In this document: positions 1 to 64,000 of the stretch, piece after piece
Numbering within the stretch: position 1 is the first letter of the stretch
Layout: each line of letters begins with the position of its first letter
Assembly: GCA_963662245.2 (NCBI GenBank)
Contig: CAXXVQ010000010.1
Span: forward strand, 4,613 to 68,612
Source: Paludibacteraceae bacterium
Lineage (GTDB): Bacteria > Bacteroidota > Bacteroidia > Bacteroidales > Paludibacteraceae
Length of the DNA: 64,000 bases
Direction of reading: 5' to 3'
Notes under the pieces: model-generated
The model's database searches: none
What the model was told of the DNA's origin: nothing
What the model saw: only the letters and a program-made list of their open reading frames with translations
Program-made: the position numbers and the translations under genes

Positions 1-879
1 GTTAAAGTAAGCTTTACAAACTTGAGTAAAGATGCAGATAGTTTGATTTGGAGTTTTGGTGATGGTACATATTCGTATGATACTAACCCAACACATGTTT
101 ATACAACATCCGGAAACTATAGTGTTCAGTTAATTGCAAGAGATACAATATTGCATATTGACAGTACGCTCACAGTAAATGTCCCTGTAACAGTTTATAG
201 CTCACCGGTCATTAACTTAGGTTCAGATAAAACTATCTGTGATTATGATTCTGTACAACTTATGGTTAATGACGAATATCAGACTTATATGTGGAATGGC
301 ATATCCGGTGATTCATCTATCTATAGCAAAGGAGGAACCCATATTTTGGAAGTAACAGATATAAATGGTTGTAAAGCTTTAGATACTGTAATTGTAGAGC
401 TTTTTGTAAGACCAACAACCCCTGTTATTGTGAAAGAAGGGGATAGTTTGACAACAAATCCAATTACAGAAGGAACCTTACAATGGTATAAGGATAACTC
501 TGCTATTAATGATGCTGATTCTACAGTATATAAACCAATAGAAACAGCTAGTTACCATGTAGCTGTTAACTCAAATGATGGTTGTTATACCATAAACTCA
601 AACATTATTAATGTAGTAATCTCTGCAATAATGGAAACGGGCATTGCAAATATTACTTTGTATCCTAACCCAACTGTTGATAAGCTATATTTCTCACATA
701 ATCTGTATGGTGCTTATAGCCTTCATGTTTATGATGTAGAAGGGCAGAGGTTGATTAACTTCAGACAAAATACTCAATCTGGTAGCATTGATGTGTCTGA
801 CTTAAATAAAGGTGTGTATGTACTCGTATTTGAACAAAATGGACAAGTGAAACACATGCAACGATTTATCAAAAAATAG
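1..879 (+). CDS. secreted PKD-domain protein with T9SS (Por) C-terminal sorting domain; 5' end outside window
   Basis: Frame is open from nt 1. WSFGDG...PTHVY..SGNYSV is a PKD-like motif. The C-terminal LYPNP...KGVYVL pattern is typical of T9SS cargo. Confidence 0.7.
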   Translation, partial: VKVSFTNLSKDADSLIWSFGDGTYSYDTNPTHVYTTSGNYSVQLIARDTILHIDSTLTVNVPVTVYSSPVINLGSDKTICDYDSVQLMVNDEYQTYMWNGISGDSSIYSKGGTHILEVTDINGCKALDTVIVELFVRPTTPVIVKEGDSLTTNPITEGTLQWYKDNSAINDADSTVYKPIETASYHVAVNSNDGCYTINSNIINVVISAIMETGIANITLYPNPTVDKLYFSHNLYGAYSLHVYDVEGQRLINFRQNTQSGSIDVSDLNKGVYVLVFEQNGQVKHMQRFIKK

Positions 880-897
880 TGTTGAATCTTTATAAAT

Positions 898-934
898 AAA
901 AGGCCCCATCGAATCTTTCGGTGGGGCCTTTTTG
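898..934. terminator. bidirectional intrinsic terminator
   Basis: An 11-bp stem AGGCCCCATCG/CGGTGGGGCCT (one G-U) with a 7-nt loop, flanked by an A-run and a T-run, between convergent genes. Confidence 0.7.
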
Positions 935-951
935 CTTATTTTGGGAACTGA

Positions 952-1296
952 TTAACTTTCGTAATCATCATAATAATAATTCATAATGTGTTTCTTCTGA
1001 TGCTCTTGTACAGCATTTATAAAACCGAAGATAATACCAATTCCTGCAAATATGTAAAGGACTGTAAATACCTTACCAAAATCGGTTTGAGGAGAAAGAT
1101 CTCCATAGCCGACAGTAGTTAGGGTAGTAGCAGAAAAGTAAAATGCATCAATCCAGCCAAAACCTTCTACATAATGATAAAATACTGTTCCAACCATAAG
1201 TGTTGTAACACAAGCTATGGATAAAGCTCGATAAATTTTATCTTCAAAAAAAGTAACAGTATTTCTTATGATTCTATTTTTTATGAATTTTCTCAT
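952..1296 (-). CDS. minimal two-TM potassium channel
   Basis: 114 aa with two hydrophobic segments flanking the selectivity-filter signature TTVGYGD. Confidence 0.8.
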   Translation of the reverse strand: MRKFIKNRIIRNTVTFFEDKIYRALSIACVTTLMVGTVFYHYVEGFGWIDAFYFSATTLTTVGYGDLSPQTDFGKVFTVLYIFAGIGIIFGFINAVQEHQKKHIMNYYYDDYES

Positions 1297-1453
1297 AAAG
1301 AATTATTTTGAGGATTTTTGTCAATCTGTTTTCGGCGTTAAGATACATAAAAAACTAAATTGTAACCAAAGTTTAAAATGCATAAATATTAATAATAGAA
1401 AAGCCCTCTATATTTATTATAAAGGGCTTTTTAAAATTTACATGGCAAATATT

Positions 1454-4348
1454 CTATCTGACAATAATTTTAGTAGAGTATTCGCAGGTTCTTCCTTTTA
1501 TTCTTAATATGTAACTACCATTAGGTAATGTCTTTTTTAGAGATATATTTAGAGCGTGAACTCCAGCCTCTAATAATCCAAAATCAGCTATAAATACTTG
1601 TTTACCTGACAAGTCTGTAATTAATAGATTTATTTGATCTGAGTTCTGTAAATTGAATAATACAGATGCATTATCAATAACCGGATTTGGACTTACAGAA
1701 ACTGAACTTATTTTAGCATTATCCGATCCACCTACAGTTGCATATTTGTATATTGTATTTTTACCTAAATCAATTGCAAAATTTACATTTGAAACTATTT
1801 CTCCATCTTGAATAGTCACATTGTAGCTTTCTGTTTGAGTAAATCCGATTCGTTCAAATAAGATTCCGTATGTTCCTGAAGGCAAGTTCCTGAAAGAGAA
1901 AGCTCCACTTGTATCCGGAGTTGTAGAAGCAATGATATTGCCGTAACTATCAGTTAAATAAATATTTACACTATAATTAGTGGTTGTATTTGCACTTCTC
2001 ATTGTTAATAATTCACCCACCGTTCCGGAAATAACCGCCTGACCGGTCATAATTACTGTAGAATTTTTTGATGCCAACAAGAAATTAATCGTAGTATCTG
2101 TTTCACAAGAAATATTAATTGGAGTGGTAGATAACCAACTTGTTGAACCATCATGATAAGTATCTACAAAAGGATTTTCACCACTAAAACTATAACTTAC
2201 AAAATGTGCTTTCAATAAGTATTCGCCGGCTGTAAGTGAGTCAAAGGTAGCAAACTGAGGAAGATTCTTAGTTTGATACAAGTCATAATTGCCATTGTCA
2301 TTTTTCTTGTATAACTGACCCTGAACATCATTGCTTCCAGTCATTCCTCCTTGCAAGAAAGAAGCATTGATTTTACCGTATCCAAATTGAACATTAACAG
2401 AATCAAGTGTTATGCAAGCTCCATTGCTAATGTGTACATAATATGTTCCGGCTTGAGTTATTTTTCTAATGTTTTCATGAGTTTCACCTTCAAGAAGGCT
2501 CCATAGGTAAGTGTTTTCAGGCGAACCTGCATTTACGCTTACTGTATCTCCTAAACAGCCATGTACAATACCTTTAGGAAGAATCATTGGTGCCGGCTCT
2601 TTTACACTTATGTTAATTGTATCCTTAATGCTGCCTAATGTATTTGTCAGTGTAACTATATACTCCCCGCTATTTTTCACTACAATTGATGAACTTGTTT
2701 CTCCTGTATTCCAGCTATATGACATACCAATACCTGCTTTAGGTTTAAGAGTTACTGAATCTCCCTGACAAATTGTTTTATCATCACCTAATGCGTTTTT
2801 TGTAAGAGCTTCATCTGCAAATTCAATAGTGAATTTTGTGATACTACCCTCAAAACTTGTAAAGTTCAAAGAGTCCAGTTTCTTTTCTAGGGTGTTTGAT
2901 AATTGGAAGAATCGGCTTGAAAGTCCATATTCTCCGCCAATTCCTGGATAAATTGTGTTTTCAAAATATCGATAATCAACTGTATCATTTTGAGCTTTAA
3001 TTATTGCCATAACCGGACAATTATTTCCAGTCATAAGACCTTTTATTGTATATATTGTAGAATCAAACGCAGATAAATCTACTTGTAATCCTTTTAGAGC
3101 AGGATATGAAATTAATGCAGCTATAGAATCTTCATTAAAAGTTATTGTATCACCGTCAAATAAATTGTATTCACGATGTAGCTTCATTGGTATATCTTTT
3201 ATTTTAAAATCAAAATAACCAACGGTATGCATTGCTGTATCTCCATAAACATCAACTTTTTCTTGGTTATTTGTAACCCATTTAAGGTTTTCTTTTTTAT
3301 CTGTTTCAAAATTGATGTTTAATGTGTTTCTAATTGCTGCTGTAGAGAATGGAATAACAATGTCATCATCTTTTGGCCAAGGGTTATTATTCTCATCTGT
3401 TAAAAAACCAACAGGAATAGTTAGAATATACTTGCTTGATGGCGATAAATACGACTCTAAATCAAAGCTAACTTCGTTTTTATATACTTGAATTTTACTT
3501 ACTGAAATGCCAACAGTAAAGTTATTTGCAGGGCACTGAAGAGTAAGTCCTGATTTTACTTCTACTGTTTCATTAAATGTGAAAGAAGCAACTGAGATTA
3601 AAGAAATTCCTGTTTGATTCTCAACCGGAAAGCTTTTTTCAAGCTCCGGAGAAACTGAATCAGGTGCTAATATCGAAAAATTACCTGATTGAGAATAGGT
3701 GCTTGAACCATACTTGTTGTAATTAGAGTTATAACTAAGATTTTTACGAGTTAAATATGGAGAACCGCTTTGATTCCCTCTATATTTATAATCTCTTGCT
3801 ACTTTTTGGCTAACTTCGAAGTACAATGAATCCATTTCGACTACAGTAAAGTCAGTTTTTGATAAACCCGGAGGAATATCAGAATATCCGGAGTAGGAGC
3901 CTTCATAATTTTTTTCGCGCATCCAACCAAAGGTAGTTACGAAAGTGGTGTCATTTGATGATGATACTTGAAATACAGTAATGTGTTCACCTATATAACC
4001 TGTTGTATAAAGCTTTATGGAACTTGAACTTCCCGCTGTTTTAACAAAGTTGGAATTGTTATAGGTAGGAATAATTGTTCCTGCGGTTATGTTTTCAGGA
4101 GCTGTAAATTTATAAATTCCATCAGAACCCGTTGAAGTGTCAAAACCACCGAGAGATTGTTTATAGAAATAATCAGTGAAGAAAAATTCTGTACCGGCTT
4201 GAATATCTACTAAAGGTACGAAGTCAATGCAATGACTGGTATAATTTACCTGTGCGATAGCAATATCACCGGCTTTTAAGACCGTTTGGGACTGAACTAT
4301 TGAGACATAACTCAATAATAATACAAGATTGATAAATAGTTTTTTCAT
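1454..4348 (-). CDS. large secreted protein with T9SS C-terminal sorting domain
   Basis: 964 aa. N-terminal signal peptide, Ig-like repeat segments (CQGDSVTL, CLGDTVSV), and a C-terminal SPNPV...GSYILRI sorting-domain pattern. Confidence 0.7.
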   Translation of the reverse strand: MKKLFINLVLLLSYVSIVQSQTVLKAGDIAIAQVNYTSHCIDFVPLVDIQAGTEFFFTDYFYKQSLGGFDTSTGSDGIYKFTAPENITAGTIIPTYNNSNFVKTAGSSSSIKLYTTGYIGEHITVFQVSSSNDTTFVTTFGWMREKNYEGSYSGYSDIPPGLSKTDFTVVEMDSLYFEVSQKVARDYKYRGNQSGSPYLTRKNLSYNSNYNKYGSSTYSQSGNFSILAPDSVSPELEKSFPVENQTGISLISVASFTFNETVEVKSGLTLQCPANNFTVGISVSKIQVYKNEVSFDLESYLSPSSKYILTIPVGFLTDENNNPWPKDDDIVIPFSTAAIRNTLNINFETDKKENLKWVTNNQEKVDVYGDTAMHTVGYFDFKIKDIPMKLHREYNLFDGDTITFNEDSIAALISYPALKGLQVDLSAFDSTIYTIKGLMTGNNCPVMAIIKAQNDTVDYRYFENTIYPGIGGEYGLSSRFFQLSNTLEKKLDSLNFTSFEGSITKFTIEFADEALTKNALGDDKTICQGDSVTLKPKAGIGMSYSWNTGETSSSIVVKNSGEYIVTLTNTLGSIKDTINISVKEPAPMILPKGIVHGCLGDTVSVNAGSPENTYLWSLLEGETHENIRKITQAGTYYVHISNGACITLDSVNVQFGYGKINASFLQGGMTGSNDVQGQLYKKNDNGNYDLYQTKNLPQFATFDSLTAGEYLLKAHFVSYSFSGENPFVDTYHDGSTSWLSTTPINISCETDTTINFLLASKNSTVIMTGQAVISGTVGELLTMRSANTTTNYSVNIYLTDSYGNIIASTTPDTSGAFSFRNLPSGTYGILFERIGFTQTESYNVTIQDGEIVSNVNFAIDLGKNTIYKYATVGGSDNAKISSVSVSPNPVIDNASVLFNLQNSDQINLLITDLSGKQVFIADFGLLEAGVHALNISLKKTLPNGSYILRIKGRTCEYSTKIIVR

Positions 4349-4452
4349 GTTTTTATATGTGTTTAAAATTAAATTTTAGGCAGAATTTTAACACACAAAG
4401 AAAACATGATATGCAAAGAGAGTGCTGTAAAAAACCGCCAAAAGAATGTTTG

Positions 4453-5268
4453 TCAAGAAATTAATTTCTTTGCAAAATCATTTTTAAGTGCAAGATAATC
4501 AATAGGTTTTACTGATGTGAATTTAATGAAATCCTTTTGAAAATGGGAGTAATCATAATAATACCCTTCCAAAACCATATCATTCCATTTTAAATCTGGA
4601 TTCTGATACATTAATCCCAAAATATATTTATGTCTGAGAATTTGACAAAATGTTTTTGGATTTACACCTATTCGCTCCATAAAATAACGCAAAAAGGATC
4701 TATCAGAAACTTTATCTATAATAAGTTCATAAGGATTTATCAATCCATTATTTTCTACAATTTTATCAACAATTGAATCTAAATAATCATTAGCTTGTAT
4801 AGGCTTTTGGTATTTAAGAAGTAGTGATTCGAGTTCTATTATTGTGTTTTCATTAACACCACTTATAATTAGCTGATCTTCAATGTGACTCAGTTCACTT
4901 TTTGAAAAAACCATATTTGCAGGAATTCCAGTATTTTTTAGTGACTTAGGCGATATACCAAGCAAGTTATAAAGCCCATATGGTTTAAAATTGATTCCCA
5001 ATAATTTCGTGCCTGGTTCAGGTTGAAGTAAAATGTGCTTGGTTACTTGACCAATAATCATTGATTCGCAAGTATATTGCTCGTGATTATAATAATTTCC
5101 TTTTTGACCATAATGTATAAGCCATACAGGATGACCTAAAGGTGGAACTGTAACATTACCTTCTTTAGATATATCTGGTTCAAAATCAAAAACAAAATAG
5201 CTGTCAATATACCTATTCAATAATGAATTGAGGGGAAATAGGATTGTTCTATTAGTTTTCATGTTCAA
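4453..5268 (-). CDS. AraC-family transcriptional regulator
   Basis: C-terminal helix-turn-helix pattern (FLRYFMERIGVNPKTFCQILR...) of the AraC/XylS type. Confidence 0.6.
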   Translation of the reverse strand: MNMKTNRTILFPLNSLLNRYIDSYFVFDFEPDISKEGNVTVPPLGHPVWLIHYGQKGNYYNHEQYTCESMIIGQVTKHILLQPEPGTKLLGINFKPYGLYNLLGISPKSLKNTGIPANMVFSKSELSHIEDQLIISGVNENTIIELESLLLKYQKPIQANDYLDSIVDKIVENNGLINPYELIIDKVSDRSFLRYFMERIGVNPKTFCQILRHKYILGLMYQNPDLKWNDMVLEGYYYDYSHFQKDFIKFTSVKPIDYLALKNDFAKKLIS

Positions 5269-5375
5269 TAAAAATAAGTGAATGTAAAGATATATTTTAA
5301 CTATACATATTGGTTATAAAAAAACTCCAAAACTTAATGTAAGCTTGGAGTTTTTAAATATTCTAGAATATACAG

Positions 5376-5861
5376 TTAATCTAGTTTCTTAGACCAAAAG
5401 AACATCTTAGGTTTTGCATCAGCAAATTCGCTATCAATATATAATGTTTGTGCTTTTACATTATCTTCTCTAACCTCTAAAGTTACTTTACAGCAGTTCT
5501 TTTCTTTAGCTGTTTCAATCACTTTATCAAGCAACATTCTACCATATCCTTTACCTCTAAATACGGGGTCTACAATAATATCATGTAGATTCAAATATGG
5601 TTTTGCATGGAAGGTTGAGAAGTTTTCAAAGAATGTTACCAAACCTACAGCATCATTCCCATGAATTGCGAATAACACATACGCACATGGATTTGTATTT
5701 AAACCATCAACCAAACGCAATTGTTGAAGTTTTGTTAGGGGAGTTCCACCACCCATTTCGTCTTCGATATATATATTGATTAGTTCTACTAATCTATTTA
5801 AATGAGCAGGATTATTATAATCGCAGTACTCAAATTCTACTTCTTCCGGATTTATTTTCAT
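5376..5861 (-). CDS. GNAT family N-acetyltransferase
   Basis: Acetyl-CoA binding motif VDPVFRGKGYGRMLL in a 161-aa protein. Confidence 0.75.
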   Translation of the reverse strand: MKINPEEVEFEYCDYNNPAHLNRLVELINIYIEDEMGGGTPLTKLQQLRLVDGLNTNPCAYVLFAIHGNDAVGLVTFFENFSTFHAKPYLNLHDIIVDPVFRGKGYGRMLLDKVIETAKEKNCCKVTLEVREDNVKAQTLYIDSEFADAKPKMFFWSKKLD

Positions 5862-5941
5862 AACAGCAATTTCAAATTTAAGATTCCTGATTTCAAGTTG
5901 TTTTTAATGTGAAATTTGGAATATGAAATATTAAATTTCTT

Positions 5942-7516
5942 TTATTCGTCTTTCGCTTTTTGAGTTTTAAAACGACGAGCATCAATATCATATTTCTTTA
6001 ATCTAATACCCATCATTCTCTCTGTTATACCCATTTTCTCAGCAGCTTTAGTAATATTACCTTTTGTGCTGATTAAGCTATCTTGAATAATTTGTTTCTC
6101 TAATTTACCAAGTATTGTTTCCAATGTGCCTTGAGCTGCTGAATTTGATGAAACTGCATTTTGTAGAGTAGGAGGTAAATCATGTGAACGGATTACCCCA
6201 TCTTGACTCAAAATACAAGCACGCTCCATACAGTTTTCAAGCTCACGAATATTACCGGGCCAGTGATACACCATAAGCATATCAATTGCTGATGCAGAAA
6301 TGCGTTTGATGTTTTTACCATGCTTTTCGTTGAACTTTTCTACAAAGTGATCAGCTAACGCCGGAATATCATTGATACGCTCACGAAGAGATGGTACAAA
6401 GATTGGGAAAACATTGATTCGATAATATAAATCCTCGCGAAAGTGATCTTCTTTAATTAAATCCTCTAAATTGCGATTTGTAGCACAAATAACTCGAACA
6501 TCAACCTTTACCGGAGTAGAACTACCTAGGCGTTCAATTTCTCGTTGTTGTAATACACGAAGAAGTTTTACCTGAACTGGTGCAGGCACATCTCCAACCT
6601 CATCTAAGAATATTGTCCCTCCATTAGCAGCTTCAAAACGACCAATGCGTTGCGATGCAGCACCCGTAAAGGCTCCTTTTTCGTGACCAAATAACTCGCT
6701 TTCAATCAAACTTTCTGGCAATGCTGCACAGTTTACTTTGATAAAAGGCTTACCTTTTCGTAGACTGTTAAAGTGAATAGCTTCAGCAACCAATTCTTTA
6801 CCAACACCACTTTCACCTCTAATAAGTACTGTAGCATCAGTAGGGCTTACGCTTTCAATCAATGAAAACACTTCTTGCATTTTGCTAGAGTTCCCCTTTA
6901 TATTTGACGGAACAATGCGCTCCTTAAGGTTATTTTTAAGTGCGCGGTTTTCTTCGCGTAGAGTTGCTAGTTCTTCAATATTTTCTTGAATACGACGAAC
7001 AGCACGACCAATCATTGACCCTATGATGTATAATAATCGTTCATCATTGGCAAAGTTTAAACTTTGACGATATGTTTTGTGTAAACTTACCGTTCCAAGT
7101 ACTTCATATTTATAACGAATAGGAACACATATAAATGACACATCTTCTTTATCAATTTTTAGAGGTGCATTCGTTTTGTTTTTAAATCCAGGTGAAGCAG
7201 ATGTCTTGGGAACAACAACAGCTTCTCTAGTTTCAACAACGCGACCGATTATACCTTCACCTAACTTATAAGTAATATTCTTAATATCATCAAGATCAAT
7301 TCCATAAGTAGCTTCAAAATGAATAGTATCATTAGAACGATTGTGTGTAGTAAGTAGGATTCGTTCTGCGCCTAAGTGTTTACCCACCAAGTCCATAACC
7401 AATTGCAGGTTAATGTTTTTTTCAAATAGTGCATTACTGATTTCTAGTAACAGGTTTAATTCCCGCTTTCCGTAACAATCAGAATAAGCATCGCAATGTC
7501 CTGTTTGTAAACTCAT
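5942..7516 (-). CDS. sigma-54-dependent transcriptional activator, GAF-AAA+-Fis HTH (NifA-like)
   Basis: GESGVGKE Walker [16 protein letters not shown] (GAFTGA) motif, C-terminal Fis-type HTH, N-terminal GAF-sized domain, and a C-x4-C (NCMERAC) near the end of the AAA+ domain. It neighbours Mo and nif genes. Confidence 0.75.
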
Positions 7517-7794
7517 TTTGTTCGGTTTTTTAGATTAGTAGTTTGTGTGTGTCTCATAAAATCAGATCAATGCAGTCATAATGATAGCATATCAATAATA
7601 TTAGTATCAATATGATTATTGCACAAAGATATATCATAATGATTTTATATCAAATATATTTTTGTCTTTTATAACATTTTAGTTTGGTATTACTTACATT
7701 TTGGTCATGATATGTAATAATGTATTACAAATATGTCAAAATATATAGCAAAGCAAATACGCTTAAATGCCTATATATCAAGAAATTACAACAA

Positions 7795-7810
7795 TGGCAC
7801 GATAATAGTA
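7795..7810 (+). promoter_or_regulatory. candidate sigma-54 (-24/-12) promoter for the TsaA-like/Mop/ModE-N operon
   Basis: TGGCACG-ATAA-TAGTA. The -24 half is perfect; -12 keeps T and G at the correct GG-N10-G spacing. It lies about 75 nt upstream of the ATG at 7886. Confidence 0.4.
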
Positions 7811-7885
7811 AAAACTGAAAAATAAAAAAACACATATATGTCGTTATAAATTGAATTTGATAACGGCTTTGAAAAAGGGGGGTAT

Positions 7886-8401
7886 ATGACAAATTTTGGA
7901 AATAACACAATAAGCTTTGAACCGATTGGTGTCATCCATACAGAGTTTAAAGAGGTAGAAGATATTCCAATTCATCCATTTAGTGGAAAGGAAGCAAAAG
8001 GATACATTGAACTTTTACCAAAATTCGAAGCGGCATTAAAAGACTTAGAAGGCTTTACTCATATTACATTAATATATTATCTACACAAAGCTGAGGAATA
8101 TGAGTTGGAAGTAACACCTTATATAGATACTGAGCCTCATGGAGTTTTTGCAACGAGAGTAGCTGCAAGACCAAATCCAATAGGTTTATCTACCGTTCGA
8201 CTTGAGAATATTAAAGGTAATATTATTAATATCACAGAGCTCGACATCATGGATGGTACACCTCTATTAGATATTAAACCTTACTATAAGTTATTTGACA
8301 ACCGAATGACAGCGGTATCCGGATGGCTTGAAAATATTAAAGATCTTTCAAAAGCTAAAGCACCGGTTATTAAGAAAAGAAAACCTACTACCGAAGATTG
8401 A
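7886..8401 (+). CDS. TsaA/TrmO (YaeB)-family SAM-dependent methyltransferase-like protein
   Basis: PIGVIHTEF..., GFTHITLIYYLH, GVFATRVAARPNPIGLS and GTPLLDIKPY are the characteristic family blocks. Confidence 0.7.
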   Translation: MTNFGNNTISFEPIGVIHTEFKEVEDIPIHPFSGKEAKGYIELLPKFEAALKDLEGFTHITLIYYLHKAEEYELEVTPYIDTEPHGVFATRVAARPNPIGLSTVRLENIKGNIINITELDIMDGTPLLDIKPYYKLFDNRMTAVSGWLENIKDLSKAKAPVIKKRKPTTED

Positions 8402-8423
8402 TTAACCATAAAAAACTACTAAA

Positions 8424-8636
8424 ATGAAATTAAGTGCAAGAAATACCTTAAAAGGTAAAATCGTAGAAATTAAGCCTGGTGTTGTTACTGCAAAAATAAA
8501 ACTAGACTTGGGAAATGACAATGTTATTAATGCCATTATCTCTGTTGATAGTATTGATGATCTAGAATTGAAAGTAGGGGACGAAGCTTTTGCTATTGTC
8601 AAGTCTACGGAAGTAATGATTGGAAAAGAGGAGTAA
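8424..8636 (+). CDS. mop: molybdenum-pterin binding protein (molbindin, TOBE domain)
   Basis: 70 aa. The MKLSARNTLKGKIVEI...G start is typical of Mop/TOBE proteins. Confidence 0.8.
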   Translation: MKLSARNTLKGKIVEIKPGVVTAKIKLDLGNDNVINAIISVDSIDDLELKVGDEAFAIVKSTEVMIGKEE

Positions 8637-8641
8637 ATATC

Positions 8642-8998
8642 ATGGATTTATGTTCGAAATATTCAATTGATGGTGCTTTTGTAATTCACAAAGACGGCGA
8701 GGTGTTCTTTGGTCCGACACAATATAAATTATTGCGCCAGATTATCAAAGATGGTTCTATCAATGCGGCATCCAAAAGCTTGAATATTTCATATCAACAT
8801 GCATGGTCCGTAATTGATAAGATGAACAAACTCGGTCAAATACCTATTGTTATCCGACAAAAAGGTGGTAAAGATGGAGGAGGTTGCCGTATTAGCGAAT
8901 ACGGTATGAAACTATACGAAGAATTTTCACGCAGAGAACAAATGTTCAAAGAATTTCTTGAATTAATGAACGATGGTTTAGATGGAGACTTTCTGTAG
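8642..8998 (+). CDS. ModE N-terminal-domain-like winged-helix regulator
   Basis: AASKSLNISYQHAWSVIDKMNKL...GGKDGGG matches the ModE N-terminal HTH block. It lacks Mop repeats. Confidence 0.65.
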   Translation: MDLCSKYSIDGAFVIHKDGEVFFGPTQYKLLRQIIKDGSINAASKSLNISYQHAWSVIDKMNKLGQIPIVIRQKGGKDGGGCRISEYGMKLYEEFSRREQMFKEFLELMNDGLDGDFL

Positions 8999-9205
8999 TT
9001 TTATTTACTAGGCGTTATCTTTTTTATAGATAAAGATACTTCGACTACGCTCAGCAATAAAGACACGGCGACTGAGCAAAGCCAAACTAAAACTATCAGT
9101 ATCTGAGCGAAGTCGAAGATAAGAAAAACCGATGCACACTCACCGGAAAATGAAATGATGCATCGGTTAAATAAATAAAATTTATTCATTACAAATTTAC
9201 AAATT

Positions 9206-10492
9206 ATGAACCGAATGATGAAAAAGCAAGGAGTATTATTTACTCTTATTGCTATGGGCATAGCAGGTGCTAATGCTCAGAAAGTGACTGTTAATGCAGA
9301 ATTCAGACCGCGAACTGAGTATCGTAAAGGCTATAAAAAACCTTTGGCAGATAGTGTCGATGCAGCTCTGGTTACTATCCAACGCACCAGACTTGGGGTT
9401 GATTACAAAAGCAATGCCTTGCAAGCTAAAGTTACTTTACAAGCATCAAGTGTTTTTGGAGAAACAACTACAAAAGAAGGAACAAGCGTAGGTGTATACG
9501 AAGCTTGGGCTGATGTATTATTATTAAATGGATTAAGTTTAAAAGCTGGTCGTCAGGGGGTTCAGTATGAAGATGGTCGCTTGTTCAGCAAAGCAAACTG
9601 GAGTAACACCGGTAATGCTCATGACTTAGGTTTATTAAAGTACCGCTCAACTATTGTAGATGCAGATTTAGGTTTTGCCTATGGAAATGCATCTTTAGTT
9701 TCTCAAGAATCTGCTTATACAGTTGACAAAATGTACAAAACATTAGCATTTGGTCACTTTGAAAAAGGACTTGATAATGGTCTGAAATTTACAGTTTTAG
9801 GAGTGGATGAAGGTTACCAAGAAGGTACAACTAACGAACTCATTAAGAAGAACTATCATCGATACACAGCAGGAGGTACCGTTGCTTTAAAGAATGATTC
9901 TTTACCCATTGATTTCTTATTTACCGGTTATTATCAATTTGGCGACGGAACGCTTCCCGGTAAAACTGACTACCTAGATTTGAATGCTTATTTATTATCT
10001 ATCAAAGCAAATTATGCTATCACTAAAGCATTTGGTCTTTCATTAGGTTATGATTATTTCTCAGGCACAACTACTGAAGATCTAGCAAAAGGAGAGGAAG
10101 TAAATACTTTCAATAGATTTAGTTTCTCAGGTAACCACGGATTTAATGGTTATATGGACTACTGGGCAACACTACCTAATGGTGGTTTAAGCAATATTTA
10201 CGGAGGAGCCGGATATAAATTTAACAAGAAACTAAAAATCAATGCCATGTACTATTTATTCAGTTTAGCTGAAGATATGAGTGGGATTGACAGCAAGGAT
10301 TTAGGTTCGGAACTGGACATTACTTTAGATTATAAACTAAGCAAGGAAACAGCATTGCAACTTGGTTGGTCTACATACTTCACAACTAAAAGTTACGATT
10401 CTTTAAAGAAACAAACAGGAGTGGACACACAGTCTCCTCAGTACGCATATATTATGTTAACTATAAAACCTGAGATTTTTTCTAATAAATAG
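9206..10492 (+). CDS. outer-membrane beta-barrel porin (probable oxyanion channel upstream of modABC)
   Basis: Signal peptide, alternating beta-strand pattern, and a C-terminal aromatic residue region. Its position directly upstream of modA supports the role. Confidence 0.5.
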   Translation: MNRMMKKQGVLFTLIAMGIAGANAQKVTVNAEFRPRTEYRKGYKKPLADSVDAALVTIQRTRLGVDYKSNALQAKVTLQASSVFGETTTKEGTSVGVYEAWADVLLLNGLSLKAGRQGVQYEDGRLFSKANWSNTGNAHDLGLLKYRSTIVDADLGFAYGNASLVSQESAYTVDKMYKTLAFGHFEKGLDNGLKFTVLGVDEGYQEGTTNELIKKNYHRYTAGGTVALKNDSLPIDFLFTGYYQFGDGTLPGKTDYLDLNAYLLSIKANYAITKAFGLSLGYDYFSGTTTEDLAKGEEVNTFNRFSFSGNHGFNGYMDYWATLPNGGLSNIYGGAGYKFNKKLKINAMYYLFSLAEDMSGIDSKDLGSELDITLDYKLSKETALQLGWSTYFTTKSYDSLKKQTGVDTQSPQYAYIMLTIKPEIFSNK

Positions 10493-10542
10493 AACTAGAA
10501 AAGTGGGGGATTGAATATTAAAACAAGATAAAATTAAGAATT

Positions 10543-11283
10543 ATGAAAAAAATAATTATAAGCTTAGCCATTTGTTTAGCAGCAGTATCAGTTTCGGCTC
10601 AAGCAGTTAAAGTGGCAGCTGCAGCAAATCTTAGAAATGTATTAACAGAGATCAAAGAGATGTACATAAAAGAATATCCTAAAGAAAAAGTAGATATTAC
10701 TTTTGGTTCATCAGGAAAACTAACGCAACAAATATTAAATGGTGCTCCTTTTGAATTCTTTATGGCTGCCAATAAAAAATACCCAATGAGTTTACAGACT
10801 AAAGGAGCAACATCTGGAAAAGTAGTTACCTATGCTTACGGAAAACTTGTAATGTGGAGTAGTAGTGTGGATGTTTCAAAAGGCAAAGCTTTATTAACCA
10901 GTGCTAGCGTAAAAAAAATATCTGTAGCTAAACCAGAAACAGCACCATATGGTGACAGAACTATTGAATATTTCAAACGACTTGGATTGTTTGAAGATTT
11001 AGGAAGTAAAATCGTATATGCAGATAATATTGCTCAAGCGGCACAATTTGCTTACACAGGAAATGCAGAACTAGGATTTACCGCTATGTCATTGGTATTG
11101 TCTCCGGATATGCAAAGCAAAGGTAAATATTACATTATTCCCGAAGATCAATATTCACCAATAGAGCAAGCTTGTGTGTTATTAAAATCATATAATTATA
11201 ACCCAAAAGCTGCAAAATTCATGAAATATGTTTTGGACAAAAAACTAGCTCCGGTTTGGGAAAAATGGGGATACAAGAACTAA
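10543..11283 (+). CDS. modA: molybdate ABC transporter substrate-binding protein
   Basis: Signal peptide, the AAAANL...FGSSG block, and APYG (ETAPYGDRT) typical of ModA. Confidence 0.85.
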   Translation: MKKIIISLAICLAAVSVSAQAVKVAAAANLRNVLTEIKEMYIKEYPKEKVDITFGSSGKLTQQILNGAPFEFFMAANKKYPMSLQTKGATSGKVVTYAYGKLVMWSSSVDVSKGKALLTSASVKKISVAKPETAPYGDRTIEYFKRLGLFEDLGSKIVYADNIAQAAQFAYTGNAELGFTAMSLVLSPDMQSKGKYYIIPEDQYSPIEQACVLLKSYNYNPKAAKFMKYVLDKKLAPVWEKWGYKN

Positions 11284-11379
11284 TGTGCTAATAACTCAAT
11301 ATGCTAATATGCCAATTAATATTACACATAAAATAGATGATATACATTGGCATATTGGCACATTAATCTAATTATAATT

Positions 11380-12048
11380 ATGAACGCCGAATTTATTGAT
11401 ACTCTTTGGATTACAGGGAAGTTAGCTTTTCTTACCACGCTAATATTGTTTATTATCGGGCTACCTGTTGCGTATTTCTTAAGCTTCGTGCGCTTTCGAG
11501 TTAAAGCGATTATAGAAGCTCTAATAAGTATGCCTATGGTACTGCCTCCAACAGTAATAGGATATTACATGCTAGTAGCATACAGTCCTAAAAATGCTTT
11601 TGGGGCGTGGCTAGAGAGTGCTTTAAATGTGCGTTTAGCTTTTAGTTTTGAGGGAGTTTTAATCGCTAGTGTGGTATTTGGACTGCCATTTATGATACAA
11701 CCTCTACAAAGTGGGTTAATGCAGTTGCCAAACAGCTTACGAGAAGCTTCATATACACTGGGAAAATCTAAAACAACCACTTTTTTCAGAGTGTTACTAC
11801 CTAATATTAAACCATCCATTATTACAGCCGTAGCTCTTACATTCGCGCACTGCATTGGTGAGTTCGGTATTGTGTTGATGGTAGGAGGTAACATGCCCGG
11901 AGAAACCAGAGTGGCATCTATCGCCATCTATGATGAAGTACAAGCCTTGAATTATGACACAGCAAATCAATATGCATTTGTACTATTTTTAGTGTCATTA
12001 GTGATCTTAACAGTTATTTATAGTGTAAAACAAAAACCCTTATTATAA
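11380..12048 (+). CDS. modB: molybdate ABC transporter permease
   Basis: Multi-TM protein with the EAA-like loop LREASYTLGKSKTTTFFRVLLP. The ATG at 11380 is preferred over the TTG at 11347. Confidence 0.85.
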   Translation: MNAEFIDTLWITGKLAFLTTLILFIIGLPVAYFLSFVRFRVKAIIEALISMPMVLPPTVIGYYMLVAYSPKNAFGAWLESALNVRLAFSFEGVLIASVVFGLPFMIQPLQSGLMQLPNSLREASYTLGKSKTTTFFRVLLPNIKPSIITAVALTFAHCIGEFGIVLMVGGNMPGETRVASIAIYDEVQALNYDTANQYAFVLFLVSLVILTVIYSVKQKPLL

Positions 12049-12707
12049 TGCTTAGTATTGATGTAAAAAGAACCATGTTAACCACTGACGGTGAAAGACA
12101 ATTACACTTAAATGTGGATATTCCTGTTGGAAAATTAGTATGTATCTTCGGAAAATCAGGAGCAGGTAAAACTACGACTTTACGCATGCTGGCAGGGCTT
12201 ATTGAACCGGAAGAGGGAAGTATTCGCTATGAAAACAATGTGTGGTTTGATTCTAAAAAGAAAATCAGGAGCAAACCTCAAGCTCGCGATATAGGTTACA
12301 TGTTTCAAGATTATGCTTTATTCCCAAATATGACTGTAGAAGGCAATATTCGCTTTGGACAAGTGGAACCAAATCAAGAAGAGGTGGAAAGATTACTTAC
12401 AATGTTTGATCTTACAAAACTTCGGAACCAAAAACCGCTGCGACTTTCTGGTGGACAAAAACAACGCTGTGCACTTGCGCGTGCTTTGGCGCGTAAACCG
12501 AAGTTGCTCTTGCTTGATGAGCCATTATCATCTCTAGATGCAGAAATGCGCATATCGCTTCAGGAGGAAATCCTAAAAGCACACAAGCACATGAATGTTA
12601 CTACCATAATGATTAGCCATGATCGTGAAGAAATTAAGAAAATGGCGGATTATGTAATCACCCTTAAAAAAGGGGAGTGTGAGTTATTAGAAGTGGTGAA
12701 TTTTTAA
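12048..12707 (+). CDS. modC: molybdate ABC transporter ATP-binding protein (short form, no TOBE tail)
   Basis: Walker A GKSGAGKTT, signature LSGGQKQR, Walker B LLLLDEP. Its start overlaps the modB stop. Confidence 0.8.
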   Translation: MLSIDVKRTMLTTDGERQLHLNVDIPVGKLVCIFGKSGAGKTTTLRMLAGLIEPEEGSIRYENNVWFDSKKKIRSKPQARDIGYMFQDYALFPNMTVEGNIRFGQVEPNQEEVERLLTMFDLTKLRNQKPLRLSGGQKQRCALARALARKPKLLLLDEPLSSLDAEMRISLQEEILKAHKHMNVTTIMISHDREEIKKMADYVITLKKGECELLEVVNF

Positions 12708-12943
12708 AACATTTCTAAAGAATAATAAGTAACCTTATATTCTTTGCCATCACTGGCAGTTGTCAAGTAATCCTTGACAACTGAAAATGAATCTAATTCA
12801 TTTTCTCTCAATATATTAACTATATGTAAGCTTATGTTTTGCTTGGAGGTGGCAAAAAGTTCTGCGAGTTGGTTTTGGTTCAACCACACGCTACCATCTT
12901 TGGCATAAAGTGCTAATTGAGGGGCAGAACAAAAGAAGCACAA
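12704..12943 (-). pseudogene. RhuM-family gene remnant (about 70 codons of the N-terminal region)
   Basis: VWLNQNQLAELF..SKQNISLHI.NI..E.EL...SVVK.YLTTA.DGK.Y...YY.L is the conserved RhuM N-terminal block. Full genes are about 330 aa. The remnant overlaps the modC stop. Confidence 0.55.
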
Positions 12944-13033
12944 AAGAGAAACATTTTAAAACCTTTGAGAAACAAAGCATTGAGGGTTTTGGTGTGATTC
13001 GGTCGACTGGATAAACACTGGTGAGTGACTGGT

Positions 13034-13053
13034 CTAAAAACGGCTAAAAACGG
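13034..13053 (+). repeat. perfect tandem 10-mer CTAAAAACGG x2 near the prophage left end
   Basis: Read directly from the sequence: ctaaaaacggctaaaaacgg. Confidence 0.8.
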
Positions 13054-13056
13054 CAT

Positions 13057-13108
13057 AAAATAGGCACTTATACGGATACCATACGGTAAAAGTATAAGTG
13101 CCTATTTT
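13057..13108. terminator. 17-bp perfect hairpin (terminator of the minus structural arm)
   Basis: AAAATAGGCACTTATAC / GTATAAGTGCCTATTTT with an 18-nt loop, flanked by A/T runs on both sides. Confidence 0.6.
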
Positions 13109-13220
13109 GTTTTGCTAATTGATAATATCATGTTATCATCAATGCGTGCATATTGTTTCAAATCGAATGATAACAAAAGTGTTTTTATTGAATTGCCATA
13201 ATTTAAACTTTTGTAGAGTT

Positions 13221-13739
13221 TTAAAGTTCCATAGAATTGAGGCTTCCAAAGATGTTTAAAGTCTCAAAGTAACCAAGTATTTGCTGTGGATTATCACCTA
13301 TTAAGTCCTTATTATAACTCTCGAACTCATATGTTTGGGTGTGATAGTTAGTAACAGGGTCGTCATTGGTGTTTTCATTTATAAATACAAGTGGTTTTGA
13401 ACCTCCTATTTTACAACCTTCTAATAGCTCTTGTATCTTTCCATTGTAAATAAACCGCTTAAAACCGTCTGCTCGTTGCTCTGAAATGTTAGATGCACTT
13501 GGTGTTGTATCTGTTACGATATGAAGCGTGAGCGTAACTAAACGGGCTTTACCAATGCCTTGTCCTTGCATAGAGTAATCAACAAATATGGCAGGTAACG
13601 GAAAGTACTCGTAAAGCTCAGGTTCTAAAGGCTGGGTTCGGTAAACATCCAAAAAGAAATTACCATCTACACCAGCATCGGTAAATAAGGACTTATTATC
13701 ATCAAACTTTTTGTAAAGGTCGTATAATGCTTGTAACAT
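13221..13739 (-). CDS. hypothetical virion-associated protein
   Basis: 172-aa ORF, last in the minus structural arm and tightly packed after the gpG-like gene. Confidence 0.5.
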   Translation of the reverse strand: MLQALYDLYKKFDDNKSLFTDAGVDGNFFLDVYRTQPLEPELYEYFPLPAIFVDYSMQGQGIGKARLVTLTLHIVTDTTPSASNISEQRADGFKRFIYNGKIQELLEGCKIGGSKPLVFINENTNDDPVTNYHTQTYEFESYNKDLIGDNPQQILGYFETLNIFGSLNSMEL

Positions 13740-13743
13740 ATTG

Positions 13744-14280
13744 TTATTGTTTTAAAGCCTTGGCAAAGCGTGAGGCTGCTAGTAAATAAATGCGTCTATT
13801 TAATGTGTAGCTTGCTCCAATAAATGGGCGTGCAGGTATTCTTGTATTCATCTTACGGTTATGCGACTTAACCATGTGTGCGCTTACTGATTCGCTTCTG
13901 CCTTTTCTATTCCTTGAAAAGGACTTGACATTGTGCGCTTTCACCTTGACATTAGAGTTAAGAACACCGCCATTATTATGCACCTCTGCATAAGGCACAT
14001 CTGTGCCAATGATAACTTTATTACTATCGGCATAAATCTTACGGATACTTCGTTTTAAACGCCCAGTACCATACAGTAATGTTTGGCTTCTTTTTTTACC
14101 TACACGCCTTGATTTGCGTTGTTTCCACGGTTCTTTAGTTGAATCGAGCCATGCTTGGTCTCGAAATCTTTCCTTGCTAAAGTTTACAGCAACGGCAGCA
14201 ATCTCAACTGGTAGCTTAGCATTCGCTTTGGATAGTGCATCGATTTTACGATAAAGGTCTGTTAAATCTACTTTACTCAT
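13744..14280 (-). CDS. phage virion morphogenesis protein (Mu gpG / HK97 gp10-like)
   Basis: TLLYGTGRLKRSI, IGTDVPYAEVHNNGG and PARPFIG blocks are typical of this family. Confidence 0.65.
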   Translation of the reverse strand: MSKVDLTDLYRKIDALSKANAKLPVEIAAVAVNFSKERFRDQAWLDSTKEPWKQRKSRRVGKKRSQTLLYGTGRLKRSIRKIYADSNKVIIGTDVPYAEVHNNGGVLNSNVKVKAHNVKSFSRNRKGRSESVSAHMVKSHNRKMNTRIPARPFIGASYTLNRRIYLLAASRFAKALKQ

Positions 14281-14282
14281 AA

Positions 14283-16196
14283 CTATAAGGATAATTCAGT
14301 ACTACGAACTACACGCAAAAACATTTCAGTCATCCATCTTTCGAGTTCATCTTTGTTCATGCCATTGATTGACTGGTGTTGAGGTGAAAAGCCTTTGATA
14401 AAGCTATCAATATTAACTGTGATGTTCTTAGTTTGACTACCTCCACTTATTTTTTTAGCATCTTCAGTTGAGGTGTCTGTTGTGTTATCTCTTTTTTTCG
14501 TTTCACCTAGTGGAGACTTTGGTGTGCCATTAGCCCAAAATTTATTAGGGTCTTTTAGAGAGCCATTTGCCCAGTGAGTAGCGTCTGCTTGAGACTTAAC
14601 AACTCTTGTTTTAACATCGATTACTTTAGTGCCTGAAAGTAGCTCCTTAATCCAAACATAGGCTTTCTCAATTGCATTTATTATTGGCATTACAACTTCA
14701 TCCCATATAACCATTATATTAGCTCCTAGGGCTTTTATCGCTTCACCTACAAGCCAAAAAGCTTTACCTATTGCCCAAGCGATATCTTGTAGCAATACGG
14801 AATTCTTCATAAATGATATTATGCCTGAAACGATTCCAGATAACACTGTCCAAATAGTGCTCAAAATGGTTTTTATATATCCAAAATACTGCTGAACCAA
14901 CTCAACATAAGGTACCCACTCTTGACTGATTTTTGTTGAGCCATCTAAATAACCAAATATCTCAGTTAGGAAATCGGATACAGGCTGTAAAACCTTTGCT
15001 ACTAAAGGCAAAAACTTTAAACCAATGGTGTCCATAATAGTATCCCATTGATTGCCTATTATTTTCTTTAATGTTTCGGGGTCTTGTTTTGCGTTTGCTA
15101 GTGCATCATTAAGATTGAATTTAGTGTTATCATAGGTGTCCATTGTTTTGAAAAAGTCTTCAGAACCTGTACGCAATTTTCCAAACAAAGACACTAAACC
15201 TTCAGGGCCACCTACATCACCCATAAAGTTGTTAAACTTCTTGTCACTCATGGTGTCAATCTTACCCGATGTTTGTTTGATAATGTCATCAAACTGGCGC
15301 ATTTTACCGCTACTATCGTACACCGCAACCCCATATTTTTCGAGTTGACCAAGCACTTTAGGGTCTGCTAATCCTTGAAAAGCGGTTTTAGTTAAGTTGG
15401 CTGCCGTATCTGCATTTTTAGCAATGGAGGTAAAGGCTGCAAACATCTTATTTGCGGTGTCTACACTTTGCCCTGTGGCTGATGCTGCACCTGCATATTC
15501 GGTCTGAACCTCTGCAAGCTGGGCAAAGTTTACAATACCTGTTTGAACCGTTTTAGCATTACTCTCGAGCAATGCTTGTACATCACTTGTACCAAGTCCA
15601 AAGGCTTTCATTGCTTTAGTGGTGGAGTTGATACTATCGCCAAAGTCTGCTTGTGTGGCAATGGAGTAATTACCTACCAGTGTTGCAATCTTTGTAGCAT
15701 CGCTACCATATACGCCCAGTGCCGATTGAAGATTATAATAGCCCTCGGCCATCATATCGTTATTTACACCAGTGACTAATGCAGTTCTATTGATTTCACT
15801 ACGGTAACGGTCTAGTTCCTGCCTGCTTTTGTCTAGATTAAGCTGCCGTATGTTCATAAACTTATGTTCGAACTTAGTTGCACCGTCTATGGCTGAATAA
15901 AAAGCCATACCAAGCCCGACCACAGCAGCTGCAGCCAGCACATAGGGGTTTGTAAGTAATTCGACGGCTCTACCTAGACCAGGTATCTCATCTTTTACGG
16001 CACTAAATGCTTCAATATTCTTCATTTTGAACGCATCTAGCTTGCCTTGTATTTGTCCAGTTGACTTTTCTACCTGCTTTTTAGCCCCATCAAGGCCAGC
16101 CTTGAGGTTATTTTTTAGGTCGATAAGTAACTGAAGTTTAGCTAATCCTGAAGCCATATTGTATTTATTTAAAAAATGTTTGTAACTTTGTGTCAA
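14283..16196 (-). CDS. tail tape measure protein
   Basis: 637 aa. Coiled-coil N-terminus, a TP901-type core (ATQADFGDSINSTTKAMKAFG...) and hydrophobic C-terminal segments. Confidence 0.75.
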   Translation of the reverse strand: MTQSYKHFLNKYNMASGLAKLQLLIDLKNNLKAGLDGAKKQVEKSTGQIQGKLDAFKMKNIEAFSAVKDEIPGLGRAVELLTNPYVLAAAAVVGLGMAFYSAIDGATKFEHKFMNIRQLNLDKSRQELDRYRSEINRTALVTGVNNDMMAEGYYNLQSALGVYGSDATKIATLVGNYSIATQADFGDSINSTTKAMKAFGLGTSDVQALLESNAKTVQTGIVNFAQLAEVQTEYAGAASATGQSVDTANKMFAAFTSIAKNADTAANLTKTAFQGLADPKVLGQLEKYGVAVYDSSGKMRQFDDIIKQTSGKIDTMSDKKFNNFMGDVGGPEGLVSLFGKLRTGSEDFFKTMDTYDNTKFNLNDALANAKQDPETLKKIIGNQWDTIMDTIGLKFLPLVAKVLQPVSDFLTEIFGYLDGSTKISQEWVPYVELVQQYFGYIKTILSTIWTVLSGIVSGIISFMKNSVLLQDIAWAIGKAFWLVGEAIKALGANIMVIWDEVVMPIINAIEKAYVWIKELLSGTKVIDVKTRVVKSQADATHWANGSLKDPNKFWANGTPKSPLGETKKRDNTTDTSTEDAKKISGGSQTKNITVNIDSFIKGFSPQHQSINGMNKDELERWMTEMFLRVVRSTELSL

Positions 16197-16300
16197 AGAA
16201 AACAGTTAGATGTTTGAATGCTTAGACAATGCGTAAGTAGACCTAGGCTTAGTAAGAGCTATTCTTTACGAATATCCACCTTCGCAGCTAACTGTTTTTC

Positions 16301-18835
16301 TTATTTTATCAATAACCCTCCACGAGTTGCGTTTTTATCTCCTGCCTTATCAAAATACCAAGTTTTCACGCTCAAACCATCTGGTGTAATTTCGCAATCG
16401 ACAATCACTGACTCATTGTTGTAAAACTTCAAGTAGCGCACTTGCTCTTTCGTTTTATTGTATGTTCTAAGATATACCTCACTTGGATTCTTCAATACAT
16501 CTTCAATGAATGGAAACAATTGATGTCTATTCTTTATATCACCTACATAATCGCCTTTTAAATGCTTTGTAAAGTCGATTTCTTTTAAGATTAGTTTGCG
16601 ACCTAAATAGTCATCATACCCCATTGCATCAAAGCCTTTAGTACCAGCATTGTTTTTAAATAGCTCTCGGATGTTATCGGGCGTAATTGTTTTATCAAGT
16701 GAGATAGGTTTAAGTTCCTTTTGCAATTCTGCAAGTGGTTTTAAACCATAGTCGCTATATGAGTATTTGTTCAGCTCCTTAGTATTACCTTCTAGCGAAC
16801 TTAAGTACATTTGATTTTGAGTAAAAACCACACCTGTGTCAGCTCTATTAATAGCAAACATTGCCTTTTGCTTTTTATCAGGAAATACAATATCAATCCA
16901 CTCTTTTCCATTCTCTACATTTGTGGCTTGAGGTTCTTGTAGCCCCTCACATCTGCATTCATAGCCATTTGGTGGCCATAGTCTGCGAGCCTGTACATCG
17001 TCAAACGAAAACACTCTGCCGTCGAGCTTCTCGTGTTCATCACGCACATGGTTGTCGCCAATGGTTTGATAACGCCAGTTTCCTATAATTCCTTTTTCAC
17101 CCATAAACTCGAACCAACGAGCGGAGTTCTGACCTGTGGCAATGGCAAAGTTTCTTTCGGTGCGCAAGTAGCGTTCGTTAAATGTGCTATTGATAGCCTT
17201 AGCCTGTTTGATAAAGTCGCTCTCGGAGCGTATTTCTAACTTATCTTTATCAATCAAAAGCCTATTAAGCATTAATACCTCGGCACTACTCTTGGCATTG
17301 GCAAACTTAAATAGGTTCATTTCCATCATTGAGAGGGCTCGATGGTCGGGAGCGTTCCATGATACTTCCATGCGTCGGTCGCTCCACCCATCAAACAAAC
17401 CTCCTCGCAGTTCTTCAGCAATGCGTTTGCCTTTGAGTAAGCGTTGTTTTTCTACCTCACTGGTGTTGCCACTCCAAAGCAGCTGATGTATTAGATTATC
17501 AAAGTTTGATAATTCATTCATCAACTCGGGGTCGAAACCCTGTGCTGTTGGTGTATTACTTGTTTGATATATGGGCAAACGAACGGCACAGGCCACAGCT
17601 ATTGCCCCTAATGCTGTGGCCATATTAAAATTTGCGTTAGGGTCTGTTGGAGCTTTAGCTTTCTTTCCTATTATTGGTAAGTTGAAAGTTTTCTTTACCT
17701 CCTCATCGTCAAGCTCGTAATATTGAAGTGCATCGCTTGTAATTTTCCATTGTTCACTCAAGGTTAAGTCCTCGGTTTCGTCAAATTGGAAGCGCATTTT
17801 AGTATTGTCAAAAGGCAAACCTAGCTTTTGAAGCAATGGAAATAGTTTATCATTAACCACAAACGCAATCATTCTTTTGTCGCTCAATGAAATTTTATCG
17901 TCCAAGGTGTCGGCATGAACCTGTGTTTGTGCTCTGTTTGCACCCTCATCTACCATAGTGGTAGAGCCAACCATGCGTTTGCTTGTTTGGTTATCTTGAA
18001 ACTTAGCGTTTTCGATGTATGTTTTTTCGGGGTTACCAGCGTTAGCAAGGTCATGTACAGTTATTTCGCTACCCTTTGGTAATACACCTGTTCCTGCCTC
18101 ACCCAATGATTTAAGTCCGCTCTCAATTCTTGGCACATCCTGCTTGTTTGCTGTTGTTGCAGTGATTAAAGGCATACCAAAACGCTCTGTAAATTCTGCA
18201 TACGACTGCAAAGCGTTTCGCTTCCAAATAACATTGGGAGCAACATCATTGATAAGCCCAAACTTTGAGCTATGGAGTATTTCAATAACGCTTGGTTCTA
18301 AAGAGTAGTCAATGTATTTATTACCTGCTACCTCCAAATACATGCGTTTAAGTTGGGGACAAACATTTCGTCTCGGTATGTGTTGTACAGAAATAATTCC
18401 TTTGTTATTGAATACCTGAAGCACTGTGTACTTTTTGAATATTGCATCCAGTGCGTGCTCAATAAACTCATAAAACCAAGCCTTATCCAGCATTTTGTTT
18501 TGCTCGTCAAGTTGTGTCCCCGAGCTAATGTCGGTAACATAAAATCTGTGGTTTAATGTAGATGCTTTTCTAAGGTCTATTACAGAGGCCAAATGAGCAT
18601 CTAAGATTAAATCATCATATAAATCTTGTATTGCGTACCAGCGTGAGTCATCGGTGTTTTCGGCAAGCTTTAAAGCATTGCGCCATTTGTCTATATCCTT
18701 ACGGCTACGGTCTTGAAATTCTTGCGAGATTTTAAGAATCAAGTCATTTGTTTTACTCTGACTTGCTGCAGTTGCCAATGCGCTAGGTTGCAAACCCTTT
18801 GCAAGTGCATATCTATCGTTTAAACTTAAAGTCAT
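16301..18835 (-). CDS. portal protein fused to a Mu F / SPP1 gp7-like head morphogenesis domain, plus a 214-aa C-terminal extension
   Basis: 844 aa. A portal-sized N-terminal half is followed by the MuF motif HVRDEHEKLDGRVF...WPPNGYECRC and an extra domain (16301-16945). Confidence 0.7.
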   Translation of the reverse strand: MTLSLNDRYALAKGLQPSALATAASQSKTNDLILKISQEFQDRSRKDIDKWRNALKLAENTDDSRWYAIQDLYDDLILDAHLASVIDLRKASTLNHRFYVTDISSGTQLDEQNKMLDKAWFYEFIEHALDAIFKKYTVLQVFNNKGIISVQHIPRRNVCPQLKRMYLEVAGNKYIDYSLEPSVIEILHSSKFGLINDVAPNVIWKRNALQSYAEFTERFGMPLITATTANKQDVPRIESGLKSLGEAGTGVLPKGSEITVHDLANAGNPEKTYIENAKFQDNQTSKRMVGSTTMVDEGANRAQTQVHADTLDDKISLSDKRMIAFVVNDKLFPLLQKLGLPFDNTKMRFQFDETEDLTLSEQWKITSDALQYYELDDEEVKKTFNLPIIGKKAKAPTDPNANFNMATALGAIAVACAVRLPIYQTSNTPTAQGFDPELMNELSNFDNLIHQLLWSGNTSEVEKQRLLKGKRIAEELRGGLFDGWSDRRMEVSWNAPDHRALSMMEMNLFKFANAKSSAEVLMLNRLLIDKDKLEIRSESDFIKQAKAINSTFNERYLRTERNFAIATGQNSARWFEFMGEKGIIGNWRYQTIGDNHVRDEHEKLDGRVFSFDDVQARRLWPPNGYECRCEGLQEPQATNVENGKEWIDIVFPDKKQKAMFAINRADTGVVFTQNQMYLSSLEGNTKELNKYSYSDYGLKPLAELQKELKPISLDKTITPDNIRELFKNNAGTKGFDAMGYDDYLGRKLILKEIDFTKHLKGDYVGDIKNRHQLFPFIEDVLKNPSEVYLRTYNKTKEQVRYLKFYNNESVIVDCEITPDGLSVKTWYFDKAGDKNATRGGLLIK

Positions 18836-18856
18836 TTTAAATTACATTTAAAGGGT

Positions 18857-19309
18857 TTACCATTTGTGATTTGAAGGTGTACGGCTGTTTAGCCTAAACT
18901 CACTATACTCTTCACCTGTTGCTTCGTCTACAATTACAGGTAGGTCTGCCAATGTTTCGCCATTGCCTACATCTTTAAGCCAGTCCAAAGCATCTTGATA
19001 GCGTTGGCTGCGATGTTCGGGCACATCTTTAGCTCCTGTTTGGCTATAAAGATGATACAGCGTAATGTCAATGCTAATTGTTACAATCCACTGGTCTCTA
19101 TTATCTATTTCTTCACTCTCTGCAGGTGCAAATATTTGAGAACAATCGTATCGTTTACTGATGCGGTTTCTAATCTGAGCAATGGCCGTGTTCTCGGCTC
19201 TTAATAGTTTGGCCGTGTTAAACCACTCATCGCTGTTTGAAGTTAAAAGCCTGAGTATTTCAGCTTTTATTTGCATGGAATAATCTTCCTGTTTGATAAA
19301 TCGTGCCAT
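18857..19309 (-). CDS. Mu gp36-like protein (DUF1320 family)
   Basis: MARFIKQEDY..., ITLYHLYS and RYQDALDWLKDV follow the DUF1320 pattern. Confidence 0.6.
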   Translation of the reverse strand: MARFIKQEDYSMQIKAEILRLLTSNSDEWFNTAKLLRAENTAIAQIRNRISKRYDCSQIFAPAESEEIDNRDQWIVTISIDITLYHLYSQTGAKDVPEHRSQRYQDALDWLKDVGNGETLADLPVIVDEATGEEYSEFRLNSRTPSNHKW

Positions 19310-19311
19310 AG

Positions 19312-20880
19312 CTAATATCTATTTTTTTTGAATGTGCTTCTAGGTGTTGTTGATACTTCGAAAGTTGCAACAAAGGATAATTCGTTAACTTCTGTTACAG
19401 CTCCTTGCATTGCGTCCAATCCGTCGAGTGGTATTTTTGCGCCTTTCTCAAAGGCTGTTATCGTTTCAATTAGCAATGTCATATCTGCGGTGTCTTTTTC
19501 TTTCTCGTTAAAGAAGAAATTGCCCTTTTCAAAATAACCAGACATGGCCTCTATACGGTCAAACTTGTCTCCCTTTGCTCTCTTTGATGGAACTATTGGT
19601 ATTTGATAGCCTCGCTCATCACCTTCATTGTCAAAATCGTTTTCAAATTCCGACATTGCAAATAAGCCCTCAAACAAGTATTGAATTGATTCTCTTGATA
19701 GTTTACGGTCTTCATAAATATCATACAGCCAGCTTGCCAATTGAGCCCTTGATGTTTGCCTAAAGAATACATGCAGCACATGAAACTGCCTGCCCATTTT
19801 ACCTAGAAATACAATAGACTTATGACATGCCTCGTCGCTCCACGATAAGTCACCATAAGCAACCACAGCATCGTACTTGTGATAAGGACATATTTTTGTC
19901 CACTGGATCCATTCTGCTTTAAAAACTTTTCCCTCGGCCACATGCGTATTCATATACTCACGCATGAATGAGCGATAAGCCGTTGACTTGTATTTCTTTT
20001 TCCAATACTCGGCTGTTGTTTTCTCAGGCCAGTTTGGTTCAAAAGTGTTTAAGTTCTTTACAGCATCTACACGCAAGTGAAAGAAATCGTGTTCTTCCCC
20101 CTCGGCCTTTGCTTCTTTTATTTTTTGAAGAAAAAAGGTTTTAAGCCTATTTGTAATAGAGTTTTTGTTGAAGTTGTTGTTGGCATAAACAAAGCGTTCT
20201 ATGGCATCATCGTCCGAGTCGAAACAACCCCAAATATCTTCCGTTATAAAGTCCACGGAATCGGACATTAAATCATTGTTCTTTACATGACGCTTGTTGT
20301 CAACATCATCCACAACAATGTAGTCTGGACGCTCTGCACCTTCACGAGCTCCACGAGGGCTTTGTAAAAAACCAAGCGACATGAAGCGTACACCATCCGA
20401 TGTTAAGAAATTACCATCAGACCAGTCGCCTTGTTGAAACTTATTACCGTAGTCGTTTATAATTCGATAGTTGTACTTGAGTTGGGCTTGTATTCCCGAC
20501 AAAAGAGCTTTAGCTTTTGTTTCATTCTCACCAACTAGGAGCATAAACTTTAAATCGCCTAAAGCTAAATACAGGTATAAAGGGATACCAAGGTCGATAT
20601 GTACAGACTTGCCCGATGAGCGATAAGCTTCCATTAATGCCTTTATCTTTTTGTTTTCGATAATGGCCTTAGCTAGTTTTTTATGAAACGCTGCACTCTT
20701 CTTTTTGGCATAGTTAGGCAAATAGTATTCAAACCATCGTATGTAATCTTTCTCAAGATATTCGATGCGTTTAAGTTTATCTGCTTGCTTTTCGTGCAAG
20801 TCTACAGAAGTTGCTTGAGCAATTTTCTGACAGTGTTTATCGTAGTCAGATAAAAGTTTTATGTAACTGTTGTTTGCCAT
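19312..20880 (-). CDS. terminase large subunit
   Basis: 522 aa. Walker A-like RSSGKSV, Walker B-like YIVVDDVD, positioned between the TerS-like and portal genes. Confidence 0.7.
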   Translation of the reverse strand: MANNSYIKLLSDYDKHCQKIAQATSVDLHEKQADKLKRIEYLEKDYIRWFEYYLPNYAKKKSAAFHKKLAKAIIENKKIKALMEAYRSSGKSVHIDLGIPLYLYLALGDLKFMLLVGENETKAKALLSGIQAQLKYNYRIINDYGNKFQQGDWSDGNFLTSDGVRFMSLGFLQSPRGAREGAERPDYIVVDDVDNKRHVKNNDLMSDSVDFITEDIWGCFDSDDDAIERFVYANNNFNKNSITNRLKTFFLQKIKEAKAEGEEHDFFHLRVDAVKNLNTFEPNWPEKTTAEYWKKKYKSTAYRSFMREYMNTHVAEGKVFKAEWIQWTKICPYHKYDAVVAYGDLSWSDEACHKSIVFLGKMGRQFHVLHVFFRQTSRAQLASWLYDIYEDRKLSRESIQYLFEGLFAMSEFENDFDNEGDERGYQIPIVPSKRAKGDKFDRIEAMSGYFEKGNFFFNEKEKDTADMTLLIETITAFEKGAKIPLDGLDAMQGAVTEVNELSFVATFEVSTTPRSTFKKNRY

Positions 20881-20881
20881 A

Positions 20882-21352
20882 TTAGCACTCCTGATTTATC
20901 TTTTCTTGTAAAAACATCTTATGATACTTGGTGAATTGAAAGGCCATTTTAGGGTCAATACCAGTCATCCAATTGTCGAACTCAACAAATGCATCACGAA
21001 TAACCTCTACCGATAGTTTATTATTCATGTAGTCGTAAGCCTTCATTACCTTACTCAAAGAGTCCGCATCGATACCAGGAATAACTTCACCCTTTTCATC
21101 CTTACGAGCCTCACCCTTTACTATTCGAGTAGCCTCTCGCAATAGCATTTTTTTAAGTTCAAGTGGCCCTGATTGAAACATCTCTTTTGTTTCATCCCAT
21201 TTGCCATTGTCGCGCCAACTGTAGATAGTTTTAATGTTTCTACCTGTTTCGGATGCAATAGCTTGTGGACTCATGTTCTTTTCCACATAAAGCATCTCTG
21301 CATAGTTTTTTTCTGCTGGACTTGCTTCTGTTGTTGTTTTTGATTTTGCCAT
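20882..21352 (-). CDS. terminase small subunit-like HTH protein (Mu gp27/DUF1804-like)
   Basis: HTH MSPQAIASETGRNIKTIYSWRDNGKW. It lies directly upstream of TerL. The ATG at 21352 is preferred over the TTG at 21373. Confidence 0.55.
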   Translation of the reverse strand: MAKSKTTTEASPAEKNYAEMLYVEKNMSPQAIASETGRNIKTIYSWRDNGKWDETKEMFQSGPLELKKMLLREATRIVKGEARKDEKGEVIPGIDADSLSKVMKAYDYMNNKLSVEVIRDAFVEFDNWMTGIDPKMAFQFTKYHKMFLQEKINQEC

Positions 21353-21410
21353 TTCACACAGTTTTAAAGTCAAAAGTAAGCCTGTATTACATCTTAAAAC
21401 AAGGCAGAAT

Positions 21411-21473
21411 TAAAGCCGTTTTATTAATCTTTAAAGCGGCTTTAAACTTATATAAAGCCCCTTTATTAAAGGT
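21411..21473. promoter_or_regulatory. three 21-bp-phased palindromic sites (TAAAG-N3-CTTTA-like) in the divergent late control region
   Basis: The units are TTAAAGCCGTTTTATTAATCT, TTAAAGCGGCTTTAAACTTAT and ATAAAGCCCCTTTATTAAAGG. They lie between the TerS gene (minus) and the protease gene (plus). Confidence 0.5.
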
Positions 21474-21537
21474 TTTGAGGCTTGTTTTTAGCATTGTATG
21501 TTTGCATCTGTTAAAGCAAAATAAATAAGTTTTAAAG

Positions 21538-22740
21538 ATGATTTTTAAAGAGCTGGCAAAGCAACATGCAGAATATAAGTTGTACGGTAACATAGGTAAC
21601 TGGGCTGCCAATGGCGACTTTTTAACTTCCCTGTTAGACAGTGCCGTGGCAATGGGATACACTACGCTTGATATTAGAATGCACTGCTACGGTGGTAGCG
21701 TGTTTGAAGGCAATGTGATGTACAACGCACTGCAAAGGGCAGAGCAACGAAATGATATTACGATTAACATCTATATCGACGGTGTGGCTGCAAGCATGGG
21801 CTGTTTCATTCTGCCAGCACTCGAAAATGTATTTATTGCTGAGAATGCTTTTGGAATGGTGCATACACCATCGGGCAATACACAAGGTAATGCTGCAGCA
21901 CATAAAGCAACTGCAAAGCTGCTGGGCGACATGGAAACAAACTTTGCTCGCACGCTAAGCGAACGAACTGGAAAAAGTGCTGATGAAATCAAAGCACTGT
22001 GGCTGGATGGTAATGACCACTGGTTGAATGCTGACGAAATGGTGGAGTTTGGATTTGCAAAAGCAAAAGTTGCTGCAACGGCAAAAAACATCAAGGAATT
22101 GGATAAACAAGCAGCTGCAGAAATAGGAGTTGGCGGTGTGTATAGTCAGTTTCAGGCATGCTTTAAAGCCTCTTTAAACGATGATTCTAATTTAAACGAT
22201 AAACAAATGGACAAACTTTTATTAATCCAAGCCTTCGGGCTTACTGGTGTCGATGCAAATAGTTCTGACACCGCTGTTTTGGCAGCATTGCGTGAGAAGT
22301 TCACAGCTTTAGATGCTAAAGTTACTGCACTTGAAGCCTCGGCTAAAGCCGACAAAGAAACTGCTGTAAAAGCTTTCTTGGCACAACAAAAAGAAGCTGG
22401 GAAAATCGTAGTTCCCGAGGGTCAAACTATCGACACCGTAATGGCGTCATTAACACAAGTTGGTGTAGATAGCGGTTTAAATACGCTTCAACTTGTATTT
22501 GGTGTTACAGCCAATGCAGCTCCTGCAGCTTCTACAGCTTCTACAGCTCCGCATTCGCTTGCAAGTTTTATTCAAACTGCTGGTGCTGGTGCTAATGGCA
22601 ATCAAGGAACTGATGCACCTAAAGACTTTAACGCACTTATTGCCTTGGGCGATGAAGCTGTGGCAAAGTTTAAAGCGGAGCACAAGGATGACTACACACG
22701 CTTGTATAAAGCGGAGTTTGGCCACGAACCACGAATCTAA
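21538..22740 (+). CDS. prohead protease (ClpP/S49-like) fused to a scaffold-like C-terminal region
   Basis: GGSVFEGNVMYNAL and DGVAASMGCFI protease blocks, with an Ala/Lys-rich C-terminal half. Confidence 0.7.
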   Translation: MIFKELAKQHAEYKLYGNIGNWAANGDFLTSLLDSAVAMGYTTLDIRMHCYGGSVFEGNVMYNALQRAEQRNDITINIYIDGVAASMGCFILPALENVFIAENAFGMVHTPSGNTQGNAAAHKATAKLLGDMETNFARTLSERTGKSADEIKALWLDGNDHWLNADEMVEFGFAKAKVAATAKNIKELDKQAAAEIGVGGVYSQFQACFKASLNDDSNLNDKQMDKLLLIQAFGLTGVDANSSDTAVLAALREKFTALDAKVTALEASAKADKETAVKAFLAQQKEAGKIVVPEGQTIDTVMASLTQVGVDSGLNTLQLVFGVTANAAPAASTASTAPHSLASFIQTAGAGANGNQGTDAPKDFNALIALGDEAVAKFKAEHKDDYTRLYKAEFGHEPRI

Positions 22741-22766
22741 TTGTCTAACTATAAAATTATAAAATT

Positions 22767-23687
22767 ATGCCTACAAATTTCCCCGAAGTATGGGTTGGCC
22801 GTGTTGAAAAAAAGCTAACTAATACAGACCAAGCCCCTTGGTTAGATGGTATTGCTGAGATTGACACACCCGTTGTTTCGCTTGGTGAAGGTACGGATAG
22901 TGAGAAAAACATTATCAACATCCCTACGAGCGATTTTGAGCCAACTGTGTTGATTAATAACACAACTTACCCATTGGCTCTAGAAGAATATTCTGATGAT
23001 ACCGCAGTGGTGTCTTTGGATAAGTATCAAACAGCTCAAACAAGCATATCTGACGATTCTGCTATGGGTGCTTCTTACGACAAAGTGGATTCTGCCACTA
23101 AATCGCATACTACCTCAATCTTGAAAAAGAAATACGGTAAAGCGATTCATGCACTTGCACCAAGCTCGCACACTACAAACACTCCTGTTATCATTACCAC
23201 TGGTGAAGATGATGGTACTGGTAGAAAGCGTTTAACTCGCAAGGATATCAATGCCCTTAAAAAGCAGTTTGATGAATTGCAAATCCCTGCTTTAGGCCGT
23301 CGTTTGGTACTTAGTTCCGACCACTCTGATGATATTCAGAACTTCGACCAAAAGTTTGCCGACCAATTCTACAACCTTCAAAGTGGTAAGGTGTATAAAA
23401 TTGCTGGTTTTGAAATCTACGAATATGTAAACAATCCATATTTCAACGCCACTACAGGAGTTAAAAAAGCATTTGGAGCGATTCCAACAGCAGGAACAGA
23501 TTTTCAAGCTTCGGTTGCTTTCTATGATGGTAATGTTGCTAAAAAGACTGGTTCAACTAAGCAATACTTCTCACCTGCTAAATCAGACACAGCTACTCAA
23601 TCAAACAAACTGAACTATCGTCACTATTTTATTTGTGTGCCTAAGCGCAACATGTACATCGGTGCGATTGCATCAGGTAAAATCTAG
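22767..23687 (+). CDS. putative major capsid protein
   Basis: 306 aa, directly after the protease/scaffold gene. The call is based on position and size only. Confidence 0.55.
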   Translation: MPTNFPEVWVGRVEKKLTNTDQAPWLDGIAEIDTPVVSLGEGTDSEKNIINIPTSDFEPTVLINNTTYPLALEEYSDDTAVVSLDKYQTAQTSISDDSAMGASYDKVDSATKSHTTSILKKKYGKAIHALAPSSHTTNTPVIITTGEDDGTGRKRLTRKDINALKKQFDELQIPALGRRLVLSSDHSDDIQNFDQKFADQFYNLQSGKVYKIAGFEIYEYVNNPYFNATTGVKKAFGAIPTAGTDFQASVAFYDGNVAKKTGSTKQYFSPAKSDTATQSNKLNYRHYFICVPKRNMYIGAIASGKI

Positions 23688-23699
23688 GAGGTTTAAACC

Positions 23700-24032
23700 G
23701 TGGAAGTAACTAAAGAACAAAAGAAGCAAGCTCAAGAGCTTGCTTCTAAACACAAAGTAAAATCCATTTTCATCAATGAAAGTGGTGAGTTTTTTACTGA
23801 GCAAAACTTGGCTGCCCTTTCTGTGGGTGGCGACAAAGAAAAGTTTGCCGAAATCAATTGTGCTGTAAGCGTCAAAGAAGAAATTACTTTATCTCAAGAG
23901 GAGCTATTGGCGCAAATTGAGGCTGCAACTGTTAAGGCTGCTGTTGGTAAAATGCTCGCAGCCGAAAAGAAAGGCGAAAATCGCCAAGTAATTATTGATG
24001 CTTGCACAGCTAAGCTTGCAGCTCTTAAATAA
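23700..24032 (+). CDS. hypothetical head-associated protein
   Basis: 110-aa ORF (GTG start) packed between the capsid and sheath candidates. Confidence 0.45.
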   Translation: MEVTKEQKKQAQELASKHKVKSIFINESGEFFTEQNLAALSVGGDKEKFAEINCAVSVKEEITLSQEELLAQIEAATVKAAVGKMLAAEKKGENRQVIIDACTAKLAALK

Positions 24033-24040
24033 GCTAAACT

Positions 24041-25267
24041 ATGAGTTTAAGAGGTGTTTCAATAGTTGAAGGTAGAATTGGACTAAGTGTAAATGGCGGT
24101 CGTGAGTTTGCTCTTATCTGTAACGGAGTTGCCGTTACAGATAAAGCACAGCTTAGCACAGCCTACACTTTTCGTCGCCCTTCTGATGCCGTTGCTCTAG
24201 GAATAGATGCAGCGTATGACACGGCCAACAGCGTATGCGTTTACCGCCACATCTCGGAGTTTTACCGTATGGCTGGCGATGGTGTTAAATTACACTTTAT
24301 GCTGGTAGCGCAAACAGCAAAGCCTGTAGATATGCTTGCAAGTGCCAAAACACTTATTGTTGAATCTGGTGGCAATGTTACAGATATTGCTGTGGCCTAT
24401 AACCCTACGGTAAATGGAACTGTGTATGTAAATGGTATTGATACCGATGTGCATGATGCAATTGCTGCTTTGCAAACTTTTGCAGAATGGGCTAGCGATA
24501 AAGACATGCCAGTGCATACCATTCTTGAAGGTCGTAACATTAGCGATACAGTCTCTGCAATGGCCGATTTGCGTGATTTGAGTGTAGGCGATGCCACACT
24601 AGAGGCTACTAAGGTAACGCTGGTAGTTGGGCAGGATTGGACTTATGCCGATACATTGCCAGCTGTATGCAAGCGTTTTGCCGATGTGGGTAATTACCTA
24701 GGTGTAATTGCACGAAACGAGTGGAATCGCAATCCTGGTGAGCAGGCAGTAAATAATCTTACAGACACAGACAGAGGCATATTTGTAGTGGGCGGTTTAA
24801 GCAATCACAAGAAGTATGCAGAGGTGTATGATAGCTTGGAAACCATGAACGACAAAGGTTATGTGTTTCCTATTCGCTACACAGGTGTGTCGGGCTATTG
24901 GTGGAATGATGGCCATGTATGCGCTCCTATCATTCTTGATAAGGATGGCAATATGAACCAACACACCATTTACTACAGTCACACTTTCGATATGAGTAAA
25001 CGAGCATTGCGCTTGGCTTATTTGCCCGAGGTGAAATCTGTATATGAGCTTGAAAATGGCTTGTTGCCACAAGGTAGTGTAGATGTGTTGAGCGAAATAG
25101 GCAATCAAGCCTTTGAAGCTATGGGCAGCTTAATATCTAGTGGCAAAGCGGTGGTAGATGCTACGAGCGATTTGCTAATCAAAAAAGAGCTAAATGTTTC
25201 GTTTAGCGTTGTGCCTACGGGCTGTATCAATGAGATTAAAGGCACATTAAACCTTAAAAACAAATAG
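24041..25267 (+). CDS. putative contractile tail sheath protein
   Basis: 408 aa, followed by a 139-aa tube-sized gene and the frameshift chaperone. Positional inference. Confidence 0.5.
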   Translation: MSLRGVSIVEGRIGLSVNGGREFALICNGVAVTDKAQLSTAYTFRRPSDAVALGIDAAYDTANSVCVYRHISEFYRMAGDGVKLHFMLVAQTAKPVDMLASAKTLIVESGGNVTDIAVAYNPTVNGTVYVNGIDTDVHDAIAALQTFAEWASDKDMPVHTILEGRNISDTVSAMADLRDLSVGDATLEATKVTLVVGQDWTYADTLPAVCKRFADVGNYLGVIARNEWNRNPGEQAVNNLTDTDRGIFVVGGLSNHKKYAEVYDSLETMNDKGYVFPIRYTGVSGYWWNDGHVCAPIILDKDGNMNQHTIYYSHTFDMSKRALRLAYLPEVKSVYELENGLLPQGSVDVLSEIGNQAFEAMGSLISSGKAVVDATSDLLIKKELNVSFSVVPTGCINEIKGTLNLKNK

Positions 25268-25269
25268 AT

Positions 25270-25689
25270 ATGGCAAGGATTAAAAGAATGGGTGAATCAT
25301 ATTCTGCTGGCGATGTTGTGGTAACAGTACCAGGAATGTATGATGTGAACCCAATAGCGGTTAGCTATGGTAGCAGCTATGAACACAAAAGGAATCACGG
25401 CATTAAGCGCAAAGCAAGAAGCTGGTCTATGGGCAAAGAAGAATTGGAAGGAAAGCTAACGCTACCTCTCGATGTTATTGCCGAGTTTGAAAAAATAGCT
25501 CCCAATGGAGACCTTGCACTTATTAGACCATTTCCTGCATCTATATGTTTTTTCAATGCAGAAAATGACATGATTCGCGATTTAGTGATGTGGAAATTCA
25601 CAGGAAACAAAAGAGAGGTTACGGCCGATGGTGAATTGGCTAATGAGTTCGAAATGTTTGTAACGAGTTTACAACTAAACATCCTTTAA
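25270..25689 (+). CDS. putative tail tube protein
   Basis: 139 aa, located between the sheath candidate and the chaperone. Positional inference. Confidence 0.45.
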   Translation: MARIKRMGESYSAGDVVVTVPGMYDVNPIAVSYGSSYEHKRNHGIKRKARSWSMGKEELEGKLTLPLDVIAEFEKIAPNGDLALIRPFPASICFFNAENDMIRDLVMWKFTGNKREVTADGELANEFEMFVTSLQLNIL

Positions 25690-25773
25690 AAATAACCTTT
25701 CCGCTTCACAAGTAGCGGAAAGGTTTTATCAAAAAAAAAAACAAAACATTAATACACACAAACAAAACAGAGT

Positions 25774-26112
25774 ATGGAAAAAGATAAATTACCTGCAGGT
25801 ATTACCGCAGAAATGATTGCAAGTGCAAAAATCAAACATGGCGACGATAAAGTGAAATTTATCGAAATATATAATGAAGATGGAAACGATGTAGAACTTA
25901 CAGTTCTTGCCTGCGTGCCAACTCGTACCGTAATAGGTCAGTATCGTCGTTATGCCGACACCGACCCTAAGAAAGCGGATGATATCCTTATGAAGGCAAG
26001 TTTGCTTTCGCACAAAGAACAAGTGATGGCCAGCGATGCATTATTTCTTGGTGCATTAACTGGTATTGCTGAACTAATCCCTGTAAGAAAGTCTGCAGTA
26101 AAAAACTGCTAG
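25774..26112 (+). CDS. tail assembly chaperone (short, G-like product)
   Basis: 112 aa. It ends just after the slippery heptamer A_AAA_AAC. Confidence 0.55.
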   Translation: MEKDKLPAGITAEMIASAKIKHGDDKVKFIEIYNEDGNDVELTVLACVPTRTVIGQYRRYADTDPKKADDILMKASLLSHKEQVMASDALFLGALTGIAELIPVRKSAVKNC

Positions 26113-26306
26113 AGCAACTACCCGATATTCCCGAGCTGGGAGGTGATAGTTGCGATGTAGACGATTTACTGAGTGCGTATGATGCGCAAATAAGGTTTCT
26201 ATTCAAAGAGAACCCTGACGAGCTGAGCGACATGGAATATGCTCGCAGAGTAAAAGAACTTAAGTGGTTGGCCGAAAACGGATTTTTAAGCGGAATTAGA
26301 TTATGA
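25774..26306 (+). CDS. tail assembly chaperone, -1 frameshift (GT-like) product
   Basis: The -1 frame from 26106 reads LLEQLPDIPELGGDSC...WLAENGFLSGIRL without stops. It ends at TGA 26304-26306, overlapping the next ATG. Confidence 0.55.
26100..26106 (+). promoter_or_regulatory. -1 programmed ribosomal frameshift slippery site A_AAA_AAC
   Basis: An X_XXY_YYZ heptamer in the zero frame (gtA AAA AAC), 2 codons before the stop. The -1 frame is open for 66 further codons. Confidence 0.6.
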
Positions 26307-26914
26307 CATTTGACTTTAAAGGGAGGTTTCAAAATGCCTTTGGCTATGTAAATAGCAGTATATCTAGGCGGTTGGCTTCATTGGGCTTCGATGTAAGCAA
26401 TGATAAGACATCCAACAGAAAGCTTAGTGTTTATTCTTGGAATAATGATACAACTTTTGATGAGGTTACACTGCGCAGAGATGTGGCTGGTGTAAACGAA
26501 AGTTACCTTTTTGGATATAGTGGCATGATGCAAGAAAGCCTAAATGTATTTGCTCCACCTCCAATGCTGAGCCTGAAGCGTTCCAAAAAAATAGCAACAA
26601 CAACGCTAGACGGTGACAGCTTGGAGTGTGTAGAGCGATACAATACCGAGCCTTACGATATTACTTGGCGTGGGCTATTGATAGACATGGATAATCATGA
26701 GTTTCCACTCGATAAGCTTGAGTCCATTAATAGGATTTTTGAAGTAAATGGCGTGTGGAATGTTGACAGTGAAATACTGAACCGTGTGGGTGTTAATGCC
26801 ATTTACATCAAAGATATTGATATTGACTTTGTAGAAGGTTATGAAGATACAATACAATACACGCTTACCGCTCGAGCGATTAAACCATTAGAATATCAAT
26901 TAATAATTACATAA
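26303..26914 (+). CDS. hypothetical tail/baseplate protein
   Basis: 203-aa ORF, start-overlapped with the frameshift product. Confidence 0.5.
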   Translation: MTFDFKGRFQNAFGYVNSSISRRLASLGFDVSNDKTSNRKLSVYSWNNDTTFDEVTLRRDVAGVNESYLFGYSGMMQESLNVFAPPPMLSLKRSKKIATTTLDGDSLECVERYNTEPYDITWRGLLIDMDNHEFPLDKLESINRIFEVNGVWNVDSEILNRVGVNAIYIKDIDIDFVEGYEDTIQYTLTARAIKPLEYQLIIT

Positions 26915-26915
26915 G

Positions 26916-27920
26916 ATGAAACAAATTACTTTAATCATTAGCCTTATGCTATTGTACCTAAACATGACAGCGCAGGTTCAACTTGGCAATGTCTTACTTA
27001 AAAATGTGTCTCAATTTGAGATTAACGAAAATGTGCTCGAAATGAGCAACACGGCAAAAATTACTATTCCTCGCAATTACGGTCAATTGGCTGGTAAGTC
27101 AATTTTAGAGCAGTTCAAGGTTGGTGATAAGGTTGTAATTCAATGCGGATATGATGGTGATTTGCAAACAGAGTTTGTTGGTTACATCCGTGAAATTGAA
27201 AGCGACCGACCTGTTGTGGTTCACTGCGATGACGAAACTTATCCATTGCGACAAACCAACTATGTGAAAACATATAAAGCCACAGGAACTACACTAAAGC
27301 AGATTCTTGCAGATATAATCCCAGCAAGTTTCATGAGGGTAGAATGTCCTAATGTAGTGATAGGTAAATATCAGATTGATAATGCTAGTGCCTTTGTTGT
27401 ACTGCAAGATTTGATGCAAAGCTATGGTTTGTATAGTAGGCTTCAAAATGGAGTACTCAAGGTTGGATTGGCTTACGACTTTGCCGACAAAGCCCAAAAC
27501 CACACCTATGTGATTGGTAAAAACACCAAAAAGAATGAGCTTAAATTTAAGCGAAAAGAAGATTTAAAGTTGCGGTTTAAGGCAGTGGCCACAAACCCTA
27601 ACGGCAAAAAAACAACAGTTACTGTAGGCAGTAAAGATAGTTACGCCTCCGAGCGAACGCTAAACTTTGCAGGGCCGATGACAGAAGATCAATTGCGCAA
27701 GTTAGCTCGTGGAGTAATGCAAAAGAATGTGTACGATGGATACACTGGTAGTATTTCGGGCTTTTGCATACCTCGCACACATGCTGGCGATGCGCTGGCA
27801 ATAAAAGATGTGGACGAACCCGAGCGAGAGGGTAAATTTTTAATTGAACGGGTTGATATAACCTACGATGACAATAGTGGTATTACTCGCAAAAACTCAT
27901 TGAGTTTTAAGCTCGGGTAG
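26916..27920 (+). CDS. baseplate hub-like protein (gpD / Mu P / XkdQ-like)
   Basis: 334 aa. The FKVGDKVVIQCGYDGDLQTEFVGYI pattern resembles late-control-D/hub proteins, and the position fits. Confidence 0.4.
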   Translation: MKQITLIISLMLLYLNMTAQVQLGNVLLKNVSQFEINENVLEMSNTAKITIPRNYGQLAGKSILEQFKVGDKVVIQCGYDGDLQTEFVGYIREIESDRPVVVHCDDETYPLRQTNYVKTYKATGTTLKQILADIIPASFMRVECPNVVIGKYQIDNASAFVVLQDLMQSYGLYSRLQNGVLKVGLAYDFADKAQNHTYVIGKNTKKNELKFKRKEDLKLRFKAVATNPNGKKTTVTVGSKDSYASERTLNFAGPMTEDQLRKLARGVMQKNVYDGYTGSISGFCIPRTHAGDALAIKDVDEPEREGKFLIERVDITYDDNSGITRKNSLSFKLG

Positions 27921-28039
27921 CTGCTTTGTTTTTAAAGCGATTACAAACGCCACTTCGTGGTAGGTGGCAAAAGATACAGAATAGGAAAGAAAAGCGATTA
28001 CATCGTGTTTTAAAGTGTGTTTAAAGTGTGTTTTGAAAG

Positions 28040-28582
28040 ATGGGAGCATTAGAACAAGCAATTGAGAAAGCCGTTGCAGCTATTTGTGAGAAAAAACAAA
28101 TAGTACAGGTACTCACAGGTACTGCCATAAAAGTTGGTGCAACGACCTGTTCGGTTGAGCGTGATGGTGCTCCCACTCTTGAAGATGTACGCTTGGATGC
28201 TATCGATGATGAGTTAACAAGTCGCTTCACTGTATATCCTGCCGAAAACAGTTCTGTGCTAGTTGGTATAATAGAAGGGGTAAAAACCGAGGCTGTAATA
28301 CTGAAGTGTTCTGAAGTGGCTAAGGTTAGCTTTAAAGCTGGCACGCAAACACTGGTGATGAACAAGGACGGCTTTGTGTTTAACGCAGGAACTGATGGAA
28401 TGGTGAAACTTACAGAACTTGTGAGCTGGATGGATAAGGTTAGTACCGATTTGAATACGCTTACATCGCTTCTTTCTACAAGCCCTGTTGCAGGTAATGG
28501 TGCCGTGCTTGGCATTGTGTTTAACCCTACAACCCCAACGCCAGTAAAAGCTGCATTTGAAGACTCTAAAATAAAACACTGA
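28040..28582 (+). CDS. baseplate spike-like protein (gpV-like)
   Basis: 180 aa. An OB-like N-terminal pattern and a helical C-terminus, positioned after the hub. Confidence 0.4.
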   Translation: MGALEQAIEKAVAAICEKKQIVQVLTGTAIKVGATTCSVERDGAPTLEDVRLDAIDDELTSRFTVYPAENSSVLVGIIEGVKTEAVILKCSEVAKVSFKAGTQTLVMNKDGFVFNAGTDGMVKLTELVSWMDKVSTDLNTLTSLLSTSPVAGNGAVLGIVFNPTTPTPVKAAFEDSKIKH

Positions 28583-28896
28583 TGAACGGTATATTAATCG
28601 AGGATACTAATGATTTAGCAATAGTTCCTGTAAGAGATGGCAGTGGGCTAATTGTATCGGGGCTTGTGCTTGGTAATATAGACTATCAGCGTTGTAGGCT
28701 CATTATTGAAGCCCACAAAGGCGAATTTAAAGAACTGCCTACGCTTGGTTTTGGAATAGACAGCTATCTGAAGGCTGGCATGGACAAGAAACAACTTTTT
28801 ATTAACGAACTAACAAAGGAACTCAAGTCCGACGGCTTTACAAATGCAAGCGTAAGCGTGGGCGAAACCTTATTAGATTTTGAAGTAAGTATATGA
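28582..28896 (+). CDS. hypothetical small baseplate protein
   Basis: 104-aa ORF with overlapping start and stop codons on both sides. Confidence 0.4.
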   Translation: MNGILIEDTNDLAIVPVRDGSGLIVSGLVLGNIDYQRCRLIIEAHKGEFKELPTLGFGIDSYLKAGMDKKQLFINELTKELKSDGFTNASVSVGETLLDFEVSI

Positions 28897-29366
28897 AATC
28901 AGTAAATGCAATAACACTAATTAAGCAGTTTGAGGGCTGCAAGCTTAAACCCTACCTGTGTCCTGCAGGTGTGCCAACGATTGGCTGGGGAAGTACTCGC
29001 TATCCAAACGGTGTGAGGGTGTCAATGAAAGACCCTGCTATCACTCAGCAAAAAGCGGATGAAATGCTTTTGTTCGATTTACAAGCATTTGAAAAAGATG
29101 TAACATTTCTTACTAAAGATGTAATTCTTACTCAAAACAACTTTGATTCGCTTGTAGATTTTGCATACAACTGCGGTTCTGACATTGATATAGATAGTAC
29201 TCCAGAAGGTTTAGGAGACTCAACTCTTCTAAAAAAGGTGTTGAAAAATCCAAACGACCCAAGCATCGCAGCGGAGTTTGCCAAGTGGAATAAATCAAAA
29301 GGAGTTGTAACAAAAGGTTTGGTAAGAAGGCGCAAAGCAGATGCTGAACTATACTTTAAAAAGTAA
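28893..29366 (+). CDS. endolysin, GH24 (T4/lambda-type lysozyme)
   Basis: The FEGCKLKPYLCPAGVPTIGWGST block and a downstream LVDFAYNCG pattern. Confidence 0.8.
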   Translation: MKSVNAITLIKQFEGCKLKPYLCPAGVPTIGWGSTRYPNGVRVSMKDPAITQQKADEMLLFDLQAFEKDVTFLTKDVILTQNNFDSLVDFAYNCGSDIDIDSTPEGLGDSTLLKKVLKNPNDPSIAAEFAKWNKSKGVVTKGLVRRRKADAELYFKK

Positions 29367-29370
29367 GTAT

Positions 29371-29775
29371 ATGAATACAGAATTAATAAGCATTATTCTA
29401 AATATAGTGTTTGGAGGTAGTTTCTTGGCATCTGTGTTAACGCTTAGAGCGCAAAAGAAAAAAGCAATGGCCGAGGCCGATGTTGAACAAGGCAATGTAA
29501 AGACAAAGGAGCTCGACAATGTTCAAGAAGCTATCACTATTTGGCGTGAGATGGCCGAAAGCCTAAAAGTTGAGCGAGATGAATACAAAGCCAACTATAT
29601 CGAAGTGCAAAAGCATAATGCCGATATGGCCGTACAAATGGAAGCAATACGCAAAGAGCTTACTCGCTTGGCTAATATCAATAGCAAGATGGTTAAGTTA
29701 CTTGACAAAATAACGCCCGATAACCTCGAGCAAATGGTTGAACAAATTAAAAAACTACACGATGAAAGCAAGTAA
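29371..29775 (+). CDS. membrane-anchored coiled-coil lysis protein (holin or i-spanin-like)
   Basis: One N-terminal TM (ISIILNIVFGGSFLASVL) followed by a long charged helix. It lies directly after the endolysin gene. Confidence 0.45.
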   Translation: MNTELISIILNIVFGGSFLASVLTLRAQKKKAMAEADVEQGNVKTKELDNVQEAITIWREMAESLKVERDEYKANYIEVQKHNADMAVQMEAIRKELTRLANINSKMVKLLDKITPDNLEQMVEQIKKLHDESK

Positions 29776-30319
29776 AATCATTATCGGCATTATGCTCATT
29801 GCATTGATGGCCGTAGGTTGTAAAACAACTAAAACCAAAACCAGTACAGACACCAAAGCCAAAGCACAGGTGGAAACTCAAAGCGCAAGCAAAACAGATA
29901 GTACAGGTACGCTCACAAACCAAAAGGCGAGTGTTGATAAAACGCAGACCAAAGAAGCTGCAAAGATAAAAACCAAGGAAACAGAATGGAGTAAGCCCGA
30001 CAGTATGGGCAAACAATATCCTGTTAAAACTAAGGAAACTGAAACCGATTACACTAAGGATACAAAAAACGATGTTGCAGCTGGGGAACAAAGCAAGCAG
30101 AAAACAGACCTTAATAAGTCTACAGACAATAAAGTAAAGCAGAAAGCAAGTGCAGAACAGAACCACAAAGCAGCTGCGGACTCTAAAACAGAAAGCCCGA
30201 GTTTTGTTAATTACATCTTTGGAGCTTTAGCTGGAGTTATAGCAATCTTGTTTTTAATCGATTCAGGGGCATTAACTAAGTTATGGGCGTGGATTATCCG
30301 CCTTTTGTATAAGAATTGA
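29762..30319 (+). CDS. lipoprotein with C-terminal TM (o-spanin-like or lysis accessory)
   Basis: Lipobox LMAVGC, a Lys/Thr-rich low-complexity middle, and a C-terminal hydrophobic helix. It overlaps the previous gene's end. Confidence 0.45.
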   Translation: MKASKIIIGIMLIALMAVGCKTTKTKTSTDTKAKAQVETQSASKTDSTGTLTNQKASVDKTQTKEAAKIKTKETEWSKPDSMGKQYPVKTKETETDYTKDTKNDVAAGEQSKQKTDLNKSTDNKVKQKASAEQNHKAAADSKTESPSFVNYIFGALAGVIAILFLIDSGALTKLWAWIIRLLYKN

Positions 30320-30345
30320 ATTTAAACGGTATTTAAACGGCAATT

Positions 30346-30624
30346 ATGGCAAGTATTAATGTGGCAGACAAACAAAGCTTACTAGATGTGGCAATTCAGC
30401 GACTTGGAAGCATCGAAAGCGTGTTCTCACTCGCTCTGCTTAATGGCTTGTCGATTACGGACGATTTATTACCAGGGCGGCCTATTGTGCTTGCTGCTGT
30501 GAGCAATTCCGATGTGGCGAATTATTTCGCCAACAAAGGACTGATGCCTGCAACTGCAATTACAACCACCACCGAGGAACAAGCTCGCATTTTTGATGAA
30601 ACTCACGCTGACGAATTTGAATAA
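30346..30624 (+). CDS. LysM-like tail protein X-like protein
   Basis: 92 aa. QSLLDVAIQRLGSIESVFSLALLNGLSITDDLLPG resembles the P2 gpX/LysM-like pattern. Confidence 0.4.
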   Translation: MASINVADKQSLLDVAIQRLGSIESVFSLALLNGLSITDDLLPGRPIVLAAVSNSDVANYFANKGLMPATAITTTTEEQARIFDETHADEFE

Positions 30625-30629
30625 TAGAT

Positions 30630-31532
30630 ATGGCAACAATAGCAGAATTAAAAAAACAAATAACCGACGCATTTATGAGCAACGAAACGCTTATGAATGC
30701 CTATGGCTTGAGTACCTCAGATAGCTTTGATGATAAGTTCAGCAAAGTAAGCTTTGAAAGCGTGCTATTCTATGTTGTAGCCTTTTGCCATAAGCTAATC
30801 TATGACATTGTAGATGTGTTTAAAGCAGAACAGCAAGCTGCTATTGATGCGGCATATATTGCAAACGACCGCTGGTGGTATAATCAAGTGATGACTTATG
30901 TATTTGGTGCTGCTTTGATTTATGATGAAAAGACATACAAGTTTTCGCCCTCTATAATTGAGGGCTCTACGCCCTTGTGCGCCTATTGTTCTATAAGGCA
31001 AGCAGTAAATGCAAATGAAGTTACCTATGTAAAAGTAATGGCATCTAAGAAAGCTTACGCAGTGCTTAGCATTGGCGAAAAAACAGCTATGACAGAATAC
31101 CTCAAACGAGTAGCTCCAGCAGGCGTTATTTTCGAGATAGAAAGCAATACGCCCGATGTAATTTATTTTCCACTGAGTGGCGAAACCGCAGGCATACAAA
31201 TATACTACGACCCCATGCTGGTAGATAGCACAGGTACGCTCTTAAGCGATGGACAAACGCAGCCTGTAAACGATGCAATTGCAGCATACATCAACGGCAT
31301 TGTGTACGGTGGTCGCTTTAATGTAACTAAGCTTATCGATGCCATACAATCAGCCGTAGGCGTGGTAGATGTTAAGATAAACACTTGCAAGATTCACAAA
31401 TATAGCGATGCCTCAGGTGTGGGTTCTGTCGTTACTACCACGGTCGATTTAGCTGCAGGTGTAGGTAAGTTCGATATTGCAGACGAAACATATGTAAGCA
31501 CAATAGGCTATTTCCCACAATCAGCATTATGA
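30630..31532 (+). CDS. baseplate wedge (gpJ-like) candidate
   Basis: 300 aa. The call is based on position only. Confidence 0.35.
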   Translation: MATIAELKKQITDAFMSNETLMNAYGLSTSDSFDDKFSKVSFESVLFYVVAFCHKLIYDIVDVFKAEQQAAIDAAYIANDRWWYNQVMTYVFGAALIYDEKTYKFSPSIIEGSTPLCAYCSIRQAVNANEVTYVKVMASKKAYAVLSIGEKTAMTEYLKRVAPAGVIFEIESNTPDVIYFPLSGETAGIQIYYDPMLVDSTGTLLSDGQTQPVNDAIAAYINGIVYGGRFNVTKLIDAIQSAVGVVDVKINTCKIHKYSDASGVGSVVTTTVDLAAGVGKFDIADETYVSTIGYFPQSAL

Positions 31533-32308
31533 AAATAGACTTTAGCAAACTCGTAGTTCTATTGCTGCCTACGCTACTTAGGCGCACTAAGCTGGCTTAT
31601 TTTATCGAAGCCTGCATAGAACCAGCACGCACTAAGTACAACGAGTTAGTAGCTTGGCATGAAGAAAAGAAGCTCGAACTAGCTACCACTGCGCAAGTGT
31701 GCTACTTGGAAGCATATTTAAACTATAAGCTGCTAGGTAGCTTTAATAGGCGAATAATAGTGGAAACGGCAGACGGCATAACTACCGATTTTAATATAAT
31801 AGTGCCTGCCGATGTAACGGCAGACACTTACCAAATACAAGCCTTGGTAGACAAGTATAAGCTTATAGGTAAACGGTACGATGTAGTGGGCGGAACTGTA
31901 GTTTATAGCTCGATGTGGACTAACTTTATACGAGAAGTAATAGCCGTAACCGATGCTGCTAAATGGATTAATTATCATCCCGAAGTAATAGTTTTCAAAA
32001 AAGATGCAAATGTGTATTTGCAAGTCAATGAGAATGGTGCGTTTGACCAAGATGTTACCGCATTTATTGCTGAAGGATATGCAGCTACAAGTGATATCGA
32101 AGTTCTAGTTCAAGTTAGAGCATCGAGATTATATCATCCAACTGTTATATACACTTTTTACCGTACAATTATAATACCTGTTGGTGCGAGTAGTTCGGCT
32201 GTTCTTCATTTGTATGAGTATTATAATATGACAGCTGGTTTGAGTTCTGTAACACCAGCATCAGATGATTACTACAACTATATCAACGCAGGAGTTTACG
32301 ACATTTAA
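31529..32308 (+). CDS. hypothetical baseplate/tail protein
   Basis: 259-aa ORF, start-overlapped with the upstream gene. Confidence 0.4.
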   Translation: MKIDFSKLVVLLLPTLLRRTKLAYFIEACIEPARTKYNELVAWHEEKKLELATTAQVCYLEAYLNYKLLGSFNRRIIVETADGITTDFNIIVPADVTADTYQIQALVDKYKLIGKRYDVVGGTVVYSSMWTNFIREVIAVTDAAKWINYHPEVIVFKKDANVYLQVNENGAFDQDVTAFIAEGYAATSDIEVLVQVRASRLYHPTVIYTFYRTIIIPVGASSSAVLHLYEYYNMTAGLSSVTPASDDYYNYINAGVYDI

Positions 32309-32320
32309 TAAGAAATAATT

Positions 32321-32602
32321 ATGGCATTTGAAAGAACATCAGGATTTACTCGAGCAAGCGGTGTACAAATTACACGCACGGTTAATGGCGATACCGACAC
32401 ATTCGATGTGTCTATGCTCACCGCAATACCTTACACCGAGTATCAAGATATTACGGTTGCGGAGTTCGAACGCCTATCGAGAGCAAATTACGAAGCTAGG
32501 CGTGATGCTTTTGTAACCTACATCGAGTCGCAATACGAGGGCTTGGATATTAATACCGATGGCTCTATTGCTGCCGACCCTAACGGAATCTATTACATCT
32601 AA
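32321..32602 (+). CDS. hypothetical protein
   Basis: 93-aa ORF in the tail-fiber module. Confidence 0.4.
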   Translation: MAFERTSGFTRASGVQITRTVNGDTDTFDVSMLTAIPYTEYQDITVAEFERLSRANYEARRDAFVTYIESQYEGLDINTDGSIAADPNGIYYI

Positions 32603-32613
32603 ATAATAAGAAT

Positions 32614-33273
32614 ATGGCAATATACAACACGCAAACAGGACTCGAAGCCGAGGCAGTTGCAATACAAAACGAAACGCAGAAAAAAGCAATCACGGCTTTT
32701 CGCAATGGTAGATTGCTGCTAGGTATTATCCAGTACTTTGGTGTGCAGCTGCGCAATATAATAGCCGTGAGTAAAGATGCTACGGTAGCCACATCGGCCA
32801 ATGTGGTAATTACTCAAGATGCAACTAACTTTAAGTTTTTGAAGTCCGATTTTCCATCTGTACTCGTTGTTGACAATATTATTTTTGCCAAAAATCAAAC
32901 AACAGAATCAGAAGCAGGCTTATATCAAATTACACTGGTTGATGATACTTACTACACAACCATAAAAACGCAAAATGCCAATAAACTCAACAAAGTGTAT
33001 GTTGCGCAAGGCGTAAATGAAGGATGCTGGCATCGAGATGGAAACGGCATAACAACCCCATTTGTACGCATACAAAACGGTGATTATTATGATGCAGCGC
33101 ATGTAACTAACCCAGCCTTCGATGATATAGCCTCTACCAATGTAGCAGGGCAATTGACAGAGATAAACGATAAAGCAAACACCAACGCCAACGATATCGA
33201 CACGCTAAACACCCAAATGGGTGATGTAAGCGCAGCACTAACAACTATTAATAACGCCCTAGCATTAATCTAA
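32614..33273 (+). CDS. tail fiber protein candidate
   Basis: 219 aa with a C-terminal coiled coil (NDIDTLNTQMGDVSAALTTINNAL). Confidence 0.45.
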   Translation: MAIYNTQTGLEAEAVAIQNETQKKAITAFRNGRLLLGIIQYFGVQLRNIIAVSKDATVATSANVVITQDATNFKFLKSDFPSVLVVDNIIFAKNQTTESEAGLYQITLVDDTYYTTIKTQNANKLNKVYVAQGVNEGCWHRDGNGITTPFVRIQNGDYYDAAHVTNPAFDDIASTNVAGQLTEINDKANTNANDIDTLNTQMGDVSAALTTINNALALI

Positions 33274-34854
33274 ATGAGCATAGCACAACAATTACTTGAC
33301 ACGGCTGCGTATGTGGATGACATACAAGGCGGAGTGAACGCTATTAAAGCCGCTATTGAGGCTAAAGATGTGGATTGCACAGGCGCAAAGCTTGTAGACT
33401 TGCCAGCTAAGGTTGCTGCAATAACTACTGGGGGCGGTGGTACGGTAAATCCTATACAGGGAGTGCCTTCAAATTGGCACAACTTAGCTGTTGAAATAGC
33501 TAACTGGCAAGATGAGGATTATCCGTATTGTATGGCTCTATTATTACAAGGACGCACAACAGGCTTCTATTTATCAGGGGCTTCAAAATATAAGACTTCT
33601 GACGGTCAAATATATACCTCTGACCAGTATATTACTATCGGAGCTAACACGGATGCAACAAAGCTAACAAAATATGTAATTTTCAGATACGCAACGCCTT
33701 TTATATCATTTGATGCTAGTAATTATACTAATATACCTACGCTATTTCGTAAAATAATAATGGGGTATAACTACAATGTAGCTATGACTAACATTAGCTT
33801 CACTAACTCCACTCTGATGCATTGGATTAATGATACTGCGCTCAGAAACCCCATTGTAAAAGATGGTGTGCGTACAATGATGTCGCTTAGGGCATACGGG
33901 TTTCAAAATACACACCTTGATAACTATTCATGTGTAGCTTTCAGAGATGATGCAACAGATGTAGAAAAAGCTACATATACAATACCTACTTATTGCTTTC
34001 ATTCTTCTTACATCAGAGAGTTTTATTTGCCTGCTGCGAAGAAAATAGTTTTTGATGCTTACTCATTTTTTGGCTCAAAGTTAAAATATATTGAATTTGA
34101 CGATAATACAGAAAGTATCGAGCTAAAAGGGAATACGCTTGTTTCCGCCATAATTAGTGCGATAAAATGGCCTGCTAACCTTAAATCATTAACTGCGTTT
34201 GGGTCTTCAAATATGAGTATTACTAGTGATGTCTTTGAATTTCCATCAAATCTTGAAACTATCATTTTAGGGGATGCTTTTTTTAATGGTTCTTTTGCGC
34301 AGCATTTTATATTAAAAAAAGCGTCTGTCTCCTATAGTGGAGGTTCACAGCCATTTTATGGTTGTGCTCCTCGAATTGTTGAATTAGAAGATAATTGGCC
34401 ACACAGTCAAATAATAGGTGGTCTTTCTAATTATAGTGCAGCGAATATGACGGCTTCAAGTCTTGAGACATACACATTAAACCGTTTAATGGATTTGCAT
34501 ACAATGCAGGGACGCATTCCCTACATAAAGACAGAGGGAGCTTCATTAGTTACATGGATAGCTTGTGATTCTACAGGTATAACATTAGATAGCCATGGTG
34601 ACTCGGCTAAATTTACCGAAATTTTTAGAGTCGGTGAAGTTGTGAAAGTAACTATCTCTGGCACCGTAAGAAGTTTCACTATTCAGTCAATCGACAGCGA
34701 TAACCAAATGACTATGACTGGAACAGCATATATGGTTGCAGGTACCTATATGTTAGACCACAATAAGGTACTCACATTAACATCTGTATTGCTGAATTTA
34801 TTGAGTAGTGCGCAAAAAGCAATAGCAACTAATAAATTATGGACTTTAGCTTAA
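33274..34854 (+). CDS. receptor-binding tail fiber candidate with BspA-type leucine-rich repeats
   Basis: 526 aa. N-terminal coiled coil, and a middle with repeated I..F..C..L..I.LP-like LRR units (YCFHSSYIREFYLPAAKKIVFDAYSFFGSKLKYIEF...). Confidence 0.5.
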   Translation: MSIAQQLLDTAAYVDDIQGGVNAIKAAIEAKDVDCTGAKLVDLPAKVAAITTGGGGTVNPIQGVPSNWHNLAVEIANWQDEDYPYCMALLLQGRTTGFYLSGASKYKTSDGQIYTSDQYITIGANTDATKLTKYVIFRYATPFISFDASNYTNIPTLFRKIIMGYNYNVAMTNISFTNSTLMHWINDTALRNPIVKDGVRTMMSLRAYGFQNTHLDNYSCVAFRDDATDVEKATYTIPTYCFHSSYIREFYLPAAKKIVFDAYSFFGSKLKYIEFDDNTESIELKGNTLVSAIISAIKWPANLKSLTAFGSSNMSITSDVFEFPSNLETIILGDAFFNGSFAQHFILKKASVSYSGGSQPFYGCAPRIVELEDNWPHSQIIGGLSNYSAANMTASSLETYTLNRLMDLHTMQGRIPYIKTEGASLVTWIACDSTGITLDSHGDSAKFTEIFRVGEVVKVTISGTVRSFTIQSIDSDNQMTMTGTAYMVAGTYMLDHNKVLTLTSVLLNLLSSAQKAIATNKLWTLA

Positions 34855-35036
34855 GAATTATGGCAGAAAAAATGATTGAACAAAAGGCAGGTGATGGATG
34901 CTTGTTATTTAACAGTGTAGACCTTTATTCAGACCAAGTATTTACAACTGCAGGAAAGGAATGGGAACAAGTTCCAATCGATGATGTACCCGAAGAACTT
35001 CGCCCAGGTTACGAACCGCCAGCAATAGCAGAATAA
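34839..35036 (+). CDS. hypothetical small protein
   Basis: 65-aa ORF overlapping the fiber gene's end. Confidence 0.35.
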   Translation: MDFSLRIMAEKMIEQKAGDGCLLFNSVDLYSDQVFTTAGKEWEQVPIDDVPEELRPGYEPPAIAE

Positions 35037-35099
35037 ATAACTAAGGAGGTAAAAGAAAGCCTCCGCCTACCTTAAGCGGCTCCTACACCGCTCAAAATT

Positions 35100-35160
35100 A
35101 AAGGTGCACATACACCACGACAGAGGCTCAAAGCCTTTGAATCGGTGTATGTGCACCTTT
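35100..35160 (+). terminator. 17-bp perfect hairpin ending the late (plus) operon
   Basis: AAAGGTGCACATACACC / GGTGTATGTGCACCTTT with a 27-nt loop, followed by TTTGTTTATTTG. Two smaller hairpins lie just upstream (35045-35091). Confidence 0.6.
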
Positions 35161-35224
35161 GTTTATTTGAAGAATTGTAGGAGACTGCAAAAATATAGAT
35201 TATTAATTAAAAAGATGAAAAGTG

Positions 35225-36055
35225 ATGATGAAAAATTTCACCCAAGCCCCACTACCGTTTATGGGTCAAAAGAGACGGTTTTTGACAGAGTTTAAAACAG
35301 CTTTAAAGCAGTATGATGATTGCACCGTGTTTGTTGACCTCTTTGGAGGCATCGGTTTATTAAGCCACACCGTGATTCGTGAACGCCCCGATGCACTTGT
35401 AATTTACAACGATTTCGACGGCTATCATGTGCGCATAGCCAATGTGGAGCGTACAAATGCACTTATGTCCGACCTGCGCAGCATTGTGGCCAATGAGCCA
35501 AAGGATAAAAAGCTTAGCGACAAAATAAAAGCTGAAGTACTGGATAGGGTTAAACGAGATGAGGAAAATGGGTTTGTTGATTACATAACCCTATCCAGTT
35601 CCTTGCTTTTTGCAATGAACTATGTAAAAAGCTTTGAGGAACTAAGCAAGCAAACCATGTACAATTGTGTGCGCACTGGTGATTATGTGTGTGATGGCTA
35701 TTTAGACGGCTTAGAAGTCGTTAAGCAGGACTATAAGGAGTTGTTCGAGCGTTGGCGACATATGCCTAATGTGGTGTTCTTGATAGACCCACCATACTTG
35801 AGTACCGAGGTAGGAACTTATTCAGGCTATTGGAAGTTAAAGGATTATTTGGATGTGCTGCACACACTCAAGAACACGAATTACTTCTATTTTACCAGCA
35901 ACAAAAGCTCTATCATTGAGCTGTGCGACTGGTTGGAAGAAAACTACAGTGCGCAAAACCCATTCCACGGCTCTGTGCGTAAAGAAGTAGCTGCAAGGAT
36001 GAACCACAATAGCAGTTACACGGATATCATGCTGTTTAAACATCGTTTAAACTAG
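35225..36055 (+). CDS. DNA N6-adenine methyltransferase (Dam-like, D12 class)
   Basis: Motif I DLFGGIG and motif IV DPPY (FLIDPPYLS). Confidence 0.75.
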   Translation: MMKNFTQAPLPFMGQKRRFLTEFKTALKQYDDCTVFVDLFGGIGLLSHTVIRERPDALVIYNDFDGYHVRIANVERTNALMSDLRSIVANEPKDKKLSDKIKAEVLDRVKRDEENGFVDYITLSSSLLFAMNYVKSFEELSKQTMYNCVRTGDYVCDGYLDGLEVVKQDYKELFERWRHMPNVVFLIDPPYLSTEVGTYSGYWKLKDYLDVLHTLKNTNYFYFTSNKSSIIELCDWLEENYSAQNPFHGSVRKEVAARMNHNSSYTDIMLFKHRLN

Positions 36056-36065
36056 CTTTAAAGTA

Positions 36066-36096
36066 AAAGGGCAGCGGTTTAAAATCGCTGCCCTTT
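36066..36096. terminator. bidirectional terminator between convergent genes
   Basis: AAAGGGCAGCG / CGCTGCCCTTT stem with a 9-nt loop. Confidence 0.6.
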
Positions 36097-36099
36097 GTG

Positions 36100-36570
36100 T
36101 TATCGTTTCTTTAGTTTTGCTCGCTTTTGGCGATATATTTCGTCGTAGCTTGCTTTGTTTCGGTAGTAGTATGGAAGCTCAACAACGGTGAGTTTAAAGT
36201 TGTCGATGTAGCTTTTACCCTCTGCAAGGTTCATATAAACACGGTCTGCTAGAAATGTAAAGTTGCTTTGTAGAACTACATACACTTTTTTTTGTGCCAG
36301 GTACTTGTCGGTAAGTGGCGTTGGGTTGTATAGTTCATCTTGCAGCATGGTGGCACTTGGCTCGTAGGCTGTAGAATCGGGCGTGTAGTATAGGTTTACT
36401 TGCTGGTTATTGTACTGTTGGTGTGTGCTGCAAAAATCAATGCAGTCCTCTACATTGGCATAAACTTTTACTGGTTTACCTTTTGCATCAAACACAACAC
36501 TAGCCTGTTTAGTAAGTGCCTGTGCGCTGATACTTAGCGTAATTGCAAGAAATAGGATTAGCTTTTTCAT
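36100..36570 (-). CDS. secreted hypothetical protein
   Basis: 156 aa with an N-terminal signal peptide. It is the last gene of the early/minus operon. Confidence 0.5.
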   Translation of the reverse strand: MKKLILFLAITLSISAQALTKQASVVFDAKGKPVKVYANVEDCIDFCSTHQQYNNQQVNLYYTPDSTAYEPSATMLQDELYNPTPLTDKYLAQKKVYVVLQSNFTFLADRVYMNLAEGKSYIDNFKLTVVELPYYYRNKASYDEIYRQKRAKLKKR

Positions 36571-36959
36571 TTGACATCAATTTTATAATTTGCAGTGTAT
36601 GTAAAGGAATCGGGGTCGTGGGTATAAGTCCAAGCATCACACCACTCTGTGATTAGCGTAGTTTTATCTAACATTAGCTTGCTATTCTTAGTAATAGGGT
36701 CTATTTCTCTTGATACTCGTTTGTGTATAAAGCTAATGAATTCGTCTTCTGTTTGAAATGAGTAGCCTAGTTTATCTAGTTTTTCCTTTACAGCTAAAAT
36801 AAGATTTCGCAAACAATCTTTGGCAAAGCTTTTTACACAGTCGTCTTCAAACTCATCTCTTTCGTTGTAGCCTATATATTTTCTATCAATATTACAGCCT
36901 GTTGGTGTTATATCACCCGATTTGTATGTAAAATATGCTTTTAGTTCTTGTTTTTCCAT
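36567..36959 (-). CDS. hypothetical protein
   Basis: 130-aa ORF overlapping the downstream start. Confidence 0.5.
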   Translation of the reverse strand: MEKQELKAYFTYKSGDITPTGCNIDRKYIGYNERDEFEDDCVKSFAKDCLRNLILAVKEKLDKLGYSFQTEDEFISFIHKRVSREIDPITKNSKLMLDKTTLITEWCDAWTYTHDPDSFTYTANYKIDVK

Positions 36960-36993
36960 GTTTTTTAATTAAAAGTTTTTAGCAAAGTTAAAA

Positions 36994-37018
36994 AGCCTAT
37001 CGGATTTTCCAATAGGCT
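36994..37018 (-). terminator. intrinsic terminator or attenuator inside the early operon
   Basis: AGCCTAT / ATAGGCT stem, with a T-run on the minus strand after the hairpin. Confidence 0.45.
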
Positions 37019-37025
37019 TTTTGTT

Positions 37026-37661
37026 TTAAAATAATTCTCCTTGTTTAATCTCTCCCGACCGCTTCATTTCGGGCTTAAAGAGCTGCACTTGTAGCGTTTC
37101 ACCTTTGTATCGGCTGTCTATAGTGAGCTTGCCAGCATCAAAGAACAGCTTAATATCGCAAGCGTGCATTATTGCTTTGTTGCAATCGGGCTTCTTGTAG
37201 CTTTGGCCAAAGCTCACATACAGAAATATGATTTTGCGTTTGGCAAAGGTGCGGTTAAGCTCCTGTAGTTGCTCGTAGGTAAATTGCATATACTGCACGC
37301 TGTCGATAATAACTAGCCTGTAATAGTTTTTGCGAATCTTATCTACAAGCGTGTCGAAGTCAATATTTACGCCAAAGTAAATTTTGGTTGACTCAACATT
37401 GAAATTAAGCGTACGGTCACGCAAACTCTTTTTTAAGGCCTCCTCGTGGCTGCAATATAGGCTTTTGCCAATCTTTTGTCCGTACTCGGCTGCAAATAGA
37501 AGTGTGAATACTGATTTACCACTGCCCGATGTGCCGTAAACAAAGATAGAGGTTCGGCTCTCTATCTGCCCGAATAGGCGGTTGTAGTACTCCCCGAGGT
37601 CTATCTCGTCGTACTTCTTGGCCTGCAAGGTTTTTAGGTTAATAATTTGTGCTTTACTCAT
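37026..37661 (-). CDS. RecA-fold P-loop ATPase (Sak4/KaiC-like)
   Basis: Walker A GTSGSGKS, Walker B LVIIDSVQYM, 211 aa. Confidence 0.55.
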   Translation of the reverse strand: MSKAQIINLKTLQAKKYDEIDLGEYYNRLFGQIESRTSIFVYGTSGSGKSVFTLLFAAEYGQKIGKSLYCSHEEALKKSLRDRTLNFNVESTKIYFGVNIDFDTLVDKIRKNYYRLVIIDSVQYMQFTYEQLQELNRTFAKRKIIFLYVSFGQSYKKPDCNKAIMHACDIKLFFDAGKLTIDSRYKGETLQVQLFKPEMKRSGEIKQGELF

Positions 37662-37681
37662 GTGTTTGATGTTTATTGTGT

Positions 37682-38173
37682 TTAAAATTGTTGTTCGTGA
37701 CAGTGTATGTGTGTTACTTCTTCGCCTGTTTTAGCTTCAACTACCTGTATTAAGGCTTTTATTACTGGGTCAAAGAGTTCGCTGTGTATCGGAATATCTA
37801 CATTAAATAAGCCTAATTGACCTTTTACAGGGAACGGATTTTGAAGCATTCTAGGGTTTTCGTAGACATACGCCCATTTGCCTTGTTCGTACTTGCAGAA
37901 TGCTTTTTGTTCATCCTGTTCGGTCATTGGTCGGCAATCTTTAAGTGTTGCAATACCTATTGCATGCCCTTTGTGCTTGTATAGGAAGTCTTTGTTAGTG
38001 CCTAGTTCGTCTATTAAGCCTTTTGGCTCAATTTCCCACAGCCATACTTCTTTGAGTGATGCGCAAATAAGAACATCGCCCCTAAATTGTGTTGCTTTGC
38101 TTCTTATTTCAAGCGTTTTAAAGCCTCGCACGATTAACTGTGCATAAGGATTTTTAATTGATTGTGCTTTCAT
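37682..38173 (-). CDS. ASCH/PUA-like domain protein
   Basis: N-terminal NPYAQLIVRGFKTLEIRS pattern. Moderate recognition only. Confidence 0.45.
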   Translation of the reverse strand: MKAQSIKNPYAQLIVRGFKTLEIRSKATQFRGDVLICASLKEVWLWEIEPKGLIDELGTNKDFLYKHKGHAIGIATLKDCRPMTEQDEQKAFCKYEQGKWAYVYENPRMLQNPFPVKGQLGLFNVDIPIHSELFDPVIKALIQVVEAKTGEEVTHIHCHEQQF

Positions 38174-38334
38174 TGTATTTTATTTGAATTTCTATTGAAT
38201 TTTTTTCTTTTTCTATTTATAATGCAGAATTAAAATCTTATAATTAACATACATGGATAGATTAGATTTCTTATTCACTGATGAGTACCGTAAACGGTTC
38301 TTAGAACTTGTAAATTACTAAGTTCAATCGGGGG

Positions 38335-38370
38335 GAGGTGGAGGCACGGGTGCTTGCCACCTCTTTTTTT
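38335..38370 (+). terminator. plus-strand intrinsic terminator inside the minus-strand early region
   Basis: GAGGTGG..GCA / TGC..CCACCTC hairpin followed by seven T on the plus strand. Confidence 0.5.
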
Positions 38371-38587
38371 AATAGAGAAGAGAGGCACACTTGCCACATG
38401 CTCCAAATCGAGCTACAAGTGGATGTTGGCGTCCGCAATATTGGCAGATGGTAGACTGTTTCTCTTTGCGTTCTTGTTCCTCTTTGCGAGCCTTGTCTCT
38501 GTCTGCCTTCATTTTGTCTTTGATGTGCTGAGGCAGGTTGTTTTGTGCCGTAATATCAAAGGTTAGACACTTGATTGATTCGTTCAT
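38369..38587 (-). CDS. small zinc-ribbon protein
   Basis: CQYCG...CGKC Cys pairs and a Lys/Glu-rich middle. Confidence 0.45.
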   Translation of the reverse strand: MNESIKCLTFDITAQNNLPQHIKDKMKADRDKARKEEQERKEKQSTICQYCGRQHPLVARFGACGKCASLLY

Positions 38588-38823
38588 TTCTTTGTGGTTT
38601 TAAATTGTGCTATTTTATTGAATTCATTGTCGCTGTAAGGTATTACGGTAGTTTTTATTTCCTTTTTTACTATTACAACCCTTTGGCCTTCACAGATAGG
38701 GCATTTTTTAATCTCGGGTTCTTTGTAGTTTAGCAAGTCGTCCTTATCGTATGCCAGTAATATGCCTGTGCCTCCACAATTTCGGCATAGTTCTATCTCA
38801 TTTCTAAAGCTTATTTGCAGCAT
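38584..38823 (-). CDS. small DnaJ-type zinc-finger protein
   Basis: CRNCGGTG and CPICEGQ (CxxCxGxG-like) motifs. Confidence 0.5.
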   Translation of the reverse strand: MLQISFRNEIELCRNCGGTGILLAYDKDDLLNYKEPEIKKCPICEGQRVVIVKKEIKTTVIPYSDNEFNKIAQFKTTKK

Positions 38824-38825
38824 AT

Positions 38826-39044
38826 TTATAAAGGTTTATAGTTTTCTTCAATGTATTTGCGTAGTAGGTGCGCTGCCTCTTCGAGTGCAAAGAGCTTCTC
38901 AATTGCTTCCTCTCGCTCTTCCAAATTGTTGAGGTCGTTCCATAGCTGTATAGAACGAAAACAGTCGCTTATGGTAAGCTTCATTATGCCATCTTCCATT
39001 ACTTTGGCATGATAGTTTGCCTTGGTTCTGTGGCTGCTTGGCAC
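38826..39044 (-). CDS. hypothetical protein
   Basis: 72-aa ORF. The start is uncertain; an internal ATG at 38999 is possible. Confidence 0.4.
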   Translation of the reverse strand: MPSSHRTKANYHAKVMEDGIMKLTISDCFRSIQLWNDLNNLEEREEAIEKLFALEEAAHLLRKYIEENYKPL

Positions 39045-39056
39045 TAGGAAGGCTTT

Positions 39057-39389
39057 TTATTGTATGTTAGTTGACTCATAATGTTCTTTTATAAAATCGT
39101 TTAACTGATAACTCTGCATATTACTGCAGATGCTTTTTACTGCAGGTGGATTGTGTTTCATATCCACTTCCAAAATTCCACCTCGGCAGGCTGGTGTGTA
39201 GAAACAAATACGCACTTTAAGGCAAGCTTCTACCCAGTACCAGTAACCATAACTCCAGTGTCCGTGTGCTGGTGCGTACTGGAACTTATCCTTATCGAAT
39301 TGTCGCCAGCTTTCGGGCACTGTAATGCGCTGAAAGAACTCGAGCGGTGTTTCGTCTGGGATGAGGGGTTTGCGTTGCTTCTTTTTCAT
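39057..39389 (-). CDS. hypothetical protein
   Basis: 110-aa ORF in the early operon. Confidence 0.45.
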   Translation of the reverse strand: MKKKQRKPLIPDETPLEFFQRITVPESWRQFDKDKFQYAPAHGHWSYGYWYWVEACLKVRICFYTPACRGGILEVDMKHNPPAVKSICSNMQSYQLNDFIKEHYESTNIQ

Positions 39390-39493
39390 TGTTTTGCTTA
39401 AAAATGCTCGTTGCTAAAGCTTTGGTGCGAACCTCACGAGCCGTGTTGCTATTATTTCTGATTGACATACTTGCTATGTGCAGTTTCGAGAAA

Positions 39494-39540
39494 TTGTCCC
39501 TATGGGCGGAATCGAACCGCCCACTTTGAACCGTTTAGGG
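39494..39540 (-). ncRNA. tRNA-like acceptor/T-arm minihelix
   Basis: Minus strand reads CCCTAAA-CGGTTCAAAGT-GGCGG-TTCGATT-CCGCC-CATAGGG-A-CAA. It has a T-loop consensus and 5 acceptor base pairs, and begins 2 nt after the stop at 39543. Confidence 0.4.
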
Positions 39541-39542
39541 TG

Positions 39543-40004
39543 TTAGTTTTCAACAGGTGCGACACCTTCTAGTGGCACATAGTTGTAAACATCTAGGATG
39601 TTTGTTTCTGTAAGTGTTGCCACTTCATAGTCGGCCATTGTGGTTTTTAAGCCTTTAAGTAAGTTATCTAAACCTGTTTTAAAGTCTTCAGCTTTTACCC
39701 ACATGTTGCTAGGCACTTTCTTTTCTACGCCTTTTTCTTCGTCGAGGCTCACGAATAGAACCTTGGCTCGATACCATTTGTCGGCATTAGCGTCTTCACT
39801 GTCGAACATCTCTGCGATGCGAACTCGTTTAACTCTCGAAATCAAGAAGTCGCCATTGATGAAAGGCTTCATTTCTTGCGTAATGCGAGCCTCGGCTTCG
39901 GTAAATGACATAGCATCCACCAAATAGGCCTCACTTGTGGTGATGATAATACCATCATCGCCTGTTTTGTCATACTTAATATGACATTCGAACCAACTGA
40001 ACAT
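39543..40004 (-). CDS. DUF4494-family protein
   Basis: WFECHIKYDKT..., YLVDAMSFTEAEARITQEM, ADKWYRAKV and TMADYEVATLTETNILDVY match the Bacteroidota DUF4494 pattern as I recall it. Confidence 0.55.
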   Translation of the reverse strand: MFSWFECHIKYDKTGDDGIIITTSEAYLVDAMSFTEAEARITQEMKPFINGDFLISRVKRVRIAEMFDSEDANADKWYRAKVLFVSLDEEKGVEKKVPSNMWVKAEDFKTGLDNLLKGLKTTMADYEVATLTETNILDVYNYVPLEGVAPVEN

Positions 40005-40048
40005 AAGCTTTTGTTTTAAGTGTTTATTAATAAAGAAAATACAATCTT

Positions 40049-40094
40049 TTGCTCCTAAGAGGGGAATCGAACCCCTCTAAAAAACCGTTTAGGA
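40049..40094 (-). ncRNA. tRNA-like acceptor/T-arm minihelix
   Basis: Minus strand reads TCCTAAA-CGGTTTTTTAG-AGGGG-TTCGATT-CCCCT-CTTAGGA-G-CAA. It begins immediately after the stop at 40095. Confidence 0.4.
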
Positions 40095-40757
40095 TTAGGC
40101 GTTTGACATGCTAAGGTTAATCCAAACATCTTTGCCATCGACTTTCATTTTGGCTTTGATGAAAGTGCTTGTTTTTTCGGGTCTGTAAGCCTCTTTGATA
40201 AGTCCAACGGCTTCCATCAGCTCAGTGTCTCCCGATTGTTCGGCTTGATTGTGAAGCTCTAGAACTCGCTGTGCTTTTGGCATACCTTCTTTGTTTGGTT
40301 TAAGCAAGTCTCGCACGATATTGGCCATCAACTGATTTTCGGGTGTGATTTGTTTCAGTATCCAATTGTTTACTTTTGCCACTCCCGAGGCTGCTAAGTC
40401 TTTGTCCCAACCGTCTACAATATTATGCCCGATGATGATTGTTTTTGAGTAGTCTAGGTTGCTTATTGAGTGGCTTTGTTGTGATTCAAATTCGTCATCT
40501 GATATTCCATAGACTTGCTTTTTAATCTCCATCAAATCCTTCGAGCCATTGTATAAGTTGGATTTGATAAGGCCTAAAATTCGTTCGGTACTCAATAATC
40601 GAGGGAAGTTCTTAGCGATGAACTCATCCTGTAGTGTGCGATAAGTCTTTTTGTCCTCTTGTTTCTTCTGTTTTTCTTGCTTTTCTTCAGCTGCAAGTTT
40701 TGATTTTAGCTCTGCTTTCTCTTTTGCAGATAACTTTGAATAATCGAAATTTTCCAT
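40095..40757 (-). CDS. DUF3164-family protein (Mu-like phage early protein)
   Basis: The C-terminal pattern LLKPNKEGMPKAQRVLELHN...EAVGLIKEAYRPEKTSTFIKAKMK resembles DUF3164 of Mu-like phages. It lies downstream of the B-like gene. Confidence 0.5.
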   Translation of the reverse strand: MENFDYSKLSAKEKAELKSKLAAEEKQEKQKKQEDKKTYRTLQDEFIAKNFPRLLSTERILGLIKSNLYNGSKDLMEIKKQVYGISDDEFESQQSHSISNLDYSKTIIIGHNIVDGWDKDLAASGVAKVNNWILKQITPENQLMANIVRDLLKPNKEGMPKAQRVLELHNQAEQSGDTELMEAVGLIKEAYRPEKTSTFIKAKMKVDGKDVWINLSMSNA

Positions 40758-40777
40758 GATAATAAGTTTTAAAGTGT

Positions 40778-40912
40778 TTATGAAAAAATAATTGTTGCTG
40801 TTAAAATGCCTATTCCTGCTATAAGGAGGGCTACGGAATAGGTGATTTCTTGTTTCTTTAGCTTCCGCTCGTTGTACTGGTCGAGCGGAAGGATAGGTCT
40901 ATGTTTTTTCAT
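40778..40912 (-). CDS. 44-aa single-TM micro-protein (below the ORF-track cutoff)
   Basis: Its ATG overlaps the upstream TGA (ATGA). Sequence: MKKHRPILPLDQYNERKLKKQEITYSVALLIAGIGILTATIIFS. Confidence 0.35.
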   Translation of the reverse strand: MKKHRPILPLDQYNERKLKKQEITYSVALLIAGIGILTATIIFS

Positions 40913-41166
40913 AGGCTATTTTGGGTTTTAAGTTTTAATATATCTTGCTCAATAGATGCCAGCTGCTTGCGTGGATTCGGCTCATTAAGCATGTTGTTGA
41001 AAGTGGCATAGCTACACCGAGCCACAGGCTGTATGTGCTTTTCGAACACTCGTTTGCGTATGCTTGTGTCGCTCTCATGCTCTTCGAGCAAGTCGATAAC
41101 AACGATGCAACGCTTCAAGTATGCAGCACGCCTTCCTAGTTCCATCTTTTTGAGCTTGTTGTTCAT
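40909..41166 (-). CDS. hypothetical protein
   Basis: 85-aa ORF, start-overlapped with the upstream gene. Confidence 0.45.
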   Translation of the reverse strand: MNNKLKKMELGRRAAYLKRCIVVIDLLEEHESDTSIRKRVFEKHIQPVARCSYATFNNMLNEPNPRKQLASIEQDILKLKTQNSL

Positions 41167-41645
41167 TAATTGAGTTTTGAGAGTGTTTCTATTTGTTGTT
41201 TTTCTTCTAAATCTTTAGCAAGTATGCTTTCCATTTTGCGGATGAATGATTTCATTTCATCGTCTGTCATGTTGTACATGCGTTTTCCTGCTATTTTGGG
41301 GTTTTCTAGGAATCGGTTCACGCAGTTCCAATCTGTTGTGTCTATGCCATGCTTTTGCAACCGTTTAAGTATTCCGCTGCGTAGCTTTCTTGTTTCATCG
41401 CTTACGGCTTGTTTGCCAGCCTTAGAACTTGGTTTTGCTGCCTGTTTTGCTGCTGGGAACTTTTGTTCTAAGTCGATTAGCATGGCTGTGTATGCACTTG
41501 GGTTCTTTTCTTTAAACTCATTTAAAGAAGTGGTTAGTTTGTTGGAATAGTCCCAAATGATGTCCTCTTTATCCGCTCCAACCATGCGAGCAAACACTGC
41601 ATAGAATCGAGCGTGTGGTGATGACTTTCTTTGTCTAGGCTGCAT
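41166..41645 (-). CDS. hypothetical early protein (possibly Mu gp16/GemA-like)
   Basis: 159 aa, positioned after the B-like ATPase. The family assignment is weak. Confidence 0.35.
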   Translation of the reverse strand: MQPRQRKSSPHARFYAVFARMVGADKEDIIWDYSNKLTTSLNEFKEKNPSAYTAMLIDLEQKFPAAKQAAKPSSKAGKQAVSDETRKLRSGILKRLQKHGIDTTDWNCVNRFLENPKIAGKRMYNMTDDEMKSFIRKMESILAKDLEEKQQIETLSKLN

Positions 41646-42561
41646 TGTGTTTAATTTTTAAGCGTTCTGATTTAACTAGGCGTTTGATACGACGAATATC
41701 TTCTACTACCGAAACACTTTGACCACCTTCTAATGTTATGCGTGAAGGCATACAAGCGTCGAAAATGCGTTTTTGAGTGTCTTTGTCTGCTACTCCGTTT
41801 ACTTCACAAATCTTGCGAGTGTCTGATAGTGTTGCTCCAACTAAATGGATGTATGTACGCCCAAAACGGCTGTCGAACTCATCATATCCTGGTTTATTAA
41901 GGCGAACGCCTCTTTTAATCTCATACTCTAGGTTTTCAGTGCCTAGAATAACCAAACCTAGGATATCTTCACACTCGTTAAATAAGTGAATGAATGTGCG
42001 CAATGCTGATGGTTTTAAGCTGTTTGCTTGGTCTACAACAAGTAGTGGTTTGGTGTGTACCGTTTTTTTGAATGTTTCGGCAATGCATTCTATTAATGCA
42101 TTTACAGAGGCATATCCTTTTGGCGTTTCAGCTCCGATTTCACGAGCAACTTCGTATAAGAAATTGCGTCCGCTCCACTCTTTACAGTTGATTTTGTACA
42201 CTCCATGTCGACGGAAATTGTTTAAAAATGCATTGCTGGTTGCTGTTTTTCCGCTTCCTGCTTTGTGAGCCACACCCATAAACATGCTTTCAGCTTTTGC
42301 ATCGGTAAGCACATCGGTAATGATGGTGTAATTTGTTATTTCCGCAATATTCCAATTGCCACTGTCAAAGTCATAACCAAGTGTGATGGCTATTTTCTTC
42401 AAGATTTCATCTTCATCAGCACCGTAATTTCCTTTGCGTAGCAATGAGATAGCCGTTTCGCTTATGCCACATTTTTTGGCAACTGCACGGTAAGAGCTTA
42501 GGCGTTCTTTTTCTTCGTCTATAAGCTCTAGGATGTCGTGTTTTTGTTGTTGACTTAGCAT
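41635..42561 (-). CDS. MuB-like AAA+ transposition ATPase
   Basis: N-terminal HTH (AKKCGISETAISLLRKG), Walker A GSGKT, Walker B LLVVDQ. It lies directly downstream of the transposase gene. Confidence 0.75.
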   Translation of the reverse strand: MLSQQQKHDILELIDEEKERLSSYRAVAKKCGISETAISLLRKGNYGADEDEILKKIAITLGYDFDSGNWNIAEITNYTIITDVLTDAKAESMFMGVAHKAGSGKTATSNAFLNNFRRHGVYKINCKEWSGRNFLYEVAREIGAETPKGYASVNALIECIAETFKKTVHTKPLLVVDQANSLKPSALRTFIHLFNECEDILGLVILGTENLEYEIKRGVRLNKPGYDEFDSRFGRTYIHLVGATLSDTRKICEVNGVADKDTQKRIFDACMPSRITLEGGQSVSVVEDIRRIKRLVKSERLKIKHNAA

Positions 42562-42585
42562 GTTGTTTTGTGTTTAAAGTGTTTG

Positions 42586-44559
42586 TTAATATTGATTTCG
42601 TATGTTAACCTTAATGTTTTCACCCTCGTCGTCCCATTCGCTGTGAAGGAATGCTGTTTCGCTGGCTTCGTATTGTTTTTTAGGAACTCTACCAGTTAGC
42701 AGTATGCCAGTTTCTTGGCTTATTTCTTCGGGTTCTGCCTCCGCTTGCATTATCTCTGCTAGGCGTTTTTTGCGATGATTGTCCATTTTTTCGCCTATGG
42801 ATTTCATTTTGCCTACGGCTCTCATGTCTTTTTTCGGACCATATTGTTGAGCCTCGATAATTCGACTAAATGTGCCCAGGTACTTTGCGCCATCATAGAG
42901 ATGTACTTTGTCTAAATCTTCTATATCAAAGCAGTTCCAAAGCTTTATTCCTGTGTATTTTTCGGCTATATCACAATCGTCTATGCCATAATAGTAAATA
43001 GCATTGTCTATTTGTGTTTGAATCATGTAGTTTCGTATTGAAACCTCTTTTCTAAGCCCAAATAGATACGCCCATTGATGGCCATTAATAGCTTTTGTGT
43101 TGGGCTTGGTGCAATCGAAATGCAGTTGCATTGGCGATTTGTCTATGAGTCGGTACTTGGTACTCCAATCGCAATAAGGTGTGCGTATGTAGTTGTCTAG
43201 TATCTTATCTGTTTCACGAATGGCATCGTCGAAGTTGAAGCCGTTTTTTGCTGCCCATTGGCGCATCTTAATCACATACTCTTTTGCTCTATGAGCGTAC
43301 TTGCGTGATGATTTTACACCCTCACCATAGTACAAATCGCTTTCTGCCATAAACACGGTTTGGAGTGTGCCCCACCAACGCTCTATGCGCCCTTTACCCT
43401 CGGGCTTAACGGTTTGTGTCATGGTTACACCCTCGTGTCTAAGTGTACTTTCGAGCCACATCCAGTCTGAAGTGTTGTGACCAGGAAAGCGGTCATATCT
43501 TAGTTCGTAAGGAAGATATCCAGTGTTTCTAACGGCCATTGCAATGGCGTTCATTACAGCATCGGCACTTTCTTCATAGCAATATTCCCAACCAAGTGGC
43601 AAACCGCTCATTACATCACGCACAGCGATAATGTAAAGGAACTTTTGAGAGGTAACACGCTTGCCTTCTTTGTTTAATACAGTGGCACGGTGGTCTATGA
43701 TATTGACACGAGTACCATCTATGTCCCAACAATCGCCAGCATAAAGAGCCGCAGCGGTTGGCGTATAGCTTCTGTATTTGTTATTGAAACGGCTGCGCTC
43801 TCCGTAGCGTTGTTGTATTAAGAATTGTGTTTCAGGTTTCGCCATAAAGTCGCTAACCCAGCGTTGCGATGGTATTTTGTCTAATCCGTGTTGTAGGCAG
43901 GTTGTGCGCAACTTGCGATATATGAATGAAGCTGTATAATTGCGTTGGCTATGACCTAGGTCGAATAGCCAGTTCAGCATCATGTCGTTGTTTGTGAATA
44001 GTGAGCGGTTTTCGTTTCCTTTGTTTTTAGCATACACCAATTCGTTTATCGGTGTGCCATCTGCATAGGCTTTAATCTTATCTCTAAGGTTTCTCCAGCT
44101 TACAGGCAGGTACTTTAAACCTTGTAGATCGATTTCCTTGCCCAGCTCATCAAAGAATTGGCTTTTGCTGTATGAAATGCCGTTGTTTTGAATGTAAACA
44201 AAGGCTTCGTGCACAACTGCAGCTGCTTTGGCTTCATCTTCATTCATGCCCTTTAAAAATGCTTTAAAGCCTCTGTAAATTGCATTTGCCACGATGTCAA
44301 CAATATAATTTCGTACTTCAACGGCACGCAATTGAAGTGTGCCTGGCTCGTCTAGCTTTACCGTAGTGGAACTAGGTAAGCTTGAGTAGCTGAAGTAACA
44401 GCGATTGGCAATAATCTCGTGCTTCCACGATTCTCCGCCTTTCTTAGCTCTCGATTTTGCTACTCTCAGATAGTCGGCCTTTACAGCCTCCTTTTTTATG
44501 AGGTAGTCTTGTGAAAGCCACAAGCTGTTGTTGTATAGTATAATATCGTTGTTTGTCAT
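42586..44559 (-). CDS. MuA-like DDE transposase
   Basis: 657 aa. Candidate D, D, E residues lie in the CWDIDGT, RYDRFPGHNTSDW and GKGRIERWW contexts (retroviral-integrase-like core). It is paired with the B-like ATPase. Confidence 0.85.
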   Translation of the reverse strand: MTNNDIILYNNSLWLSQDYLIKKEAVKADYLRVAKSRAKKGGESWKHEIIANRCYFSYSSLPSSTTVKLDEPGTLQLRAVEVRNYIVDIVANAIYRGFKAFLKGMNEDEAKAAAVVHEAFVYIQNNGISYSKSQFFDELGKEIDLQGLKYLPVSWRNLRDKIKAYADGTPINELVYAKNKGNENRSLFTNNDMMLNWLFDLGHSQRNYTASFIYRKLRTTCLQHGLDKIPSQRWVSDFMAKPETQFLIQQRYGERSRFNNKYRSYTPTAAALYAGDCWDIDGTRVNIIDHRATVLNKEGKRVTSQKFLYIIAVRDVMSGLPLGWEYCYEESADAVMNAIAMAVRNTGYLPYELRYDRFPGHNTSDWMWLESTLRHEGVTMTQTVKPEGKGRIERWWGTLQTVFMAESDLYYGEGVKSSRKYAHRAKEYVIKMRQWAAKNGFNFDDAIRETDKILDNYIRTPYCDWSTKYRLIDKSPMQLHFDCTKPNTKAINGHQWAYLFGLRKEVSIRNYMIQTQIDNAIYYYGIDDCDIAEKYTGIKLWNCFDIEDLDKVHLYDGAKYLGTFSRIIEAQQYGPKKDMRAVGKMKSIGEKMDNHRKKRLAEIMQAEAEPEEISQETGILLTGRVPKKQYEASETAFLHSEWDDEGENIKVNIRNQY

Positions 44560-44571
44560 TGAGTTGTGTGT

Positions 44572-44664
44572 TGGTGGTCGGTGGGAGAATCGAACTCCCT
44601 CTTAGGGTGGTAGAAATTGCTGCCTGAGTCAACAATACCTTGTGCGCCTTTACACTACCCGACC
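44572..44664 (-). ncRNA. 93-nt tRNA-like RNA with encoded CCA (non-canonical middle)
   Basis: Minus strand reads GGTCGGG...GGGAG-TTCGATT-CTCCC-ACCGACC-A-CCA. It has a 4-bp D-like stem and a central 6-bp helix with the 7-nt loop ACTCAGG. Confidence 0.45.
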
Positions 44665-44671
44665 TGCAATT

Positions 44672-44809
44672 TTACTTGCTGCTGTTTTCTTTAAATGCGT
44701 CTTTCCAATCCTGCCATGTGTAGTCTTTTACCAAGCTCCAGCACATAGCCCCACAACCGAGGGCAAAAAGTGCTACGATGGCGTAATAGATAAAGTCGTC
44801 TGCACTCAT
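44672..44809 (-). CDS. 45-aa single-TM micro-protein (below the ORF-track cutoff)
   Basis: Its ATG overlaps the upstream TGA (ATGA). Sequence: MSADDFIYYAIVALFALGCGAMCWSLVKDYTWQDWKDAFKENSSK. Confidence 0.4.
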   Translation of the reverse strand: MSADDFIYYAIVALFALGCGAMCWSLVKDYTWQDWKDAFKENSSK

Positions 44810-45003
44810 ACTGTTGTTGTTTTAATTGGTTTGCCGTACTTTTCTTTAGCGCATTGCATAATGCGGTCGTACATATCGCCTTTGCCCTCGTTTAGGTTGT
44901 TTTTTACCGTGTTGCGGTGCACTCCTAAGGCTTTGGCTACGCCCATTTTCCAGCCGTGAGGCATTACGGTAGGCAGTTGATATTCTACTTTAATGGTTGC
45001 CAT
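44806..45003 (-). CDS. Ner/Cro-like small HTH protein
   Basis: 65 aa with the HTH GVAKALGVHRNTVKNNL. It is positioned between the regulatory region and the transposase gene. Confidence 0.55.
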   Translation of the reverse strand: MATIKVEYQLPTVMPHGWKMGVAKALGVHRNTVKNNLNEGKGDMYDRIMQCAKEKYGKPIKTTTV

Positions 45004-45008
45004 GTTGG

Positions 45009-45527
45009 TTAGTTTATTTGGTTAGTATAAAACTCGATAAGCGATGCAAGGCGGTTGCGCACTCGACTGCTTTCTATTTTTACAATTTCACGGTAAGCAA
45101 GTATTTGGAAGGTAGAGCCTAGCTCTTGGTTGTCTGCTGGATGATATTCTAGCAGAGGGCTCTTTTTGCGTGGTTTTTCCATCTCTCGCAGTATCACTTT
45201 CTCTGCCCAGTTGCGAAACATCTTGGCATTATTGCTCTTTATAAAGAAGCCTAGGCGAATAATTCCTGCTTTTGTCCAATAGATTTGATGTGGTTGGAAG
45301 TTCTTTTGAAGGGTGTCAGTATTTCTGACACCCTTTGCTGTAGCGGTTAAAAAGTGTTCACCTTCAATAAGTTCATCAGCGTTTGCTCGTTTATGCTCTC
45401 TAATAGTTCCTTCTTTTACGCCATATCCTTTGGCTACATCAGCCGTAGGCATAAGGAACTCATACGATAGGTTGGGTATCACCGATACCTCCAAGCCATC
45501 TGCGATTTGTAATTTTAATTGTCTCAT
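45009..45527 (-). CDS. phage DNA-binding regulatory protein (Bro-N/KilA-N-like)
   Basis: Start moved to the ATG at 45527, because the longer ORF would cross the divergent promoter. WTKAGIIRLGFFIKSNNAKMFRNWAEKVI resembles Bro-N/ORF6N-type domains. Confidence 0.45.
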   Translation of the reverse strand: MRQLKLQIADGLEVSVIPNLSYEFLMPTADVAKGYGVKEGTIREHKRANADELIEGEHFLTATAKGVRNTDTLQKNFQPHQIYWTKAGIIRLGFFIKSNNAKMFRNWAEKVILREMEKPRKKSPLLEYHPADNQELGSTFQILAYREIVKIESSRVRNRLASLIEFYTNQIN

Positions 45528-45638
45528 ATACTTGTTTTGTTTAAAGTGTGTATATTTGTTTCGCTGTTCAAATGAACAACGATGCAAATATAGAAAATAT
45601 ATTTTCGATAAAACGAATGAAACGAAAATTAATTTACG
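45528..45638. promoter_or_regulatory. divergent early/repressor control region with a palindromic operator candidate
   Basis: Perfect palindrome TGTTCA-AA-TGAACA at 45565-45578, and tandem AAACGAA repeats at about 45610-45630. Confidence 0.4.
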
Positions 45639-46049
45639 ATGATTAAAGAAAGAATTATTCAAATAATTGAATATAAAGGCATTCCGAAAGAAAAGTTTTA
45701 TCAAAAGATAGGCATGACATCAGCTAATTTTAGGGGAGAAGCTAAGAGTAGACCACTAAATTCAAATGCAATCGAAAATATATTATCGGAAATACCTGAT
45801 TTAAATATCGAATGGCTCATAACAGGCAAAGGCAGCATGTTACAAGATATGGAGGTGCAAAAACCTCCTGATAAGATGGATGAAACGCCCACTATGTTGG
45901 CTATGATGGACAGGATACAGGAGCTTACCATTGAACTCTACGAGGCTAAAAAAGAGATAAGTAGGCTACAAAAAGAAAAAAAGGCTACGAAAACTCCTAG
46001 TTATGGTATTGCAGCCGAACCTGAATTGAAAACATTAAAACACAAATAG
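45639..46049 (+). CDS. phage repressor-like HTH protein
   Basis: N-terminal HTH plus the EWLITGKGSM motif common in Bacteroidota phage repressors, with a C-terminal coiled coil. It is divergent from the early operon. Confidence 0.6.
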   Translation: MIKERIIQIIEYKGIPKEKFYQKIGMTSANFRGEAKSRPLNSNAIENILSEIPDLNIEWLITGKGSMLQDMEVQKPPDKMDETPTMLAMMDRIQELTIELYEAKKEISRLQKEKKATKTPSYGIAAEPELKTLKHK

Positions 46050-46051
46050 AT

Positions 46052-46453
46052 ATGGAATTAACAAAGAAGCAAAAGACATGGAGTATAGTAATAGGTGTAA
46101 TCGTTGTTATGTCTATTATTGGTCAGTTTGCGCCACAAAAACCAAAACCAGTTGAACGAATTGAGTATGGCAATCTAACTGCTACAGCTCAAACCTGTGC
46201 AGATGGGTTATTGAAACAACAGCTTAAATTTCCTGATGGCTGGAGCTATGAGTATAAAGATATGCAGCGTACAGATAGCGTAACATACAGTTTAAAGGCT
46301 ATTGTTCTTGCTAAGAATGGTTTTGGCGTGCGTTCTCGTATTAATTACACCTGTGTACTTAAATATACAGGTTCAAAGGAAGTGTCTAACGATATAATAG
46401 ACGCAATGGACTCAAGGTATTGGACGGTCATAAGCAATACACTTGGGGAGTAG
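46052..46453 (+). CDS. membrane-anchored periplasmic protein co-transcribed with the repressor
   Basis: 133 aa with an N-terminal TM (WSIVIGVIVVMSIIGQF). Its ATG lies 2 nt after the repressor stop. Confidence 0.5.
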   Translation: MELTKKQKTWSIVIGVIVVMSIIGQFAPQKPKPVERIEYGNLTATAQTCADGLLKQQLKFPDGWSYEYKDMQRTDSVTYSLKAIVLAKNGFGVRSRINYTCVLKYTGSKEVSNDIIDAMDSRYWTVISNTLGE

Positions 46454-46470
46454 GTTGGTATCCTAAAAGA

Positions 46471-46502
46471 AAAAGCCAGACATGAGAGTGTCTGGCTTTT
46501 TT
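46471..46502 (+). terminator. intrinsic terminator of the repressor operon
   Basis: AAAAGCCAGACA / TGTCTGGCTTTT stem with a 6-nt loop and a T-run. Confidence 0.75.
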
Positions 46503-46510
46503 GATAATAT

Positions 46511-46620
46511 TTGTGCGTGTATTGAAGTGCAAACAGATAACGGAATGTGCACCGATTAAAGTGCGAGGTGATAACATCGCCCGATTAGGAAAATGCGTGG
46601 ATTGAATTGCCGATTAATGC
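46511..46620 (+). repeat. array of about 7 same-orientation imperfect repeats (G)TGC-N1-5-GAT(T/A)A, a putative transposase end-binding region
   Basis: GTGCAAACAGATAA, GTGCACCGATTAA, GTGCGAGGTGATAA, GCCCGATTAG, TGCGTGGATTGA and TGCCGATTAA, spaced 14-20 nt apart. Confidence 0.45.
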
Positions 46621-46747
46621 TACAGCTCCTTTTCCGTCAGGGGTATTGTATAATATGATATTTTGCTGTTCCATAATTTGAATTGATAGTATGCAAAAAT
46701 AGCAAATAATGTCTTGACTAGTTGATTTCTAAGCTACTATATATTAA

Positions 46748-46786
46748 CAAAAAGTCCCCACCTGAAAATAGGTGAGGACTCTTCAT
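46748..46786 (-). terminator. conserved terminator module, copy 1
   Basis: Minus strand reads ATGAAGAGTCCTCACCTATTTTCAGGTGGGGACTTTTTG. It lies just downstream of the gene ending at 46802. Confidence 0.65.
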
Positions 46787-46801
46787 TATTTGTTTTTATT
46801 C

Positions 46802-47497
46802 TTATTTAAAATAGAATCTAACCATTAGACTAGAATAGGTAGATGTTGAGCCCACCTCAGTCTCATTATTTTCATCATCGTCATTTGTTGCTTTTAAAAA
46901 AGCAAGACCAACTTCTCCACCAATACTAAAATATGGATTGAAGAAATACTCCGCACCTATTGTTGGTGATAATCCTAGCATATTTATCTCTGTTTTTTCT
47001 GGCTCTAAACCATAATAAGATGCACTATATGATGAATAAGAATTTGAATTTGGGTTATCAGAAGTAGTTTCAGAAGTAGCTTCAGAAATCATTTTCCCAT
47101 AAGCAATTCTAGCTCCAACATAAATATTTGTTTTTTGATATTGATACATTCTAAAAATACCAACTCCAATTGTGTATGTTTTTGATTCAACCTTTGTATT
47201 AACTGTATTGTTGATATAGCTATTATAGTAGCTATCGTAATAGCTATTCTCAATAGTACTTTCTGTTGTAGCTTTTATATAAGAAATTTCAGGCTCAATT
47301 CTGAATTTATTATCAATATTAAATACACAGAATATTGAATTACCAAAAGAACCAGATGCATTCGAAGATAACTGTGTATCAAACCCAAGCCCAAAAGGTC
47401 TTAATACAAGAGAGTCCTTCTCATTTGCAAAAGCGTTTCCACTCACTAATAGTAATGTAAACATTACTCCAATCCATAATAATTTATTCGTTCTCAT
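46802..47497 (-). CDS. outer-membrane beta-barrel protein
   Basis: Signal peptide, alternating-strand pattern, and a C-terminal ...MVRFYFK aromatic terminus. Confidence 0.6.
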   Translation of the reverse strand: MRTNKLLWIGVMFTLLLVSGNAFANEKDSLVLRPFGLGFDTQLSSNASGSFGNSIFCVFNIDNKFRIEPEISYIKATTESTIENSYYDSYYNSYINNTVNTKVESKTYTIGVGIFRMYQYQKTNIYVGARIAYGKMISEATSETTSDNPNSNSYSSYSASYYGLEPEKTEINMLGLSPTIGAEYFFNPYFSIGGEVGLAFLKATNDDDENNETEVGSTSTYSSLMVRFYFK

Positions 47498-47568
47498 AAC
47501 TTTTAAGTGTTTATTATTTTTTCGAACGCAAAAGTAGCATTTTAAATGGTTTGAACAAACTTAATAAA

Positions 47569-47602
47569 ACAAAAAATCCCTACCAATAGGGGAGGATAGA
47601 GC
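47569..47602 (-). terminator. conserved terminator module, copy 2 (degenerate)
   Basis: ACAAAAAATCCCTACCAATAGGGGAGGATAGAGC on the plus strand. It is adjacent to the stop at 47602. Confidence 0.45.
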
Positions 47603-48135
47603 TAAGGTGCTAGCCTATAATGTGATTGTACCAAGCCACTTTTATAATGCTGTGAGCTTATTAGAGAAAGTTTTTGTTCAGGAAAACCTTCTTGAAATAA
47701 TCTCACCCCAGCACCAAGAAGGATAGGGATAGTGGAAATAATAAGTTCATCCAGTAGCTTATACTTTAAAAGTAAATTTACAACTTGAGCACCACCATCT
47801 ACAAAGATATCTTTCCCGGATTCAGCCTTTAATCTTTGTACAAGTTCTGTAATATCTCCGTTATAAAATTCAATGTTTCCGATATTCTCACGAACAGTCC
47901 GTGTGATTATGTATGATTTCATTTCAGCATGAGGAAATTGTGGTACCTGAGACATTACCCAATCATAAGTTTTACGCCCCATAATTACAGCATCAATTCT
48001 ATTCATTAAGCTTTGGTATCCATAATCTTCACCTTCAGTGGCAACCAAGTCCAAGAAACTTAAATCATCATTTGGTTTGGCAATATATTCATCTATACTC
48101 TGAGCAATATAAAGGATAAGTTTTCTTGTTTCCAT
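47602..48135 (-). CDS. dihydrofolate reductase-family (RibD C-terminal domain) protein
   Basis: LYIAQSIDEYIA, AVIMGRKTYDW, IFVDGGAQVV and LDELIISTIPILLG blocks. Confidence 0.7.
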   Translation of the reverse strand: METRKLILYIAQSIDEYIAKPNDDLSFLDLVATEGEDYGYQSLMNRIDAVIMGRKTYDWVMSQVPQFPHAEMKSYIITRTVRENIGNIEFYNGDITELVQRLKAESGKDIFVDGGAQVVNLLLKYKLLDELIISTIPILLGAGVRLFQEGFPEQKLSLISSQHYKSGLVQSHYRLAP

Positions 48136-48170
48136 AAATCGTTATTTTTTATAAATCTAATAATTTTAAA

Positions 48171-48205
48171 CAAAAAATCCCCACCAATAGGTGAGGACTC
48201 TTCAT
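48171..48205 (-). terminator. conserved terminator module, copy 3
   Basis: Minus strand reads ATGAAGAGTCCTCACCTATTGGTGGGGATTTTTTG. The 8-bp stem includes a G-U pair. Confidence 0.65.
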
Positions 48206-48219
48206 TTACTATACAGATA

Positions 48220-48930
48220 TTATTTCTTCAAAATCTTCTTCAATACTTCGTCTTTGTCAAGCTTTTTGGTACAGAAGAACCAATCTTTACAATCTAGTTC
48301 GCCATCTTCCATTCTGGCTTTAGCTCCACCACAGGAACCTGCAGGGCCAATAATAACATCATCACCCGGTCTCCAGTCTGCAGGCGTAGCTACACCAAAC
48401 TCATCAGCAGTTTGTAAGGCAATAACTACACGGTAAAGTTCATCAAAGTTTCTACCTAAACTTAATGGGTAATAAATAATTGTTCTGATAATACCTTTTG
48501 GATCAATAACAAATACAGCTCTCACAGCCTTTGTAGTATCTTCGTTAGGCTGAATCATACCATATTTCATAGCTACATCCATTTTGATATCTTCAATCAA
48601 AGGGAATTTCACTTCAACATCTTTCATTCCTTTGTACTCAATCTTTTCTTTGATTGTTCTAAGCCATGCAATATGACTATATAAACCATCAATAGAAAGA
48701 CCTACAAGCTTACAATTAGCTTCATTAAATTTGCTTTCAAGTGTAGCAAAAGTCATAAATTCAGAAGTACATACAGGAGTAAAATCAGCAGGGTGGCTGA
48801 ATAAGATTACCCAACTTCCTTTATAGTCAGCTGGAAAGTTAATTTCACCTTGTGTAGTAACAGCTACAAACTCTGGAGCAGCATCTCCAATTTTAGGCAT
48901 ACTTACTTGTTTTTCACGCATTTCTTCCAT
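48220..48930 (-). CDS. peroxiredoxin (1-Cys/Prx6-like)
   Basis: Peroxidatic-Cys motif HPADFTPVCTSE, 236 aa. Confidence 0.85.
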   Translation of the reverse strand: MEEMREKQVSMPKIGDAAPEFVAVTTQGEINFPADYKGSWVILFSHPADFTPVCTSEFMTFATLESKFNEANCKLVGLSIDGLYSHIAWLRTIKEKIEYKGMKDVEVKFPLIEDIKMDVAMKYGMIQPNEDTTKAVRAVFVIDPKGIIRTIIYYPLSLGRNFDELYRVVIALQTADEFGVATPADWRPGDDVIIGPAGSCGGAKARMEDGELDCKDWFFCTKKLDKDEVLKKILKK

Positions 48931-49088
48931 AATCAGTTAAATTTTAAGTTATTAATAATAAAATCAGTCTAATCGAAATCAATGGTTGGTATGCTAAAAG
49001 AGATAATAAATTTAGGTATTAAATATTACAATGGAAATTAAAAAGCAATGTTTTTTTAACATAAGTTCATTATACCTTTATTTATAAA

Positions 49089-49125
49089 ACAAAAAATCCC
49101 CACCATACAGGTGAGGACTCTTCAT
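49089..49125 (-). terminator. conserved terminator module, copy 4
   Basis: Minus strand reads ATGAAGAGTCCTCACCTGTATGGTGGGGATTTTTTGT. Confidence 0.65.
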
Positions 49126-49161
49126 ATTCTTCATTCTTAATTTTTCATTCTTAATTTAAAA

Positions 49162-49953
49162 CTACCAACTTCCACCGGCTCCACCGCCTCCGAAGCTTCC
49201 GCCTCCAAAGCCACCAAAACCGCCTCCGCTATAGCCTGATGATGAACCACCACCAAAACCACCGCCACCAAGGAAAATCCAAGGAAGTGCACTTCCGCCA
49301 TAACTAGTGTGTCCATTACCATCTTTATCATTTCCGCCACCGCGTTTTTTGCTAAAGATGATAACAATAGCAATTACTATAAAGATAATGAAGAAGATAC
49401 GACCTTTACCGCTTTTTTCTTTTAAGCTGGCTACATCAATTTCGCCTTTTGCAAGCTTATATAAATAAGACACACCGGCAACAGTTCCACCATAATAATC
49501 ATTTTGTTTAAAGTATGGAATCATTACTTGGTCAGAAATACGGTTAGCAATGGCATCAGGTATTGCACCCTCCAATCCACGACCAATGGCAATAAATAAT
49601 TCACCACGCTCACGCTCCGTTTTTGGTTTGATTAAGATAACAATACCATTGTCAAACTTAGCATCACCAACACCCCATTTTTCACCTAATTCAGTGGCAT
49701 ATTGAGCTTTATCCATGCCGGCAAGGTCGTTTACTGTCACTACAGTAATTTGATTTGAAGTAGAATCATCTACCATTACTAGAACTTGCTCTAATTCAGC
49801 TCGTTGTGATGGAGTGAAGATGCCTGCGAAGTCATTAACTAATCGTTGAGGTGAGGGTCTATTCGGAATTTGAGAAAATACATTTACACAGAAAGCAACG
49901 AACAAAAGAATGAACGAAGTTTTGAGCGATTTATTTGTTCTTAATTTAATCAT
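49162..49953 (-). CDS. TPM-domain protein (YgcG-like) with a Gly-rich C-terminal tail
   Basis: Signal peptide, TPM/phosphatase-like domain, a TM segment, then the GGGFGGG tail. Confidence 0.7.
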   Translation of the reverse strand: MIKLRTNKSLKTSFILLFVAFCVNVFSQIPNRPSPQRLVNDFAGIFTPSQRAELEQVLVMVDDSTSNQITVVTVNDLAGMDKAQYATELGEKWGVGDAKFDNGIVILIKPKTERERGELFIAIGRGLEGAIPDAIANRISDQVMIPYFKQNDYYGGTVAGVSYLYKLAKGEIDVASLKEKSGKGRIFFIIFIVIAIVIIFSKKRGGGNDKDGNGHTSYGGSALPWIFLGGGGFGGGSSSGYSGGGFGGFGGGSFGGGGAGGSW

Positions 49954-50387
49954 TTTTCAAAAGAAATTTCATTCGTTAATTCGTTGATGTCGTCAGGCTG
50001 AATAGGGAAGTGCTCGGCCAATTGTTTACCGGCTTCCATAATTGCCCAACATAGTCCATTTGTAAATTCTCCTTTACGGAAGAAATCAACAATGGTTGTG
50101 TAAATTGTATCCCAAAAATCTTTAGGTACAGTTTCATTAATGCCTTTATCACCAATCACCGCAAACTTTTTATCTACAATAGACATATAAAATAAAACTC
50201 CATTACGAAGCTCTGTTTTTTGCATACCAAGTTTACCAAATACTTCAACAGCAGTATCAAGCACATTATCGTGACTTGTGCGATCTATATGCAGGCGAAT
50301 TTCCCCTGAAGTTAGTTTTTCTGCTTCAGTGATAGCCTTCTCAATGCGGCTTTTTTGTTCTTTCGTAAAAAAATCTTTAGGATTCAT
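49950..50387 (-). CDS. TPM-domain protein
   Basis: AEKLTSGEIRLHID and NGVLFYMSIVDKKFAVIGDKGI blocks. Confidence 0.7.
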   Translation of the reverse strand: MNPKDFFTKEQKSRIEKAITEAEKLTSGEIRLHIDRTSHDNVLDTAVEVFGKLGMQKTELRNGVLFYMSIVDKKFAVIGDKGINETVPKDFWDTIYTTIVDFFRKGEFTNGLCWAIMEAGKQLAEHFPIQPDDINELTNEISFEK

Positions 50388-50965
50388 TAAAACTCAACTT
50401 TAGGCGTTTCTTTTTCTGCTTCTGTAGCTTCGAAATATGCGCGTTTTTCAAATCCGAATAACATTCCCGGGAATCTGCGAATAATACTGTTAAACTCTCT
50501 ACAAGTCTCGTTATAACGCATTCTTTCTGTATTAATTCTGTTTTCAGTACCCTCTAGTTGAGCCTGAAGATCAAGGAAGTTTTGATTTGCTTTTAAATCA
50601 GGATATCTTTCTTGAATCATCAATAACTTACCTAATGCAGCAGATAATTGACCTTGAGCTGCTTGATATTGTTTTAATTTCTCAGGAGTAAGGTTAGTTG
50701 GATCAACTGTGATTTGAGTTGCTTTAGCACGAGCAGAAACAACTCCTTCAAATGTTTCTTTTTCGTGTGCTGCATATCCTTTTACTGTTGCTACTAGGTT
50801 AGGGATAAGATCTGCACGACGCTTGTATGAACTTTCTACCTGTGCCCATTGTGCAGGAACCGCTTCATCCATAGTAACTAATTTGTTGTAAGTAGAGAAG
50901 CCCCATATAACAATAATAGCAATTATACCTACAATAGATAAGGTAACAATAAGTGATTTCTTCAT
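50387..50965 (-). CDS. lemA: LemA family protein
   Basis: An N-terminal TM followed by the YNKLV...WAQVESSYKRRADLIPNLV pattern. Confidence 0.85.
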   Translation of the reverse strand: MKKSLIVTLSIVGIIAIIVIWGFSTYNKLVTMDEAVPAQWAQVESSYKRRADLIPNLVATVKGYAAHEKETFEGVVSARAKATQITVDPTNLTPEKLKQYQAAQGQLSAALGKLLMIQERYPDLKANQNFLDLQAQLEGTENRINTERMRYNETCREFNSIIRRFPGMLFGFEKRAYFEATEAEKETPKVEF

Positions 50966-51298
50966 AAATTATAATTTTTGATGGTTAAATTTTTCTATTT
51001 CACGGTTTCAAATGTCAAATTCTCTGCCAAGAGTCAAAGCTATATCTTTTTTAGCCATTATTGGTAAAAATCATGAAAATATGTCATAAAACTACCAAAA
51101 TGGAGGATAAGATTCCCAAATGTAATAATCGATTTGAAATATCTATAAACTCCTTATATGAGAGAGTTTCAACGGTGCTTCCATTTCCTACATTTATGTA
51201 AAATGAGCTAAATAATCTACACAAAAGGTTGAAAATTTAATACAAATGAAATCTCAATACTGAGTATAATTCATTGATAATGTTTTAGTTATGCTTTT

Positions 51299-51314
51299 TG
51301 GCACGCTATTTATA
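51299..51314 (+). promoter_or_regulatory. candidate sigma-54 promoter (good -24, poor -12)
   Basis: TGGCACG-CTAT-TTATA, 32 nt upstream of the ATG at 51346. The -12 element lacks GC. Confidence 0.3.
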
Positions 51315-51345
51315 TAAAGCAAACAGAACAAGAAAGACTGAGATT

Positions 51346-52758
51346 ATGATTACTAAGAGTGAAACAAAACCGAACTACACAGCTACTCGCAACGCCTGCA
51401 AACTATGTGCTCCACTAGGTGCATCATTAGTTTTCAAAGGGATTCAAGGTTGCGTTCCTATGATTCATGGTTCGCAAGGATGCGCTACTTACATCCGACG
51501 CTACATGATCAGCCACTACAAAGAGCCGGTAGACATTGCATCCTCAAACTTTAGTGAGGAATCAACCGTATATGGTGGTGCTAAGAACTTTATCACAGGT
51601 ATTGATAATGTGATTAAACAATACCACCCAAAAGTATTGGGAATTGCATCTACATGTTTATCTGAAACAATTGGAGAAGATGTTCCCGGATTAATCAAAC
51701 AATATCAAAAAGCACACGAAGGAGAGGATTTACCTCACTTTGTTTTTGCATCAACTCCTAGTTACCAAGGCTCACACATGGATGGTTTCCATGAAACAGT
51801 TTTATCTGCAGTAAAAGTATTAGCAGAAGGAGGAACTACAGGAGAACATGTAAACATATTTTCTGGATTTATTTCTCCTGAAGATATTCGCTACATAAAA
51901 GATGTATTTGAAGATTTTGGATTGTATCCGGTTTTAATGCCTGACTTTTCTGATTCTTTAGATAATCCACACTGGAGAGACTATAAATTGCTACCTGAAG
52001 GTGGTACTTCAATAGATGATATTAAAAGCACAGGAACTGCAAAAGCTAGTATTGAGTTTGGTTCTGTATTGAACCGTGGAGCTCTTTACGGAAAAATTAA
52101 AAGCCATAAAAAACAATATACTGCTGGAACATGGTTAGAAGATAATTTCTCTGTGCCTAATACGCGAATGACTATGCCTATTGGGATTAATGCTTCGGAT
52201 GTGTTTTTTGATTTATTGTCAAAATTAAGTGGAAAGCCAATACCTGAGAGACATACTCGTGAACGCGGAAGATTAATTGATTCATACATTGATGGACATA
52301 AATATGTGTTTGGAAAACAAGCAATCGTTTATGGTGATGAAGATTTTATCCTAGGTATAGTTTCTTTCTTATTAGAAATAGGTATGATTCCAGTCTTAAT
52401 TGCATCTGGTGGAGAAAGTAACTTGTTGAAAGATGAAGTTTCTAAAATTATGGAAGCTTCAGAGAATGCTCCAGAAGAAATGCCAATGATAGTAAATGGA
52501 ATGGACTTCGAGTCAATCAATGATATGGTAGAAGACCTTAAACCGGATATTTTAATTGGAAGCAGCAAAGGTTATTATATCTCACGCCGATTAAATATTC
52601 CTATCGTAAGAGTAGGGTTCCCTGTACATGACAGACACGGAGCATCAAGACTTCTTCACATAGGATATAAAGGAGCACACCAATTGTTTGATAGAATTGC
52701 AAATTCATTTATCGAACACAAACAAGAAAATGCTAAAGTAGCATACAAATACATCTAA
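51346..52758 (+). CDS. nifN: nitrogenase cofactor scaffold NifN-like protein (NifK/NifN family)
   Basis: CAPLGA...HGSQGCATYIRRY..EP...SEESTVYGG...STCLSETIGEDV is the NifK/N pattern. There is no Cys in the DIASS segment, which is NifN-like. The ATG at 51346 is preferred over the TTG at 51298. Confidence 0.65.
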   Translation: MITKSETKPNYTATRNACKLCAPLGASLVFKGIQGCVPMIHGSQGCATYIRRYMISHYKEPVDIASSNFSEESTVYGGAKNFITGIDNVIKQYHPKVLGIASTCLSETIGEDVPGLIKQYQKAHEGEDLPHFVFASTPSYQGSHMDGFHETVLSAVKVLAEGGTTGEHVNIFSGFISPEDIRYIKDVFEDFGLYPVLMPDFSDSLDNPHWRDYKLLPEGGTSIDDIKSTGTAKASIEFGSVLNRGALYGKIKSHKKQYTAGTWLEDNFSVPNTRMTMPIGINASDVFFDLLSKLSGKPIPERHTRERGRLIDSYIDGHKYVFGKQAIVYGDEDFILGIVSFLLEIGMIPVLIASGGESNLLKDEVSKIMEASENAPEEMPMIVNGMDFESINDMVEDLKPDILIGSSKGYYISRRLNIPIVRVGFPVHDRHGASRLLHIGYKGAHQLFDRIANSFIEHKQENAKVAYKYI

Positions 52759-52857
52759 TTAGCTAATATATAAATGTGCTAATTAGATAATAAAAGAATA
52801 CCCATTAAATGGATTAATGAATTTGCTAATCTGCTAATTTACTAATTCTCTAATTTG
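52755..52857 (+). repeat. CTAAT-rich spacer with an exact 8-nt phasing block
   Basis: GCTAATCT GCTAATTT ACTAATTC TCTAATTT, with CTAAT at 52826, 52834, 52842 and 52850. More CTAAT copies lie at 52755, 52763 and 52779. Confidence 0.8.
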
Positions 52858-52865
52858 AATAAGTT

Positions 52866-54179
52866 ATGAAAGAGCTAAACGAAGAAATGGACATGAATTC
52901 AGTTTTCACTGATCCTAAAGATACAGCATTAGCAAAGCACCCTTGTTTTGATAAAGATGCAAAACACTCACATGCAAGAGTTCACTTACCAGTTGCACCA
53001 AAATGTAATATTCAATGCAACTACTGTAATCGTAAATACGATTGTGTAAATGAGAGTAGACCAGGGGTAACATCTTCAGTTCTAGCTCCATTCCAAGCTC
53101 TTGAATACATCAAAGTATTAGATGAGAAATTGGATAAGCTTTCAGTAGTAGGTATTGCTGGTCCTGGTGATCCGTTTGCAAACCCTAAAGAAACTATAGA
53201 AACTATGCGTAAAATCAAAGCTCAGTTTCCTGAAAAAATATTCTGTTTATCAACTAACGGGATGGATTTATACCCATATATTGATGAATTAGCTGAAATA
53301 GGTGTATCGCATGTTACTATTACAATCAATGCTATTGATCCAGAAATTACCGCAAAAGTATATCGCTGGGTTCGCTATAATAAACATGTGTACCGTGGTG
53401 TTGAAGGAGCAAAAGTTCTTTTGGAACAACAACTTAGATGTATCCCCAAATTAAAAGAAAGAGGAATTGTAGTGAAAATCAATTCTATTATCATACCTGG
53501 TATCAATGAACATCATATCCCCGAAGTAGCTAAAAAATGTGCTGAACTTGGTGCTGATGTAATGAACTGCATTCCATTGATTCCTACAGCAGAAACTGAA
53601 TTCGCAGAATTTGAAAAACCAGATACAAAGATGATTTTCAAAGTGCGTACTGAAGCTTCAGATTATATGGATATGATGAGCCACTGTGCTCGCTGTCGTG
53701 CTGATGCAGCCGGTTTACTAGGTCAAGACTTAACTGATTCTTATACTTTATTGCAAGAAATGTCAACTCTTACTGAAGTTGATAACAGCAACCGTCCATA
53801 TGTAGCTGTAGCCACTAACGAGGGATTACTTGTTAACCAACACATGGGAGAAGCAATGTCACTATACATCTATAAACAAACACCTAATGGATATCAGTTT
53901 GTAGAAGAAAGACAAACACCAAGAGCAGGTAAAGGCGATAACCGTTGGTTAGAATTAGCAAAAGTATTATCAGATTGTCGTGGAATATTAGTTTCAGGTG
54001 TAGGTGAGAACCCTAAAGCCATCTTAACATCTTGTGGTGTTAGAGTAGTGGAAATGACTGGGTTAATAGATGAAGGACTTGATGGAGTATTCAATAATAA
54101 GCCTATTCGTAGTATTGCAAAAGCAGATGCATTTAAATGCGGTTCAGAATGTAAAGGAACAGGGCAAGGATGTGCCTAA
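52866..54179 (+). CDS. nifB: FeMo-cofactor biosynthesis radical-SAM protein NifB (with a NifX-like C-terminal domain)
   Basis: CNIQCNYCNRKYDC radical-SAM motif and a C-terminal VAVATNEGLLVNQHMGEA NifX/NafY-like domain. Confidence 0.85.
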   Translation: MKELNEEMDMNSVFTDPKDTALAKHPCFDKDAKHSHARVHLPVAPKCNIQCNYCNRKYDCVNESRPGVTSSVLAPFQALEYIKVLDEKLDKLSVVGIAGPGDPFANPKETIETMRKIKAQFPEKIFCLSTNGMDLYPYIDELAEIGVSHVTITINAIDPEITAKVYRWVRYNKHVYRGVEGAKVLLEQQLRCIPKLKERGIVVKINSIIIPGINEHHIPEVAKKCAELGADVMNCIPLIPTAETEFAEFEKPDTKMIFKVRTEASDYMDMMSHCARCRADAAGLLGQDLTDSYTLLQEMSTLTEVDNSNRPYVAVATNEGLLVNQHMGEAMSLYIYKQTPNGYQFVEERQTPRAGKGDNRWLELAKVLSDCRGILVSGVGENPKAILTSCGVRVVEMTGLIDEGLDGVFNNKPIRSIAKADAFKCGSECKGTGQGCA

Positions 54180-54218
54180 AATAAGGAGTGAGAGGTGAGT
54201 ATTAGAGAATGTTAGTAA

Positions 54219-54310
54219 TGGCAAATCATTATTCAGCAAAAATAGAAAAGTAGTGGCGAATCATCATTCGCCAAGTATAATCCGAAAAAGTGGCAAATAA
54301 TAATTTGCCA
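54219..54310. repeat. three copies of the 20-nt palindrome TGGCRAAT-N4-ATTYGCCA
   Basis: TGGCAAATCATTATTCAGCA (degenerate), TGGCGAATCATCATTCGCCA and TGGCAAATAATAATTTGCCA, with starts at 54219, 54253 and 54291. Confidence 0.8.
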
Positions 54311-54353
54311 TCAACAATAATTCAATCCACAATAATTCAAAAAATCAAAAGTT

Positions 54354-54662
54354 ATGAAAAAGCCAGATTATCACATTTTAGTGTGTAATTCATTCCGTAC
54401 AGCAGGTGAAGCACAAGGTGCTTGTAACAAAATGGGTGCTGCAGATTTCGTTCCTTATTTAATGGAAGAATGTGCTGACCGCGATCTTGATGTTACTGTT
54501 ACTATGACAGGATGTTTAAATGTATGTGCACAAGGACCAATTATGGTTGTACATCCAAACAACTTTTGGTATGGTGGTGTAAAAAGCACTGATATCATTG
54601 ATGAAATCCTTGATGCACTTGAAGAAGGTGAAGCTTGCGAAAAATATCTAATTGCAGACTAA
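54354..54662 (+). CDS. thioredoxin-like [2Fe-2S] ferredoxin
   Basis: Cys ligand pattern HILVCNS...GACNK...GCLNVCAQGP, 102 aa. Confidence 0.75.
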   Translation: MKKPDYHILVCNSFRTAGEAQGACNKMGAADFVPYLMEECADRDLDVTVTMTGCLNVCAQGPIMVVHPNNFWYGGVKSTDIIDEILDALEEGEACEKYLIAD

Positions 54663-54735
54663 AAATATTAGCAAATGAGAAAGTGAGATAATTAGTAAAT
54701 AAGAAACACATGCCTATTTATCTGTGATTGCATTT

Positions 54736-54775
54736 CTTAATCTGCTAATCTGCTAATAATCAAATTTGCTAATCA
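54736..54775 (+). repeat. 8-nt phased CTAAT spacer
   Basis: TTAATCTG CTAATCTG CTAATAAT CAAATTTG CTAATC, upstream of nifV. Confidence 0.8.
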
Positions 54776-54779
54776 AAAA

Positions 54780-55913
54780 ATGACTCGCAAACTCTACATA
54801 ATAGACACAACTCTACGAGATGGAGAACAAGCACCGGGAGTAGTTTTTAGCATTGAAGACAAGCTAAAGATTGCTACATTGCTTGACCAAGCTCGAGTGC
54901 CTGAAGTGGAGATTGGGACACCAGCAATGGGATTACAAGAACGCAGTGATATGCGTATCATTTGCAACCATAAGTTTAGATTTAAAACTTTAGCATGGTG
55001 CCGAGCTACGAGAGAAGATATTGATGCAGCCGAAGATACAGGTTGTGATGGTGTTAGTATCTCATTCCCAACATCTAAGATTCATTTAAAAGCCATGGGC
55101 AAAAATGAAAAATGGGTCTTAAATAATGTAAAACAAATTCTGTCTTATGCATTTGACCGCTTTTCATATATAGCGGTAGGAGCACAAGACGCTTCTAGAT
55201 CAGAGCTCTCTTTCTTGTTCGATTTTATAGAGCAAGCGCAAGTAGTAGGTGCGCGGCGGGTAAGGATTGCCGATACAGTCGGCATCCTGAACCCGTTTAC
55301 TACCACTTCTTTAATCCAAAATGTGCGCAAATACTGCCCCGATCTTCCTGTTGCTTTTCATGCTCATAATGACCTTGGTATGGCCGTAGCAAATACTATT
55401 GCTGCTTTTGAAGCTGGTGCTTATGCAGCGGATGTTACTGTTAATGGTATAGGTGAAAGAGCTGGTAATGCTGCTTTAGAAGAGCTAGTTATGGCTTTAG
55501 ATCTTAGTATGAAAAAGCCATGTGGAATTAAAACAGAACTTCTTAATAAATTATCACATACCGTTGCAGATTTGTCTGGCAGAAAATTACATGAAAGTAA
55601 ACCAATCTCTGGAGAATATGTACTTAGCCATAAATCTGGTATACACACGCGTAGTTTACTAAAAGACAGAAAATCGTATCAAATTATTGATGCAAAGAAA
55701 ATTGGTGCAAAAGAACAAGAATTCATATTTGGCAAACATAGTGGGAGAGGAACCATCAAAAACTTCTTTGAACGCAAAGGTGTCAACATTAGTGATGAGC
55801 AAATAGAATGGATTATTGATTATGTAAAGCAATATGCTACCATATTCAAAAGAGAAATAATTGACGAGGAACTTTTACGCATTTATCAATATTTGTGTAA
55901 AAATTCCAAGTAA
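54780..55913 (+). CDS. nifV: homocitrate synthase
   Basis: LRDGEQAPGV and HAHNDLGMAVANT blocks. It is 377 aa without a LeuA regulatory domain and sits in nif context. Confidence 0.8.
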   Translation: MTRKLYIIDTTLRDGEQAPGVVFSIEDKLKIATLLDQARVPEVEIGTPAMGLQERSDMRIICNHKFRFKTLAWCRATREDIDAAEDTGCDGVSISFPTSKIHLKAMGKNEKWVLNNVKQILSYAFDRFSYIAVGAQDASRSELSFLFDFIEQAQVVGARRVRIADTVGILNPFTTTSLIQNVRKYCPDLPVAFHAHNDLGMAVANTIAAFEAGAYAADVTVNGIGERAGNAALEELVMALDLSMKKPCGIKTELLNKLSHTVADLSGRKLHESKPISGEYVLSHKSGIHTRSLLKDRKSYQIIDAKKIGAKEQEFIFGKHSGRGTIKNFFERKGVNISDEQIEWIIDYVKQYATIFKREIIDEELLRIYQYLCKNSK

Positions 55914-55919
55914 AATATG

Positions 55920-56372
55920 TTAATATATATATTGAGGATTTTTATACAACTCTGTAGCTATTTCTTTAATTAATGATACAGGGATATCTCTTCCAATTTC
56001 TTTTATAATCTCTTCTATTGATTTACATACATGATATTCTTGAGGTAACATAAACTGATACTTCTCAAATAGCTTTGTGTATATATGATTATTGGCTGTT
56101 TCTGCTAACACATAAACTTTCCTGTCTGCTGTAATTTTATTTACATTATCTGCCATAAATTGAGCATAATCAGCAACCTCTGACACCAAACCATCAAGAA
56201 CCAATTCTTTACACAAACCGATAAGATCATAATTGGGGTTAAAATTCTTATCATTACCTTGTTTCTTCTTAAACTCTTTATAATACTCTAAGGTCAAACA
56301 ACCTGAACAGACTTCAATAACGACCTTATATTCATGCAATACTGCATAACCAACTTTTAAATTATTATACAT
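55920..56372 (-). CDS. hypothetical protein, paralog family A
   Basis: 150 aa. It shares layout and blocks (VIEV..G..., Y.F....N) with 56447-56896. Confidence 0.6.
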   Translation of the reverse strand: MYNNLKVGYAVLHEYKVVIEVCSGCLTLEYYKEFKKKQGNDKNFNPNYDLIGLCKELVLDGLVSEVADYAQFMADNVNKITADRKVYVLAETANNHIYTKLFEKYQFMLPQEYHVCKSIEEIIKEIGRDIPVSLIKEIATELYKNPQYIY

Positions 56373-56446
56373 GATTATCTATTCATTAACATTTGTGTAA
56401 AAATATAAAAAAAATGTAGAAAATTTATTTTCAAGGTGTTTATACT

Positions 56447-56896
56447 TTATTGCTGAATATTTAATAAGATTTTTTGAATCATCTGCTCAATTTCAGTTTT
56501 AAAATAGTGTTTATTTATATGCAAAATTCCTTTTTCAAGAGAATCTGTAAAGTATAAACCAAAATCAGATGATTTTAATTGCTTAAATAAACTAGAAATA
56601 TATGCAAATTGATTAGGCGTTTGAAAAACAGAAACAGCTATTTTATCTTTTGAACTAATAAAGTTATATTCTTTAAGGAAAAGAACATATTCACTTATTT
56701 CAGAGATCAATCCATTAAACTCCGAATCTATATGAACCGACAATATATCGTACTCCTTTGAATATTCGTTATCCCCAAGTTGTACCAGTTTAAATTGCTC
56801 CATTAATTTCAAGTTAATAGATCCTGTTATAACTTCAATTACCAGCCTCTCCTCTGGATACACATGATAACCATAGGTTTTATTTACAATATACAT
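56447..56896 (-). CDS. hypothetical protein, paralog family A
   Basis: 149 aa, a paralog of 55920-56372. Confidence 0.6.
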   Translation of the reverse strand: MYIVNKTYGYHVYPEERLVIEVITGSINLKLMEQFKLVQLGDNEYSKEYDILSVHIDSEFNGLISEISEYVLFLKEYNFISSKDKIAVSVFQTPNQFAYISSLFKQLKSSDFGLYFTDSLEKGILHINKHYFKTEIEQMIQKILLNIQQ

Positions 56897-57129
56897 TAGA
56901 TAATGTGTTAATTGTTAAATTGTAAAGCTAATAAGAAATATTAGTTCCTAGAAAAATAAAAAGTAGGATGTCGATTATATAAAATAGAAAGATAAGTAGA
57001 TAAGTTCGTACATGAAAAAGAAAAATCACACTTCTTAAGTAATGATATTTTAACATTTAAAAAAGAAATATAAAAAAACTTATAAGGAATAACAGATGCC
57101 TCACAATAAGAAGGTGTATAAAATACACT

Positions 57130-57600
57130 TTATGATACTAATTTATGCTCCACTTTTGCTTCTTCAATAATTCTTTTAAAAGAACTAGTTAACTCAGATT
57201 TTTCAATCCAATTTAAAGCACTTTTAAGACTCTTGAAAAACTTAATATCTAAATTTAGTTTAGATTGATTTGCCCGTAATATTGTAGAAAATAACTGACA
57301 ATAAGTAGGACTAAGAATTAAAGCTAATTTTCGGCCTTTACCTGGGATAGAGTTAAAGTAGTCAACAAAACGCGGAATTTCTATAAGAGATAATATAATA
57401 TCAGTATCTCTTAAGTCAGCTACCATATTATATTCTTCAGAGTATTCAGGATCTGCAATTAAGTAGTTATTATAGCTAATGAGATTCTGTAAAGTTACTT
57501 GTCCATCAATATCTTCAAATATTAGCTTGTCAAATTTGAAAATATTATAACTTGCATTCATCGTCATACTTTCGTCTGTAGTTAAGTAATGTTTTCTCAT
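57130..57600 (-). CDS. hypothetical protein, paralog family B
   Basis: 156 aa, aligning over its full length with 57821-58300 (MRKHYL, MNASY.IFK, ADPE, FVDYFNSIP, CQLFST, KSALNW/SW, EHKLVS/EHQLVS). Confidence 0.65.
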   Translation of the reverse strand: MRKHYLTTDESMTMNASYNIFKFDKLIFEDIDGQVTLQNLISYNNYLIADPEYSEEYNMVADLRDTDIILSLIEIPRFVDYFNSIPGKGRKLALILSPTYCQLFSTILRANQSKLNLDIKFFKSLKSALNWIEKSELTSSFKRIIEEAKVEHKLVS

Positions 57601-57820
57601 ATAATCTTGTGTTATTTAGTCAAATCTACTATCTATAACAAAGATTGTTTAAGAATGTTCGAAAATGTATTTTAAAACATAAATAGAAGGCTCTTCGCAA
57701 GCTGAAAATACAAGATAATTAACTTTAAGTAACTTAATTTCAATTATTTAAAATTACTTTTTTAAAAAAAACCTTAGTATAATTCTAAGGTATAGTTCTA
57801 TTTTTAAATAAAATATTAGA

Positions 57821-58300
57821 TTATGAAACAAGCTGATGCTCTGCTCTAGCTTCATTTAGAATTTCATTAAATGAACCTGATAATTCTGTTTTGCCTAGCC
57901 AACTTAATGCACTCTTTATGCTTTTACAAAACTTAACATCAATATTTAACTTAGACTTATTTGCAGCTAACATTGTTGAAAATAGCTGGCAAAATACGGG
58001 GCTAAATACACATACAATCTTTTTTCCTTTCTCTGCTGGGATGCTATTAAAGTAATCTACAAATTTGTTGACATCAGCAAATGAAAGAATAATCTCAGCA
58101 GCTCTTAAGTCCACTAATGCATCCTGACAATTCCGAAATTCTGGGTCTGCAAACTGATAACTATCATAATTCTTAATATTTTGTATAGTTATTTGACCAT
58201 CAAATATTTTAAAAATAAGATTTTCATCTTTAAATATTCGGTAACTAGCATTCATTATTTTGTCACCATCTACTGATAAATAGTGCTTTCTCATACGCAA
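57821..58300 (-). CDS. hypothetical protein, paralog family B
   Basis: 159 aa, a paralog of 57130-57600. Confidence 0.65.
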   Translation of the reverse strand: MRMRKHYLSVDGDKIMNASYRIFKDENLIFKIFDGQITIQNIKNYDSYQFADPEFRNCQDALVDLRAAEIILSFADVNKFVDYFNSIPAEKGKKIVCVFSPVFCQLFSTMLAANKSKLNIDVKFCKSIKSALSWLGKTELSGSFNEILNEARAEHQLVS

Positions 58301-58574
58301 AAAATTAAATCAAATTAGTTAAACCTGCTTTTCAATAATATAAACACTGAAAAGGTTTGATAAATTTCGAAAAAATATTTTACATAACAAAATAGAGGCT
58401 CTTCGCAGTCTAAAAATAGGCAGTTTTCACTACTATATATATCATCAAAACTTAAGGCAGAAACTTATTTATCAATCATTTAACAAAATTTGCACAAATG
58501 TTTTTTACAGATCGTTTTTTTATAAAAAACACTAATTTCAGGGGGAGAATTTGCAAAAATTCATCAAGACAAAA

Positions 58575-58600
58575 AAGGCCACCCAGAGTAGGGTAGCCTT
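58575..58600 (-). terminator. terminator of the carboxylase operon
   Basis: AAGGCCACCC / GGGTAGCCTT stem (one mismatch), with a T-run on the minus strand. Confidence 0.5.
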
Positions 58601-58620
58601 AAAAGTATAGAGAATATTGT

Positions 58621-60168
58621 TTACAATGGAATATTTCCGTGTTTCTTAGCCGGATTACTTCTAATTTTTGTTTGAGCCATATCTAAAGCTTGAATAATCT
58701 TGTAACGAGTTTGTTGTGGAAGAATAATTTCATCAACATAACCTAATTCAGCAGCACGATATGGATTAGAGAATTTAGCTTCATATTCAGCTAAAGCTTG
58801 TGCTTTTTCTTCTTCAGATTTATTACGATAAAGAATGTTTACAGCACCTGCAGCACCCATTACAGCAATTTCAGCACTAGGGTAGGCAAAGTTCACATCT
58901 GAACCAGTGTGTTTACTTGACATAACAATGTATGCACCACCGTATGCTTTACGAGTAATCACAGTTATTTTAGGCACAGTCGCTTCTACAAACGCATAAA
59001 CAATCTTAGCCCCATGACGAATAATACCATTATGCTCTTGATTAGTTCCCGGAAGGAATCCCGGTACATCTTCAAAAGTAATTAATGGAATATTAAAGCA
59101 GTCGCAGAAACGGATAAAACGAGCGGCCTTATCTGAAGCATCAATATCTAGAACTCCTGCAAGATATGCAGGTTGGTTTGCTACAACACCTACAGTTTTT
59201 CCACCCATACGAGCAAAACCAACTACAATATTTTGAGCAAATAATGGCATTACTTCAAAGAAATACTTGTCATCAACTACTTCTTCGATAAGTTCTTTAA
59301 TGTCATATGGTTTATTTGGATCAGCAGGAACGATGTCATTTAATTTTACATCTTCACGCATAATATCATCCATAGAAGGGACAACAGGAGAATCTTCCAT
59401 ATTGTTACTAGGCAAGAAGCTTAATAACTCACGCACCATCATAAGTGTATCTTCTTCAGTATCACCTAAGAAGTGAGCAACACCTGATTTTGAGTTATGT
59501 GTAACAGCTCCGCCAAGTTCCTCTTTAGTTACTTCCTCGTGAGTTACTGTTTTTACAACATCCGGTCCGGTAACAAACATGTGTCCTTTATCTTTTACCA
59601 TAAAGATAAAGTCAGTTAGAGCAGGAGAGTAACAAGCACCTCCGGCACATGGCCCAAGAATAACTGAGATCTGAGGAATTACTCCTGAAGAAATTGTGTT
59701 TTGGAAAAAGATATCTCCATATCCAGCCAAACTAGATACACCTTCTTGAATACGAGCACCACCTGAATCATTTAATGCAATAATAGGTGCACCCATTTTG
59801 ATAGCCATGCGTTGTAGCTTAATGATTTTGTTTGCGTTAGTACGGCTCAATGAACCACCAAACACTGTAAAATCATACGCATACACATAAATTAAGCGAC
59901 CATCTACTTTACCGTAACCACCAACAATACCGTCACCATCAATTTTGGTTCTTTCCATTCCAAAATTAGAACATTGGTGAACAACGAATTTATCAACTTC
60001 TACGAATGTACCTTTATCCAAAAGTACATCAATGCGTTCGCGAGCAGTTAACTTACCGGACTCGTGTTGTTTAGCTACTTTATCTGCACCACCGCCTAAT
60101 TCTGCGGCATTGCTTTTTTCAATAAATGCTTCTTGTATTTCGTTTCTATTTGCCATCTTTTTAATCAT
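58621..60168 (-). CDS. acyl-CoA carboxylase carboxyltransferase subunit (propionyl-CoA carboxylase beta / methylmalonyl-CoA carboxyltransferase type)
   Basis: 515 aa with the typical family sequence throughout (GKLTARERIDVLLD, GGARIQEG, ITRKAYGGAY). Confidence 0.85.
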   Translation of the reverse strand: MIKKMANRNEIQEAFIEKSNAAELGGGADKVAKQHESGKLTARERIDVLLDKGTFVEVDKFVVHQCSNFGMERTKIDGDGIVGGYGKVDGRLIYVYAYDFTVFGGSLSRTNANKIIKLQRMAIKMGAPIIALNDSGGARIQEGVSSLAGYGDIFFQNTISSGVIPQISVILGPCAGGACYSPALTDFIFMVKDKGHMFVTGPDVVKTVTHEEVTKEELGGAVTHNSKSGVAHFLGDTEEDTLMMVRELLSFLPSNNMEDSPVVPSMDDIMREDVKLNDIVPADPNKPYDIKELIEEVVDDKYFFEVMPLFAQNIVVGFARMGGKTVGVVANQPAYLAGVLDIDASDKAARFIRFCDCFNIPLITFEDVPGFLPGTNQEHNGIIRHGAKIVYAFVEATVPKITVITRKAYGGAYIVMSSKHTGSDVNFAYPSAEIAVMGAAGAVNILYRNKSEEEKAQALAEYEAKFSNPYRAAELGYVDEIILPQQTRYKIIQALDMAQTKIRSNPAKKHGNIPL

Positions 60169-60255
60169 TAGTTAATAGTAATTAGTAATCAGAAAACATC
60201 TAAAAGAAATAGCAACTACTAGTTACTAGTTGCTATTTACTGTTTACTAGTTAAT

Positions 60256-60759
60256 TTACTCAAGTGTTATAAGTGTTTGATCACCGTCAATTGTATCTCC
60301 GGCAACTACTAGTACTTTTTTAATGGTACAATCTTTTTTCACTTTGTAATCACTTTGCATTTTCATTGCCTCAATAATAATAACTGATTGTCCTGCTTCA
60401 ACTGCATCACCTTCATTTACCATTACCTTTACAACTTTACCCGGCATAGGAGAGAAGATGCGATCTTGTTGATCATCAGTATCATCTTTCTTGCGGTTAC
60501 GCATGTATTTTGCTTGTAAATCAACAATTTCTACAGGGAATGAATTAAACTGAGTATTTACAATATATGATTTGCCATTTTCACTTCTTTTAGTTTCAGC
60601 GTTATATGATTTGCCATTATGCAAAATAGAACAACGGCCTCTTTCAGCCATAACGACATCTAAATCATACTCTTTATTATCAATGCTGATAACCACTTTA
60701 TTGTCTTCCTTGCTGATTAATTCTACTTCAGCAATTCTGTCTCCAATATGTATTTCCAT
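60256..60759 (-). CDS. biotin carboxyl carrier protein (biotinyl domain)
   Basis: C-terminal SPMPGKVV...IEAMKMQS biotin attachment motif. Confidence 0.8.
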   Translation of the reverse strand: MEIHIGDRIAEVELISKEDNKVVISIDNKEYDLDVVMAERGRCSILHNGKSYNAETKRSENGKSYIVNTQFNSFPVEIVDLQAKYMRNRKKDDTDDQQDRIFSPMPGKVVKVMVNEGDAVEAGQSVIIIEAMKMQSDYKVKKDCTIKKVLVVAGDTIDGDQTLITLE

Positions 60760-60785
60760 TTTTTAGAACTATTAGTTGTTAGCTG

Positions 60786-60833
60786 TTAGTGCTTAGTATA
60801 TTAACTGCTAATCACTAATCGCTAAGCGTTAAT
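60786..60833. repeat. 7-nt phased TTAG / CTAA spacer forming an imperfect palindrome
   Basis: TGTTAGC TGTTAGT GCTTAGT ... CTAATCA CTAATCG CTAAGCG. The two halves are approximate reverse complements. Confidence 0.7.
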
Positions 60834-60835
60834 AT

Positions 60836-62350
60836 TTAAATGCGTAGCATGCTGTTTCGTTTTCCAAACTCTTTCCAACGACTAATAGGACGGCTCTCTT
60901 CATTCTTTGGAGAATTCTCTTCAAGATTTAGAATATAGTCCATATAAGCAGCAATAATTGCAATATCCTCATTTTCGTCCTTTGTACCTTGATAAGTAGT
61001 TTTCATCAAACGATCATTGTTTTTTTCAATGAAATGGGTATCGTATTTACCATTTACAAAATCTGGAGTATCCATGATTTTACGCAAATAGCTGATATTT
61101 GTTTTTACACCAGTAATTCTGTATTCAAATAACGCTCTACGCATACGCTCTAAAGCATATTCACGCGTAACTGCCCATATAATCAGTTTACCCATCATAG
61201 GGTCATAGTGCATAGGGATTTCATATCCGTTATAGATATATGTGTCAAGACGAGTACCAATTCCTTGAGGTGAAATTAAATGCTTAATTACCCCTGGGCT
61301 TGGCATAAAGTTATTCTCGCTATCCTCAGCACAAATACGGCATTCAATAGCATGTCCGTGCTGTACAATATATTCTTGCTTTAAGCGCAATGGTTCATTA
61401 TTAGCAATATTGATTTGCTCTTTTACTAAGTCTACACCTAATACTTCTTCAGTAATAGGATGCTCAACTTGTAACCGAGTATTCATTTCAAGGAAGTAGT
61501 AGTTAAGATTATCATCTACCAAGAACTCAATGGTTCCTGCACCTGAATAATTCACCGCTTGCGCAGCATTAATTGCTGCTTGTCCCATTTCTGCACGCAG
61601 GGCAGGTGTCATTAATGGAGAAGGGCTTTCTTCTACTATCTTTTGGTGACGGCGCTGAACTGAACATTCACGCTCACATAAGTGAATAATATTTCCATGA
61701 TTATCACCAAGTATCTGGAATTCGATATGGTGAGGTGATTCAATATATTTTTCAATGTAAACAATATCGTTTCCAAATGAAGACAATGCCTCTGATTTTG
61801 CAGTGTTGTATGCATCTTCAATTTCTTCTTCCTTACGGATAAGGCGCATACCTTTACCACCACCTCCGGCAGTTGCTTTAAGCATTACAGGTAAACCAAT
61901 AGATGCAATAACAGTTTTTACCTGATCCATGCTTTGTAGATCTTCTTGCGAACCTGGAACTACCGGAACTCCAGCAGCAATCATAGTTTCACGAGCCGAT
62001 ATCTTATCTCCCATAGAGATCATGGCCTCGGCAGATGGGCCTATAAAAATGATATTTTCTGCTTGACAGCGACGAACAAATTCCGCACTTTCAGATAAAA
62101 ACCCGTAACCGGGATGAATAGCATCAGCACCAAATTTCTTTGCAGCAGCAATAATGTTCTCAATAACCAGATAACTTTCTTTAGAAGGCGCAGGGCCTAT
62201 ACAAACCGCTTCATCAGCATAAAACACATGGCGTGAAGTACGGTCAGCTTCTGAATATACGGCAACTGTTTCAATGCCCATTTCTTTGCAAGAGCGCATT
62301 ACCCTGATGGCAATTTCGCCTCTATTTGCAACAAGAATTTTTTTTATCAT
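60836..62350 (-). CDS. accC: biotin carboxylase subunit
   Basis: KILVANRGEIA start and ATP-grasp blocks (GGGGKGMR, EMNTRLQVEHP), 504 aa. Confidence 0.9.
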   Translation of the reverse strand: MIKKILVANRGEIAIRVMRSCKEMGIETVAVYSEADRTSRHVFYADEAVCIGPAPSKESYLVIENIIAAAKKFGADAIHPGYGFLSESAEFVRRCQAENIIFIGPSAEAMISMGDKISARETMIAAGVPVVPGSQEDLQSMDQVKTVIASIGLPVMLKATAGGGGKGMRLIRKEEEIEDAYNTAKSEALSSFGNDIVYIEKYIESPHHIEFQILGDNHGNIIHLCERECSVQRRHQKIVEESPSPLMTPALRAEMGQAAINAAQAVNYSGAGTIEFLVDDNLNYYFLEMNTRLQVEHPITEEVLGVDLVKEQINIANNEPLRLKQEYIVQHGHAIECRICAEDSENNFMPSPGVIKHLISPQGIGTRLDTYIYNGYEIPMHYDPMMGKLIIWAVTREYALERMRRALFEYRITGVKTNISYLRKIMDTPDFVNGKYDTHFIEKNNDRLMKTTYQGTKDENEDIAIIAAYMDYILNLEENSPKNEESRPISRWKEFGKRNSMLRI

Positions 62351-62727
62351 ACATGATTAATTAGTTAAACATATGTCTACAAAAAAAGTAACGCTTTACT
62401 ACATTTTTGTAAGACTTTGCAAAAGTATACACAATAATGTGAGGTTGTTATCGTTTATTGAAAAAAACGCACAAAATTCCTAAAAGTGTGCAATATTTAT
62501 ATTTAGCTTTTAATGAATCTTTTCAAACAAGCTCGGTTTATAACTGAGCATCAAATAGACATACTGAGGCATTTGTATTGCACTTCGGTATTACTTGATT
62601 TAAGCAATCTTGTGCCATCAGATACTAAATAATGACACCATCCGAGTTGTATAATTCCATCAGAACTCATTTTATAATATTACTTATTTAATATCATCCC
62701 TGCCAAACAAGCATTTTTTTTGAATTG

Positions 62728-64000
62728 CTAATGTTTTGTGCTACTAGCAAGAGCTTGCTTAACATCTTCAATTATATCATCAATATTCTCTAAACCAACA
62801 GAAAATCGAATTAAATCAGGAGCTACACCAGCCTGAATAAGCTGCTCATCAGATAACTGTCTGTGAGTATGACTAGCCGGATGCAAAACAGAAGTACGAG
62901 CGTCAGCCACATGAGTTACTATGGCTGCTAGTTCCAAACTATCCATAAAACTTACAGAGGCATTTCGTCCACCCTTCAGCCCAAAAGTAAGAACTCCACA
63001 AGAACCATTAGGCAGGTACTTTTGAGATAATTCATAATACTTATCACCCTCTAAATTGGGGTAATTCACCCAAGCAATGCGTTCATCTTGCTGTAAGAAT
63101 TCAGCAAGCTTTTGTGCATTTTGGCAATGACGAGGCATACGCAGATGCAAAGTTTCAAGCCCAAGATTAATTAAAAAAGCATTGTTAGGAGATTGCGTTG
63201 AGCCTAAATCACGCATTAACTGAACTATTGCTTTGGTTAAATATGCTACTTTACCAAAACTTTGGCTGTAAATAAGTCCGTGGTAGGAAGCATCCGGTTC
63301 TGTTAAACCTGGGAACTTTTCTTTATATGCCTCCCAATCAAAATTACCACTATCCACAATAACACCACCTACAGAGCTAGCATGACCATCGATATACTTA
63401 GTTGTAGAGTGAATCACAATATCAGCTCCCCATTCGATAGGACGACAATTTATAGGTGTAGCAAAAGTATTATCTACAATTAATGGGACTCCTTTGCTAT
63501 GAGCTATACGAGCCATTTTTTCAATATCCATAATTGACAATTGCGGATTAGCAATTGTTTCACCAAACACAGCTTTTGTATTAGGCTTGAAAGCAGTTAA
63601 AATTTCTTCCTCAGATGCATCTTGATTTACAAATGAAACTTCTATGCCCAGTTTCTTTAATGTTACGGCAAACAAATTATAAGTGCCCCCATAAATAGCA
63701 GAACTACTTATAAAATGATCACCTGAACTACAAATATTGAAAATAGAATAAAATGAAGCTGCTTGACCCGATGAAGTAAGCATTGCTGCAACTCCACCTT
63801 CAAGTTGAGCTATTTTATCAGCAACTGCATCGTTGGTGGGATTTTGCAGACGGGTGTAAAAATAACCACTCTCTTCTAAATCGAAAAGCTTGCCCATTTG
63901 CTCACTAGTTTCATATTTAAAAGTAGTACTTTGATATATTGGTAAAACTCTTGGTTCACCTTTTTTAGGATGCCAACCTGTTTGAATACATTTTGTTTCT
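62728..64000 (-). CDS. O-acetylhomoserine/O-acetylserine sulfhydrylase-type PLP enzyme; N-terminus outside window
   Basis: The frame stays open upstream of the track's ATG to nt 64000 (...GWHPKKGEPRVLPIYQSTTFKYETSEQMGKLF...). The HSTTKYIDGH Lys-PLP block is present. Confidence 0.8.
   Translation of the reverse strand, partial: ETKCIQTGWHPKKGEPRVLPIYQSTTFKYETSEQMGKLFDLEESGYFYTRLQNPTNDAVADKIAQLEGGVAAMLTSSGQAASFYSIFNICSSGDHFISSSAIYGGTYNLFAVTLKKLGIEVSFVNQDASEEEILTAFKPNTKAVFGETIANPQLSIMDIEKMARIAHSKGVPLIVDNTFATPINCRPIEWGADIVIHSTTKYIDGHASSVGGVIVDSGNFDWEAYKEKFPGLTEPDASYHGLIYSQSFGKVAYLTKAIVQLMRDLGSTQSPNNAFLINLGLETLHLRMPRHCQNAQKLAEFLQQDERIAWVNYPNLEGDKYYELSQKYLPNGSCGVLTFGLKGGRNASVSFMDSLELAAIVTHVADARTSVLHPASHTHRQLSDEQLIQAGVAPDLIRFSVGLENIDDIIEDVKQALASSTKH

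Follow-up and report, generated by a model that had tools for sequence, protein, structure and literature searches.

In plant mitochondria, t-elements are non-tRNA sequences embedded in mRNAs at gene borders; they combine the T-arm motif GGTTCRANYCC with an acceptor-like stem, some of them overlap the 3′ end of a reading frame, and RNase P/RNase Z cuts, believed and partly shown, create mRNA 5′ and 3′ ends together with a small RNA (Forner et al. 2007, PMC1920247). tRNA punctuation, known from animal mitochondria and from the co-transcribed tRNA genes of bacteria and phages, likewise places same-strand tRNA-shaped units between cistrons. Hairpins made of an acceptor stem and a T stem-loop are efficient RNase P substrates, and bacterial RNase P cuts the model hairpins of McClain, Guerrier-Takada and Altman at the canonical site (PMC11143913). 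The tRNA-like domain of tmRNA likewise lacks an anticodon arm and combines an acceptor stem and T arm with a reduced D loop. The long transcripts of MALAT1 (mascRNA) and MEN-beta contain a tRNA-like structure at which RNase P and RNase Z cut, yielding the end of a long RNA and a small CCA-tailed RNA.

Here we analyze two elements, E1 and E2, in the early operon of a Mu-like Bacteroidota prophage, which lies in a 64-kb stretch of Paludibacteraceae DNA (the window; 64,000 nt in all). They have the same single coaxial hairpin of acceptor stem, T stem and T loop as the RNase P model hairpins; these, however, are synthetic, end in NCCA and have no D-loop mimic, whereas the phage elements end in NCAA and carry an extra linker of 9–13 nt that bulges from the 5′ strand. 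Unlike the t-elements, which are organellar, heterogeneous and degenerate cloverleaves, the phage family is compact and uniform (~45 nt); its D-loop-like linker is well defined, its stack is 5+7 (or 6+6), and it occurs in multiple copies in phage operons. In contrast to the dual-use tRNAs of tRNA punctuation, the phage units have no anticodon arm, do not decode and seem to be dedicated signals, although in relatives a genuine tRNA-Asn stands exactly at a minihelix site. The two strands of the tmRNA domain are joined across a body of ~300 nt with a tag ORF, and for alanylation the molecule carries G3:U70 plus a CCA that is either encoded or added. In E1 and E2 pair 3:70 is C:G, there is no tag, and the linker runs uninterrupted for 9–13 nt. 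The mascRNA and MEN-beta structures differ in being eukaryotic, full cloverleaf-like and present as a single copy at the 3′ end, not between cistrons.

Sequence and fold of E1 and E2

Both elements are read on the minus strand. E1 (40049..40094, 46 nt) consists of the acceptor strands TCCTA (40094-40090) and TAGGA (40057-40053), a D-loop-like linker AACGGTT (40089-40083), a spacer TTTT (40082-40079), a T stem in which AGAGGGG (40078-40072) is paired with CCCCTCT (40064-40058) around the T loop TTCGATT (40071-40065), a discriminator G (40052) and CAA (40051-40049). E2 (39494..39540, 47 nt) has the acceptor strands CCCTA (39540-39536) and TAGGG (39502-39498), the linker AACGGTT (39535-39529), a spacer CAAAG (39528-39524), the T stem TGGGCGG (39523-39517) paired with CCGCCCA (39509-39503) around TTCGATT (39516-39510), a discriminator A (39497) and CAA (39496-39494). 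The block GGTTCGATTCC is found in both. On re-reading, the sequences and minus-strand positions given in the first-pass annotation matched letter for letter; the acceptor-like stem, given there as 5–6 bp, is 5 bp long, and the T stem, reported there as 5 bp, is 7 bp long. The 5-bp acceptor-like stem and the 7-bp T stem of each element make a stack of 12 layers.

Each element is thus a mimic of the top half of a tRNA: a GGTTCRANYCC-type motif lies in an acceptor/T-arm-like fold inside a putative mRNA, with the invariant G53-C61 closing pair, a TTCGATT loop of the T54-Ψ55-C56-R57-A58 type and the 12-layer stack. Neither has a cloverleaf; the acceptor strand is separated from the T stem by just 9–13 nt, where the linker of E1 and E2 reads like a stemless D loop (A14-R15-Y16-G18-G19). 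The AAYGGTT linker and the T loop could form a tRNA elbow.

E1 and E2 flank the gene of a 153-aa protein (39543..40004, minus strand) whose first-pass label, DUF4494, is confirmed (2e-51); E1 lies 44 nt before its ATG. The preceding gene (40095..40757, minus strand) encodes a 220-aa protein of unknown function, which had been labelled DUF3164; even at E ≤ 1 Pfam gives it no DUF3164 match, and it falls in PHROG 846 instead. The distances claimed between elements and stop codons hold: the TAA of ORF 40095-40757 abuts E1 (0 nt), and ORF 39543-40004 ends 2 nt before E2. Further upstream, the gene of a MuB-like AAA+ DNA transposition protein (41635..42561, minus strand; PHROG 296, E 3.2e-32) sits in the segment bracketed by E1 and a 93-nt tRNA-like element, as described below, and the gene of a 657-aa MuA-like transposase (42586..44559, minus strand; PHROG 310, E 2.9e-35) is the one most commonly preceded by a minihelix in relatives. 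With the DUF4494 protein, an exact-protein look-up returned no contig, a PDB sequence search returned nothing, and a single-sequence AlphaFold2 model was unusable (pLDDT 37); among the early-operon proteins, PADLOC identified no convincing candidate for defence or anti-defence. Mom of phage Mu uses Gly-tRNA (PMC13219725), which we note as a loose lead only.

The 64-kb window contains exactly three hairpins with a G-C-closed stem of 5 bp and a TTCRANN loop (shuffle mean 0.37), all of them on the minus strand in intergenic gaps of the early operon. With a covariance model built on 32 aligned members that include E1 and E2, whose own scores are therefore partly by construction, E1 scores 64.2 bits (E 1.3e-13) and E2 66 bits (E 4.5e-14); the next full-length match in the window has 13.6 bits, and a partial match of 17.2 bits is the T arm of the 93-nt element only. 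The stability of the two hairpins is −17 to −18.5 kcal/mol (z about −2.6). ARAGORN found neither a tRNA nor a tmRNA in the window, Rfam at gathering thresholds gave no match over the whole window, and in a search of 651 nt the Rfam tRNA model matched neither E1 nor E2, even with the cut-off relaxed to E ≤ 10; at that cut-off they match the tmRNA T arm only (12–13 bits; gathering 47), beside an opposite-strand Plastid-ycf2 match (19.8 bits; gathering 65.7). E1 and E2 are neither chance nor tRNA scars.

A family of minihelices in phage genomes

Pattern and covariance-model searches revealed 59 distinct close relatives of E1 and E2 in Bacteroidota prophages and at least ~100 further members in other viral contigs. 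The family extends past Bacteroidota, and the samples contained no fewer than 150 distinct instances. Cultured strains with close members in their genomes include Dysgonomonas sp. 521, Dysgonomonas sp. HGC4, Limibacterium fermenti me31 (NZ_CP159486.1), Chryseobacterium kimseyorum 09-1422, C. daeguense DSM 19388, Chryseobacterium sp. Leaf404 and Halpernia humi DSM 21580. The first-pass annotation had staked its proposal on the presence of the elements in related phages, where they are indeed found, and the objection from absence falls. We found neither an Rfam family for these elements nor, in literature searches, a published description, and the family is apparently undescribed; one member is mis-called tRNA-Arg by ARAGORN. 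Among cultured phages, BLAST searches of 50,697 GenBank phage records with the 1-kb region, the MuA protein and two element sequences found no relative.

The family fold comprises a 5-bp acceptor-like stem, the linker AAYGGTT, a 6–7-bp T stem and the loop TTCGATT. In the 32-sequence alignment, 98.6% of cells are paired and compensatory changes are seen in 9 of the 12 pairs, a level attained by 0 of 500 shuffles; control structures slid by 1–3 columns pair 41.5–54% of cells. RNAalifold independently recovers the identical fold, which is also present in 21 of the 22 viral matches to the stem-free pattern CTAAACGGTT-N-GTTCGAWTC. Of the 59 close relatives, 51 have a 3′ strand of exactly 12 nt between T loop and discriminator, equal to tRNA positions 61–72, and the usual stack is 5 bp, a G·A or Watson-Crick layer and 6 bp. 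Covariation, the tRNA-like 12-nt ruler and the D-loop-consensus linker all uphold the original description, that of a minihelix built from acceptor stem and T arm with a short linker in place of the D and anticodon arms, and the excess of G-U pairs over A-C mismatches (9 vs 2) favours a folded sense-strand RNA.

The acceptor stem is TCCTA/TAGGA in 38 of the 59 close relatives, the tail is ACAA in 43, GCAA in 11 and another sequence in 5, and position N−1 is A, not U, in 37. Some phages carry 3–6 copies. Copies inside one genome are identical or nearly so in L058 and L114 and nearly identical in L116 and L118, and in L050, a 124-kb contig, five tandem copies fill a 630-nt non-coding gap. E2 and a copy in L030 are identical at 45 of 47 positions; the two differences form one compensatory pair, the flanks are unrelated and the neighbouring genes differ.

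Several known classes were considered for these elements and rejected. Against the tRNA-like domain of tmRNA stand pair 3:70, which is C:G in 32/32 aligned members (not G3:U70), and the CAA tail. The claim that the elements are not terminators is borne out, as the minus strand has no terminator-like site at E1 or E2 and their tails (CAAAAG and CAATTT) contain no U run; a promoter reading was also rejected. A Mu enhancer or transposase-binding DNA site is rejected because the stem sequences vary freely while the pairing is kept. A put-like antiterminator was also set aside; elements of that kind are single-copy in their operon and are not known to carry a T loop. REP or MITE-like repeats are at odds with the co-orientation of the elements with adjoining ORFs (80/100 vs 5/100 in the opposite-strand control) and with compensatory changes that preserve pairing. 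An att site or tRNA 3′-half scar, the latter a possibility that the first-pass annotation itself had raised, is not borne out: since the elements possess their own covarying 5′ strand, they are not 3′-half remnants of host tRNA genes, and they lie inside an early operon with Mu-type transposition genes, not at prophage ends.

Placement in operons and interchange with tRNA genes

Taking element coordinates from covariance-model matches, we found that a same-strand ORF ends −40..+12 nt from the element start in 55 of the 59 members, and within −4..+6 in 44; the median distance to the next ATG is 18 nt, and A makes up 44% of the spacer. In a broader set (n = 100), a same-strand ORF end adjoins the element in 80 cases and an opposite-strand one in 5. 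The most frequent site is directly upstream of the transposase gene, and the copy there and the copy after the PHROG 846 gene recur even where MuA is only ~30% identical. Intergenic sites differ among related phages; L106 has no element directly upstream of the transposase gene, so the element is dispensable at that site in such relatives. The element is absent from all 13 viral loci found via DUF4494 homologues (47–56% identity), and the elements are therefore not tied to the DUF4494 gene. In the window, the three largest intergenic gaps in the interval from the transposase gene to the genes just past E2 are exactly the three with tRNA-like elements.

The third of these, the 93-nt element (44572..44664, minus strand), ends ACCGACC-A-CCA 12 nt before the transposase ATG. 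It matches Rfam RF00005 with 30.6 bits (gathering 29) over 44575-44664, has a 31-nt anticodon-arm insertion and a cloverleaf-like fold (z = −2.6), and is negative in ARAGORN; BLAST and nhmmer detected no homologue among 106 related loci. We compared the position upstream of the transposase gene in phages found via their transposase protein, not via the element. This position holds a minihelix in six loci (L107, L108, L109, L112, L113 and L114), a genuine tRNA-Asn(GUU) 13 nt before the transposase ATG in L030/L120, a degenerate tRNA-Asn derivative in L111, which has lost its anticodon arm to decay but keeps the remainder, and the 93-nt element in the window. The occupants have little in common except the upper half, and the functional tie that had been proposed between E1/E2 and the 93-nt element is sustained by this common site.

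The CCA-less genuine tRNA genes in the same loci have the trailers G-CAA, A-CAA, A-CAA, G-CAA and G-CAG. tRNA-Asn genes are recurrent in these early operons, and this recurrence, together with the decay in L111, suggests that the minihelix family probably descends from a tRNA. Directly established for the elements are their sequence, fold, 12-nt ruler, co-orientation, placement and interchangeability with tRNA, as well as the CAA trailer that they have in common with CCA-less tRNA genes.

Predicted processing and its alternatives

The elbow is the reference point from which RNase P, RNase Z and the CCA-adding enzyme gauge distance along the acceptor/T stack (PMC4919913). The best explanation, which we consider somewhat more likely than not, is that E1 and E2 are t-element-like, cis-acting signals for RNase P/RNase Z processing of a polycistronic early transcript, and we infer all of the enzymatic steps and the effect on expression. 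Host RNase P would measure from the elbow and cut the 5′ border right after the upstream stop codon, and RNase Z would cut between the discriminator and CAA. For some RNase Z enzymes, such as that of B. subtilis, a C at position 74 may be a disadvantage. The early mRNA would be split into a segment with the small regulators, a segment from the transposase and MuB genes to the PHROG 846 gene, the DUF4494 segment and a segment with the downstream small genes; a short A-rich leader (median 18 nt) would be left before the ATG of each downstream segment, and a freed minihelix of ~43 nt could gain CCA. Where CCA is not encoded, it is added following RNase Z cleavage (PMC7479834).

Several observations run against such processing. 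In 11 of 55 cases the upstream ORF ends at a TAA that occupies element positions 4-6, and with the stop inside the element RNase P cleavage would yield a non-stop mRNA; the t-elements of plant ccmC and nad6 behave in the same way (PMC1920247). Sequence conservation of the acceptor stem and linker exceeds what a pure distance ruler would need, N−1 is mostly A whereas bacterial RNase P prefers U, the identical copies within L058 and L114 and the missing element directly before the transposase gene of L106 also speak against it, and the gene-free tandem array of L050 would go unexplained by mere punctuation. The conserved acceptor stem and linker, the array and the in-element stops point to a possible additional or alternative role of the released RNA.

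Such a role would be the whole function if the minihelix itself were the product, a CCA-tailed upper-half mimic that acts in trans and whose position in the mRNA is only a means of expression. It might serve as a decoy or competitor for host factors of the acceptor end or elbow (e.g. immunity toxins that act on tRNA 3′ ends by modification or cleavage), or as a dedicated aminoacyl carrier. Consistent with this tentative and, in our judgement, unlikely reading, the acceptor stem, discriminator (A/G) and linker are more conserved than helix geometry requires, five copies stand in tandem in L050, some phages have several copies with near-identity in four genomes, and phage tRNAs are known tools of counter-defence (PMC11555353). 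However, a normal tRNA-Asn or a very different tRNA-like element substitutes at the same position, which argues for a generic upper-half function and not for a specific decoy sequence, and a trans-acting RNA would not need to be packed so tightly, in the orientation of the genes, between stop and start codons. Most known tRNA-targeting defences hit the anticodon loop, a usual target that these elements do not have. It is distinctly unlikely that the elements represent a widespread unrecognised class of “elbow minihelix” genes in phages of several phyla, excised and CCA-tailed as upper-half mimics in trans; these would be sponges for immunity enzymes that attack the acceptor end, or aminoacyl carriers, and mRNA punctuation would be merely their mode of expression.

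Structural spacers that work without tRNA enzymes, by exonuclease protection, by translational uncoupling or by leaving the next leader unstructured in a host phylum without Shine-Dalgarno pairing, would also account for stable hairpins between a stop and the next start codon with an A-rich spacer after them, and for the coincidence of the three largest local gaps with the three tRNA-like elements; but we regard this as quite improbable, as a generic hairpin would not retain the invariant tRNA T loop and G53-C61 pair, the D-loop-like GG linker or the exact 12-nt ruler, and would not be exchangeable with a real tRNA gene. The near-identity of E2 and the L030 copy amid unrelated flanks, the variable element sites among related phages, the cassette-like DUF4494 gene between E1 and E2 and the identical copies in some genomes could suggest a role at the DNA level, in which 45-bp repeats mark module boundaries for cassette-shuffling homologous recombination or are selfish MITE-like repeats. 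This is highly improbable, because compensatory changes, the bias of G-U over A-C and strict co-orientation indicate that what is selected is the fold of a sense-strand RNA, and any recombination at the repeats is more likely to be a side effect. Close to refuted is the reading of the elements as functionless passive remnants of host tRNA genes, either att scars or decayed phage tRNA genes: the decayed tRNA-Asn of L111 and the recurrence of tRNA-Asn genes would suit it, yet 59 close and at least ~100 distant members keep the fold through compensatory changes, as well as the 12-nt ruler, they have the 5′ strand that att scars lack, Mu-like phages transpose and do not integrate into tRNA genes, and ARAGORN finds no tRNA gene in the window.

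An Rfam model for the family would improve the annotation of phage intergenic regions and avert false tRNA calls, and the elements, as putative minimal substrates found in nature whose D-loop mimic has no stem, lend themselves to the study of elbow recognition by tRNA enzymes. Bacteroidota do without Shine-Dalgarno-led initiation, so the effect of new 5′ ends near start codons would be directly testable there. Should RNase P and RNase Z cut them, the elements would constitute a dedicated “tRNA punctuation” in bacterial viruses, of which we found no description: a 45-nt upper-half mimic, and not a tRNA, would split an operon with a single promoter into mRNAs that each have their own fate, among them that of the transposase, the driver of Mu-type replication.

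E1 and E2 within the early operon

E1 and E2, two elements of about 45 nt that resemble the upper half of a tRNA, lie on the minus strand among the early-operon genes of a transposable prophage of Mu-like type, including those for a MuA-like transposase (42586-44559, minus strand; PHROG 310, E = 2.9e-35) and a MuB-like AAA+ protein (41635-42561, minus strand; PHROG 296). E1 (40094-40049, minus strand) consists of the outer stem TCCTA/TAGGA, the linker AACGGTT followed by TTTT, the T stem AGAGGGG/CCCCTCT, the T loop TTCGATT and the tail G-CAA; the corresponding parts of E2 (39540-39494, minus strand) are CCCTA/TAGGG, AACGGTT followed by CAAAG, TGGGCGG/CCGCCCA, TTCGATT and A-CAA. Re-reading of the window sequence reproduces both elements as the first-pass annotation quoted them, except that the T stems, described there as 5 bp, are 7 bp in both. 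The close placement after stop codons also holds: E1 begins 0 nt after a 220-aa ORF (40095-40757, minus strand) and E2 begins 2 nt after a 153-aa ORF (39543-40004, minus strand). The DUF4494 label of the latter is confirmed (E = 2e-51); the DUF3164 label of the former has to be replaced by PHROG 846, as Pfam does not assign the protein to DUF3164 even with the cutoff relaxed to E ≤ 1. Terminator-like sites are absent at both elements, in line with the earlier view that they are not terminators. E1 and E2 enclose the DUF4494 gene in the manner of a cassette.

G-C-closed hairpins with a TTCRANN loop occur exactly three times in the 64-kb window (shuffle mean 0.37), all on the minus strand in gaps of the early operon, and the tRNA-like elements occupy exactly the three largest intergenic gaps from the transposase gene to the genes just downstream of E2. 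ARAGORN calls no tRNA gene in the window, and Rfam gives nothing above gathering thresholds there. The same operon encodes an ASCH-domain protein (37682-38173, minus strand), whose fold is usually predicted to be RNA-binding, and at its start a 231-aa protein with weak ORF6N/Bro-N matches (45009-45704, minus strand).

A conserved minihelix placed between genes

Pattern and covariance-model scans find such elements in other Bacteroidota prophages, a search that the first-pass annotation had proposed. Two independent pattern scans of IMG/VR were used: one, CTAAACGGTT-N(5-14)-GTTCGAWTC, specified no stem, and both stems are present in 21 of its 22 matches; the other, GTTCGATTC-N(5-9)-TAGGRRCAA, was anchored on the 3' side only and retrieved members with the 5' linker AAYGGTT. 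Taken together, the scans show that linker and RCAA tail are not artefacts of retrieval. The deduplicated set comprises 59 distinct instances (54 distinct sequences). When GTDB was scanned with each species represented by one genome, the high-scoring members all fell in Bacteroidota, with hosts that include Dysgonomonas, Parabacteroides, Proteiniphilum, Limibacterium, Chryseobacterium, Halpernia, Paludibacteraceae, Prolixibacteraceae, Lentimicrobiaceae and Sphingobacteriales.

A MAFFT alignment of 32 sequences, E1 and E2 included, provided the pairing statistics and the covariance model, and supports a fold with a 5-bp outer stem, linker, 6-7-bp T stem and 7-nt loop: 98.6% of cells pair, 9 of 12 pairs show double changes that compensate each other, the observed values are matched in none of 500 shuffles, and only 41.5-54% of cells pair when the structures are slid by 1-3 columns. 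RNAalifold, run on its own, gives the same fold. The model scores of E2 (66 bits) and E1 (64 bits) are high partly by construction, because both are in its alignment; more telling is that the next full-length match in the window scores only 13.6 bits, and a partial 17.2-bit match covers the T arm of a 93-nt tRNA-like element.

The T loop is that of a textbook tRNA (T54 T55 C56 G57 A58 T T), closed by an invariant G53-C61 pair. In 51 of 59 members the 3' strand from T loop to discriminator measures exactly 12 nt, a ruler equal to tRNA positions 61-72. The usual layout is 5 bp, one G.A or Watson-Crick layer and 6 bp; the stack is thus split 5+7 rather than 7+5 as in tRNA, with no change in total length. 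The linker AAYGGTT fits the D-loop consensus A14-R15-Y16-G18-G19; both G residues are invariant, also among members from the 3'-anchored scan, and their predicted pairing with the T loop would create an elbow. Tails are ACAA (43), GCAA (11) or other (5). G-U pairs outnumber A-C mismatches 9:2, which fits folding of the sense strand. An 81-nt "tRNA-Arg(GCG)" called by ARAGORN in one locus (L017, 1951-2031) is spurious, since it joins a 45-nt minihelix to coding sequence upstream of it; these elements are thus open to mislabelling by automated annotation.

A same-strand ORF stops within -40 to +12 nt of the element start in 55 of the 59 members, 44 of them within -4 to +6 nt; the ORF abuts the element exactly in 8 cases, and in 11 a TAA at element positions 4-6 is the upstream stop. 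The median distance to the next ATG is 18 nt, A makes up 44% of this spacer, and in 22 cases the downstream product reaches transposase size (at least 580 aa). Mapping by tblastn reveals recurring positions: directly upstream of the MuA gene, directly after the PHROG-846 gene, and next to DUF4494 on one side or the other.

In a comparison of 39440-39620 with 2605-2785 of the locus L030 (both minus strand), E2 and the L030 copy share an island of 45/47 identity, in which the only two differences compensate each other as a pair. The flanks cannot be aligned on either side and the adjacent genes are not the same, so the elements sit at mosaic junctions. Copies within one phage are often identical or 1-3 substitutions apart, compensatory pairs included, and the T stem varies freely between copies of different phages. 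Such identical or nearly identical copies within a genome (L058, 6262-6305 and 7692-7735; L114, 2168-2213 and 7493-7538; also L116, L118 and L073) point to duplication or gene conversion in the recent past.

Interchange with tRNA, and the wider family

For the site upstream of MuA, phages were sampled through MuA homology, not through the element. A minihelix occupies it in L107, L108, L109/L110, L112, L113 and L114; a genuine tRNA-Asn(GUU) followed by G-CAA, 13 nt before the ATG, in L030 (7252-7326, minus strand; the same as L120, 592-666); and a tRNA-Asn derivative of about 103 nt in L111 (about 1862-1964), in which the anticodon arm is swapped for unrelated sequence and the acceptor, D and T arms persist. 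L106 has nothing at this site, but instead a tRNA-Asn 630 nt upstream. tRNA-Asn(GUU) genes recur within early operons of these Mu-like phages (further examples in L061, 3290-3363, and L106, 1522-1595). In the window the site holds the 93-nt element (44572-44664, minus strand), 12 nt upstream of the transposase ATG, which carries a 31-nt insertion at the anticodon arm, encodes CCA, is missed by ARAGORN and reaches 30.6 bits against the Rfam tRNA gathering threshold of 29 only in local search; no homologue of it was found among 106 related loci. L106 also bears a variant minihelix after its PHROG-846 homologue (6908-6956, plus strand), in which a 7-bp acceptor containing one mismatch is combined with a T stem of 5 bp; its linker is longer, and its tail is A-CAA as elsewhere in the family.

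Our key comparative result is that the site upstream of MuA is, as judged from sequence, interchangeable between minihelix and real tRNA. Its occupants have little in common except the upper half of a tRNA, which is what RNase P, RNase Z and the CCA-adding enzyme recognise (PMC4919913; PMC11143913). The CAA tail is common to CCA-less genuine tRNA genes of these loci as well (trailers G-CAA, A-CAA, A-CAA, G-CAA and G-CAG); the tRNA of a Bacillota locus, by contrast, encodes CCA. The L111 derivative suggests how tRNA genes decay into processing-only elements.

A wider IMG/VR scan (AACGGTT-N(3-12)-GGTTCGATTCC) returned at least 120 loci and, after a fold filter, at least 100 distinct minihelices. 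Among the 100 matches listed, 68 have a 3' strand of 12 nt and 31 one of 11 nt, a same-strand ORF end adjoins 80 versus 5 on the opposite strand, and the median distance to the downstream ATG is 33 nt. Acceptor sequence and tail distinguish the subfamilies. TCCCA/TGGGA and TCCCG/CGGGA members, with ACAA tails, belong to Mu-like phages whose MuA is only about 30% identical and which, with 3-4 copies each, retain one after the PHROG-846 gene; one such phage (L196) retains a copy upstream of the transposase gene too. GGCGT/ACGCC-T-TTT members occur in 60-90-kb contigs. The GC-rich GGCGC/GCGCC-A-CGA subfamily (L136, 80-2650, and L191, 2274-5760, both plus strand; also L143 and L194) has an 11-nt register and 5-6 copies per locus; a few nucleotides after each copy comes a second small hairpin (e.g. 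TCGC-N6-GCGA or TGACAC-N5-GTGTCA), which appears to covary too. Two Lachnospiraceae members from MAGs (L068, 100-141, minus strand; L071, 1609-1652, plus strand) combine the AACGGTT linker and a GGCTA/TAGYC stem with non-CAA tails (T-TTT, T-ATC), in a non-Mu prophage setting that includes genes for RecE-like, sigma-factor and HNH proteins; host phylum may determine the tail. Homologues of the window's early proteins occur in only 32 of 114 new loci among the matches listed, so the element is not confined to Mu-like phages. A 124-kb viral contig (L050, 3755-4304, plus strand) carries five tandem minihelix-like elements with 6-7-bp acceptors and 5-6-bp T stems, spaced about 106-146 nt apart; the 630-nt gap that they occupy is non-coding and flanked by same-strand genes, AGTTTAGC-like repeats recur in the spacers, and each element is preceded by a conserved GAAC.

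A candidate processing signal

Fold, ruler, orientation, placement, interchange with tRNA and the common trailer are established by these comparisons, and the best-supported reading is that the minihelices would act in cis as processing signals, a proposal in which we infer every enzymatic step. Generic-hairpin roles have a low probability, leaving T loop, linker and ruler unexplained. A role in DNA recombination would account for the E2/L030 identity island between unrelated flanks but is likewise improbable, as covariation and strand bias would go unexplained. That the elements are passive remnants, a reading of little likelihood, is ruled out by covariation and by the presence of the 5' strand.

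Several features speak against pure punctuation, that is, cutting of a long mRNA between genes by host tRNA enzymes, or hint at a further role: the 11 cases of a stop codon within the element, the sequence conservation of acceptor stem and linker, the usual A at N-1, the identical copies in some genomes (L058, L114) and the gene-free array of L050. They keep alive a role in trans for the released minihelix, which we nevertheless consider unlikely.

tRNA-like processing signals as such are already known. Rfam has no family for the minihelices, no cultured-phage relative was found in GenBank, and in the full-text literature we found no description of them; new relative to that literature is a compact elbow minihelix that recurs between the cistrons of phage operons. 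Plant-mitochondrial t-elements come closest as a precedent: they have the same GGTTCRANYCC motif, rely on RNase P and RNase Z to yield mRNA ends, and in some cases lie within the 3'-terminal part of a reading frame (PMC1920247). For the phage minihelices, processing in cis would involve an RNase P cut at the 5' border, right behind the upstream stop codon, and an RNase Z cut after the discriminator. The early transcript of the prophage would thereby be split into the small regulators, the stretch from transposase to PHROG-846 gene, DUF4494 and the downstream genes, each downstream segment starting with a short A-rich leader.

Follow-up and report, generated by a model that had tools for sequence, protein, structure and literature searches.

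A tRNA-shaped element with an aberrant central domain may act as a processing signal upstream of the transposase gene in a Mu-like Bacteroidota prophage

It was found that a 93-nt element at 44572..44664 on the minus strand of the window (a 64,000-nt stretch of DNA from a Paludibacteraceae bacterium, analysed as a whole) combines the acceptor, D, and T arms of a tRNA with an irregular hairpin in place of the anticodon arm. It lies just before the transposase gene of a Mu-like Bacteroidota prophage and apparently belongs to an undescribed class of tRNA mimics located between the genes of phage operons. On balance, the comparisons with viral sequences favor a cis-acting mimic of the upper half of a tRNA, at which RNase P and/or RNase Z would divide the early polycistronic transcript into segments.

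The boundaries of the element follow from the sequence, a cloverleaf minimum free energy (MFE) fold, relaxed ARAGORN, and a D arm shared with the class. The acceptor stem consists of GGUCGGG (44664-44658) and ACCGACC (44582-44576), with six standard pairs and a G7·A66 mismatch. U8 and A9 separate it from the D arm, GUGUAAAGGCGCAC (44655-44642; GUGU and GCAC flanking the loop AAAGGC), and U8, A14, and G18G19 are kept. The T arm, GGGAG-UUCGAUU-CUCCC (44599-44583), has the canonical G53-UUCRA-C61 signature, and the RGA before the T stem is also intact. The 3′ end is A73 (44575) followed by an encoded CCA (44574-44572). The seven-position acceptor, the five-position T stem, the intact elbow, and the ACCA tail are determinants for RNase P, RNase Z, and the CCA-adding enzyme. 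An earlier note, made from the letters alone, had given this sequence and its coordinates together with the mismatched acceptor, the D stem, the T arm, and the A plus CCA end, all of which were confirmed from the minus-strand letters. The same applies to the distances: the element starts 7 nt past the stop of a 45-aa ORF (44672-44809, minus strand) and ends 12 nt short of the transposase ATG (44559). From the last acceptor base to this ATG, the distance is 16 nt. The transposase gene (42586..44559, minus strand) encodes 657 amino acids of a Mu-type DDE transposase, recognized by a weak match to Pfam rve and by PHROG 310 transposase (E = 2.9e-35); 322 homologues were found. A weak −7 box of the Bacteroides type lies upstream, with its end 3 nt from the element, and an independent transcript is possible. 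Scans around the element for promoters and terminators of the E. coli type gave nothing informative.

The central domain (44600..44640, minus strand) is aberrant as an "anticodon" domain and is predicted to form an irregular hairpin. In the MFE fold of 44640-44600, GGUA is followed by UUGUUG-ACUCAGG-CAGCAA, a bulge, UACC, and then ACCCUAAGA. The loop ACUCAGG closes the 6-bp helix UUGUUG/CAGCAA (44635-44630 with 44622-44617), has C33 instead of U33, and is seated on an interrupted helix of 10 bp. The fold and the letters agree with the earlier note as to this helix, the loop with its central UCA, the C33, and the GGTA/TACC extension. An alternative fold from relaxed ARAGORN has a 5-bp stem AAGGU/ACCCU, the loop UUCUACC (anticodon CUA), C37, and a 21-nt hairpin inserted at 31/32. 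Neither fold provides a canonical anticodon arm, namely a stem of 5 bp and a loop of 7 nt in which U33 is present and position 37 is a purine. A blastn search for homologues of the 93-nt element among GenBank phages matched T arms only. An exact 22-mer covering the T arm and the acceptor was absent from IMG/VR, and its only matches in metagenomes were a coding region and an unrelated tRNA-Glu. A 17-mer covering the D arm and the centre was found only in two viral elements (L180 and L188), whose centres are not alignable. In these sequence searches, the 93-nt sequence appears to be an orphan without a homologue of its central domain, the fold of which is a prediction. A likeness between CCUAAACGGUU and the tRNA-Arg(CCU) anticodon stem-loop of L049 was judged to be a search artefact. 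The element differs from a tRNA-Sec in its 7/5 acceptor/T arrangement (8/5 in tRNA-Sec), the lack of a paired variable arm, and the lack of a match to the tRNA-Sec model. It also differs from the 3′ tRNA-like structures of plant viruses; the element is internal in the operon of a DNA prophage, has an ordinary helical acceptor rather than a pseudoknotted one, and has no match to the Rfam models of such structures.

Is such an element expected by chance? RNAfold predicted a cloverleaf at −30.5 kcal/mol (z = −2.6) for the 93 nt, and one of 200 shuffles folds as well. In 200 dinucleotide-shuffled copies of the window, a lax pattern, consisting of a T arm, at least six of the seven acceptor pairs, and a D arm containing GG, turned up 14 times. 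Since the pattern thus arises about 0.07 times per shuffled window, the fold alone is only moderately improbable. ARAGORN with default settings found zero tRNA genes and no tmRNA in the whole window, and Rfam, including its tRNA and tRNA-Sec models, had no match in the window, either with the gathering threshold or with E ≤ 10, while relaxed ARAGORN recovered exactly the same 93 nt with contradictory anticodon assignments. It is the comparison with other viral elements and with homologous slots that indicates a real tRNA-shaped RNA.

The 14-nt D arm is identical in 14 distinct viral tRNA-like elements, namely the element in the window and 13 others. The class was defined by this D arm preceded by U-R, with a non-canonical centre and then a canonical T arm on its 3′ side. 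In the acceptor stems of the class, 94.9% of cells are paired (38-60% in slid controls) and all seven pairs have changes on both sides, where acceptor pairing was not used to select the members and the register was optimised by one position for five sequences. The T stems also covary. The centres are 15-59 nt in length and their anticodon is not conserved; between close relatives, the "anticodon" shifts among Glu CUC, a 4-nt CUCU, and Gly CCC. Several members are intergenic in unrelated phage operons and co-oriented with an ORF that starts 13-23 nt further on (16 nt in the window, 21-23 nt in L066, L071, L073, L149, and L164, and 13 nt in L178), and the remaining members are in tRNA-like tandems or have no nearby ORF. 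Only the element in the window encodes CCA. Its D arm is of the tRNA-Glu/Gln type, and a phage tRNA-Glu(CUC) in a metagenomic tRNA array has nearly the same acceptor and T arm.

What occupies the same position in related phages? In related Mu-like Bacteroidota phages, the slot 14-24 nt upstream of the transposase ATG holds a mini element of about 45 nt in most cases, a tRNA-Asn, or the long form of the window, and nearly all relatives have a tRNA-shaped element there. Together with the compensatory acceptor changes in the class, this bears out the tRNA-like reading of the earlier note by comparison. In the closest relative (L034; 91% transposase identity), a canonical tRNA-Asn, scored at 75 bits by RF00005, fills the slot, and about 13 nt separate its end from the ATG; relatives with a transposase at 55-70% identity have a mini element in the slot. 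The same swap was found in a very distant transposase lineage, with a tRNA-Asn in L057 and a mini element in L045, L048, and L050, and a genuine tRNA-Asn recurs in three lineages. It appears from these comparisons that a genuine tRNA, a 45-nt mini mimic, and a long mimic are interchangeable in one slot. Processing at the slot is unavoidable in the tRNA-Asn phages because the tRNA must be excised from the transcript. The gene content upstream of the element varies between close relatives and the transposase is conserved, which makes the slot a mosaic junction. No record identical to the transposase of the window was found. Since tblastn of the transposase against GenBank phages found no relative, there is no annotated reference phage for this lineage.

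The slot and the class also bear on an inert relic, that is, a decaying pseudogene of a phage tRNA of the Glu/Gln type that once occupied the mosaic slot and has lost its function. The orphan sequence, the different cargo carried by the slot in close relatives, the near identity to the tRNA-Glu(CUC) of the tRNA array, and the G·A mismatch in the acceptor would all fit such a relic. However, the decay would be limited to the anticodon domain, since U8, A14, G18G19, the T loop, G53-C61, the RGA, and six of the seven acceptor pairs are intact. In addition, the same pattern is seen in the 13 other elements with compensatory acceptor changes, and the slot is filled by a tRNA-shaped element in nearly all relatives. 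An inert relic is unlikely. The earlier note had mentioned a decayed tRNA; this is right as to descent, given the D-arm type and the resemblance to phage tRNA-Glu, but the upper half has been selectively kept.

Two mini elements were found further down the operon on the minus strand. The first (40046..40103; core 40094-40050; 65.8 bits) has the core UCCUA / AACGGUUUUUU / AGAGGGG-UUCGAUU-CCCCUCU / UAGGA-G-CA and begins directly past the TAA (40097-40095) of a 220-aa early gene (40095..40757, minus strand) matching phrog_846. The second (39491..39549; core 39540-39495; 69.6 bits) has the core CCCUA / AACGGUUCAAAG / UGGGCGG-UUCGAUU-CCGCCCA / UAGGG-A-CA and begins 2 nt past the TAA of a DUF4494 gene (39543..40004, minus strand; PF14902, E = 2.2e-51), which lies between the two elements. 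The scores refer to R1, a covariance model of the mini family built in this analysis from Bacteroidota elements. A specific partnership with DUF4494 was considered and dropped, since the second conserved mini slot of the relatives lies 3′ of the phrog_846 gene and follows it more often than DUF4494. No solved structural relative of DUF4494 was found, and no partner gene is consistently adjacent to the elements.

The mini family has an acceptor-like stem of 4-6 bp, a GG-containing 5′ bulge (AACGGUU), a T stem of 6-8 bp, and an R-C-A tail. The T loop UUCGAUU and the GG of the bulge are both invariant, and in the tail an equally invariant C74 comes after R73. The two stems total 10-12 bp with a varying split (4/8, 5/7, or 6/6). 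These are features that the processing enzymes measure. The stems are 94% paired, compared with 75% in shuffles and 39-59% in slid controls, in an alignment not fitted to structure. The elements probably act as RNA rather than DNA because they have G·U pairs in the stems and always share the orientation of the genes. The core starts −8 to +10 nt relative to the upstream stop (median +1), the stop codon lies within the 5′ strand of the acceptor in 10 of 38 elements, and the next ATG is 14-24 nt past the acceptor in 23 of 34 cases. The spacing of the 93-nt element, 7 nt from the stop and 16 nt from the ATG, conforms to this geometry. The 93-nt element matches R1 with its T arm only (13.5 bits, E = 0.55) and is not a member of this family. 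I found the same mini element in successive intergenic gaps of the mycobacteriophages Send513 and Cuke, with up to 59.6 bits by the Bacteroidota-trained model. Send513 has at least 11 copies, while the prophage in the window has three tRNA-like elements in total. The mycobacteriophage copies are followed by a second hairpin and then a clear Shine-Dalgarno (SD) sequence (GAGAGGAUGG) about 40-50 nt downstream, while A-rich leaders lacking an SD sequence come after the Bacteroidota copies. For the mini-element and mycobacteriophage loci, Rfam gave only partial tmRNA T-arm matches (E about 0.1 at the mini-element loci). No description of the mini or long elements was found in the Rfam families or the literature searched; tRNA-like candidates of unspecified kind in IMG/VR have been mentioned (PMC10690425).

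How might these elements function? In the 93-nt element, the acceptor would be stacked on the T arm, the D arm and the T loop would form an elbow, and the irregular hairpin would replace the anticodon arm. If the element is part of the early polycistronic transcript, the tRNA-maturation enzymes of the host may take the mimic for a pre-tRNA and cut the mRNA there. RNase P would act 5′ of the acceptor stem; instead or in addition, RNase Z or a different 3′-end pathway would cut past the discriminator, possibly followed by CCA addition or repair. Such a cut would uncouple the transposase message from the upstream genes and leave it with a short, defined leader. The two mini elements may play the same role around the DUF4494 gene. 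RNase P efficiently cleaves hairpins consisting of an acceptor, a T stem, and a T loop, and its RNA forms base pairs with the RCCA tail (PMC11143913). In vivo, RNase P also cleaves the bacterial tRNA-like domain of Mycobacterium smegmatis YrlA, to which CCA is added (PMC4201824). Among the possibilities raised by the earlier note, a mimic for RNase P/Z cleavage is the one best supported by comparison, in that the three forms are interchangeable in the slot; the cleavage itself is putative. Aminoacylation of the element is unlikely.

Some observations do not fit this processing model well. When the upstream stop codon lies in the acceptor of a mini element, an RNase P cut at +1 would produce a non-stop mRNA, which is awkward unless cleavage is 3′-only or competes with translation. 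The element encodes CCA, which blocks RNase Z in some bacteria and is lacking in the other class members. The orphan status of the 93-nt sequence and its T-arm-only match to the mini model are further points against it.

A broader proposal, which I put forward tentatively and with slightly less than even confidence, is that phages of at least two phyla (Mu-like phages of Bacteroidota and actinobacteriophages) punctuate their operons with anticodon-less mini-tRNA mimics and exploit host RNase P and/or RNase Z for dividing the message into gene-sized units. This would be the counterpart, in bacterial viruses, of tRNA punctuation in mitochondria. Genuine phage tRNAs would in some cases double as marks, as with the tRNA-Asn before the transposase gene, and the 93-nt element would be an intermediate, derived from a gene of the tRNA-Glu type after its anticodon arm had escaped the decoding constraint. 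If the elements are processing signals, the tRNA-maturation machinery of the host would regulate phage early operons post-transcriptionally, and a transposable phage would thereby set its transposase level relative to the upstream regulators. Phage tRNA genes would have a second reason for their presence beside codon supply, and many "tRNA pseudogenes" and unannotated intergenic gaps of about 95 nt in phage genomes would be explained. The compact (45 nt), modular elements, which appear to work in two phyla, might then lend themselves as natural building blocks to multiplexed RNA processing in Bacteroides and in mycobacteria. The hypothesis is directly testable because Send513 and Cuke grow on M. 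smegmatis.

It is also conceivable, although improbable, that the mimics act in trans after release, titrating or redirecting a host factor that binds the elbow or the acceptor, or serving as stable regulatory RNAs. The target could be a defence nuclease, a toxin acting on tRNA 3′ ends, the CCA-adding enzyme, TruB/TrmA, or the ribosome. The many copies per phage and the strict conservation of the elbow features are consistent with a decoy, the tRNA-Asn of the three lineages could be a counter-defence spare, and bacterial Y RNAs are trans-acting tRNA mimics (PMC4201824). However, a cis role is suggested by the tight and constant placement from stop codon to next start codon, anticodon nucleases would find no anticodon loop as bait, and no consistently adjacent partner gene was found. 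Moreover, release would require the same processing, and a trans role would thus extend the processing model rather than replace it.

Translational coupling is less likely still. In this case, the fold would lie just outside the 30S footprint and hold or recruit ribosomes for re-initiation downstream, substituting for the SD sequence. SD pairing is largely missing in Bacteroidota, and both the constant 14-24 nt to the ATG of an element abutting the upstream stop and the A-rich leaders behind the Bacteroidota copies would suit such a role. On the other hand, the mycobacteriophage copies have a clear SD sequence downstream, and SD replacement cannot therefore be the general role of the elements.

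A functional decoding tRNA, either a suppressor or a recoding tRNA for UGA (anticodon UCA) or UAG (anticodon CUA), is highly improbable. Suppressor tRNAs are known in other Bacteroidota phages, and the element has complete acceptor, D, and T arms, an encoded CCA, and a 7-nt loop with a central UCA or, in the alternative fold, CUA. However, C33 in one fold and C37 plus the 21-nt insertion in the other, the lack of any match in default ARAGORN and in the Rfam tRNA and tRNA-Sec models even at E ≤ 10, and the shifting anticodons of the class relatives all argue against decoding. The prophage ORFs are also intact under the standard code and full length compared with their homologues, with TAA (21), TAG (9), and TGA (3) as ordinary stops. 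The UGA-reading or suppressor tRNA suggested in the earlier note is accordingly not supported. Equally improbable is a DNA-level linker, a recombination boundary for module exchange or a protein-binding site, since its position at the mosaic junction is outweighed by the compensatory stem changes and G·U pairs, which an identity-based linker does not need, by the constant gene orientation, and by T-loop and GG conservation fitting tRNA tertiary structure.

In mitochondria, tRNAs between ORFs punctuate the transcript and are excised by RNase P and RNase Z. The phage loci resemble this arrangement in having tRNA-shaped units between coding regions, with very short spacers in what would be one polycistronic transcript, and a real tRNA serves as the unit in some relatives, for example before the transposase gene. 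They differ in that these are DNA phages of bacteria, in which most units are dedicated mimics with no anticodon arm (45 nt) or a degenerate one, and in which cleavage is presumed. The tRNA-likes of MALAT1 (mascRNA) and MEN-beta and the TMERs of MHV68 are non-decoding mimics that define RNA ends by recruitment of RNase P and/or RNase Z and CCA addition, which is their only known job. The phage elements are likewise non-decoding mimics inside what would be a longer transcript. In contrast, mascRNA, MEN-beta, and the TMERs are eukaryotic nuclear or herpesviral, are present in a single copy at the transcript end, and have no sequence relationship to the phage elements.

As in tmRNA and YrlA (PMC4201824), the acceptor, the T arm, and the D loop are mimicked without an anticodon, and YrlA-like RNAs have also been found in phages (PMC4201824). 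Unlike tmRNA, the phage elements have no tag ORF or pseudoknots, and position 3:70 of the 93-nt element is U-A, not G3·U70. Unlike YrlA, they have no Ro-binding helix or Ro60 neighbor; Rfam gave no Y-RNA-type match in the window, and the scanned neighbors are the transposase, an AAA ATPase, an anti-repressor-like protein, and DUF4494, without Ro60. Moreover, tmRNA and YrlA are stand-alone genes, while the phage elements are intergenic in operons and match the Rfam models of these families with the T arm at most. RNase P cleavage of operon and phage transcripts has precedents in tufB, the his, tna, and rbs operons, the C4 RNA of P1/P7, and phage M3 RNA (in part PMC11143913). These resemble the putative situation in the window, in that host tRNA-processing enzymes cut polycistronic or phage transcripts, but they involve genuine tRNAs or idiosyncratic structures, not a repeated anticodon-less family. 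The mini elements also resemble the minimal model substrates of RNase P (PMC11143913), which share the coaxial helix of about 12 bp, the T-loop cap, and the R73-C74 tail. The mini elements add a conserved GG-containing 5′ bulge, probably a D-loop mimic, and the natural elements end in R-C-A/N rather than RCCA, except for the long form in the window.

The 93-nt element lies on the minus strand at 44664→44572 and reads GGUCGGG-UA-GUGU/AAAGGC/GCAC-A-[41 nt]-GGGAG/UUCGAUU/CUCCC-ACCGACC-A-CCA. The coordinates in the earlier note all proved correct on the sequence, including the 7-nt gap after the stop codon of the 45-aa ORF, the 12-nt gap before the transposase ATG, and the 6-bp helix (44635-44630/44622-44617) with the loop ACUCAGG. 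RNAfold gave a cloverleaf of -30.5 kcal/mol (z = -2.6), and 1 of 200 shuffled sequences was equally stable. Of the detectors suggested for it, default ARAGORN and the Rfam models do not call the element: ARAGORN found 0 tRNA and 0 tmRNA in the entire window, Rfam had no match at gathering thresholds, and nothing tRNA-like was found in a 451-nt slice at E<=10. At lowered thresholds, ARAGORN recovered exactly the 93 nt in two incompatible readings: a 'Pyl(CUA)' that needs 21 extra nucleotides inserted at 31/32, and a 'Thr(UGU)' whose variable loop is enormous. By the fold, the detector results and these incompatible readings, tRNA likeness is confined to the upper half and does not extend to the anticodon domain. 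The fold taken alone would not be conclusive, since a lax upper-half pattern occurs about 0.07 times per shuffled window. The sequence TAAAATTG at 44667-44674 (minus strand) ends 3 nt before G1 and matches the Bacteroides -7 promoter box TAnnTTTG in 7 of 8 positions; transcription might conceivably start independently at the 93-nt element.

What occupies this position in related prophages? The Mu-type transposase gene (42586-44559, minus strand, 657 aa; weak rve match; PHROG 310, E = 2.9e-35) is followed by a MuB-like AAA ATPase gene. By G+C content (~0.40 versus 0.33 in the flanks), the prophage spans about 13000-46500 of the window. IMG/VR, GTDB genomes and assemblies supplied the related loci (L-numbers, with coordinates within each locus). 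The closest relative is L034, whose transposase is 91% identical; its slot holds a canonical tRNA-Asn(GUU), which scores 75 bits against RF00005, is called by ARAGORN, ends ~13 nt before the ATG and lacks an encoded CCA. In relatives at 55-70% identity, the slot is filled by a conserved ~45-nt mini element with the consensus YCCUR-AACGGUU(N3-6)-[6-8-bp stem]-UUCGAUU-[stem]-YAGGR-R-C-A. In a second transposase lineage, barely alignable with that of the window, L057 has this tRNA-Asn in the slot, at 12 nt from the ATG, and L045, L048 and L050 have a mini element there. The swap between tRNA and mini element recurs independently. Across the relatives compared, one position can thus be filled interchangeably by a genuine tRNA, by a mini mimic or by the long mimic of the window. 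The related Mu-like loci L007, L040, L047 and L002 hold further long forms, in which the upper half is intact and 25-85 nt are inserted. Genuine tRNA-Asn(GUU) genes lie in the early regions of three Mu-like lineages (L034 2914-2988; L057 7252-7326, minus strand; L002 1522-1595), directly before the transposase ATG in two of the three, and the isotype is always Asn.

I aligned 38 distinct mini-element copies with MAFFT, fitted to no structure. The helices are 94.4% paired, against 75.5% for column shuffles and 39-59% for slid controls, and changes on both sides were seen in 70 cells where 20 were expected. The stems contain G·U pairs and every copy lies on the gene strand, so the structure functions as RNA. 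Three features never vary: the T loop, the GG of the bulge and the C that follows the discriminator. The acceptor-like and T helices split variably (4/8, 5/7, 6/6), and their sum is 12 bp in 18 copies, 11 in 13 and 10 in 6; this is the '12-bp' ruler of tRNA. The core starts -8 to +10 nt (median +1) relative to where the upstream stop codon ends, and the next ATG lies 14-24 nt past the acceptor in 23/34 cases. Positions 4-6 of the 5′ strand are always U-R-A (UAA or UGA), and in 10/38 Bacteroidota copies the element's own UAA is the actual stop of the upstream ORF. Examples of such triplets are L035 2945-2947, L063 2945-2947, L064 2807-2809 and, in the mycobacteriophage Cuke, L186 1506-1508. R1, the covariance model built from these copies, found two mini elements on the minus strand of the window, at 39491-39549 (69.6 bits) and 40046-40103 (65.8 bits). 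They bracket a DUF4494 gene of the same early operon, and each starts no more than 2 nt from the TAA upstream. Only the T arm of the 93-nt element matches R1 (13.5 bits); the element fills the same role in another form and does not belong to the mini-element family.

A blastn search of GenBank phages with the mini-element consensus matched unannotated intergenic DNA of mycobacteriophages. In Send513 (L185/L187, JF704112.1, ~38.5-44.7 kb) and Cuke (L186, MG757156.1, ~30.0-31.2 kb), small genes are separated by successive gaps of ~80-100 nt, and nearly every gap holds one mini element, followed in turn by a second, GC-rich hairpin and a Shine-Dalgarno sequence. The bulge is AACGGUUUUCG or ACUGGCAGACA. 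The Bacteroidota-trained R1 scores these copies at up to 59.6 bits and finds at least 11 co-oriented copies adjoining gene ends in Send513. The stop codon UGA of Cuke gp35 (GCC-UGA-ACGGUU) sits at the same element position as the UAA of Bacteroidota copies. A second bulge type, ACUGGCAG(A/G)CA in place of AACGGUU and usually with a UUCGAGY loop, occurs in a Bacteroidales MAG (L014 430-500 and 1410-1480) and in Send513 (L185 gaps 212-303, 562-655 and 2410-2504); therefore, both subtypes are common to Bacteroidota and actinobacterial phages. Rfam has no family for the mini elements at either the Bacteroidota or the mycobacteriophage loci. With low probability, the tRNA-like elements might serve as a trans-acting decoy, a ribosome-coupling device or a DNA recombination linker; as for ribosome coupling, replacement of the Shine-Dalgarno sequence cannot be general because such sequences come after the actinophage copies.

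IMG/VR was also searched with the 14-nt D arm of the 93-nt element, GUGUAAAGGCGCAC. A T arm lies downstream in at least 26 returned loci, which collapse to 13 distinct elements besides that of the window. This long class was chosen on the D arm and the T arm only; its acceptor stems have 6 or 7 of 7 pairs, belong to some ten unrelated sequence families and show compensatory change at all seven pairs. The 93-nt sequence is itself an orphan, with a central hairpin whose fold is predicted only. The centres are 15-59 nt long, and RGA just precedes the T stem in 9/14. For several members an ORF begins 13-23 nt further on, and the phage modules concerned are otherwise unrelated (terminase to MazG-like, capsid to connector, for example). 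Typical of tRNA-Glu/Gln are the U11-A24 and U13·G22 of the D arm, and a phage tRNA-Gln carries nearly the same D arm. A metagenomic array of 13 tRNAs includes a tRNA-Glu(CUC) (L061 35-106) that shares the acceptor GGUCGGU/ACCGACC and the whole T arm, a hint at ancestry. With these two likenesses, the 93-nt element is best regarded as derived from a tRNA-Glx, with the upper half and core retained and decoding lost. Thus, the idea of a decayed tRNA holds as to descent; an inert relic is disfavoured, as preservation is selective for the upper half throughout the long class. The anticodon of the long class is unconstrained, because ARAGORN reads Glu(CUC), a 4-nt CUCU or Gly(CCC) in close homologues that share one genomic context, ahead of a head-tail connector gene. 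A decoding tRNA, including the UGA-reading or suppressor tRNA once considered, is disfavoured by the loop anatomy, the detector results, these unconserved anticodons and the normal use of all three stops (TAA 21, TAG 9, TGA 3).

Processing of the transcript is the preferred reading. The conserved RNA fold reproduces the acceptor/T-arm stack, the elbow and the R-C tail, the placement is strictly intergenic and co-oriented, and the elements are equivalent to a genuine tRNA in the slot. Acceptor/T-stem/T-loop hairpins are good substrates of RNase P, whose RNA pairs with the RCCA tail (PMC11143913), and one tRNA-like domain from a bacterium is, in vivo, both cleaved by RNase P and supplied with CCA (PMC4201824). 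By comparative inference, as for all functional statements here, the elements would be recognised as pre-tRNAs and the early transcript would be cut at them, for the 93-nt element just ahead of the transposase start. CCA is not encoded in the few host tRNA genes of the collected loci, which would imply an RNase Z and CCA-adding pathway in these hosts. A 5′ cut would meet a difficulty: RNase P cleavage at +1 would remove the upstream stop codon in a quarter of mini elements, leaving a non-stop message wherever the element triplet is that stop (the 10/38 copies and Cuke gp35). Send513 and Cuke grow on M. smegmatis, a cultivable host where the idea is testable.

Neither a description of these elements in the openly searchable full-text literature nor a matching Rfam family was found. 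Mitochondria, MALAT1 and a herpesvirus already provide the concept of a tRNA mimic that signals processing; what appears to be new is a family in phage operons that is conserved, repeated and anticodon-less.

Some further features were also seen. A tRNA-like 3′ module, GGAGC...GGAC-GCGGGUUCGACUCCCGC-C.GCUCC-A-CAA, lies ~4.7 kb downstream of the transposase start in L002 (~6900-6960), L007 (~7890-7950) and L040 (~6925-6975), with a hairpin and a T-rich tract in front; it resembles the 3′ end of tmRNA, and ARAGORN makes no call. Long-class members share a tandem arrangement with another aberrant tRNA-like element, starting GGUGGCGGAAUUGGUAGACGC, in L069 (3105-3193), L111, L115 (253-351), L142 (8129-8214) and L181, and the same type occurs at L047 2692-2832 and L002 ~1690-1815. 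At the edge of the prophage early region in the window, a 15-bp terminator-like hairpin (46469-46502, plus strand) follows a divergent 133-aa ORF.
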